Source: Perkinsus chesapeaki ATCC PRA-425 (Eukaryota > Protista > Perkinsozoa). Taken from it: DNA of 49,391 nucleotides. The DNA lies in NCBI GenBank assembly GCA_013115145.1, contig JAAPAO010000230.1, positions 1 through 49,391 on the forward strand, read 5' to 3'. A model generated the notes under the pieces. It did no database searches, was not told where the DNA came from, and saw only the letters and a list, made by a program, of their open reading frames with translations. How positions within the stretch are numbered: position 1 is the stretch's first letter; each line of letters starts with the position of its first letter. This document shows positions 1 to 49,391 of the stretch, in pieces. The translations under genes and the position numbers were made by a program.

Positions 1-1022
1 AAGTGCAGAGTTTTACTATTGTTTGTATAAAACAGGTATCTTTATTTACAGGTGTCGAGTTCCTGTGATAACAATAGTGGTACGGCCATGTGTACATGGT
101 TACACGTCAGACCAAGATTACAGCTTAACTTGGAACGGCAGAGAGTACCTTGAAACGTGACGCATATTTAATGGACCTCTTTGTTTGGCGTGGCATGTTG
201 AGTTTGTCGTTAGTTTGTTTACAAAGGGCAGCTGTTTGAGGTCGATGGTCAGGGATTCACCGGCGGGTGGCGTAATGTAGATAAGAATTAGGCCACCTGA
301 CAGATGCTGCCGGGAGTTTCGGCGCACTCAAGCCGGACGTTAAGGCCCGTAACCTTCCGGGTTTTTACCATGTTACCATTTGTCACTGTGGAGCCGCCAC
401 GAGACAGCTCCACGGTGGAGGGCTTACTTAACTGAAAGCACTGTACTCTAGCTCAGAGCCGTATAGATAGAGTCAATAACAGATAATGGGAAGCACTCAC
501 TGGGAAATGCTAAGCTGGGCGCTTTTGTCATTATCGTGGTGCCTTGCCCTCACTCGTGGTGGGAGCTACAGTGTTCACAGAGAGCTCTCGCATAATCATC
601 CTTGAGGACATTCAACAGAGGTCACGTAAAAGAACATGTTCATGTGTCAGCGTGCAGTTTTCAAATGCATTCCGGATGCTTAGAGATACTGTATTATAAA
701 TCATAGTTATATTAATTATTATTGAGTAACATATTATGTACTATAAACTCAAAATGAACAAATGTTGATATGATTTAGGGCCACAAGGAGAAGGCTAGTC
801 GAATAACGCCCCTATCCTAATAGGCCATATGCACTCGAGTACTCCTCCATATCCGCTTTAAGTAAGACACTCGTAACAATCCCGCAGAAACAACCGAAAT
901 GAAACAATCGTGTTCGAACACTCTTGTCAGCGCGGAAAAGCGGCCAGTATGTGGGGAAAATGCTGAACGGGGAATTCCGTTGAAAGACTCTGAGGACACC
1001 GTGCACCATCAACAGTAACGGT

Positions 1023-3013
1023 TTAGGAGTTTGTAGAGAATGCGACGGCCATGGGAATCCAGATCACTGTCAGAGCATGCAGTCCACCGGCTCGTGATAT
1101 TGAGGGCCCAGGGGGCAGTGTTGGTTCTGCTACCGGTGTGGGCTGCCACTCATGAACGCTGAGGAATGCCTTATAGTCCTGAAAACGCGATAGCAAATCC
1201 CCCAGTCTCACAAGTGTGTTTTTTCGATATTGGCAAGACCTCAGCGTTAAAGACAGTACGGCTTACTTCTAGATCATTGTGGGTACCTTCATTGACTGAG
1301 TCGCTCAGATGCTTTGCTCCAATGATATAAACAAATATCTTCTTCGTTTTTTCATCCTGTCTAACTGCCAAGCCTTGCGGGAATCTGCGAGTAGTACTGA
1401 GATAAGTAGGACTAGGAGATAATGAGTTGGGCTTATCCGACAAAGCAATTGATCCATCTTCATTCAGAATCATACGACGTGTGCCTACTTGTCTTTCCCT
1501 GGCCAGATACCCATTGTTTGCGGCATCACGCTCGACCCGGTGCTGATAGCCTGATGAAGGGAGCCGGCTGTGATATATACGAGTAGCATACGGCTCTCTT
1601 CCGGTTTCTCTTGAGAATATCTGATATGGGATTCAAAGAGGATGACCTCATTACTTGAGAACTTACCGGAAAATCATGATAACATCACCATCGGGCAGCT
1701 GCGCCATGTCGACCAGCGAGCAGCTTCGGAATGCCTGAGGAGTATTGATTTGAAGACTGTAGAGTATGCACGGGACGAATGAGAGTGCTGAATGCTCGCC
1801 TGTATTAATCGTACGGACACCTCACCATAATGTAAAACGGCTTAACTTCACCAGACGTCTCGTTGTATGCCCATCCCGAGAAAACGAAATTGTGAGCATC
1901 CAGTCTCCTATGTAGCGTGGGTAACGTCAGCGCCTCACCACACGCCAACAGCAGTAGGCCATCACCATCGGTGGAGTCTGAGATATGAATCATATCATAT
2001 TATATGATGAGATCGAAGCAAAAGAATGCGAGGTCTGTGATTGTTGTGGAGTACGTAGTTTCAAGATGGCCTTGAGTTTTGCCCCCATCGCGCATTTCCC
2101 TACTCCTGCCAAGCTTCTGATATCTTCGACTTGGCTATTGACTCCATTCATGAACCTGGCGTAGATTGTAATTGAACAGAAATGGGATGTAAGCATTCTT
2201 ACTTCATCGCGCGCTGACTCTCCCCGAAACTGACGTAGAGCTCTCCTTGACCGTTCCCCTCATAGACACCGTTGACGCTTAGACCTTCGGCATCACCTGC
2301 AAGTCGACGCTTGGATAGCAACCAACTAGGATAACGGCGTCGTCGGACAAAGTTTGCCCTAGATCCAAGAGGCTATAAATTATAGCAAATCGACGAAGGG
2401 GTAAGTGGTATAATGCAGTATAATACGAATCAGTAATATACTGTATATTACTGACGCCTCATTTGTAGTCTGCGCAGGACCAACGAAGGGCATCTCGTAT
2501 CAGGTTTATCAGCTCAGATAGAGCATAGAATACTCACTTCCATCCCTCTGGGAAGTGATCATCGGAAAAATCTCAGCCGCGGTGACGTTGAGCCTCAGAT
2601 CTTGTGTCGGACTGAGATTCAATTTAAGGAAGTGCCTGAAATCAAGTAGAATCAAGCCTAGCGCGTACAGTACTGTAAATCAATATATTTTACTCACCCT
2701 GTCCTTGAAGTGGCGAGTAGCTCAGTGCCTTTGGTGTTGACAAGCAATGAACTTAGAGAGCTCATAAGTTCTGCATTCTCTGGTAGTTCGAAGGTAGTGG
2801 TTTGCACGTGTATTAGAAAGCCTTTTATTAGGAATCTGATAGTCTATGTGGCTCAGATGTCTCACCTCGATCAATGCCATGTGAAGAGGTTTCATTACTG
2901 TGCTCAATGACTGTGATTGATACTGCTACACGAGCCATAGGTTGGGCACTTTTGGCGAAGGCAAAAGCCGCCAGAAAGAAGACCCACGCCACAAAGTAGA
3001 GCCCAGTCAACAT
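1023..3013 (-). CDS. Secreted/GPI-like phytase-like esterase family protein (PF13449-type beta-propeller), multi-exon, with degenerate acidic motifs
   Basis: Signal peptide MLTGLYFVAWVFFLAAFAFA. Spliced exons read SLSSLLVNTKGTELLATSRTG, GDAEGLSVNGVYEGNGQGELYVSFGE, LVDMAQLPDGDVIMIFR, FPQGLAVRQDEKTKKIFVYII and FLSVHEWQP, followed by a hydrophobic C-terminus. Colinear with the gene at 42108-44215, sharing the first intron position. Confidence 0.75.
2430..2454. repeat. Perfect inverted repeat, 12-bp arms, 1-nt spacer (in an intron)
   Basis: TCAGTAATATAC-T-GTATATTACTGA. Confidence 0.95.
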
Positions 3014-3919
3014 TTATGATGGGTAACCAAAACAACTGGATCACGGAGCCCGGTATAGTCCTCTACACGCCACGAAGAACGGCTCACTACTGTACAATCA
3101 AATGAGCAACAAGCGGTGACGTGATGATGCAGAAGTGGTGACGTGACTTATCTTGTGACAAGGGGACAGAACTTCGGTCATTAAACCTACTACATGACTA
3201 GATCTATAGCGGTTTTCAGTATGTATTCCACCTGCTCCGCACTGTCCGGTAGTCATATGCTCTCACAGGCAGTGCCTCCAGGAGGAACCTATGTAGTGCG
3301 ACTTGCACTGTGCGAGTTCTTGTATAACCTACGATACCAATTGATGCAGCTAAGAAGGGCTGTATGTCTTATCATGGATGACGCGCATAATACAGTGTAC
3401 TAAGCCAAAGAGTGTCTCTTTTTTGCAGACGCCATGACGATAAAGCAGCTGATGTTGGAATCGGCTCGCTGAATTTCCACATTGATTTTAGTGAGCGATT
3501 ACCTCGAATGGAGCAAGCCGCACACAAGCTTCAGCCATATGGCTTCCCGTTAATAGTTTAACGCAAGACTGCAATTTTGGTTGGCGTAGGAAAGAGACGG
3601 CCAAACCGGGACACTAACTCAGGTAATAATAAAAACCGATAGTCACTTGTAGCTTCTCATATAACACGCGTAAAAAAGGCGTGCGACCGAAAGTGTCAAT
3701 AAATGACTAGCCGCTATGACGGTCATAGTATGACCATATACAGCAGTACGTAATGCGCCCAGTGAAAGGTATCAATCTAACTACTCCAGAAAACTAGTAA
3801 AGGCTCAACCCCCGCAAATGAATGACCATCATCAGATTCGGCCTCTCAGCATCGGAGAGGTTGGCTTCTACAGTTTATTATCAGCAAACTCTAGCCAGGC
3901 TAGCTGAGCTAGCAGTCTT

Positions 3920-4327
3920 TTAATGGCAGATGCCTCGGGCCATCGAAACAGACATGTTTTGAAAAACAGTGTACACAGAATCTTGGATTCTGATGTAGTC
4001 GAAAGTCCTCATGTCACGTCTCAACCTAAAGGTCTGAAGTTCACATTGCTTGTGCGCTTTATCAATGAATTTGTTATATTCACCCATACTGCTAGCAGCT
4101 ATAGCGTATATTCCGGGGATATGTCCCGGCTCGACAGCCAGATGTGCCGAATATCTTTCATTATAGCAATAGATGATATCATCAACAAAGATTTGTTCTC
4201 CGTGGCTTGTCCAGGTAGTCTGAATACACACATTGCTGTTGATCTTGTTGCTAAAATCGCCGACAGGAGCAGCCCTTGAACGCCAAAAGCACAAGAGTAG
4301 GCCGAGCAGCAGGCGAATGGTTACCAT
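3920..4327 (-). CDS. Small secreted Cys-containing protein (135 aa), intronless, paralog of 7606-8013
   Basis: Signal peptide MVTIRLLLGLLLCFWRSRA. Shares CIQTxW, IYCY, AxLAV, YAIA, AHKQCEL and terminal GxC with the 7606-8013 ORF. Confidence 0.8.
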   Translation of the reverse strand: MVTIRLLLGLLLCFWRSRAAPVGDFSNKINSNVCIQTTWTSHGEQIFVDDIIYCYNERYSAHLAVEPGHIPGIYAIAASSMGEYNKFIDKAHKQCELQTFRLRRDMRTFDYIRIQDSVYTVFQNMSVSMARGICH

Positions 4328-5048
4328 GCTAACGATGAGAAAGAATCAACGAAGCTGAAGATCTGTTGCAAAGATTTGCGTTCAAGTGCACTCACTGAAG
4401 CTCCAGGATTCTTTCCTTCTGAAGGGAAGGCACGGTGAAGCTGCGAGGACTAGCCTGCAAATCTGCCTTTCACCGGTCAAGTGTGGCCAGCGTGACAGAT
4501 ATCAATTACGACACACTAAGAATATCGGGATTTTAGAGAATTCCCAGACGGCAGTTGCTAGGCAAAGCAGCAATTCCCTCAAAGATTTTTAAAGGGGACG
4601 TTAGCGGCATCAGAGACTGCCCGGGATTTCATGGCATTCTGCTCAAAGACTTTTTACGTAGGACCCTCTCACGATCATCCAAGCAGGCCTTCACGTCGGC
4701 AACACACGCATGCGCATCTTGGATCCACTGCGGTGAGTCCCGTGGCTTCCTTCCCCTTTAACGAAGTGACATGAGCCACGCTGCACTTCATGCTCCTCGA
4801 AAAATTCCCGGCAAGATTTCTTGCCGACCGAGCCCTCGACTAGAAAGAAGGTGCACTCTCGCTTTCTGAATTAAACGAGTCTATCATGACCACAAAAGAT
4901 CACTCACGAGCACACTATGCCACGACTATGTAGGCATCGAATGGCAATGCCGTGGCGCCACCGTAACACCTTTGGTGGCGCATGAAAAAAGATCTCCTGC
5001 TAACTCTCATATCGTATGCAGCCTGAAGGTTTACGTTTGGCACGAGGT

Positions 5049-5131
5049 GCCCTGGCAGCCAGGGCCAGACCAAGCCAGGGCCTGGCTTGGTCTGCCCCGA
5101 CGTCATCTGAGGACTGAAGGCTTCAGTGGCT
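5049..5131. repeat. Cluster of 1-nt-spacer palindromes
   Basis: GCCCTGGC-A-GCCAGGGC (5049-5065), CAGACCAAGCCAGG-G-CCTGGCTTGGTCTG (5066-5094), ACTGAAG-G-CTTCAGT (about 5113-5127). Confidence 0.9.
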
Positions 5132-5999
5132 GAGCCAACGTGGCGCGGTCTAAACCACCGGATTCAGCCTAGAACCGTGACGTGGAATAGTTTAGAAATT
5201 AGACTGCAGTTCACTGCCGGCAGACTCAGGCAAAAGCCATTGATAGATGGGAGCCATCGGTGTTTCCCCACACTGACTCGTTTGAACGAAATGCTACGCA
5301 CTGACCATCATCAAGTGTACATAAGTTGCTTCCAGGAATGCCCTACGCTTGTGTACCTCGAAGCTGTGTTGCCTGCCCGCCAGGCACTACTTAGCCTATT
5401 ATTACTACTACTGCTACCGGATTGTGTCGTCTAAGTCGGTCCTCTTCTACGGAAAATGTCAATCGCCGCCGGCGATTCGCCGGATCAATTTATAACCCGA
5501 CCACAATGGACCGGATGCCTCGCGTGTGATAGATGTCGTAAACTTGTCCGATAGCATGTCCGACTTGGTATAATCTCGGCTTACCAATCTGTTTGCTGCA
5601 AACGTGAGGAGACCTTTGTATGTACGAATACAATTATTGCTCCCTTCTTGGCAGGGAGGGTGCAATAATTTTCAATTATTAGCGCGAATCAGTCAGCAAG
5701 GAGTCCCTGCTGATTGATTTACCCTGTGAGCTCGCAGTGCAGCTCACCGCACCCCGAAAACTGAGTAACTTGCAAGTTGCATGGCGAACCAACTATAGCT
5801 AGGTCAGCTAACGGAATGTTGTCAACTCAGTGCCAGCTCCCATACACTGTATGGCATACAGTAAGCTAAAAAGGTTATACCGCCGCTAGTCACACCAACT
5901 GATGAACTACGCAAGGTGTGGAGTGATTCGCCTTCTCAAAGAGTGGATCTCTCTTATCCCCGATGTATACTTTTAGCCCCCGGCTTGAATATATGGATG

Positions 6000-7138
6000 T
6001 ATTTCTAGGATACTCCAACATACCAAACGATGTATCAACTGCTCGAGGGGATCATGAAATTTCGTGTTGAAAAGTTTGAGTTCTTGATAGTTCCTCAACG
6101 AGGTTTCATAAGGGTCTCCACCAATATTCCATGACCTCGGCATAAGTTTATGAAAATTGCTGGAGCTGAGCGGGATATCATTTGGAATGCCGGAAGTAGT
6201 TTCAGTTTGCTTCTAGCGTACTTTCTGAATCAGAAAATACTCGGTCTGCTTTCGTTCATGAAGTGTGGGGATTAAACGACAATTCAAATGTTCAACATCG
6301 ATATAAGGTACATGTTACCCGCCGAAAGTACCATCCCTCCGATTTTAAAGCTTACCACTGTAGCGTTTCCTGAACGGTTTCTCGGTAGAGAGAACAGCAC
6401 ACGTTGGTCACCTGCTACGGTTTAGTACGCCGCCTGGAGAAGAGAATACTATTATCGTCATAGTGAAACCCTCTCAAACATAAAAAACATAACGAGAAAG
6501 CAGAATGCGCAGCCTCCGGAATTCAAAACATCCAGTTCCAGAGCACCATTTGGCATTGTTGAAGTTATTGAATTGAAGTTGCCATCTTCAAGAAAACGGC
6601 TTGGGTTGACGGCCTGTCTGGTAGAGTAGCCGATTTTCTACCAGGGCCAGTTAGTTTCTCTGACTCCTCTCCTTTGCTAAGGCCTCAGCCTTCTTCTTTA
6701 TCAGACATTGTTCTTCAGTATGATTCCTCTTGGTGCAGTACGTACAAACTGCACCAGGAGTACGTGGATATTCGCTCCTAATATTAGGCAAGCCGTATGA
6801 GGAAGGTCCGTATGGTGCGAACATGTTGATAAAGTAATTTTGAGAAACAGGTATTTCCAAAATCTCGTTAAAGTCCTCGCGGGGCTTCCTCGACGGGAGC
6901 CATTACGGCTCCCTCCACGCTGAAGTCGCCTGGAGTTACACGGTCCACTTCCCCCGTTCATTTCATCGCTATGAAGCTTCAGGGCGACAGTAAAACTGCT
7001 GAAATTCTCATCTTGATGGGCGTTCATCTTCCTCTCAAGAGCCCTCGTAGACTGAACAGTTCTGTCGCTCCATTCTCGAGCCTGTGAGTTGGTCAGACCA
7101 GCCTGGTCTCCACGCAGGCAATAGGCGCCATGATCCAT
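6000..7138 (-). mobile_element. Degenerate LTR-retrotransposon gag relic with CCHC zinc knuckle
   Basis: CTYCTKRNHTEEQC (C-x2-C-x4-H-x4-C) in 6651-6860. Gag-like HQDENFSSFTVALKLH in 6701-7138. The two parts are frameshifted. CA|TGGCGCC near 7124-7132 resembles an LTR end plus primer-binding site. The 3' boundary is uncertain. Confidence 0.55.
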
Positions 7139-7605
7139 TACTGGCTACAAACATCCCTTAAGTAATTCACACGAGATCCCCGCTCCGTCAGCCGACTTGG
7201 CAGTCAAACAAGTACCCCGAGTAGCTAGAGGTAAAAAAAGCCAACTCAAGTCTAGTTGGAATTATGTATATGCTACAGATTCACCAAAGCCTTGTTGAAG
7301 CTTGTTGGGCTGTTATTCATTGTGCGCCGGCGGCGCAGGGTCGCCCGCTCCCTTGTACATGCGTGCCCAACTGAATCCCCCTGCGAGAGCAAGCTAAGTA
7401 AGAAGCCTTTGTAGACTCCCTTCTTGTCTTGTGTTCGTCCATATGAACGGGGAACAAGCAATATGGCCAAAGCCTTTTGGCCGGCGACGCCTTGAAACTC
7501 CTATGATAGGGAAATAGCCTTCGAAATCTACGATTTTCAGATTTAGCTTTTCAGATTTTTCATTGTACCGGCCTCGCCTACCTAACTAGTTTAGTTCTAC
7601 TTCAA

Positions 7606-8013
7606 TTGTACATGATCTCTGTCAGCATGGTGCTCTTCCTTCTCTCGTGCTTCTGGTGTTTGGAAGCAGGACCGTTAGGCGTGTACTTTAACAGAGTGGA
7701 CGGAACCTCGTGTATTCAAACTGAGTGGACTATTTCTCATGGACAACTTTTCGTTGAGGAAGCAATCTACTGTTATAAGGAAAAACACTCCGCAAAGTTG
7801 GCTGTCGTCAAAGAGGAAGGTTTAGAGGCATACGCTATTGCCAGCGGAAGTCTCGATGAATGGAAAAGATTTCTGGATGTGGCTCACAAGCAATGTGAGC
7901 TTGCTGACCACGATGATGACATGGGTACTCTCTTTTACTCGTCGAACAACAGAGTTTGTACAGGTTTCCAAGCTAGGCTCTATGAACTAGTCCCGGGCAC
8001 TTGCGAGCGCTAA
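7606..8013 (+). CDS. Small secreted Cys-containing protein (135 aa), intronless, paralog of 3920-4327
   Basis: Hydrophobic N-terminus MVLFLLSCFWCLEA; colinear motifs with 3920-4327 over the full length. Confidence 0.8.
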   Translation: MYMISVSMVLFLLSCFWCLEAGPLGVYFNRVDGTSCIQTEWTISHGQLFVEEAIYCYKEKHSAKLAVVKEEGLEAYAIASGSLDEWKRFLDVAHKQCELADHDDDMGTLFYSSNNRVCTGFQARLYELVPGTCER

Positions 8014-8299
8014 TTTGCTCGCCGGGGCTCAGTCTGAGCCGCTCAGATGTGATGACCTGTAAAAGTCGATATCAGTGGGCCTCCCACTGGAAGGCTCCCA
8101 GTACTGTTTTTAATCACCAATAGTACTGCTAGTGCTGCACCTCGTGATTAAGAACATTTGATATTGCATCACTACGGTGGCGCAGGTCTCACTCAAGTTT
8201 AGTTAAATGTTTGATAACAGTATTTTTCATATTGTTGAAGGTGTGTCCTGATAGAGAGCGAACGCGCCTTACACCACAAGGATCGTTAACTTACCGACG

Positions 8300-8597
8300 T
8301 TAAGTCATTCCGCATTCGTGCGAGTGGCCTACTCGGTATTATCTTTTTCCAACAGGTTTGCCATTGTGTTAAGCATGTGGTTAAACATGTGCCTAACGTG
8401 GTGCCGTACGGCTACAGCACATACAAGTCCCAGTAATCGTTCAAGAAGAACGAATCGTTTTCAACAATTAAGGTATTTAGGTTGTCGTTCGCAAGATAGC
8501 TTATGCTAGCGCAGACCACTTCTAGAAGCGATATAACTTTTCGCCACATAGGGTTTATAGATTCTTCACTAGAGATATAAGGTGGTGCATGAAACAC
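8300..8597 (-). CDS. Probable exons of an unidentified multi-exon gene
   Basis: INPMWRKVISLLEVVCASISYLANDNLNTLIVENDSFFLNDYWDL continues across a short GT-AG intron into HMFNHMLNTMANLLEKDNTE. No family recognised; ends undefined. Confidence 0.3.
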
Positions 8598-9365
8598 GCA
8601 GTGTTGTGCAGTACAACAGTGAAGCGGATTGGGGACACAAGTTGTGTAGGCGCTGAGAGTGGGGCGCGCTTCTCAGCAAGAGGATAAAAAAGCGTTGAGG
8701 AAATGCGGTACACGTTGAGGTATACCGGAAAAGCGCTGGTTTAAGTAGGGGTCGGAACAGCTAGTTTCAAATAATAATGTTGTTTATGTCAGTTATATTC
8801 CCGGACATCGCGGAAGATTTTAACCCAGCCCACAACCACCCGGAGAAGGTCCCACCGAGTGTTAGATGATTGCGAGAGTGCAAGTTGATCTTAGGGCATG
8901 TTTAGCCCTTGCTAGATGACAGTTTATAGTATAAACTTCAAACAGACTAACACTCGATAGGAGCATGATCAGATTGATCGCCAAGGGAGGGAGAATTGTG
9001 TTGACAATTCATCTGGGTGGGACACAGAAAGAAGCGGCAACGGTTGTATGCATCCAAACCTATTGATGGAAGTCGTTGATCAAGGTCTGTTGAACAAGTT
9101 ACGCTTGGCGACCCTGCAGATTAGCTGTTGTGGTGCAGTGAGTCGAGCATGGCACTCGTACATTTTGATTCTTTTGGTTCTTGTGGTAGTTTCTTCGTCG
9201 TTGTGTTTTTTGACTAGACTTTAGGCGGAGTGAAGTAAGCAACTACGAATGTTCGATAACCGGGCGTATCGCTCCACTATTTTTTGATGAGTTGTTACGT
9301 ATCGCGGACTTTCACGCAACAGCGTACATGTCATTTTTCGCCACAGCATCATGCTGATCCTAAGC

Positions 9366-10812
9366 TCATGGGAATCTTGCGTTCTGTTCTTCGATCCTCT
9401 TCTCGAATGCATCCATCACCTTTTTAGCGTATCTATTGCACAAAATTCACAATTCATTCCACTCGAACGGTGGACCCAGCGAGCCCCTTCAAGATGATCA
9501 TCGTTTCCCTACTAATTCTACCACACTACACGACGGACTCGAACTGAAGCACTTACGACTCAATGGCGTCCTTCATTCGTTTGGGCAATTTCTTCTCTTC
9601 CTGAGACTTTCGTGTTTCATCCGAGAACTGAGCACTTCGGTTCTACAATCCCTGTACAGCAGTCTGGCTCTCACATTGTAGCACTCTTGCTGTTTCAAGA
9701 CCTCCTCATGAGTCAAACTGCATTGCTCAGTTCTAGCAACGATCCCGTTGGCCACGAGTTGCCGATGTGGCATGTTAATGTAACTTAAAGAAGCAGGCAT
9801 TCAATAACCTTGTTGTCACCGTTAAGTCGGACATGTAAAGCTTATAGTGGGAAAAGAACGTGTTAGCTGCAAAGCAGGTGATTGCCTTCACCTCCTCCAA
9901 AGTGAAAACCTGTTGTCCGAGTGATTCGCAGTGCAAGACTTGCATTCTTACGCGGATGCTGACTGGCGGCCTTTGCACCGAGTGTTTGAGGATGAGTCTT
10001 CTAAATAGAAAGAATGCTGTTGACACATCCATTCGATGTAGCATTGCCTGAGGTATGGCAGCTATACAGCGATGCTTGCATGGAGTGCCACCACTTTGAA
10101 ATTGAGTGAAGTAAGAATCTTTCGAAGCGTGCAGGCATTCCTAAACCGCCATCCATTACCGCAGATTAAAGTTTGTTTCAAGAGAAGACACCCAATGGCA
10201 TGGAAAGCTTAATTATTCATCCCGGGAATGCCATGGCGCGACGTTGCGGTTTCACGAACCCCCTGATGGGAAGTAAGTATCGCCGAAGAAGTATCCCTAC
10301 CTGGGAGTAGGTCTCCCGTATAATCGAGAGTAGTGTGGAAGCCTTTACCTCCGTAAAGTCCTTCTGCTGGCAGAACCTTGGGAATATTGCAAAATTACAA
10401 CGCGTCCGAGTTACGGGATAAATTTATTATTCATGTTGCTAGATGGAATGAAGTTATCGTGAACTGAATAATAATACAAACAAAGTGGATGATCAGGATG
10501 CCACGAGAAATAGGGGATTCAGACCTCGCAAACATGAGAAAGAGATCGACCACGCAGATAAGACGTTGATGCTCCTGCGTTCCCTCCTTTGGAGCAGCAG
10601 AGGACGCCAAGGTCTGAAAGTTGACCAACCGCTCCACCAGGATGCCTGCCCGAGCGTCGTACAGCCGCCATCGTACGGCTATCGTTGTTCTCGCTTGAAG
10701 CATCGCCGGACACCGTGGGATCGATGAGCTTAGTCTCGGTCACTATCAACTGATGCAGCAATGAAAAGTTTTCGTGATGAGGGGGGAATATGTTCCAAGA
10801 TTCTTCAGACAT
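9366..10812 (-). CDS. CFAP119: Flagellar central-pair C1a-32 / CLAMP-domain protein (CFAP119/CCDC189-like), multi-exon
   Basis: Spliced exons: ICVVDLFLMFAR|FCQQKDFTEVKASTLLSIIRETYSQ|AMLHRMDVSTAFFLFRRLILKHSVQRPPVSIR|VFTLEEVKAITCFAANTFFSHYKLY. This matches the family signature (FC..F..K.ST.LSI; LL.HSV.RPP.SI.FS..EV...TFF.HYKLY). Last exon YAKKVMDAFEKRIEEQNARFP-stop at 9366. Start uncertain. Confidence 0.75.
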
Positions 10813-10901
10813 TAATATCTTGTGTCTCGAGGATCGGAAACATTTCCTGCGCTAAAATAGAAGGGCCAGTAGGGTGGGTTTGGGAAACGTGAAAATACGA
10901 T

Positions 10902-13160
10902 TCATGCGGTCAGACTTTTCGGCCACCGATGGCGGCTCAGTGTAACTGGCACCTGTTCAGCTTCTTCGCGGGAAGCGCACTCGAGCAGCTCTTTTGCAAC
11001 AGCGCGTGTGATGTATCTTTCAATCAGAAATGGATCGCGGTGATTGTCCATGCCGGCCTGATACTTAAGTACTCCACCAGAGGTAATAAATAGTAAAGTG
11101 TTTACACAGTCATCCCTATTGGAGGCTATCATGCGGGTTAGCCTCTCGTTAAACTCCTCTTCGTTCGACAAGTCGATGGAGAGCATTTATGATAAAGGGC
11201 TATGCTGTATATCCTACGAGCACAATGTGTGTACAATAGAGAAAACGTTGATGGAAGCTTGTAAGTCAGAGGAGTCACAGCCTGACTCAGGCTGCCTGAG
11301 TAGGCCTTCAAGAATCAAAGGCTGCATAACTGCAATGCTCCCGAGACCGTGTATGCGGTAGCATGATAGAGGAGCTCTCCGGGGAAACACAGACACTTAA
11401 GTGTCACGCATTTTTCCTCGGTTAAGTGACTCAACCGAGGGGATGGCAACACTTCAAAAAAGTGTCTCGCATGGCCAAGTGATCAAGAGTCTCCATTCAA
11501 GACTTTGCGCCATCACTATCGAACACAAGAAAACCAGCTAAGTTGAACGAGAAGGAAGATGACTTGAAAGATCTACAAAATTTCCAGTCCAAATTAGTAA
11601 AACCTCAAAGCAATTTCGTCGATATGCCGCTTCATCTCATTGATCGCCTAAAATCGTGCCACACGATTCCTATCCTAGCTCAGCGCCTCAGCCAAGGCGC
11701 ATAATGATATGAAACATGTTACCATGCTATGAAAACTACTCAGTAAATATCGTTCACTTCATGTTGACCAAAGTTCGGCCCCTAATTTGGTTTTCTGGCT
11801 CACAAGTTCTTGCGTTCATCCCTACTATCGGTCTCGGCTTTATCTAATCGCTCTGTGGTTTTACTAATTTGGTCCTTTTTATTTAAATAGGTCTGGAAAT
11901 GGTGTAGACGATCATTTTCTAATTTGGCATAGTAGAGCAAGTAACATCCGACCTTAGATATTTTGTTCGACCGGATGGCTCTCTATCCTCTCTACTCAAC
12001 TGGAAAACTATCATAGACGATATCCCCACTTAACTGACTAACAAAGACGAGTCTCCACGAAACAACTGCAACGCAACTATGAAGCATCACTTCCAATCAC
12101 CGCTTGCTTCTTCGCCAAACCGAAACCTGCTAATTGTGTTGAGGCACCCGGAAAGCGACAGTAAACTTACCCGCATCCGGTCGTACAGACCTGCATGCAC
12201 TTGGCTGAATTCTCGGGGGCACCGGGAGATCTGACAAGAACTATAAATTAGCTACGCACACCGAAGAATTCGTGGAACACAGTGTCCGAGAAATCGAAGG
12301 GAAGTCAAGTAACTGGCCAAATGTAAGGACGCACCTATCAAGGACAACGTAATTGGCATTTGCGTTGGAGTCTCCCACGATGCTGTCCTTGAAACACAAC
12401 CGAAGGCAGAACTCCTCGCAATCCTTCATGTCTCGAATAACTTCATCGCTAGCAGCACAAGCCTTCTGACAGAATCTGAAACGGTCAAGGTCGAAGCCGG
12501 AAACTAAAAAGGTCTCGGAACTTCGCAAGCATGTATACTAAACGAATTCAACTACTGCAGCTTCCCTAGTGAGAAGTCATTCAGCAGTTTCACGCAATCG
12601 CAAGTGTTAACAGTTCTCAAAACAAGAGAGGAGAATGTAGCAGGGCAGAAGTAGGAGACTACTTGCCCTACAGTCGGTAAGTGTATATATCGGTGAACTT
12701 CTCTGACTCTCTCACATCAGAAACGGTATTGCATCTCCCCAAGCAAGTGGTTGGGTCTGGCATAAGATCTGTGAAGTAGCTCCGCAGAAAGGCAAAAGGA
12801 GAGCTCATCCGGTAATAGTAATAATTAAACTGTACATCGATAGTTTGTCAAAGTTTGGCGTTCACCAACTGTCACTGAAAAGCAGTCACCTGTGCTTGTA
12901 AATGTTGTGCATAAACCCAAAACCGTTTAAAGTCGAATATCAGTCTTCCAGAAGATAAGGAACGTATGATACGTTAAATATCCTATTATTCGATATGAAC
13001 ACACCATCTGAACTAATATCATACTATTTGACTCCTGGACCCCCGGAGAAGTCCACGTACAAAAGTCTGATAGACTAGTCTACTACGGTGAGTCTGGACA
13101 CATTGCAACACAGACTATCGGAGACAGCTGGACATTCGCAAGATATGCCCACATTGTAGT
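10902..13160 (-). CDS. Hypothetical multi-exon gene
   Basis: Protein-like segments at 12241-12528, 11214-11396 and 10902-11186 flanked by GT/AG. Family not recognised; exon chain not resolved. Confidence 0.4.
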
Positions 13161-13307
13161 GAGGATACCCGCTCAGATGAAATCGATTGCCGAAATGAAT
13201 AAGTTCTTGCCAATCAGCTTAAGTCTAGGTCTGCTTGCGAAGAAGATATTCTGTCACATTCCACAATTGAGTTAATCAAACTCAACATTCATCCACTAGA
13301 AAAATCA

Positions 13308-15741
13308 TCATTCTTTCTTTCTCTTTCTCTTCCTGCTTGATTGACTCGAGCTCTTCCTGGGACCTCGTCCACCTCCCGATTTAGGGGTCAAACTAATGAC
13401 GTCACTCGCCGCAGTACCACTCGGCACTGCGGCCTTCCGAGCAGCTTTCAGCCAGGCATCACGCTTGAACAATCCAAGTTGAGCCATGTCCGTCTCGGAG
13501 GAGCCTGAGAACCCAAAAAGGTCGCAATTTTCCCCGAGATTGGCAACGGCGGCACTAATCGTTGGCCTTGCAAGGCTAGAAGGAACGATAGTATGATCGT
13601 TACCGAGTGTGTGGAGTCCTCGCCACACTGAGAGATCGTATCGACCGTCCTCTTCGACAAAGAATCTCACTTCACTCGCGATGTCATCTGGTAAGTTAGA
13701 CTTGAACTCTTGTTTAAATCGTTCAAGTACTCCGGGAATAAGGAAGAGGCCGCCTCCGAGTATAACCTGAGGGATTTCAGCCATGTGATAAGAGCCTTTA
13801 ACCAGCGCCCGATTAGTTCAGCTGGATAGAATGTCTGCCTACGGAGCAGATGGTCGTAGGTTCGAATCCTGCATCGGGTATTTCAAACCCCGTAAACCTC
13901 CAAACCCTTCTTTACCTTCTTAGCAACAGCGGACCTTGTAGCTGCCGGTGCCTTCATAACCGCTCCTGCAGCCATCTCTCCTAACCCTTCCTGCACTATC
14001 CCGATAGACCCGGGCTGCCAGAGGGCTTCACAAATGACCATTCGTTCGTGATTCAAGTCAACAAATTCTCCACTCGAATTTCCTTCTTCTATTTGAGGAT
14101 CGACCACTCGGCCCAAGTGGCTCGATGACGAGGAGTGATCCGGCAGGACATATCGTCTGATTGTCTCGCTGGGATTAGCTCGAGCTGCTTGGACCTCCTC
14201 CGCAAAGTTCAGTGCCGAATAGCACATATTCTCACGGATGTGCTCCACAAGAAGTGGCGCATCGTCAAGATCGACTTGGTTATACCTAAAACAAGCCCGC
14301 TGCGACTTGATCGTTATTGGACTTGCTACGCCAGAGCCTCCTTAAGATAATTAGTCATGACTCTTCCACCGACATCCATTCTTTGAGCGCAATGCTCCAA
14401 AGGATAAGTGTTGTAACTGAAGGTATCTATACAATACACTACTCCGCTGAGCTGGAAAGAGACCTCTGCGCGGAGAAGAAGCCAGTGACTAGTTCTAGTT
14501 TTTCTGTTACTCAACGGCTCACTTGTTCGTGAGCCTCTATCAACCTCATAGCCTCAGTGCACTAAGGCCGCCGAGCAGATCCCATTGTAGTTGTTGACGG
14601 ATGATCACAGCCTGTGAACTCTGTGATTAGTTGGTCCTGATGGTTCGAAATTTATGCTACCCTAGTATAAGAAGAAGAGTATCCAGAGTCGTAGTGTCCA
14701 ATAGAAGATGGAAGTATAACCATTTTGAAGGAAAAGTGGGTCTTGTAATATCTGTCATTTACAGAGGTTCGTACTAGATACCTCAAAGCTGAGGCCACAG
14801 TTATTACAGTGAGTGCCTGCTTCCCGAAGGAAGAACATGCTTTCGGATATTAACTAATCTCCGCCGTAACGAGACACCCGCCCATATTACACCGGTACCG
14901 CGCGGCAACCACTGAATCCCGCGTCGACGATGAGCCCACAGGGATTCCTCCACTCATCATCACCAAACTGCGATGTTATCCCCTGACTGAATTGAAGGCA
15001 TATCGGGGAGTCTATGAACAACGCTCGAGCGAACCCGAAGTCCTCGAAGAGAACCTGAAATGATCTGGTGGCTGGACCCGCAGGATAGAGCCTTCCCGAT
15101 CTACCTGCATACCGACTCTTGTGACCATCACTGGGCAGAACAACGGCTGTGAAACCAGCACGGTGACCTCCGAGAGATCCGTGCCCTGACATGCCATACA
15201 TTTCACAGATTCCTAACAACGGGGCCAGTAGCCCGATACTTGGTATTTTTTTATAAAATTCATAAAATGACTTTAAATTGAATTCTATTGCCGCCAACTG
15301 AGCGCAGAAAAGGTAATAAAAGCTTCGTACTCCGCACCCGAAAAGCCCAGGAATCCCATCGACAAGAGGGCATCACTTTTGGGAGTAATCCAGGCAAGAG
15401 CCGTCGACCATGTATAACTGCATCCCATATAATCTTCTCAGTTTCCCAATCAATAACAACGCCCTTATGGGAGGGTCTCGTCATCGTATACCTAACGCAC
15501 CGATGCCTTCCCTTATCAGTCGCTCGACCTACTCTGGACACGGTGTGATTTCCTTGCCTATTAACAGTTTGTTCTTTGCAGCTTTTCCTCCTCGCCGCGA
15601 TCGAGCTACCGCATTGGGTATCTCCGTTTCAGGGTAGATGGCATCTCCGTCGAGCGTGGAATTAACCAGACCAGCTTTGAGTGATCCACCACCATTGTCG
15701 ATGGTAACCACTATAGGAGCCTTATCACCACCGCCGACCAT
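13308..15741 (-). CDS. ARP6: Actin-related protein 6 (nuclear, SWR1-type), multi-exon, with basic C-terminal extension
   Basis: IDNGGGSLKAG; RPSHKGVVIDWETEKIIWD; VLVSQPLFCP; GLIVDAGFSGCRAVPV; RMDVGGRVMTNYLKE; RRYVLPD; LNHERMVICEALWQPGSIGIVQEGLGE; VILGGGLFLIPGVLERF; SVWRG. Introns resolved include 15492-15532 and 13767-13915. Confidence 0.8.
13807..13880 (+). tRNA. tRNA-Arg(ACG)
   Basis: Full cloverleaf: acceptor GCCCGAT/ATCGGGT, D stem GTTC/GAAT, anticodon stem TCTGC/GCAGA with loop CT-ACG-GA, variable loop TGGTC, T stem GTAGG/CCTGC with loop TTCGAAT, discriminator A. Confidence 0.93.
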
Positions 15742-16073
15742 TTAATTCACCAACAGTCCAATGTGAGTATATAACAGAAGATATGCCCCAAGTAAAGACA
15801 AACGTTAAATGCGCTTTTACGGTGGTATTATTGGCAACCCTAGTTCGCTTTTGAAGCCAATTAGTTCTTCCGCATGACAATCTGTTCCCTAGGAACCCAG
15901 GATCAATGGGAGCTTTTTGTTCTTCTCAATAATTAACTCTCAACCGACTGTGAGCGCAACATTAAAATTCAGCCTGTCCAAAAACGCCTGTGACGGTCAA
16001 CTCTTGGCGCGCGTGAAAAAAGGGCGACAATGACAAAAAAAAGGCGAGCGAGAAAAAAAAGTTGACAAGACGA

Positions 16074-16104
16074 GGAAAAGGGTTGCCTTCGGCAACCCTT
16101 TTCC
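16074..16104. repeat. Perfect 14-bp hairpin in the divergent intergenic region
   Basis: GGAAAAGGGTTGCC-TTC-GGCAACCCTTTTCC. Confidence 0.95.
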
Positions 16105-16126
16105 CAACCAGGGCAGTATTTTGCCC

Positions 16127-16165
16127 GTTCGATCCCCGGTGAGGATACTTTTCCGAATTTTTTTT
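16127..16165 (+). promoter_or_regulatory. Isolated B-box/T-arm-like element followed by T-tracts
   Basis: GTTCGATCCCCGGTGAGGATA, then TTTT (16149-16152) and T8 (16158-16165). No A-box, D arm or anticodon arm. Confidence 0.4.
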
Positions 16166-16691
16166 CGCGCTCCTTGCGTCCGGTCACTTTCACTCTTCGG
16201 GGCACTTCTTCTCCTGTTTGAAATGAAGTGCTCCGCATTCCACCGTACAGAAGGTATAGTATCCGTCGACTATTTGCGCGGTACTAGGAGGTCCTAGTAT
16301 ATGAACTCAACCCTTAGGGCTCATGCTCAGTAAACCATCTATCAAACTCACCTTGGTGTTCTCTTCCCGCTTCACGTGTGCCCTTTACGATTGAACGGTT
16401 GTCGACGAGCAGCTACATTTACTCTATACCCTTCAATTAGTAAGGCTTTCTTTGAGCCGAGATGAGCTCCGAAGCAATCATTTTTGCGCCGTCAGACTTT
16501 TTCCCACACCACAGCGGGGTCATAGGGGAACAACAAACGTTCCCTGAAGGAACATGGCAATTAGAGTCTATTTTTGCCCTGGAAGCATTCAATCAATATT
16601 TCTTGATTAATATTCTTGATCAATTCTTTATTAATATTTTCATTCAATTCATTCTATCAATATTTTTTAGGACATCTGGACCAGATGTGGA

Positions 16692-16742
16692 CCAAAATTG
16701 TTACTATTTACCAGATGATCTGGTAAATAGTAACAATTTTGG
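16692..16742. repeat. Perfect inverted repeat, 25-bp arms, 1-nt spacer
   Basis: CCAAAATTGTTACTATTTACCAGAT-G-ATCTGGTAAATAGTAACAATTTTGG, preceded by the echo palindrome ACATCTGG-A-CCAGATGT (16672-16688). Confidence 0.97.
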
Positions 16743-16770
16743 GCTCTCAAAAACACTATTTCCTGAATGA

Positions 16771-17256
16771 GTGCCTGTGGACACCGCAGCACTGGGAATT
16801 GCTCTAGTGAACTGTCGCACCCGAAAACTACGCATCCTCGCAAGCTTCGGAGAACGCGTATTTGTTAGTTTTGACTTTCATTATGTCAACTACTCTCACG
16901 CCTGCCCTTATAAGGATCACGCTTCGATCCAAATTCGCGGACGATACAGAATATCTTCAACAGGAGGTAAATCTGTATCACCTGCGTTCGCGTCCATCCG
17001 CTATCAGATAGCATCCCTCGTTTCATCCTTACTCCGGTCGACAAAATGTGCCATCACTATCCGAAGCTGTCGAGCATCTTCAGAGGACGCGTTGGTTACG
17101 ATGACACTTGCTATAGACTTTGCGAAGCCAGAGTCGGGTATGCGTGCTTATTCATGCCCCCTAGGAGACATTCTCGCCTCAGGTTCAACACAAACCCTCA
17201 ACAAGTTGTCGAAGAAGCTTGCAGAAGAAGCTCGAAGGTCCCAGGTGAGGAAATGA
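16771..17256 (+). CDS. Probable upstream exon(s) of the IQ-NHR gene, or a separate gene
   Basis: 161-codon open frame ending at a good donor (CCCAG|GTGAGG). Its join to the 17496 exon could not be phased. Confidence 0.4.
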   Translation: MPVDTAALGIALVNCRTRKLRILASFGERVFVSFDFHYVNYSHACPYKDHASIQIRGRYRISSTGGKSVSPAFASIRYQIASLVSSLLRSTKCAITIRSCRASSEDALVTMTLAIDFAKPESGMRAYSCPLGDILASGSTQTLNKLSKKLAEEARRSQVRK

Positions 17257-17495
17257 ACATCGTCTTTGAGATGGCGCACACTGTGCGCCAGTCTTGTGAG
17301 TTGTCAAGGTGCTCCGTTTATGTCGTAGTGGAAACTTAGTTTTCAAAGCTCCATCAGTGGTTCGTCTTGAGAGCGCACGAAACTCCCGAGGAATTCCACT
17401 AGACATCGAAGAAGGTCTTTTTGCAATTACACACACTCGATTGTCCCATTAATGCTGAAGACTGCGGCGCTTCTTAGGTTGCCGACGAAATCGAC

Positions 17496-20359
17496 GTGAA
17501 AGTCATTCGATTGCCTCAAACGGTTGACAGCATTGTATCTAAATCACGGCCACCTTCTCGCAGAGGTTCGAACCGCAGAGAGAGCAATTCTATCAGTCCT
17601 GAGCGATCTATTCTGAAACCGTCCCGAAGCAGCAGTCCGATTGGGTCCAAAACTCTGGGAGCACCCACCGTTCATTTTGCACCGCCGACGACCCTTCACA
17701 TCTCCGTGGAACGAGACAAGGGCAGGCGAAAATCGAAAAAGTTATCGTCCCGGAAGAGTTCGAGAAACCGTTCAGAAGTGTCAAATACTGATCTGATGGA
17801 ATCACTAGAGAATCTGCATCCTGCACAATCGTCGAAACACTCTAGAGGAAAGAAGCGAAGCGAGAAAAAGCGGGACTCGTCCAAGCGGAGCCCTTCGCTG
17901 CGGATAGTTAGGGACCAGGCTATGCTGGGCCTGGTGCCATCGTTTGAGCATGGGCTCGCGACGGAGAGCAAATACTCTACAAAACCTGCCCGAGAAAAGT
18001 CCGATGTGGAGGCCTGGAGAGAGCGCTGGAGGCGAACGCAAGCTGCTCTCAAGCTCCAGGCGATATTCAGGGGTAAAATCGTGAGAAAAATTGTAGACGT
18101 GAAAAACAAGCGACTGCGGAGGTTCCGAATCCTCATGTTGTGCGCGGCTCGAGCTAAGATACTTGCGTGGAATGTTCGGCGAAAAATAGCGGCAACGAGA
18201 CGGATGCAGGCCATTCACAGAGGCAATCAAGTTCGCAATAAAGTGTCCGAAATGCTAGCGAACCGACTTCGATCAGCGCTGATTCTGGTTCAGCGAGTTT
18301 GGAGAAAGCGGAGAGCTGCCGTTAAGATCCAATCGCGCTTCAGGGGTTGGCGTGATTGGATTCGGCTGAGAGAGATTATAGCTGGGGAGGGAACGAGACA
18401 GTTTGTTGTGAGGCAAAACCGAGATATAGTCCTCAAAGGGTTGTGGGGCGGTGGAGAGATGCGGGTTCGATTCCCGGTGGGGACATGTTGCCTCGTTTCC
18501 ATTAGCTCCGGGATGTGGAGACTTCACAAGGATGGTGAAGCCAGACCTGTTGGAGAGCTCAAGTTGCGAGGAGCCGGAAGAGTCTATTCTTCATCACTTT
18601 CCGTCATCTCGGTTCTTCCGCCCGTGGCGAGTAGGAGTAAGATCGGTCCGTTCAGCCAAGAGAAGTTCCTCTCGGTTGAATGCGCTCTTTCGAGCGGGGC
18701 CAGCGATGCCCTCACACTCGGCAACAGAGTGTTCTCGGTTAGCACTAAGGCGAAGAAACTCGTTATGTCCGACGCGAGCGGCGTCGACCGGCGGGAATAT
18801 GTCCTTCCGAGCGTGCACGGTTACGTAAGAATTTTCATGGAAGTTCTCAGTAAGAGCGTGGTGCGGCTCAGCCTGCAATGGGCTGGAACGAGATGGCTTG
18901 TCGTGAGACAGCGAGTAACTGGATGGGAAAATCCTCGAAATTTCAAACTTTCCGGCGGAGCGAAGCTCAGTCCGGCATGTCCTGTTATTCCCGTTGAAGT
19001 TGTTCGGGAGCAATTCCCCGACGGTCTGAAGAAATCGCTTCCCGATGTTGCGATGGTTCGGTCTGAAAAGGCGGATGCGAGTAGAAGGAATGTAGCGCCC
19101 AGACCAGAGGAGGAAGAGGTTTACACGATTAACAGTACCGAGTCGATGAGTTCGAGAGACAACCGCAGATCGAAGCGATCTGTCATATTGACGAGGTAGA
19201 GCATGCTTGCAATCTTACGGAATCTTGCAATTCCTCAACGATTTTCAGACCCTCACGACTCTCCGAGAAAACTCCGGCGAGAAATTCAACTCCGGCCGAT
19301 GCTATTATATCGGCGGCTGGAGTTTTCCGAAATTCCGTGGAGCAAATATTCGGCGCGCGCCAGGAAATTGGGGATAACACCAGCTACAGCAGCAGCAGCG
19401 TCTCATCTATCACGAGCCTGAGCAATAGCGTTCGTGGCCGGAGAGCTGCGATGAGAGGGTGAGCTGCATACGTTGATGCAGGCGGGCTGCATTTTATTTT
19501 TAGGGTCTCATCTTTGATATCGTGTAGAGGTAACAGAACTTCCTTGACGGCAGAGACAGATGAGCTCACCTGCAATGATCCTTGCGGGAGCACATGGGCC
19601 ATTACCACGGAACCTCTGCAGGAACAGCAAGGCCGGGAGATATACATGTAAAAATACCGTCCCCGGGGATCGAACCAGGAGTCTTCTGGATGCAGGTCGT
19701 TCAAGATCTCTGTTCGGGGAGCACAGACTTATCCGACGGACGATGGCCATCACGGCATGTTTGGAATTGGCTTCACCACCAATGATGAAATTGACGAAAT
19801 ACCTAAGAAGAAAAGTTAGTTCACCCGAGCCGCACGAACCTCACGCAGTTCCGCTCCGTTCAGGCGTCTGCCTCTTCGGGTATAACTTCAGCAGTCCGAC
19901 AGCAGAGTCTCGAAGAAAGAGTCTCGCCGGTCAATCTCGGATCCGGTACACAACTTTCTACGATGGCCGGGAATGGAAGAAGTTGGAGGACTCTCTTTTA
20001 CCTAAAGTTAACGACGAAGTTGAGCTGGTAGGTTGGGGTCTGCAAATCGGGATTTGACTTTGCTCTTCTCCTCAGGTTATCATGGGAGATCGAGTGTGCG
20101 TTCTTGTGAACGATTGGGCTGTATTTATCAGTGACGAGTTGGACCCGTCTTTGCTACGACGGATGAGAACGCAGCGCATGTAAGCATGTAGCTTCTGCTG
20201 TGAACGACCATTTGGATTCCCAGTTACGGTATCGTCGACCTCTGCGGAGGGCCGGTGTACGACGTTGCATGCGAGCTGAACACTGAAGTAGAGGCGACGG
20301 TTCTTCGAGCCCTCAAGGCCAAAGAACCAACACGGTTACTTCCAATGGGGGCCTCCTGA
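17496..20359 (+). CDS. IQ calmodulin-binding motif protein with C-terminal neuralized-homology (NHR)-like domain
   Basis: IQ motifs LQAIFRGKIVRK, MQAIHRGNQVR, VQRVWRKRR, IQSRFRGWRD. Frame-consistent exons ..19195, 19249-19458, 19504-19647, 19696-19814, 19849-20027, 20076-20179, 20224-20359 give YMSFKISV..GMFGIGFT..GDRVCVLVND..IYGIVDLCG (NHR-like). The true start lies upstream. Confidence 0.7.
19655..19695 (-). pseudogene. tRNA 3'-half-like sequence (positions 32-73) filling a 48-nt intron in antisense
   Basis: Minus strand: CT-GCA-TC-CAGAA-GACT-CCTGG-TTCGATC-CCCGG-GGACGGT-A then TTTTT. Spacing is exactly tRNA-like; one T-stem mismatch; no purine at position 37; no 5' half adjacent. Confidence 0.6.
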
Positions 20360-20776
20360 GGCCATGCATGGGCTTCTGCCACTCGAGCGATTTGCTCGGA
20401 TTAGATACGAATGGTGTCATTAGAATGCTAGTTTTGTGTTGTCACGAAAGTGGGTCTCGTTAACCGCAGCAGCTGGCGAGAATATCAAATGAGTTTTCAA
20501 TGCGCGCGTCCACACTAAGAGAACTTTCCTCACCACCAACGAACGTCAGAAGCCTTTGGGGGGACTTCAGAGGCAACACAGTGCTACAGAATACAGAGCG
20601 AAAGAAAAAACGGCGAACGTCACCTGAAAGACAAACAGCGGTGCAAGACCGAGAAACAAGAGAGTACGGCGAGGGCTAGAACGAAGCGGCTTTTTTCACA
20701 CTGCGCCGCGCAGCAAAGCGGGATTAGAAAATTGTCTTTGTGGTGGAGGCTTTATGCTTTTCGGACTTCTCAGGTC

Positions 20777-22081
20777 TGGGAGAGACTACCGCTTCTGGCG
20801 GTCGCAATCTGTGAAAGCGATGGCCGACCTGGAGCGTGCACGAGGCGACGAGATGGGGAGGATCTTGAACGCGCATACCAAGAAGTGCAGACTACCTTGT
20901 TGCTGTTAGAGGCTCACCTCAATGACAGATATGGTTCCTTGCGAGCTTTCATCCACAACAGAATGATAGAGCGGTATTTGCATAATAATGAGATATCGAT
21001 TGAACAAGAAGTGAGGCGAACAGGACCGAATCATGGGCTAATGATACCCTCGACCAGGCTAAGAGACAGAAGGCGCTGAACGTGGTGGCACGGATAAAAG
21101 AGAAGCGATTGGCGGAGCACAATCTTGACGGTATCAGACGACATGCGAAGGCTTATAGTGCATTGCTTGTTTTGCCAGCTCGCCGTGCAGCCACGGAAGA
21201 GAGTCTTCGCCACTTATCTAAAATGAATCAGGTAACGCTCATATCGAGGGTGTGCGCTGGACTCTCCGCCAGGCATATTTTCCTCACGAACGGAAGCTCT
21301 CTGGTGGGAGACAGACGGCCTGCGATGTTTTGGGAACGACGCGTGCTGTGGACCGGGCGAACTCGCTCCATAAAGCGGACACAGTAAGAGTCCGCCGAGC
21401 TTGAGCTCGATACGCTACCAAGCACCTTTCAGTTGAAAAAGAAGTGCATTCCTCGACCTCGAACCACTCTCACTCTATCTCATAGTAATTCGAGTGATGG
21501 CGAAGCGACGAACTTGCGGATGATTTACGAGAGGGCCCCCGCATACGGAAACGACCCCGATGCGGCAATCCGGAACGCCCTCGGAGATTATCGGCCAATG
21601 ACTGTGGGAGTTGTTGCAGGTCTACCCTAAGTGCTAGGATTGAACTAACTGTCTTGCGATGCAGATGCAGAGCAGGCGCTCTCACGTGCGCGAGGATTCC
21701 GAGGGGAAGTCGAGCGCTTTATAACAGCGGGTGAAGCGAAACTGCAAAGTCGATCAGCTACAATGCATAGTAAGTCGTTTGCTTGAGTACAGGTATCACG
21801 ATGCCTCATCAGGGAACTCTAGGAGCCCACTACAGAGATCGTCATCGGTAACGACTAGAAAGCCGTCTTTACCGGCTCCCTTCACCACTGACATGCTTCT
21901 CCGGCCTCTACTGTATGCCATCAGAAAGAGAGCATTGCGGGTCAATAACGTGTTCTCCTGTGCAGATACAATATTAGAGGCACTCCGCAACACGCCCCTC
22001 CGCTACGTGAAGACCTTCAAGGGCTGCTTGTGGGAGCTATGTGAACGCCACTTTATTTGCGATTCCTTTCATGTTTGGTGA
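20777..22081 (+). CDS. Hypothetical multi-exon gene
   Basis: Successive protein-like open frames (20732-21079, 21082-21387, 21433-21630, 21731-22081) separated by GT/AG signals; no family recognised. Confidence 0.35.
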
Positions 22082-22473
22082 TGAATAGTTGAGTGCGTCG
22101 AGTTAAGTTTCAACGTCTCAAATCATATACGAACTGCTTGATGCCGACAAACCGAAGTGATATTACGAACACAGAGCTAGCACCGAGTTTAAGAAGCTGG
22201 TTACGCGCCATGAGGCCTCATACACAAATACTCTAGTTGGAACACAAGGCCTTGAAATCATCATTATAGAAAGAGTGGCAATAGAATGGACTTATTGTAC
22301 GGTATCATACCGAGCCGATTCAACACGAGTATTCTTAGTCGTGGATAGTAGCGGCCTGAGAATACAGCCAACTCCAGTTTGTCACCTAGGCCACCGCATC
22401 AGCCTCATCAGACACCACAAAGACGGCCTCTATCTTTGACTGCAATTTGGTTGTTGAAGATGTTATCGGTCGG

Positions 22474-23259
22474 TTATTGAGCTTGAGCTCCGGGACTCGA
22501 AAAGTTACCCTTAATTAGCAAATAATCATATTCTGATACCGTCACTCTAACCTGGGAGTCCCGAGATCCGGAAAAAGTTTTCCTTGCAGTTGACTTATAA
22601 TAACTGCGTTCACAGATGTGAGCCGCTTCTGACGAAATTGTCACATTCCGTTGTAGAGTGCCGAGAGGCACGATCGTATTAATACTCAGTAGACCAACAT
22701 CCTGTCCTAGAAAAGAGGGTTCAACATCAAGGGCTATGAGAAAGACGACCGAGTCATCAATTGAAAGGATGTGGCCAAGGCAAGGGTAAGCAAGACCAGC
22801 ACTTCCAAGTGAGATGCGATACTTTACTGGGAGTTCCGCATCTCCGTGAATGCCAAGGTCTATCCTTGATAGAGCTAAGATGTCTCCCAGTGCGTAAACC
22901 AGCCTAATGCTTCGAATACACACCTTCATCCACGAGGGATTATTCTTGATAGACACAGTGAAGTTTATGTTAGCGTACTGACCAGGGGCATCTGGGAAAA
23001 GATGATGGTCCGCCCAAAATGCTGGCCCAGGATCGAAGTTAGTAATCCCCACTGTCCAGTTGGAAATATAAGAACATGCCACGTAATGCTTGAACAATAA
23101 TAGTAGAAAGTTGAAGATCAAGTAGAAGGCAAAAAGACTCCAGAGCCATGTCAGAATCAACCGGCGGTATTTATGCTTGGTCCTATCAGTTTGAGGTGCT
23201 AACAGGAGAGCCGTAGTACACGGTTCATCAACAGCAGGTTGATTGGATGCAAGGAGCAT
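22474..23259 (-). CDS. Membrane-anchored LEA_2/WHy-like protein, paralog 1 (intronless)
   Basis: N-terminal TM (LILTWLWSLFAFYLIFNFLLLLF) followed by NINFTVSIKNNPSWMKVCIRSIRLVY, resembling the LEA_2 strand-NPN-strand pattern; colinear with two neighbours. Confidence 0.75.
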   Translation of the reverse strand: MLLASNQPAVDEPCTTALLLAPQTDRTKHKYRRLILTWLWSLFAFYLIFNFLLLLFKHYVACSYISNWTVGITNFDPGPAFWADHHLFPDAPGQYANINFTVSIKNNPSWMKVCIRSIRLVYALGDILALSRIDLGIHGDAELPVKYRISLGSAGLAYPCLGHILSIDDSVVFLIALDVEPSFLGQDVGLLSINTIVPLGTLQRNVTISSEAAHICERSYYKSTARKTFSGSRDSQVRVTVSEYDYLLIKGNFSSPGAQAQ

Positions 23260-23265
23260 CGATGC

Positions 23266-23295
23266 ACCTTTTAGAGCATTCTTGCTCTAAAAGGT
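23266..23295. repeat. Perfect 13-bp hairpin just upstream of a start codon
   Basis: ACCTTTTAGAGCA-TTCT-TGCTCTAAAAGGT, 7 nt upstream of the ATG at 23259 (-). Confidence 0.95.
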
Positions 23296-24770
23296 TGGGT
23301 GATTTCCGCATTGCCATTATAAGATGAGAATTGCCATGAAAGGCTTGCAACGGAACCCCAACTATACCAGTGACGCGGAATTTTCGGGAGTTTTAGCGAC
23401 GTGGGGATCCATAATGGATCATTCATTACCTGAGTACTGCAATATATGCCAGAGTTTCCGCCTTACACTGGGCGTAGGTGTCTTTCGGAGATGCGTCACG
23501 TCACGTGACCGTCTCCTCGTCCACCTGCCTCGTTGTGTATCCTCTGATACAGACCAACTATTGAAGTGGCTGGTGTAGTTTTGAAACTCACAGTCAAATC
23601 TTCTAGCCTTGCTTAACATCCAGTAGATCACCACTAGCTCCCCTCCGAGACACCATACGGCGTTGCCCAACGCTGTTCGGACACTCCTAATCGGACTCGA
23701 CATAATTCTGGTCCTCGGAGGGCACTGCGTGTTGGAACACAATGAAGTCCCCAGATTTGGCTTGAAGACTTCAAGTTGAAGTAGTGACTACATAGGCTGC
23801 TCATTAATTCCTACTCTAACCGGTACTGGAGGACTAACGGGGAAAGTAGGATCAGAGACCAAATTGCGCATGCGCACTGCTGCACCACCTGTCACGTCAT
23901 GGCGACACTCCCACGGAGCTCCTGCGCTTCACGGAACCATTATCGAATGTCGTGTCCGAAATGTGTGTGATGCAATCTAAGCAACCTCGCAACCCGACGT
24001 GCTACCTCCTGAGAGTATGCTGAGTCCTTGGCTCAATTTACAGAATACCCCCAAGGACGTTATGTCTAAATAACTAGCCCCATCCGCTTGTACTGGTCCT
24101 CTTTCGACCAAGATGTCTGCACTCCCGACAATATCTCCCGACATGTGAGGCGTCAACTTTGTTCTATGGGCAACGCGAGAAGACGGATTATCGGTGTATC
24201 TTCGAGATTGAGTAATTCGACTACAAACTCAAAGCGCTTCGACGCAAACCTTGTAGATGCATGATGTTTGTATATCTGTGATCCTTCGCTTCGCTCATGA
24301 GCACGGCTTCATTTCCGTGTCGGATATCTCAAGATACTCCCATTCCTAAGATACTCCCCATTTGCATATTAGTATATCTCGTAGTGACGACTGCGCTAGT
24401 ATAGCTTCGGCCCGTCTATGGTGACTCACTATCCCATTTAGGCTGGTTTTGTTCTTATTTCTACATTAGCCTGCTCTACACACTCAATCATTATGCCTGC
24501 ACCCTTCAACGAGTTGCGTCAAGAGAATGAACGGGATATCTTAACAACCTCGACCCCAACACTTCGACAATGGTGCTGTTCAGTGAGCCTTCAATGGCGA
24601 GTGTTGTATTACTTCACAAGAACGCAAGTGGAGTAGCATGAGAGGATGAAATAGTTGCTAGAATGTATACAAGATGTCATATTAATCCGTTAGAAGCATC
24701 GATCGTACTGATAGAGTCGCCAATCGGCCAGTGAGAATGACCTCATAGGCTACCAGTCATAGCCGAGTCA

Positions 24771-25646
24771 CTAGTCGAGGACTACATAAGTCGCCATCCC
24801 AGCACCATTCGGGTTCCACACTTGCTCCACCTCGGTGGGCAGGCTCCGGTCGTTAAAGGTGCCATTGTCGGAGTGTAGAGCGCAGGTATATAGATTTTCA
24901 CATACATTGGTCACGTTCGGTGGAAGGCCGACCTTCTTAGCCAAACCGCCAAAAGACACGAAGCTACGCGTTTGCAGTAAATCGACATGTTGCCCGAAGA
25001 AAGCAGGCTCGACCTCCATGGTCAAAATGAAAGGGACTGAAGCATGTGATGAAAGAATGTGGCCAAGGCACTGGCAAGCGATCCTGTTGGTGCAGTGAAG
25101 ATAAAACCGGCGATGCACAGTGAGGGTGGCATCACCCGAGAAGATAATAGAGTCTGATAAGGAAATGGCCTGCCCGATCGCATATTGTAAGTCGATGTGT
25201 CGAATGTGTACCTTGAGCCATGAAGGATTACTCTTAATAGAAAGGGTGAAGCTGAAGTTAGCATACCGATCAGGAACTTGTCGGGAATTGGTGACCACCG
25301 GACGTTCTAACCACGATGTGTCCATCCACGGCACTGCTGGTCCAGGATCGAAGTTAGTAATCTCCAATGTCCAGTTCGAAATATAAGCACATGCTACATA
25401 CGACTTGAACAATAATAGTAGAAAGTTGAAGATGAAGTAGAAGGCAAAAAGACTGAAAATACAAGCCATTATCAGCTGGCCGAATCTACGTTTTGTCCGC
25501 TCAGCTTTAGATGGTACCAAGGGAGCTTCAGAGGACGGTTGGTTAGAACCGAGACGGTTGTTCCTCCAAGATGAGCGGGTGGGCAGGCTTGGAAGATCCG
25601 ACAGACGCGTGTGCAGTGAAGCGCTGCACCAGGCTATCGTTACCAT
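24771..25646 (-). CDS. Membrane-anchored LEA_2/WHy-like protein, paralog 2 (intronless)
   Basis: TM FSLFAFYFIFNFLLLLF; YISNWTLEITNFDPGP; ANFSFTLSIKSNPSWLKVHIRHIDLQY; CLGHILS. Confidence 0.78.
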   Translation of the reverse strand: MVTIAWCSASLHTRLSDLPSLPTRSSWRNNRLGSNQPSSEAPLVPSKAERTKRRFGQLIMACIFSLFAFYFIFNFLLLLFKSYVACAYISNWTLEITNFDPGPAVPWMDTSWLERPVVTNSRQVPDRYANFSFTLSIKSNPSWLKVHIRHIDLQYAIGQAISLSDSIIFSGDATLTVHRRFYLHCTNRIACQCLGHILSSHASVPFILTMEVEPAFFGQHVDLLQTRSFVSFGGLAKKVGLPPNVTNVCENLYTCALHSDNGTFNDRSLPTEVEQVWNPNGAGMATYVVLD

Positions 25647-26800
25647 TCAGGAAAAAGATAAATATAAATCTGAAATAGACGCCCTACGTAATTGATATTG
25701 GTAGTTGGGAATTGAGATTGAGATTGGGGGCGTCGAGAAGACCGCCAGAAGAGCTCATACCCGGCTAGAATACTTATGGTGGCCGCTCCCTTTCACGTGA
25801 CGTAGAGCACTTCCTTCGGCAGGCATCGGAACGATTTCAGTGACACGCTCCATCCGCAAGGTGTCACCTTCTCTGCCTGTCTCCGCATATCAGCGGTTGG
25901 AGTCCCGTGTACCTCCTAACTTTATTAGTCTCCATTCTGAGAGATCACCCTTTGCCTGGCGTAGGTGATATGCTTAGCAGTACAAGTTCTCGGTTACTAG
26001 TTCCCTAATTCCGGGTAGCTAACAGGAAGGAATTGGAAGCCGGAACTAGACAAAGCGAAAAGGTCCGTCGGATCCACCAGTGTCTTATTGAAGGCTCCTG
26101 GTATTTACTAAGAGCTCTGCCACTTCGTTGGAACGCTTCTCAGCATCACTCAGCATGGGCATAGAATGGCTCAACCGTGGCTCACTGTGCACGGGAAAGG
26201 CTGGGACCCCGAATTTGAATCGCTCGGCCCACGCGTCTCCACACCCGCGCGCCACCGGGACTGTGTCACGGTATGGGGGCTGACATCAATTTTGCTAATG
26301 AAGTCAGTGGTCTTGGTCGGACACAAACACGGCCAGTAGCCCCTTGGGCGGGAAGGCCTATAATGGCGACTGGGTGTGTAAAAGCCCTTCATGAACCTTT
26401 CTAGTGTAGACTAGGCGGTTCTGGTTTATACTGAGAGTCAGAGATTTTAGGTATACTGCGAGTCAAAGGTCCTTCCTGATTCGCTATGGACATCGTGTTA
26501 ATGACATGCGCGGTTCATTCGGTCGGAGCTTTGACTGCTTGCGGGCACTTGAAGATTATCACTACGTCTGAATTTTGCATCCTTGAGAGAATTGTAATGC
26601 GGACATCGTTGTGTAAAAACACGCTTTTAGGTAACACAAGTCATATAATACAATATGATCTAGGCAAAAAATAAGCAGAGTATGATGCAATGATATTAAC
26701 CAGCATGTAGTTGAATGAAGAGTTCAATGAATATTAACATGCCAGAAGTAAAGGCCTTGCCAGTGGCCATAAATGGCTCTATAGTGGGATACAGACGAGA

Positions 26801-27631
26801 TCAAACCCGTTTCTGTTTGACCCATTCAGCGGGGTCCAAAGGTAGGCCCGCAGTAAACTCTGGAATCGTTGTGACGGTAACCCCGGCCTGAAAGCTAGCT
26901 CTATCAATCGTGTCTCTGACTTCCTTTTCATAGAAAACCTCGCAGCCACGGGCCGCGTCTTTATCAATGCCCACACCACTAAAGCTCCGCCCGGAAACGC
27001 CAAAAGATACCAAGGCGCTCACTTCAAGTAGATCAACCGTGTGTCCAAATAATGAAGCCTCAGCTTCGAAAGTAGCAACACTGGGAACCGATTTTTCCGT
27101 CGCAAGGATATGAGGGAGGCAAAAATCCCTATACGCGAGATCTAATTGCTGCACAACGGTGATTGCGGTATCGCCAGAGAAGGCTATGTTAGCATGCGAT
27201 AGAGTCCCGATTAGTCCAATCCCGTAATGTAGGTCCACGTGACGGATATTCATCGTCAGCCATGAAGGATTATTCTCAATGGATAGAGTGAAGTTAACAT
27301 AGTGATGCTGGTCGGGAGCTTGCAGGAGATGGAATTCATCCAGAAAGCTCTCCGGCAATAACGGTGCTGACCATGGCTCAAAGTGTGTGAGCTCCACCTT
27401 CCAGTTCGAGATTAGAAAACATACTATGTGAAACTTAAATAACAGAAGCAGAAAGCAAAAGATCAAGTAGAAGCTAAAGATGTTCAATACGAACATTATA
27501 ATCAGCTGAATGTATTTATGATGTGGCCGATCAGATGTAGAGGGCGAGAGCGTGTTCAGCGTAGAGTTAACCGCAGCTCTGGAGAGGATCGGATGACGTG
27601 CGTCCTCCGAGGAGCAGCGCGATTCTCCCAT
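26801..27631 (-). CDS. Membrane-anchored LEA_2/WHy-like protein, paralog 3 (intronless)
   Basis: TM IFSFYLIFCFLLLLF; ISNWKVELTHFEP; VNFTLSIENNPSWLTMNIRHVDLHY; CLPHILA. Confidence 0.78.
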   Translation of the reverse strand: MGESRCSSEDARHPILSRAAVNSTLNTLSPSTSDRPHHKYIQLIIMFVLNIFSFYLIFCFLLLLFKFHIVCFLISNWKVELTHFEPWSAPLLPESFLDEFHLLQAPDQHHYVNFTLSIENNPSWLTMNIRHVDLHYGIGLIGTLSHANIAFSGDTAITVVQQLDLAYRDFCLPHILATEKSVPSVATFEAEASLFGHTVDLLEVSALVSFGVSGRSFSGVGIDKDAARGCEVFYEKEVRDTIDRASFQAGVTVTTIPEFTAGLPLDPAEWVKQKRV

Positions 27632-27738
27632 TACCGTTGGAAAACGCAGATCACTGTGAAAGGATGATGATGGTTTCTTAAGAATATGCCGTTCAACGCA
27701 AAGGTTTCGAAAAATCTCATTGGGAAATGGTTCGAGGG

Positions 27739-29986
27739 CTACCCTCGTAACGACCGAATTTCGGACCCGAACGGCTCAGAGGGAAATGCGTCACGCTTAG
27801 TGACTATTGCCACATCTGCCCCGCTGCTGCTCCGGGCATCACCGACGTTGGCAATCGACAGCCGGAAAGTGCTGAGCTTCGGATTTCTACCGCCAGTGTT
27901 GTCGCTAAATCGTCCTTCACAGTCCTGCTGCAGAATGAGCAGTTACGCACGCGTGCTGTCTATATGTGTCATGTCGCGCTGTCACTTTTGCTCCACGGAA
28001 GCAACTCCCGAAAGCAGATTCGGCAGGCTTCTCTCGACCGCCGGGGTTGAACTTGTATAACACAACTCGCTCCGCGCTTACCAAGAATTCAGTCCGTGGT
28101 CATGTGTGGTGCGTCTCACTGACCAGCGTTCAAGTCACATAATACAGATTTTAATTACGGTCTCCGTCACTTCCGAGGCCCCTCCGTTTGATAGTAATGA
28201 CCGCTCCTTGTTGTTATCAGGAGGGATGCGAGATTCGGGTTTGCAGCGAGCGGATGAACTCCCTTGCGAATGCACGACATCTGAACAATAGTGCTCAATT
28301 AGTCTGTGTGTTTCATCGTTGAAGTGCTTCACAATCGCATATCAGGATAACTCAGACATTCGATCCGAAATGATCTTGCCGGACGATCGGAGAAAGCGTA
28401 GAATCTCACCTCTTCAGCTCCGTCCGTTGAGCTTTCCCTACTGCCTTCACCAAAAAGGATGTTTTCAACATCGATGCCAAACATGTTCTCTACTGTTTCA
28501 GATGAACTACCCAAGTCTTGACTGGACAATGAGAGTGTCTGTTCCTCAACAGAGTTCCGGCCATAAGGACAATCCCGCCTCGCGGATACCTCGGTTCCTC
28601 GTGACTCCGCTCTAACACAGAAGCTAGGTTATGTATTGTAATGGCAAGACTGTTCCGTAGTTGAGTAGCATCGACTTGTGCTATAGTAAAGACCGTTTAA
28701 GAGGGACTTACGTATCAGTCGAGTTAATTGAGGGAGCGGTTGACTGATGAAGCTTGCCTGTCGGCTCTCCTGGGGGCTGAAGGACAGAGATCTTGTATTT
28801 CTATAACTTGGGCTCAACCTAGCAGCAATTTATTAATCCGACGTCTCGCGCGAGAACATATTGAGATCAAATTAAGGCTAACTTGAGATTCGGCGCTGCC
28901 GCCGACTTGGACGGACGTGTTGACGCACCGATTGTTCGCGGACTGCCACAGACTTACTGCTTTGTTCACTGCACCAGATGGAGGGTCTGTGGCTTGTCTA
29001 TCCCTGAGCCTGAGGAGTCTTCGCCCGCCTGAGAGCAGAAATAAAGCGTCCGAGATCCCACAAGTGGTCGAAAAATCCACGCGATGGACTAGATACTGTA
29101 TTGACAAGGAAGGCTGTAAAAATACAGAACTGCCACTTGGGCTTTCCTAGTTGAGGAGCGTGCTGCATTAGTCCGACCGCGTTTAGTGTGCCAAGTAGCC
29201 GAGGAACAATCTTGCTGCTCTGAACCCGAGAGACCTCACCGTCATCAAAGCCTGGCATGGGTTCTACAGCTTGAGCCTCGGAGGACTTTCGTGACTTCCT
29301 TCGAACGTGACTGGCTTTCTTCGCTGTGCTAGAGCAGCCTAGCAGAAGCTCACTTAAGTGTCACGAATTCGCATCGGTCTTACCCGCCTTTTTCTTATCG
29401 GTCGGGATTCGTTCGAATGGAGTTGTGCTCGGATGCCGATCGTGTGTGTTTGAAGAACACGGAGCTTCCAGATTGATACGTTTTAGTTCACGTTTCATCA
29501 CTTCTGCACGGGGCCGGCATGCTTGTCGGTGTTTATCCAGCGCCGTCTAGAATATAGAATCTCCAGAATATTTACAGCGCGCAAGTTTACCGCAGAGCTG
29601 AATGTTCGCTCGCAGACTTCGCAAACGATCTGTGGCCTTGCTTCTGCAGCCTTCAACCTTGAGTATTTCGTAACATCTCGGGGGCCGTCTAACTAAAGAC
29701 AGTCGAGAGCGCAGGAGAACAAATTTTTAAGCTGGAAAGCTACTTTAATCCTTTTAAGGCGGCTTTCGCCATCTGTCCCACGGATATAGTGTCTGAGCTT
29801 GTCGAATTTAGGAACTGAAGAGAGCCATATCTTGGCCGTTATCAAGCTCATCAGTGTGGGAAGTTCTGTCGGCTGCTTTCCTTGGTCTAGCTCTAAGATG
29901 CCCCTGCCGAACCCCACATCTTTAAAGCTGCGTAGGATTCGGAAGGATAGGACGAACTCTCGAGCAGTTTCCTTCCTCATCAGCAT
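27739..29986 (-). CDS. Multi-exon hypothetical protein with a C2HC zinc finger
   Basis: Splicing across the intron at about 29548-29593 gives CEVCERTFSSA|TALDKHRQAC (C-x2-C..F..L..H-x3-C). Further phase-compatible low-complexity exons follow to a stop at 27739. Start uncertain. Confidence 0.55.
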
Positions 29987-30483
29987 GTATGAGAGAGCCT
30001 ATGTTTTATCACTGTTCTACGCGTCCGTCTCTGCACAAGCACAGATGAGTAGCTAAGTCGCATCACTGATGTCACTCGCCCACGCGACCTCTCAGGCGTC
30101 CACAGAGGCCTTGGTGCTTCACTAGAGATGGTAACCTGACCTTTAGTTCATCTCATTCCTACAGATAACTTTCTTACCCAAAACTTTTCCCACAAATTGC
30201 ACAACTCTCCAACTGACGACTGCTCATTGGGCACCCATCGAAACAACCCTTATTATTAAAACATTCACTAACTTCATTACAAAGCGAACAGCCTTCTCAA
30301 CTTCTGCACGTGTAACTTTTCGCGGGAGTTCCACCTTCGGATCCATTGACTCCGAAAACACCTATCAAGTCTTAAAGGAGTTAAGGGGGATGGAATGTGA
30401 CACGAGTCCGTTGACTTGGTCGATTTCGGGCAACTAACCCAAGATGGATATAGCAGTGAACATCCATTGACATTAAAAGTAAG

Positions 30484-32127
30484 TTATCGTACAGTTGCTT
30501 GTAATATCTTTTTCCTATACAAAGTTCGAACAAAGTAAATAATAAAAACGGATCCTATAGCTAAGATGCTCACAGTCGTTACCCACTCCACGGAGGGGAT
30601 CATGTCGACAGTCCCGTGTCGTGAACTAACCCCATATCCCTGCTGGACCGGGACTTCACCGTCGACGTTATCATTCTGATCAGACTCACCGTCGTCGGCA
30701 TCACGGTCATCTGCGTGCTCCTCGGGATCATTATAACTGTTGGAGCCCCTGTCTGGCCGCTCGGGTCGTACAAACTCTTTGATTCCGACCTCCACCGGTG
30801 CCACCTCGGAATTAATTTCTGGAATAGAGATTACACCATCTTCAACAGTCCCGTCGCCAGCATTAGTGCTCGACGCAGTTTCATCCACCTTGGGCTTTGC
30901 TGGCTTCCCAGCACCAGCAGCACCGGTATTGCCTTTTGCAGTCGGACTTTTCCGGCTCTCTGCCTTACCTTGCGTCGCGGCCTGCTTGGAGGGCTTTCTC
31001 GGTTTGTCTTCCGGTGGATTAGGCTTCTTTTCTGCCTTCTCAGGCGATTTCTTCTCGTTTTTCTGAGCCTCTTTTTTCTCCTCAGTTTCGGGCTTCTTTT
31101 TCCCTTCCTGGGCCTTATCTGGTTTTTGCACCTCCTTTCTTGGCTCACCCCCAAACCCGCGCAAATTGCTCGCCTCGGCTTTCTTGGGAGGTACCAAAAC
31201 TCCCGACTTGACTGCCGTGCCAATAACAACCATCCAACCCCCGTTAAACTTGTAGTTCAAAGGCACTTTCTTCATGTTCGTGAAGGCGATGCCCGGCATA
31301 CCCGGTCGACCGTACTTCAACTGGAGCGACACCAGCGGCTTCTTCGGTACTCTGCAATCGGCGCCATCTTGGACATCCCATTTAGATGGGAATAAATCGT
31401 CATGATTTGCGCACAACTTCCCAAATTTTCCGCACAGTTGTTTTCCATCATTATTTCCCTCGCACTTGCACGGAGCTGTCTTGTCATTGCTTCTATAAAG
31501 GAAGAACAGGTCCACGTGGCACGATACTTTACCGACTCGGTGCACAACTCGCAGCTCGTCAGCTTCGCACTTCTCCCAGGTATCGCTCTTTACTTCCGAG
31601 CCAACTCCAGATTTAATAGCAGTTGCCCGATAATCCTTCGCCGGCAGACGCGCTTGGATAACTTCTGCCATGTTCTTCTGGCCGGAAATCGCGTTTTTCT
31701 TAAAAGATTCTCTGCAGTTCTCTTTCAGTAAGGTCATGTCAGCATCCAAATCCCACGGGATGAAAGTCTTGCTGTGGCGATACCACCCCAGCAGCGACCC
31801 GTCGCTCAGAGAAGCATCGACGCCCAACTTGTCAAGAACGTGTGTCGTTGTGTTGATTACTTCTGTCATGCATTCGAAGAACTTGCTACGTGTCTCCATC
31901 GCCAATATCTCCTCGTGATTCAAACACAAAGTGCTGTTGATCAGAATCTCTTCTTTGGGCCATCTCGACGTCTCAACTTCATCCTTCACGCTCAACGGGC
32001 ACAAAAATATCTTCTCTAGGGGAGCGGTAGTGGGAGCCGCATCGGCAACAACGCGGATGTAAGCGTGGGGGTGCTCGGCTGACCAACCGCCTTCAATAAA
32101 AGTTAGTAGGATGATTAAGAACATCAT
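30484..32127 (-). CDS. LicD/fukutin-family nucleotidyltransferase-fold protein, type I membrane topology, intronless
   Basis: Signal peptide; LSDGSLLGWYRHSKTFIPWDLDADM (LicD signature) and HVDLF; K/E/P-rich and acidic stalk; TM WVTTVSILAIGSVFIIYFV with a short basic tail. Confidence 0.88.
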   Translation of the reverse strand: MMFLIILLTFIEGGWSAEHPHAYIRVVADAAPTTAPLEKIFLCPLSVKDEVETSRWPKEEILINSTLCLNHEEILAMETRSKFFECMTEVINTTTHVLDKLGVDASLSDGSLLGWYRHSKTFIPWDLDADMTLLKENCRESFKKNAISGQKNMAEVIQARLPAKDYRATAIKSGVGSEVKSDTWEKCEADELRVVHRVGKVSCHVDLFFLYRSNDKTAPCKCEGNNDGKQLCGKFGKLCANHDDLFPSKWDVQDGADCRVPKKPLVSLQLKYGRPGMPGIAFTNMKKVPLNYKFNGGWMVVIGTAVKSGVLVPPKKAEASNLRGFGGEPRKEVQKPDKAQEGKKKPETEEKKEAQKNEKKSPEKAEKKPNPPEDKPRKPSKQAATQGKAESRKSPTAKGNTGAAGAGKPAKPKVDETASSTNAGDGTVEDGVISIPEINSEVAPVEVGIKEFVRPERPDRGSNSYNDPEEHADDRDADDGESDQNDNVDGEVPVQQGYGVSSRHGTVDMIPSVEWVTTVSILAIGSVFIIYFVRTLYRKKILQATVR

Positions 32128-35100
32128 GCAGATTTCAGAGACTGGATGCTCTGGATTCCGCTCGTGCCAATAACAGATTGCACCGGCGCGCGCGTTCTGT
32201 GCGAGACGGCAACGTTACTGGTGGGCAAGGGCGGCTGTCGCAGGACTTATCGCGGAAAGGCCACCGATTGGCGTGGCCTTGGCTACTTCGCGTTACCGTA
32301 CTTTGTCGATGGCCGTTTGAGAATATATACATTTGGTCGTCTACATGCCTTGTCGAGCAATAGAAATTTCAGAAAATTCCGGAGGAGGTTTTTCCGTCTC
32401 GCACATACCACTACGTACTGTATTCCTTCTGACGACGATTCTATGTTCAAGGGTAACAGGTATTCCACTTTGGTACTAGTAACCCATATTTTAGACAATC
32501 TTCCTTCATCCGTATAACAACATAGTCATTCTGCAAAGGTGACACGAATGGCGAAGATTATAGAGTAGTTAGTTGTTTTCTGGGTCATAGGCGACAGGCG
32601 CTGGTCAGTGGTGCAGTGCCGAAATAGCTGCCTTCCTCAGGTCAGCACTACTGAGGAAGCCTTCATCAGGAAGGTACCCTGCAATTGTTCGATATGCAAA
32701 AACCTCCGACTTTGTGAAAAAAGTCTTTCCTTCGACCACATGCACATTTTTGAACACCGTGCTGGTATGGCTCACCGAATCGGTAGGCCCAGAGCGTTCT
32801 AGACAAATCCTAATTAACCGGCTTGCTCAAGACTGATGATGGGCTGAGTTAAAGAAAAATAATTGATAACTACTTGGACCACACGGAAACGATATAGCTC
32901 ATCGGGGAAACGGATGCTTCACATTCATAGACGACAGGACAGTGCTGCTGCTGTGGCCAGAAAATGAAATTGAATAATGCACACTGTCCATGACGATCAC
33001 GGGACTGAACTACTGAAACTTCATCAAGTCAATTTCTGAGCTCATCCCTTAATCTTAGAGTTAATCGGGGAGAGCGGTATAGGCCTCAAAAGCTAGTAAG
33101 GAGCACTGGCAAAGCTCACGGCATTCCTTTGCGAACTCGGAATGGAAATCAACGGGAATCGGCAAGCACCATTGTACCTACAAAGAACAAAGAAATTGAA
33201 CCATTCATCGCGAGAAAGCCACGTAGTTCAACGCCGATTGGAGAGCTTCAGAAACCAGGAAACTGGCCGTAGTTGCGTTGTGTGCCTAGCCTTCCTAAGG
33301 AAAGTTAGGCACTCTTCGGAAGGACCAACAAACGTTGCAAGAACCACATCCAAGGAATCGTACTGAGAAGGCTTCCTTGTGCGCGTTGCGCATGCGTGCA
33401 GATTGCTTCATACACCACAAAAAATCGCAGCGTCGTCTGCCCATCAGAGGTTTCTATACCAATGAAGAGGAGTATTATTAAACCCCGCCACAGTGAAGAG
33501 TGGCATGGCAGCGCGATAGCTCAGAAGGTGTCGCACTAGAGGAATCTACCGTAATAGAACTTACTCGACTCCTCCCGGGCTTGACTGTCCGTAACCGCTA
33601 CCATTCTCGTAGCCGTATCTGAAGGATGACCAATTGGGAAGTGGAATGCGGTATGCTGATATGTAGATTTGATTTCAGCTGTAATAATGGATACGCAATC
33701 GAGCGGGAAGGGTTCGGGCTCTAAACGATTCAGAAGCAAATAAACTCGAAGTGACTCGTCACAAAAATATTATCAAGTGAATAACACTTACAACAGTAAT
33801 ATGATTCAGCACGTGGAGAGTCTACGCACAGGAGAACTAATGAAGAAACGAAACGCCTTCCCACCACTTGAGAATCATCAGCAACCGCTACCACCGGCCG
33901 CTGATGACGCAGTGGAGTGGAGGAAGGAAAATTATCATTTGTTAGTATGCATTTGAGTTGCATGAATATATATGATTAAAACAGTTTGACAGAGTACTCA
34001 AAAGGAAAGGTCTACTGAACTAAGCAATAGTCTATAGGCTGGTCAGAAACTATTCGGACACCTGTCACGACCAATCCACGCTCTCTGTAGCGTCACATCT
34101 ACAACACCTCTCTGGGCTATTATGCGCCATAGAGGTAAGATTGGAACTTTTCACAATCTCCAACCTACCCTGGTGGGCCGTCCAACTTCATCTTCCTCTG
34201 CCCGCTTCCATGACTTCCGTATCCCGAATGCAGACCAACACACCCAAACGGTGGTTCGTAACTGAACTATGATAATACTACTACCACTGCCTAGGGAAAA
34301 AAACAAAAGGAAATTTTACAAAATTTTCCGCTCCACTTGAAAAAGATTTCATCACTCCACTGAGGACGGCTGTGAGATATTCCAACACTAAGGTTACCCT
34401 ACCTTTGGACAGGCGCCCCATCCCGGCACTCCAACGCGAATGGGGTAGCAGTCGGCGAGCCACAGGTAGTGGAGGAGGACGTGCTTGTTGGAGAGAGACC
34501 GTTGACGGCCAAGAAGGTGCCACTGAAAGAGGTACGCCATGGTGAAGTAGTAGTGCTTAGTTCAAATGCGGCCTTCAGTCACATATATGAAAATCAATTA
34601 CTTGATTTTCGGGTATACCAGTAGCGCTCTTTTCGACAGTGCTGTAAGAAATGCATGTTGTTCCCTGAATTTACTCCCGAGAAGAGGACGGTTCCCTCTT
34701 CGCGCCTCCCAGGACGATTCCGCGGGAGAGTTTCATTGTTAAATTGAGGATGTTCCTCTCAGCCCAGCTTACGTGAGACTTCCAGCTAACTGTTGAGGTG
34801 GGATACTCCTAATTGGGCCGCTATGGCGGAGATCAGGGACTCCAAACATGTTATGAGAGGGAGATTGGCCATTCTAAAACAACACATTTCGTAACAGGGA
34901 CAGAATAGATTCCTTTTTTCACCGCGCCATCACACCGGGATTACCCGGCTAACAAAATGATGGCGAAGGATACAAAAGTGCAGGGAGTTCCACGAAATTC
35001 TGATATTGATACTTCCGAGTGTCTCCGTGCATGCGTACAACCAGTAGCAGCAGCAGTAGCTATAACTTAGATATCGATCGAGCGATCGATATCTAGCGGC

Positions 35101-35228
35101 TTGCACCAAACGCATTTACAATTGAGCCTCGTCTCATTATATCACCTTGCCTAGCGTTATAGAGCAGAAGTGGTCAGGGAGCTCCACGAAGTAACTATAT
35201 TTATACTTGCAGGTGTATCGAAAATGAA

Positions 35229-36617
35229 CTATTCAGAATCGCTCTTTCCGCATTTTAGGCGCCGCTGGGAAAATCGATTAGTGCACATCGAACACAGCGG
35301 TTCGCCTCTAAGAACGGGTGATGTGACGATGGGGGTGCACCGTCCAGCTGTGACTGACAAAACCGTCACAACTGTGAATTGCGAACTCGAAAAGTAATTT
35401 CGAGAATCGAGCTCTCCTTGTAAAGTTGCCAGAATTGTGGACAGCGACCCAAATGGCTTACCGGCAATTTCTTACGAGGCTCGGCTCGGCGCACATCCAC
35501 AATCCTGTCTTCGATTGTGTGCCCACCAGGAGATGCTTCCAATGTTCTCTGATTGTAAATCTCACATCCACCACACAAGAGGTCTACTCACGTGGACGGC
35601 TTCGGCATCTTCAAAGATAACAAATGCAAAGCCACGCGAGAAGCCGGCGTGATCGAGTGCCAGCTCACAGTTGACGATGTCACCGAACCTGATGCAAAGA
35701 TGCCAACACTGTACCCATTTCTGATCCCCGAGGGGGACGACCGTGAGGCAAGATGGCTAAATGATACTCACTTAGAGAAGTAGTCCACGACAGCTTGCTC
35801 TCCGGTCGCCGGGTTAAGACCACCAACAAAAATCTTCGTCTCGGTAACCTACACGTTTCCCATTCGAAAGGTCGCGGGCTCGATCCCCAGTGGCCTCACT
35901 TCATCAACATCTATATCCTTATTTCGAATCCTGTGCTTGTTATTAAAAAGTCTTGTAGAGTCACCGTTCATCAAAGTGACGAAGCCAAATCCACGTGAGC
36001 GTCCAGTGATCTACACAAAACAACAATGATGCTTAACAACCCATCCCCAAGCCCCATGTCCCCTGAATCTACTTAACGATAATAAAGGGAAAAGGTGAAA
36101 AGATGATGATGCAGACATGGCGGCATCCGACAAGTGTGTGATGGGACAGTGCATCATCATCTGCCCAGTATGCTTTTTACCTCTTCTACCGTTCTCTACT
36201 TAACACTGAAGCTATGATATATAAAAAGGACATTTCCTGTCATCAGCAGAACAACACAAATCTCCAGCCTGGTGAAATTCTGCCTTTAGCCCCTCGACCC
36301 ATCCCAGAATATTTCCCTTCCCGCTCGATACCGTACCTTATCCATTTTGATTTCAACCTCAAGGATGGCATCACCAAAAGCACTGAAGTAATCCCTTAGC
36401 TCAGCCTCTTGCATACCTTGGGGCAGACCACCGACGAACACCTATGAGCCAGACATGAGCGAAAGTCGGATACATCCGGCTCTCGACCAAGAGTGCTAAC
36501 AGTATGATGGCAATATTGCGTAGGATGCTTTCTCTTCAGAGTTATATTACTACATACACTGTTTTTTTTCTCGCACGTCCTCCTGACGAAACGGTCGAGC
36601 ATTGGCATGAGGGTCAT
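35229..36617 (-). CDS. Two-RRM RNA-binding protein (Musashi/hnRNP A/DAZAP1-like), multi-exon
   Basis: VFVGGLPQGMQEAELRDYFSAFGD..ITGRSRGFGFV..KHRIRNKDIDV; TKIFVGGLNPATGEQAVVDYFSKFGD..SRGFAFVIFED..HTIEDRIVDVRRAEPR. Introns include 35849-35899, 35689-35771 and 35549-35591. The 3' end is uncertain. Confidence 0.85.
35740..35759 (-). other. Spliced-leader-like sequence plus GT, inside an intron
   Basis: TAGCCATCTTGCCTCACG-GT vs the Perkinsus 22-nt SL 3' part TAGCCATCTTGGCTCAAG-GT (recalled): 18/20 identical. Confidence 0.45.
35868..35898 (+). pseudogene. tRNA variable-loop/T-arm/acceptor-like fragment antisense within a 51-nt intron
   Basis: AAGGTCGCGGGCTCGATCCCCAGTGGCCTCA; the first 21 nt differ by one base from a canonical AAGGTCGCGGGTTCGATCCCC tRNA segment. 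The T stem is only partly paired. Confidence 0.45.
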
Positions 36618-38390
36618 AACAATCTATTCCCCTCATCAAGTGGTTATGGACTTCGAGTTTTCGGGCGAGTTCGAGCATAGATACGTGGGGTGCTCAATTT
36701 TTAGCTCCTTTCCGAACGCTCTGTAATATTAAATCCTGTTCGGATCTAGTCGATCCCTGTGATTACTGCATCGTATTTCTTGAGCTTTACTATTCTACGA
36801 TTAAGAGTAATGCCTGGAAACAATTATGATGCTTTTAATAACCATTATTCTGTATAATTTCGGAGTCATTAGAGTCCAAGATATTGAGTATCGTCTTCTC
36901 TAGTATTATAAAGAAGACCATTATATTACCAAGATTATTGTACCATGCTTTATAAAGATATCTCTCTCTTATACTTTCTATTATAATTCAATCATATCCA
37001 CTACGCTTCAGCACTATAATGTAACATTACATTGGGTCCGCGCGCGGTCTAATAGTGCAGGATTACGCCCTAACGGCAGCTACCGTACTTTCATACCATT
37101 TACGGAGTCGTAAACGTTATTGCCGTAACCGTAACCGTAGTCGTAAATTTGCCCATGTGTAATAATGTTGTATCATCGGCTTTCAATTCCCCATTATTCC
37201 TACCTTTAATTTTTTAACAATTGGATTCCTATAAGCCGGCCTCAGTGATTTAAGGCTTTGCTCTTGTTGATACGACGACTAAATGAACATACGCAATAAC
37301 CCAACCAACCCCACCAAGGGACCAATCTCCCTCGTGCTTTCACAGTTAAACGGATACCCCAGTCCAGGTACATCTCAACTTGAGACTCTCAGTTCCCTAG
37401 TTGAACGCCTAGCGAACATGCTTTTGGCTGCAATCGGTTGGCTGAATTTAGTCAATTTCAAACAGTTCCCACAAGGTATTAGAGTCCCATTATGTCTTTC
37501 AAAAACCTAGCAGCAGCCCGATCTGCGAGGTCGGCGAGATTGAACATTCAAAGTGAAAGCTTTACTTTAATAAAAGCACGATGTTTTATTCGGGTTTATC
37601 CAGTAGGCCAAATAATTCGGCAAAGTTAGAATAATTGCACAGGGGGAGATCTTCTTATACTAGCCAACTCACGGGAATCATTCACTTCGAGATCAAGGTT
37701 CGACTATACAAATAAATTTAACTCTTCCACCATTGCAGCCAAGTTGCCCCCCCCCCATGAAAGTGGCGCCGCCCTTATTAGTGATTGATATTTCTCAGCT
37801 GTCTGGTGAGTGACGAGATACTATATATATATCAAAAAGACGTCGTTATCCTGCCTGATGGCTGATGGAAAAGAGTTATTTTGACAATCATTAAGACCGG
37901 TCGTCGAGCGTTCCCTTCTCTGAGACCTACCTCATCGTTAAGAGATTGAGTTGTTGTAGATGATGACCAACTTGTTTTTGTTGTTTTGCCAGATCCACCT
38001 CCGCCAGACACCGTAGAGGCATCCGGTGAGCACAGAGCTTCATAAGCACCTCCCTCCATTATAAAATATATCAACTAGAAATAAACAATATAAAAATATA
38101 TATACCACAAAAATTGAGCACTTGCACCGGCTCCAGATTGTACGTCTCCAAACGTAAAGGGTGCGAGGAAACTACGTCACTAATTTCCCCAGACTCTTCG
38201 GGCGCTTACCGGCAAACCCTATCGGCCCTGTTCGGTAGCACCACCGCGTTGTCCAAGATACCAGCCACAAAACACCACTTCCCACTCTTCGGAACTTGCC
38301 AAAAATAAACAGGAGCAAGTCCAAAAGCGCCCATGATTCAGTGTACTAAACCCAGCTTATTTGGACTCGAGAAAAGTTATCTTATCGGAA

Positions 38391-39926
38391 TCACTTCTGC
38401 GCCTTCGCTTTCTCTATCTCACTCTTCAGTCTCTGCTGGAAGGAATCATCAGGATCCTAAAAATCAACTTTGCACGCATGCGCACAACCAAATGGCCAAC
38501 ATCTCGCCAGGTGAAACTACACAATAGTGAAAGCAATCATCACAAGGCAATTTAATTATTAGTACAACAAGATATATATATGGACCCGCCCTCTTAAAAT
38601 GCCAAACTGAACAGAGCTGCTGCTCAAAAGTACTCAACGATTGCCAACGAGACGATACAGTGTTCTGCTAGAAAGCGCATACCTCAGTAAAACTAAGTCA
38701 GTATCATCCAGAACTCCGGCGATAGGCATCACGTTTGGCAAAGAACATTCTATATATTTAATTTCAAAGAATAGTGGCCTCTCGCGACTGTCATGCAGGA
38801 CGCATTTCCCGAATCAATTCGGTGGCAGGTAGTAGTAAGGTAGTTGCTTTGAGACAGACGATGCATTGCTGCCCGCAAACTGCGATATGCGTTCAGTGCA
38901 GTAACAATCATCAGCAAGTCGACAGGGAATCCTCCGATAGGAACGTCAATGAAATAACGTAATCTTCACGAGAGATTAGTATCCGTTTCCGAAGCGGAGC
39001 TCTCCTAAAACTTGATAAGATACTCGACGAGATACACATGCCTCATGCTCAGGATCATACAGCTAACCCGAGCAAATTCATAATAGAAAATAGCAAAGTC
39101 ACTTTCGCGGGAAACTATCCCTATAGAGTTAGGTACGGGCCGCGGTGGATGTGTTCCCTCAGGTAGTACCTCTTCATCCCAGCCAGCCTCGTCCCAGTTA
39201 GTCTCCCACTGATTAGCATCCGGTGCCGCACCACTGAGATCAGTTGATGCCCTGTGGCCGCGAATGGTCCAGTCTGAAGAGGAATCCCTATAGTGTTAAT
39301 AATAGTAAATGAAATAATTAATACGGTTTTATCGGTATGAATAGGGCATAAACTATTATATTTATTAAGGTTCATTAAAGCAAAATCGTTGTTAATTATA
39401 TCACATGTTCGTTATTTTATTATGTAGGTGTTAAATAGTTATAATAAAGAGGATTTGATCAAACAGCTGAGCCGTAATGTGAACAGCAAAGCAGCCCAAA
39501 GATCTCAGTCCGTACCGGCCGAACTTCGAGGACTCCGAGTCTAAGATCTTCGAGGAGTTACTTAACATAACAAAACCCATCACCTGCTTGCTAGGCTCGA
39601 AATTTGTGGCAAAAGAGTATGCTACATGGGACACTGTGTATGGTTCACTTGCAGGCTCTATAGTTCGAGACCGTCCCCACTATAACGCTTGAGACTGAAA
39701 AAGTCTATCGAGGATCCGGAGAGTACAATTGTGAGACTTATTCATTTTAATAATTTTTGTAAAGGCATTATGAATATATTTATCGATAATACAGAGGTAT
39801 TATAAGTACAATATATTAGGTACCTTCTTGTTCAAATTCCTCAAACTCATCAGCCTCATCAAATCCCGTAACGGGTGCTTGTTGTTCCTCTCCACTCGAG
39901 GATTTGGTATTGTTAGAAGAGGCCAT
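38391..39926 (-). CDS. SEM1: DSS1/SEM1 (26S proteasome lid/TREX-2/BRCA2 cofactor), 3 exons, 90 aa
   Basis: Exons 39824-39926, 39170-39273 and 38391-38456 splice in frame to ..GFDEADEFEEFEQE|DW..QWETNWDEAGWDEE|DPDDSFQQRLKSEIEKAKAQK, giving both DSS1 acidic-aromatic motifs and the C-terminal helix. Confidence 0.9.
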
Positions 39927-41356
39927 CGTTAAACCAATGTCAATCTAAACGTACCACTTTGGTCTATTTTCCAACTAACAATCGGTTGTACTGTATAATA
40001 GCATTGAGTTCCTAACGTGAGATTTAAGGAAATGCAAAATTGCAAGTTTTGAAGAAGCCGGCTGATGTACGCATGCACAAACACCATAAATTAAGGATCA
40101 TCCTAACCCTCTCTGTTGGGTTCAACAAAGGGTTACATTAGAACCTTTATTATTGAGAACCTCTCAGCCACTGCCCGTTTCTTGGAGCATTCTCTTACCA
40201 CACGAGAACTAACGCAAAGAACACTGAAAGGCGAAATACGGATGTCAGTGGTGCCGGAAACGGCGGTAAATAATATACTTTAATATTGCGATAATATCTT
40301 GGACGAACAAAGCAGCGGTACCGAACGGGTTGATATGAAAAAGAGCGAAATATGATAGAAGCGTATCTATGGTATAAGTGGCATAGGTATTGCCATTACT
40401 GTCATGCACACAGGAGGAACGAAGCGCATTTGACTGAGTAGTGAAAGAACAAGCTTCCGACTAATATACTTGGTAAGCTTTCTCGAATTGACAATAACGT
40501 AGTGAGGCCTAACGCCAAGTACACGTCTCGCAATGGTGCACCTGCTTGGCTACTGAGGGGTATACTTCGAATGCATGGGGATTCCCCATTGGCGAGCATA
40601 GAACCCATACGGCGTGATGTAGTGAACATAAATGGAGTTAATAAAGTTGGCGCGTGAATTATAGTAGTATTCGTTCTCCAGTGCCACAAGCCGCCATTAG
40701 CCTTCAAATGAATACCGACTTTGTTTTACAAAAACGTGTCGGCTACGGCCGGCTCTTTCTGAGAGCTTCCTGACATGCCGCTGTCCGTGGAGAGTGACTC
40801 AGCTAGTATGAAACGACGTAACGATTTCGTCACTGTTCTCCCTCTCCATACCCGACAGGCAGACATTTATCACGGTCACGTCACGAGCCGCCCAGAAGCT
40901 CGTGTGTTCATCGACATGAGAAAGTTTCCAGTCTGCATTAGAGTTCCCTCATGTCCGCCGTATTCACTCCCCTCGTCTACCCAAGAGGATGAACTAACCT
41001 ATGGTTCAGGTATATAAAGCAAGTGAATTACTCAGTATAACTGCTTGTTGTCGTAAGCGAAGATACTCCTACCCGCGGCTGGAAAGACACTGGGGGCATT
41101 CCCGCCTGGCACTCATGGTAACATGTGTACTCGGAATTGTACCAGGGCTCACGTTATGATACCTACCTTAACCCACCACAGCGATACCCTTAATAGGGTT
41201 CCCTGTACTGGCTAGAATCAGCCTGGTGGCCAGACTCTGGCCGAAGGGGTGTCGCAGCTATAAGGTAGGTGCCATTTCCAAGTGGAAGAATCCAATGTCC
41301 TTGCCAACCGTATAAATACTAGTATTAGCCTAATACTATTAGGATGGGGGTAGAGC

Positions 41357-41428
41357 GCGACGCCGTCACCACAACTCCATTGTAGCGAGTCGCCGAGTGC
41401 GACGCCGTCACCACAGCTCCACTGTAGC
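41357..41428. repeat. 42-nt tandem repeat (about 1.7 copies) with a third partial copy at 41753-41775
   Basis: GCGACGCCGTCACCACAACTCCATTGTAGCGAGTCGCCGAGT repeated from 41399; GTAGCGAGTCTCCGAGTGCGACG matches 22/23. Confidence 0.9.
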
Positions 41429-42107
41429 TGTTCGCATTACGTATGTGTTGGGGATCCGTCCATACTAGTAACGCGACAAGGGGCAAATACTAATGCTGCT
41501 CTTATATATATGCTATAACAGCTTGACCGTGCTATAATCGATCAAGCTATGGGCGTCGGCGCAATGTACACTGATAGGGTGCTCTGGGGATTCCTTACAG
41601 TATGCGAATGCGCTACGCGCACCCTAAGATTCATATTGTATATCGTTCGCCCACCGTTTTGTGATAATCCCTGCATGATGATGAGAGTTACTAAGAGTTA
41701 TCATTGGCTCAGTCCTCTCTATTGAGTTAGTAATGTCTAATACCCATGAACAGTAGCGAGTCTCCGAGTGCGACGGCGACGTTGGGAAGCCGTAGAGACA
41801 CCCTGTAGTCTCTCCTAATCCGCGTCGTCGAGCTGCGAGTGTTTGCGCTTCCGGGACCCCAAGTGCTCGATTCTCCAAGTCCAAGTTGTTGTCAACTGGA
41901 AGCCGTTTCTCTCCACTACATTCGGGAACCGGATGCCGTTACATTTTAACCGGCATATATTACTGTAATCGGTCGCCATGCCCATCGCGACGTAGATTAG
42001 CTAAGTGCGCACGCGTACGACGCGTTCAACTTCGGTTTCCAAACGGAGATCAAAGCGTGCTTCAAGGGAAAGCCCCGTTAGAGCATACATCTTAAAAGTA
42101 TCCCAGC

Positions 42108-44215
42108 ATGGTATTCAACTTCAAGCTGCTTTCCCTCGGCGTTCTGACTATACTGGCCCACGGTGCTGAGAATGAAAAAGCTACTATAAAGGTGGAAACT
42201 GTACCGTTCAAAGCATGCTCCCCAATTCCACCTTTTGAGTCTGATGAAGGTGAGGCAGTGGTGCGACATTACCGCCTAAATTACTTTGAGGATTTGAAGT
42301 CAAATATTGAGGAGAAATGCGATTCGTTATTTACTAACTAACTAGCATTTGGCGTACAACTCTTGTGCTGCTTCAAGCAGCCTGCTTATCCTTCCTTGTA
42401 GGCACCTTGCGCCATGTCACCACGTCGAAGCTGACTTCTGACAATGTTAAGTTCGGCGGTCTAAGTTCTCTCATCATTACTCCAGACGGATCTGAGATCC
42501 TCGCCGTCTCAGACTCTGGGTAAGTTGGATTACCACGTAGAGTATTCATAGTCTTTCAGTGTATTCGTCACTATGCCACTTTCATCTGTGGATGAGGGGT
42601 CGATCAATGCTGAGTTTTTGCCCATGAAGGACGCCAAAGGAGACGACATAGTCTACGATTCTCACGACGGTAGGGCTGTCCATCGATTTCAAGGTTCATC
42701 GTTTCACTTTCGACCCCCTAGCTTCATCCACTTTGCTGAATACTTACCGATTAGCACTCGGAAAGTGCTTTGGTATTTCCCTCGAAAGTTCACACTTTAT
42801 AACCATATCGCAGGGGATGCCGAAGGCTTAACCGTCAACGGTTTTTACGAAGGAAGTGGCAAAGGAGAGCTCTACGTCAGTTACGAGAAGAACCAACGTG
42901 TGATGAAGTAAGAATCGATCCCTTCATATATTCGTTGCCTAGTTCATGACTCAGGTTCCCCAAGGGTGTATCCTCCGATAAAGCCGATGATCTTGGAGTG
43001 TCAATACTATTAGCAGAATGCCCACACAGAGGAGGACTAGAAGCCATAGTGAAATTGCGTATACAAGAATATCTCGACTTGTTCGGCGGTCATCTACTAT
43101 CAGGCTCAACTGGTCAATTACTAATGGTTTGTGAGGAGCCGAATACCTCTACCGATAAGACTTTCACTGTATCCGCTTGGGCTCGTGATGCCGTATCCGG
43201 TGCAACCAAGAAGTTTTCTGTACAGGTGAGAGGGAGCTGAATTAGAGGACGACGTCATCTACGCTTGGATTCCACACCAGATTTCTCGTCGATTATGCGT
43301 CATCTATTTCAGTCGGAAAACAAGTTCTTCCCGACGGATATGGCTGAATTGCCTAACGGTGACATTATGATACTCCTTCGCCGGTGAGTTCTACAAACTC
43401 TTATAGGGGAGATGTCGGCTATGCCTGTCTTCGATTCCAGATTCGTCAAAAACGATAGGGGGGCAATGCAAATTGGATATATCACTGCCGAATCTATCCA
43501 GCAGGCAATCACGAATGAAGCCGTTGCTGTGCCGAAAATCATTCTGGAGCTCTGGGAAAGGGATGGGTAAGTGGCATGCAGTGGTCGTGGCGTATCATAA
43601 CAATTTGTTATACGCCATGAATTTTCAGATGGAAGGTCGACAACGCCGAAGGTTTAGCGGCTCGGCAGGATCCCAAAACGAATAAGACGTTCGTTTACAC
43701 ACTGAGTGATGATAATCACAGAGAGGTGAGTAAACCTGTCATCCACCAAAATAGCGAATCTGCATGTGTACCATTAAATGTCAAATATTCAATATCAATG
43801 GAGCACATCCACTGTGATAAGATGCGCTACAAGCCTCGCGGTTCCTAAAACAGGTTTTAACCGGTTAAAAATTTCTTTTAAGAAGTTATTAACTTTAAAG
43901 AAGCACTTCTTTAAAGAACCTTGTGAAATAAGCCCCTGTATTAATATAATATATCGAGATATCCTGCGAGAAGTCACGTGTTAATCTGGATGGCCTATTG
44001 AAAATGCCGCTCATATTGTGGATAACAATATTTGTAGCTCAAGCCCGAGGATACTTTTCTATATTCAGACACAGGAGACGCTGCTCACCACATTCGAGTG
44101 GATCCCGAAATCAAGCCGACCCGATCCCCCTTCCTATGCGAGGGGGTCAAGCGTGATGATGACCGTTTATATTGGCATGGGCATTGCGATCTGGTCGAGT
44201 TTTTGGCACTACTAA
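42108..44215 (+). CDS. Secreted/GPI-like phytase-like esterase family protein (PF13449-type), multi-exon, motifs intact
   Basis: Signal peptide; KFGGLSSLIITPDGSEILAVSDSG; GDAEG..ELYVSYE; GGLEAI; PTDMAELPNGD; VDNAEGLA..YTLSDDN; TQETLLTTFEW; hydrophobic C-terminus. Confidence 0.85.
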
Positions 44216-44229
44216 TGCCACATCAATTT

Positions 44230-44925
44230 TTCAGCATCATCAACACCTCCTTGAAGTTCATGCTTGAGGACGGTTGAAGTTGTGGAAGGGACGGGCCGTC
44301 ACCCATCTTCCTCATGATGCTTTCCGCATCGTTCAGTAGTATTGAATGACCTAAGAAGCTTTTTGCTCTTAAGAATGTTCTCATTACTGCTACCAACACC
44401 TATCAAGGCCAAACAGCTATTCGTCTGGTCTTCCGTATTGATTACTGCAGACTATTAGACACTGCTAAGCGTTAGGACAGCTCAACAACCTGCAGAGGTC
44501 GGACTACGCTTCATCGATCTGCTATTTCACATCATTATCCGATATTGTTGAGTTTTTGAGTATCTATATAGAGCACACCTCACTGTTATCATCACAAACC
44601 AAGTTAGAAATAGCTGACCGACCTTAGGTCGGGATACCACATCTGAACTCCAAGTTGTGCCGAGTTATTGTACTAAGTCGATATAAACCTGTAACATCTC
44701 CGTTTAAGCTCGAGTGTAATGTTGGCAGTTCGTACTTGAAACCACGAGCGATCAATCTGGCTGACCGTTTCGAGCTACTAACGAACGGTTGCACCAAGAG
44801 ATCGGTAGCATCATTGAATCCATTCTTCATCCCATCACGAGTCGGTGGCTCATAGCGTCGATTTGACGCCGCCAGGCACATTTTCAGTGCATGGCGGCAC
44901 TGAAAATGCTGAACCCTCTCCAAAT
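44230..44925 (-). mobile_element. Possible Ty1/copia reverse-transcriptase relic
   Basis: SARLIARGFK resembles the copia KARLVARGF motif; the downstream frame has many stops. Weak. Confidence 0.3.
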
Positions 44926-44936
44926 GACGTATCTAG

Positions 44937-44978
44937 CCCTAAAAACTGAGAACCCTAAACCCCGAAACCTAAAAACCC
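44937..44978 (+). repeat. Degenerate CCCTAAA (TTTAGGG-type) telomere-like repeats
   Basis: CCCTAAAAA..AACCCTAAA-CCCCGAAA-CCTAAAAA-CCC. Confidence 0.5.
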
Positions 44979-45011
44979 AGATCCTGCCTGGTAGTCAGGA
45001 TAACAGCGATG

Positions 45012-45074
45012 CCTGGGGAGTTTAGCATTTGTCAACTATCTCAGAGATAGTTGACAAATGCTAAACTCCCCAGG
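45012..45074. repeat. Perfect inverted repeat, 31-bp arms, 1-nt spacer
   Basis: CCTGGGGAGTTTAGCATTTGTCAACTATCTC-A-GAGATAGTTGACAAATGCTAAACTCCCCAGG, followed by two copies of AGAGATA-G-TATCTCT (45081-45095, 45102-45116). Confidence 0.97.
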
Positions 45075-46099
45075 TTTTCTAGAGATAGTATCTCTTTTCC
45101 CAGAGATAGTATCTCTGACTCGGGTGTGCTAATAAGGATGACGGGTATCAATGAACGTCGTCCTTATTCCGCCTAGATACACTACCCGGCTCACTGCCAT
45201 ACTTAACGGTTTAAAGCGAATATCTTGTATTGGGTATCGTGGATATGTGGATGGCTAGATAGTTCGCTGTTCAAGTTGGAATCCATATCGGTGGTGTACA
45301 TCGCTCAGCCTTCTGGCTACAGTAACCGTATGATACTGTAATCTTCTTTCAGAAGCATGGTAATCCAGAGACCGTCCTCACTACACTCGAATGGGAACCG
45401 GCGTTGAACCCGCCTTATGCCATCTCATACGCAGGAGGGTTCCACACATTGACAGCAATTTACTTTGCTATGAGTATTGCATTCTGGCTAACCATCTGAT
45501 ATAACAGACTTCTCCGAACAACTAGCAAATCTGACTCTCTCCGTCCAGTCTCTGTAAAATGTAAGGTTTACATTAATTGTTGTTTTCCCATACCCTAGCC
45601 CTTCCGGCTGCCCTCGTGACCACTACCGCTGGGTGCTCTACGCTTTCCCGCCACACTCAACGTGAATGACCCACGACAACCGCTCAAGATTAGTTGTCTC
45701 AAGATTATATTAGACATTCGAAGATGTTGCTCCCTGTTATGAATTGTGCAAGGGAAGTTAACTCGTTCGTTCACAAAAACTGCGGCATCTTCTACGTATA
45801 AGTTCTGTCCGCTCAACTCGAGGGTAGTTCAGTCGTATATTGCGTTGTACTCTTACAATTATTATCTCGTACGGCCTATATGTAGATTGGGGATATAACT
45901 TAAAGCTTATCTCGCCGACCTCTGTCAGCTTTGTGTTACAGTATGAATCAGGTCCTACGGCAAGGGCCACCAAAGCCCCGGATCGCTGTATTCACAAGTG
46001 CCACTACGCGATTTGGAAACAATTAATTATTCATGTGTCTGTCGCTTTGCATAGTATGCAAATGTGACTTCATCGCTGATCAATCAGAGCCGATTACGG

Positions 46100-48600
46100 A
46101 TCGGCGAGAGAATCCTCCTTTTAACCGAGTAATGTTCGTTTGTCACTGCCAACCGTATCGTATGTACTTATGAGGGAAGACTTCACCCCGTGAAGCTCAC
46201 AGTATGATTTCCAAGCTTTAATTCACCGAGGGTGGATATTAATTTACTCTTAACGCCTGGCACGGATAAGTTCTATTGGTAAATGTGATCCTATTTCATC
46301 ACTCGCACATCATGGGCATTATTATACACCAAACACTTCACTTGAGTGGATGATCGATTGTCCCTGAGGATGACACGACGAAGTTAACCGCGAATGCTAC
46401 AGTGCACGAAGTTGCATGTACATTAGTTTTCAGAATCTGAATCGATGATGAACACAGTACGTATGTCACTGTAACAACTCAGGACAGATCATTTGTCCTT
46501 CGCAGTTAGTTTCTTGACAAACTTTGAATTTCATACCGCAGCGCGCTGCCCGGTGTTGATTGGGCACAACACATGTATCGAAGTGGCCCACTTGAAAAGG
46601 GTCCTCTGCGGTGAAGTCCACCAAAATTTTCCTTTTGAACTTCTTTCGCTGCTCATCTACTGACGGTGGTAATCCATCGACCACCGGGAATCGAGAGACC
46701 AGACCTGAAATAGAGTATTATCAGTTTATAGTAAGCGCGGCAAGCCCCTCGGTGATAGAAATCACTTCACTGTCACTGGTAATCTACCAAAGCATCAAAG
46801 ACTCCTTGTTCGCTTAATTATAGATTGTGTGGAGTAATTTCTAGCACTCAGGACAACGATTATGTCAATCCCACATGAATCAATTCATTGCCATCAAAAA
46901 TCCTTCAAGACTCGCCAATAGTAAACAGCTAACGCGATGTGAGCCTATATACATAATGCGGCTTGTTTCATACCTGTGCTGCCGTAGTTCTTCCCACCAG
47001 CGAAGTATTTATATCTTGCCCAGGAATATCCGGCAAACTGTGCCTGTGTGCCCGAGCCTAGTGCGTGCTTATGGGCCCACTTGTACGCTTCTATAGCCTG
47101 ATCGAGAGACGGTCTTGTTGAATCCTCGAATCGTGATCGACTTGGCGCATCTGGTCTTCAAAGACTCACCAGCCCTCATAAATACGAGTTCCCCGCAGGT
47201 GTTTCGGGAACAGAAGTATGCTAGGAATTTGGCTACTAGACATCTTCAAAGAGGACAAAATAGTAACTCATCGGTAACAGTCAGAAATCCTCTATTCTCT
47301 CCTTGCTTTCAAACCTTTGCTCAACGGGGGTTCAATTGAATATAAAAAATATCTTTTCAAGAGGTCTATGGAAGCTTTACTCTTTTCATTCCCGCAGTTG
47401 CTGGCTATCCTTACCGAACAAAAAAGTGCCTCAAACGGCTTTGTGGTAGAACGTCGCAGTTTTTACTCTCCGATGTTGCGGTCAAGAAATCAAGGCATCC
47501 GTGAAACAAGTGTAAATGCATACCACCGCAATCACGGTATAAGGCATCGTGAATTAAACCGTGACTGCGAGTTCACGCAAGTCATATGAGTTACTGACGT
47601 CATCAAGAACAGTATCATAGTTAAGTTCCTCTGCCGCTTTCTCAACAATCCGTTTCTTTCTCGCTAGAATCATCTTTGGTGGTAGGAGAATTGGGTCAGA
47701 TTCGCTTCGCATCTGAACTCGGATTGTCGTGCGAAATCGTTAGATCGCGCCAGCCTACTTCATACAAGTTTCTCATTCGGCAACTGTTGAAATGTTCGCA
47801 TTGATGTTTTGTGACATTGAACGGTCGCGAGAAGAATCGGTATCTTTCTTCGAAGTCACTGACGGTACACGTCATCAATTATCTCCTTGTATAAACTCGC
47901 ACTCTCGATCTTTTCGGGCGGCAACTTCTTCCTTTGTGAATCCTTCGTACCGAGATGGCATGACGAACTTGTTCGACTTTTTCTGCAAAAAAACAAGATA
48001 TGATTTTTTCTCGCACACTGTTATATCAGACTTCTCGACGAGAGGTTCCGAAAGGTCCCGTGCGAGAATCTCTTATGTGATATGAGCCCTACTTGTCGAG
48101 CCTGTTTTCCCGTTTTTGGAACATGAACCGATCCACTTGGGACCATCTCAGAGTAAGTCACGTATCTGATGCATAATGCCCGGAAGCCTACCTTGTCCAC
48201 CGAGCGCAGTAAGTACGCGGATGGGTGCGGGTTCATTTTTAAGAACGCCATAGGCATTCGAAAACGAGCAGTAGTATAGCGAATATAGGAAATAAGGAAT
48301 ATGAGCCTTTCTGAACCACGCCTACCACCGTAGGTCGTCTCTGATAAATTCCAGCCTATCTCAGTGGCATACCATTTCCGTACGGACCATATACACACGA
48401 CTTCCATCAACTTACTTGACAAGATCAAGATCTTCCGAATCTCCGTTTGCCACACGTGTCAAAGGCTCAACCCGCATGCCGGTCGTCTACAACAGAAAGT
48501 AATTGTTGGCGGCACTTCAGGCCTTACGGGCATTCGTGGCTTCTCAAGGTGGTTCTGCTCTTTACCAACGATTGCCTTCCAGAGCGTCTGAGCTCTGATA
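46100..48600 (-). mobile_element. Degenerate Ty3/gypsy pol relic (RT then integrase)
   Basis: TTYG..FRMPMAFLK resembles RT F.RMPFGL (about 48200-48350). HRGACRAYYKL..LYF..GL resembles the integrase zinc-binding segment, followed by frameshifted PFQVGHFD (46570-46780). The order RT to IN fits gypsy; many stops and frameshifts. Confidence 0.5.
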
Positions 48601-49391
48601 GGGTTGAACACTCTGCGATGGATCGATGAATAGCCGATGCTTTAGATCCTTTTACTTGCTGACTCCGGGAAGGATATCTCTGCTACCAGAGCCTCCTAGT
48701 GTAGCTTTCTTATTGTTATTATCTTTGGGAGTGGTCATTACGAGAGACAAAACTGGTCGAGCATTGCTGTAAGTTGCAAATGCTTTGGCTTAATCGCCTG
48801 ACTCCATGCTTTCCCGGAGGGATGGTCGAGCTGTATGGGATGACTCAACTATGGCAACATACAGGGAACATCTCGCTTCAGTGCAGACTTATACATCGGC
48901 ATGAACGGGACCCGAATCGTGATGTATCCAACTATCATTAATGCTTGGCTTTATTAGCACTAGTGGTGATACATGTAATATGACAACAAAGGCCATCCTT
49001 CGTCAGGGTAAATGTGTTTATAGACGGTTATCACCATTACTAGATCCGAGTCACTTACCCGCTCAATATTTTAGGGCGAGCGAGATTTACAAGCGCGTTT
49101 TCGTGAAACTGAAAGATATCCGGCTTGATGCGCGGTCGCGGGGTGAGAAGTGATGCAAGAAAGACGCAATAAGTCGTTCGCACGCCCGCTTGAAGGGTAA
49201 GTAGAGAGGCTAGCCGAGAAGGTGGAGAGTCGTAAAGCTGACAAAAGGTAAACCCGACGTTCCCTATCTCAGTAGCACACTCCTAATAGGGCTGACCGCG
49301 GTCGGCTAACGCCAGAATCCTCTAAATGAGTCGTAACGTTCATATAAACCCAACAATAAGTCATAGAATCTAATCTTACTAACTAATCTAG

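Follow-up and report, generated by a model that had tools for sequence, protein, structure and literature searches.

A 48-nt intron of Perkinsus chesapeaki with an ancestral position and a core likely derived from a multicopy tRNA-like sequence

A spliceosomal intron of 48 nt in an IQ-motif gene of Perkinsus chesapeaki ATCC PRA-425 (positions 19648-19695, plus strand) lies at a position that it shares with other Perkinsus species, while most of its interior resembles the minus strand of a tRNA-gene 3' part. The explanation that we favour, with a probability of about one half, is that, in this lineage only, a fragment of a multicopy tRNA gene or of a tRNA-derived repeat took the place, in antisense orientation, of the interior of an ancestral intron. 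The replaced interior would cover about 19650-19684, some 33 of the 48 nt, and the fragment would run from the variable loop through the T-arm, the 3' strand of the acceptor and the discriminator into the beginning of a T-rich trailer. All positions are those of the window, that is, the whole stretch of DNA analysed (contig JAAPAO010000230.1 of assembly GCA_013115145.1, 49,391 nt).

The intron and its exons

The features of the intron and of its two flanking exons are as follows.

19528..19647, plus strand: upstream exon, ending in TDELTCNDPCGSTWAITTEPLQEQQGREIY followed by AT, the first part of the split M codon (spliced alignment to P0002)
19648..19695, plus strand: spliceosomal GT-AG intron of the IQ-motif gene, 48 nt, phase 2, codon AT/G
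19648..19654, plus strand: weak donor GTAAAAA, whose minus strand TTTTT-AC is the supposed Pol III terminator/trailer
19655..19662, minus strand: discriminator-like A (19655) and acceptor-3'-strand-like GGACGGT (19662-19656), read from the sequence, with no 5' strand to pair with
19663..19679, minus strand: T-arm-like/B-box-like 17-mer CCTGG-TTCGATC-CCCGG with one stem mismatch (T51.C63), from a strict T-arm scan
19671..19675, plus strand: branch-point-like pentamer CGAAC, the sole candidate, 4/5 of yUnAy and overlapping the T-loop complement, found by sequence inspection only
19680..19684, minus strand: variable-loop-like AGACT, at the 5' boundary of the segment that has relatives elsewhere in the genome
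19685..19695, plus strand: 3' splice-site region TCTGGATGCAG, the anticodon stem and loop of the initial annotation, without homology support
19696..19814, plus strand: downstream exon, G of the M codon and then SFKISVRGAQTYPTDDGHHGMFGIGFTTNDEIDEIPKKK (spliced alignment to P0002)

The initial annotation, made from the window alone, had called a 48-nt intron that skips an in-frame TAA, and this call is borne out. Reading through meets the TAA at 19649-19651, whereas excision between the GT and AG ends yields ..EIYM/SFKISV.., which aligns without gaps with ..EIYQSFKVLV.. of P. olseni. In an ortholog-guided search over all GT/GC..AG pairs, 19648-19695 was the best splice pair with a score of 396 (runner-up, 368). 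Judged by its ends and its junction, it is a real U2-type spliceosomal intron. No match to the gene was found in RNA runs, including two small ones of this species. The same spliced alignment leaves the 5' end of the upstream exon ambiguous between 19504 and 19528, and the downstream exon shares 78.6% tblastx identity with P. olseni. IQ motifs are present in the gene; the accompanying domain label "NHR" is not supported, as Pfam has no match in the ortholog's C-terminal 226 aa.

Introns of 44-53 nt are typical of this gene, and its other five donors read GTAGAG, GTGAGC, GTTAGT, GTAGGT, and GTAAGC. The TGCAG acceptor is also found in the orthologous intron of P. olseni and in a candidate intron at 21620-21664, which belongs to a gene with no ortholog in the ortholog loci examined. 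The second A of CGAAC is located 21 nt upstream of the 3' splice site, and we infer that this pentamer is the likeliest branch site. Two general surveys of introns in the window were of little help: a catalogue of ORF-bridging introns gave 85 candidates vs 38 in the reversed sequence and missed 19648-19695, and with codon bias as low as about 0.17 bit per codon, a spliced-ORF dynamic programme either returned next to no introns or linked everything into one chain.

tRNA-like sequence on the minus strand

In the 17-mer, read from 19679 to 19663 on the minus strand, G53, T54, T55, C56, G57, A58, and C61 are all present together with four of the five stem pairs, and the exact GGTTCGATCC is included. 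The minus strand of the intron thereby carries a perfect B-box, GGTTCGATCCC, matching the consensus GGTTCGANNCC, without a functional tRNA. GGACGGT, A and TTTTT-AC follow the 17-mer on the same strand. The T-arm and acceptor strand described in the initial annotation can therefore be read, but they are left unscored by the Rfam tRNA covariance model, which gave no match to the intron at E<=10 in a 551-nt search and in two end-truncated searches. As a control, the tRNA-Arg of the window, cut in the same two ways, was detected (22.4 bits, E 0.004; tRNA-clan match, E 0.015). ARAGORN found no tRNA at the intron, and its folding energy is no better than that of shuffles on either strand (z 0.45 and 1.42). 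At the stringency of the strict scan, T-arm-like 17-mers occur six times in the window, five of them outside the real tRNA, vs 2.2 expected from shuffles. Two of the matches lie in coding exons of the IQ-motif gene, and one of these is conserved as coding in three species. Taken alone, the T-arm of the intron is not beyond chance.

The longer alignment that had been proposed, tRNA positions 32-73 with exact spacing, does not survive inspection. It works only with a pyrimidine at position 37 and a variable loop of 4 nt, and the alternative with a 5-nt variable loop leaves a 6-nt loop, so that neither register gives a 7-nt anticodon loop with U33 and a purine at 37 next to a variable loop of 4-5 nt. 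The supposed C32-U33 is the complement of the obligatory AG, and the "GCA" anticodon is part of the common TGCAG acceptor, for which reason a Cys anticodon was rejected. Homology support is limited to about positions 44-76 of the tRNA reading, the 32-43 part being an ordinary 3' splice-site region; as read from the letters and the contig matches described below, no tRNA origin applies to the acceptor region. The intron was also considered as the primer-binding site of an LTR element, which would bear TGG, the complement of CCA; this identity was rejected, as an A-run/T5 follows the discriminator.

Relatives of the intron core in the same genome

DNA contigs of the same organism (runs X3 and X4) were aligned at 80% likeness to a 5,991-nt stretch. 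Three of the five short foreign pieces found on this stretch in X3 pile on the intron. One contig piece matches 19640-19680 at 34 of 41 positions and begins 8 nt inside the exon, another matches 19652-19684 at 30 of 33, and a 31-nt unitig of X3 matches 19654-19684 at 27 of 31 with a depth of 500 vs a baseline of 110 (about 4.5x single-copy). This multicopy variant, in which the complement of 19681 is T and not C, recurs in X4, where it has a depth of 1361 and is found in contigs extending at least 124 nt beyond the match, which places it in a long repeat and not in a 48-nt unit. Two related contigs carry G at 19656, giving GGACGGC-A on the minus strand (C at position 72), a variant that would fit a G1-C72 pair. 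The contig pieces end at 19680-19684 and none covers 19685-19695; on the donor side they reach into 19652-19654, within the complement of the T-run.

It is these matches of other contigs of the same organism to the intron core that take the observation beyond chance, and the core likely descends from a multicopy, probably tRNA, sequence. The tRNA identity of the relatives is suggested by resemblance and copy number, and that they are tRNA genes is deduced from both. Of the tRNA-derived intron that had been proposed, the interior is probably tRNA-derived indeed, but the 3' splice-site region is without relatives. Foreign contig pieces were likewise drawn to a T-arm-like stretch that lies in one of the gene's coding exons. 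The flanks of these pieces read as open frames and the pieces are probably paralogs, but contig matches to a T-arm-like stretch need not mean recent tRNA descent.

The parent tRNA was sought by pattern in metagenome contigs. The exact T-arm plus acceptor pattern had 0 matches, and a looser 18-base T-loop plus acceptor pattern had 107, mostly in non-tRNA bacterial DNA. Five of the 107 stretches are real tRNAs with the acceptor GGACGGC-A, three of these five being tRNA-Phe, and none is close to the intron; a Phe-like parent is a lead only. No tRNA is present at loci L001 and L002.

We consider it unlikely that the resemblance arose by chance, in a fast-evolving short intron that happens to contain a B-box-like 10-mer and owes the remainder of its tRNA reading to a freely chosen register, the A-rich donor, the widespread TGCAG acceptor and the AG that splicing requires. 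Several of the results above are in line with such a coincidence, namely the T-arm matches elsewhere in the window and in coding exons, the negative covariance-model result beside positive controls, and the 107 loosely matching stretches, mostly outside tRNAs. The isotype is ambiguous as well, and since 785 windows of the genome were examined a few such coincidences are expected. However, random 31-33-mers in a roughly 45-Mb assembly would fall far short of matches as close as 30/33 and 27/31, of which one is multicopy. Even given the T-arm, we estimate the match probability at under about 1%, because the acceptor strand matches too, and the concentration of three of the five foreign pieces of a 6-kb stretch on this one intron also speaks against coincidence.

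Position of the intron in other Perkinsus

A phase-2 intron is found in the same codon in P. olseni (L001 7954-8005, 52 nt), in P. marinus ATCC 50983 (L110 3835-3939, 105 nt), and in a P. marinus-like Logan contig (L111 314-437, 124 nt). None of the three has detectable similarity to 19648-19695 (p 0.56-0.98), and the T-arm-like motif is absent from all of them. Judged by these orthologs, the intron position is ancestral. The proposal that a ready-made intron had been inserted, an intron gain, fails on this comparison, as the position is occupied by unrelated sequence in P. olseni and in two P. marinus-type assemblies; with an intron at the same spot in three Perkinsus lineages, tRNA-like DNA would have entered an existing intron and created none. 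Neither terminal repeats, nor inverted ends, nor a target duplication were found at the intron (flanks CAT/GT..AG/GTC, where only GT follows both junctions), and the window holds no second copy of it, the only exact match being of 13 nt at 16127-16139. In a divergent haplotype seen in run X4, represented by a contig with about 14% divergence, the intron aligns without indels, whereas two neighbouring introns cannot be aligned.

In the favoured scenario of interior replacement, a tRNA gene or gene fragment would have landed antisense in the pre-existing intron, much like the intact tRNA-Arg that is nested today in a 149-nt ARP6 intron of the same window, and later deletions would have returned it to the usual intron length of the gene, 44-53 nt. 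Such an insertion-then-deletion path requires at least two splicing-preserving events and is, we infer, the most likely route. The relic would now serve as intron filler only, being too decayed to form any tRNA part. The weak GTAAAA donor contains the trailer complement, and the candidate branch site would come from the complement of the T-loop.

An introner-like mobile family built from an antisense tRNA 3' part is another, improbable, source. Here the whole intron would spread, by reverse splicing and recombination or by transposition, and would have replaced an older intron at an existing junction, a swap that reconciles the ancestral position with the foreign sequence. The tRNA-like sequence does fill nearly the entire intron, with the donor side provided by its ends, and there are at least two to three single-copy relatives elsewhere in the genome. 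Homology from end to end, however, is not seen, as the 3' 11 nt are in no contig piece and the start of one piece is within the exon, 8 nt from the intron; the high-copy relative belongs to a repeat at least some 250 nt long and not to a 48-nt unit; and the lack of terminal repeats, target duplication, and a second copy in the window points the same way. Two surveys of introners (PMC9860276, PMC12130899) mention neither Perkinsus nor tRNA.

Other tRNA-like elements in the window

The intact tRNA gene in the ARP6 intron, a tRNA-Arg(ACG), is antisense to its host and lies 6 kb upstream. A further intron, 35849-35899, contains 36 nt of antisense tRNA-like sequence that is identical to a P. marinus-like contig at 27 of 35 positions, vs 7 of 15 for the remainder of the intron; synonymous sites in the same comparison are, by our estimate, roughly 45% identical. 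Because the tRNA-like part of this intron is kept in the P. marinus-like contig, antisense tRNA relics in introns are, by sequence comparison, a real feature of the genus Perkinsus. In the IQ-motif gene itself, a B-box-like stretch within an exon (18454-18498) shares 91% identity with P. olseni, vs an exon average of 61%; a 36-nt stretch at 18456 reaches 97% and is near-identical in a third Perkinsus contig.

These two conserved elements bear on the idea that the intron core is a selected B-box/T-arm module, seeded from a tRNA gene and acting as DNA (TFIIIC-binding, ETC-like) or as RNA. The idea can coexist with a relic in an ancestral intron, and the perfect B-box, together with the indel-free alignment of the intron in the divergent haplotype beside two neighbouring introns that do not align, would agree with it. 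For the intron itself we nevertheless hold it to be doubtful, as the element is missing from all three orthologous introns, has one stem mismatch and no A box, and folds no better than its shuffles. A broader version appears somewhat less doubtful, although still tentative: Perkinsus may maintain a class of selected, tRNA-seeded intragenic B-box modules, of which the intron 19648-19695 would be a young, lineage-specific member at an ancestral position. Such a class may comprise antisense tRNA 3' parts that retain an intact B-box and account for most of a minimal intron, and at least one B-box-like coding-exon stretch, and its members could be, for instance, TFIIIC-bound ETC-like sites or units propagating between introns. 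It is suggested by the cross-species conservation of intron 35849-35899 and of the exonic stretch 18454-18498, and by the genomic relatives of 19648-19695.

Half of a split tRNA, as the initial annotation had alternatively proposed, or the source of a functional tRNA 3' half from the minus strand, is very improbable, since nothing speaks for it but the B-box-like motif and the T5 that comes after the discriminator-like A, whereas there is no A box, no 5' half and no signal from ARAGORN or Rfam, the T-stem has a mismatch, the loop register is irregular, and the element is absent from the relatives.

Comparison with known systems

The closest likeness is to intron-nested tRNA genes and pseudogenes. 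Like the tRNA-Arg(ACG) of this window, the element is antisense to its host gene, and it resembles the 3' third of a tRNA gene; the trailer, in place of CCA, makes it look like a DNA-level copy of such a gene. It differs in that only about 33 nt are left, which fill almost the whole of a minimal intron, without an A box, an anticodon arm or recognition by the covariance model.

SINEs consist of a 5' tRNA-related head, which keeps the A and B boxes, and of a body and tail. Fragments of tRNA-derived SINEs are comparable to our intron as tRNA-related multicopy sequence with a B box that is tolerated in introns, but 19648-19695 has only the tRNA 3' part with its own trailer and no SINE body. A unit of 48 nt would be far shorter than the known introners. 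Introners of Micromonas, fungi and dinoflagellates (PMC9860276, PMC12130899) likewise have relatives in the same genome and could bring splice signals; unlike them, this intron occupies an ancestral position, has no terminal repeats or target duplication, and has no end-to-end copies in view.

Yeast ETC and B-box-only elements share the isolated, perfect B-box consensus, and the sister elements in Perkinsus are conserved at the nucleotide level. The Perkinsus elements, in contrast, are intragenic (intron or exon) and not intergenic, and the intron copy is not conserved in relatives. In Perkinsus marinus, Dada DNA transposons target tRNA genes, of which there are hundreds of copies, and they insert at TAGCTC, a sequence of the A box and away from the T-arm (PMC3706591). 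The tRNA copies and tRNA-linked mobile DNA make a plausible source of scattered tRNA fragments in Perkinsus, but no Dada sequence adjoins the intron. The intron was also considered as a Dada target site and rejected, the A box targeted by Dada being another region.

Implications

The intron 19648-19695 is not evidence that tRNA halves create introns. If tRNA-gene fragments regularly occupy the interiors of minimal introns in Perkinsus, they would be an unreported source of intron sequence turnover, and they would offer a caution for intron-gain studies, as a repeat-derived, foreign-looking intron can occupy an ancestral position. As one window combines an antisense tRNA-like intron that is conserved with a B-box-like exon stretch that is ultra-conserved, a function of B-boxes in Pol II genes becomes testable in this lineage of oyster and clam parasites.

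Host gene and splicing

The intron at 19648-19695 interrupts a gene whose open reading frame at 17496-19199 (567 aa) has P. olseni proteins as its best matches (53-55% identity), and pieces of the gene are also present in P. marinus ATCC 50983 and in a P. marinus-like Logan assembly. Judged by divergence, the window, though of a Perkinsus species, belongs to neither P. olseni nor P. marinus. IQ motifs were identified by Pfam, while the C-terminal "NHR" domain named in the initial annotation was not recovered, the last 226 aa of the ortholog being without any Pfam match at E ≤ 1. Reading the intron unspliced leads to an immediate TAA. When the P. olseni ortholog protein P0002 was aligned to the window and each GT/GC..AG pair was tried, 19648-19695 was the top splice pair (score 396; runner-up 368), and the resulting junction EIYM/SFKISV matches P. 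olseni EIYQSFKVLV without gaps. Judged by comparison with the ortholog, the proposed GT..AG intron is real. Five further introns of 44-69 nt were obtained from the same search.

Introns of the IQ-motif gene (the last five from the P0002-guided search)
19648-19695, plus strand: 48 nt, GT..AG, codon ATG split AT/G
19196-19248: intron
19459-19503 or 19459-19527: intron
19815-19863: intron
20028-20075: intron
20180-20223: intron

A second version of the locus, at about half depth and ~14-15% nucleotide divergence, was seen over 17673-20033 in X4, one of a pair of DNA runs from this organism. Its alignment runs straight across 19648-19695 but fails at the introns ~19459-19527 and 20028-20075; it may represent a divergent haplotype or else another strain. 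On the minus strand at 22474-27631, a single 218-aa gene that adjoins the IQ gene in P. olseni is matched by three paralogous ORFs in tandem (22474-23259, 24771-25646, and 26801-27631), which suggests that this gene expanded locally in the window's lineage.

Age of the intron position

The same codon is interrupted, also in phase 2, in three other Perkinsus assemblies.

Orthologous introns
P. olseni, locus L001, 7954-8005: 52 nt, split codon CA/G
P. marinus ATCC 50983, locus L110, 3835-3939: 105 nt, split codon AG/G
P. marinus-like Logan contig L111, 314-437: 124 nt, split codon AG/G

By this comparison the position is ancestral. No similarity of the window's intron to the three orthologous introns was detectable (local alignment p 0.56-0.98; global p 0.59), and the T-arm-like motif is absent from all three on both strands. 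A shared position with unrelated sequences therefore refutes, on the terms set by the initial annotation itself, its proposal that the intron was gained by antisense insertion of a pre-tRNA 3' half or a tRNA-derived SINE. The annotated P. marinus model at L110 4001-5282 (Pmar_PMAR015945) is 174 aa long; its start falls within the conserved C-terminal domain, and the sequence that follows is unrelated. Later exons of this domain were not found on the L110 contig, suggesting an error in the gene model or a break in the assembly.

tRNA likeness of the antisense strand

The minus strand at 19684-19648 reads AGACT / CCTGG-TTCGATC-CCCGG / GGACGGT / A / TTTTT-AC, and its T-arm-like 17-mer has every invariant base and one stem mismatch. 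Other tRNA-like elements of the window are listed here.

tRNA-like elements elsewhere in the window
13807-13880, plus strand: intact tRNA-Arg(ACG), antisense in the 149-nt intron 13767-13915 of a minus-strand ARP6-like gene
35849-35899, minus strand: 51-nt intron of an RRM gene, with antisense tRNA-like part AGGTC-GCGGG-CTCGATC-CCCAG..
18454-18498, plus strand: exonic B-box/T-arm-like stretch containing GGTTCGATTCC; at ~6530-6574 in L001 and ~6800-6844 in L002, a third Perkinsus contig
21620-21664, plus strand: 45-nt candidate intron (GT..AG) of a likely plus-strand gene, in frame and containing two stop codons

No tRNA was called at 19648-19695 by ARAGORN, and the Rfam tRNA model gave no match at E ≤ 10 to the intron stretch, whether 551 nt were searched or the sequence was cut as for a 5'-truncated tRNA from position 32 or 44. 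As a control, the window's tRNA-Arg was given both of these cuts and was detected (22.4 bits, E 0.004, and a tRNA-clan match, E 0.015). A strict T-arm scan of the window returned 6 matches against 2.2 expected, one being the tRNA-Arg and two lying in coding exons of the IQ gene, so the T-arm alone is not beyond chance. The claimed anticodon loop fares poorly: its C32-U33 is the complement of the AG that ends any intron, and its "GCA" anticodon belongs to a TGCAG acceptor of the kind that also closes the orthologous P. olseni intron and candidate intron 21620-21664. Nor is the claimed exact tRNA spacing borne out, the register requiring either a pyrimidine at 37 and a variable loop of 4 nt, or else a loop of 6 nt.

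Relatives of the intron core

Assembled contigs of the two runs, X3 and X4, were compared with positions 16060-22050 at 80% likeness. Apart from the locus's own contig, only five short foreign X3 pieces fell on these 5,991 bases, three of them on the intron core.

X3 pieces on the intron core
19640-19680: 34/41, in a 10-kb contig
19652-19684: 30/33, in a 6.9-kb contig
19654-19684: 27/31, a 31-nt unitig at depth 500 (single-copy 110)

The variant carried by this unitig (G>A at 19681) recurs in X4 at depth 1361, in contigs running at least 124 nt past it, so that the multicopy relative lies in a long repeat and not in a 48-nt unit. Replacement of an older intron by a mobile tRNA-derived intron unit is one rival account, but end-to-end homology is not seen in the X3/X4 pieces. 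Since 19685-19695 lies outside every piece, homology is supported over about tRNA positions 44-76 and not the 32-73 first claimed, positions 32-43 being without support. Two relatives have G at 19656, giving GGACGGC-A, which would pair with a normal G1.

Chance resemblance to a tRNA is hard to square with these contig matches: 31-33-mers this close would not be expected of random sequence in a 45-Mb assembly and, even granting the T-arm, we put a chance match at less than about 1%, since the acceptor strand matches too. From the anatomy and the copy number, the relatives are probably tRNA genes. The parent was not found by a pattern scan of metagenome contigs, in which three of five true tRNAs with the same acceptor were tRNA-Phe; this isotype is a lead only. 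At 16126-16147 (plus strand, intergenic), GTTCGATCCCCGGTGAGGATAC is followed by TTTT; it has an exact 13-mer in common with the antisense of the intron and is 19/22 identical to exonic 18465-18486, and no full tRNA is present there.

Other tRNA-like elements

The host intron of the tRNA-Arg has GTAAAG..CAG ends and leaves flanks of 40 nt on the 5' side (to acceptor 13767) and 35 nt on the 3' side (to donor 13915). The RRM-gene intron, whose tRNA-like part may, by its look, be tRNA-Ile-like, has a counterpart at L111 ~3570-3620 (GCAGG-TTCGATC-CCCGC). The tRNA-like part (first 36 nt) is identical at 27/35 positions and the last 15 nt at 7/15; the flanking exons have 80-83% nucleotide identity and near-identical peptides, with synonymous sites, on our rough estimate, ~45% identical. 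This relic is old and under constraint.

The exonic stretch has a perfect B-box/T-arm-like core (GGTTCGATTCC), and conservation along the exon peaks in the 36-nt segment at 18456 (97% vs P. olseni, near-identical in the third Perkinsus contig), against a mean identity of 61% and 42% at third codon positions, which suggests that the nucleotide sequence itself is constrained. The stretch is also matched at ~87% by further contigs of the organism, with open frames in the flanks. Candidate intron 21620-21664 has an antisense T-arm-like 17-mer, GTTAG-TTCAATC-CTAGC, with all four outer stem pairs, overlapping a perfect CTAAC branch site, and ends in GATGCAG as does intron 19648-19695; multicopy relatives were not evident among the X3/X4 contigs, and no ortholog of its gene was found among the loci compared. 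Folding energies of the tRNA-like introns were unremarkable. Window 44920-45120 contains degenerate CCCTAAA-like telomere-type repeats and then a long perfect palindrome (..TTTAGCATTTGTCAACTATCTC / GAGATAGTTGACAAATGCTAAA..), with repeated AGAGATAGTATCTCT units also present.

A selected B-box module is attractive for the sister elements, but the copy in 19648-19695 is specific to the window's lineage and not conserved. Half of a split tRNA, the other origin initially suggested, finds no support.

Origin of the intron interior

The simplest account is an ancestral intron, fast-evolving in all lineages, whose interior would have been taken over in the window's lineage by an antisense tRNA-gene fragment, probably through insertion and deletion, with minimal size kept or regained. 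The complement of the trailer would now sit in the weak GTAAAA donor, and that of the T-loop may act as a candidate branch site.
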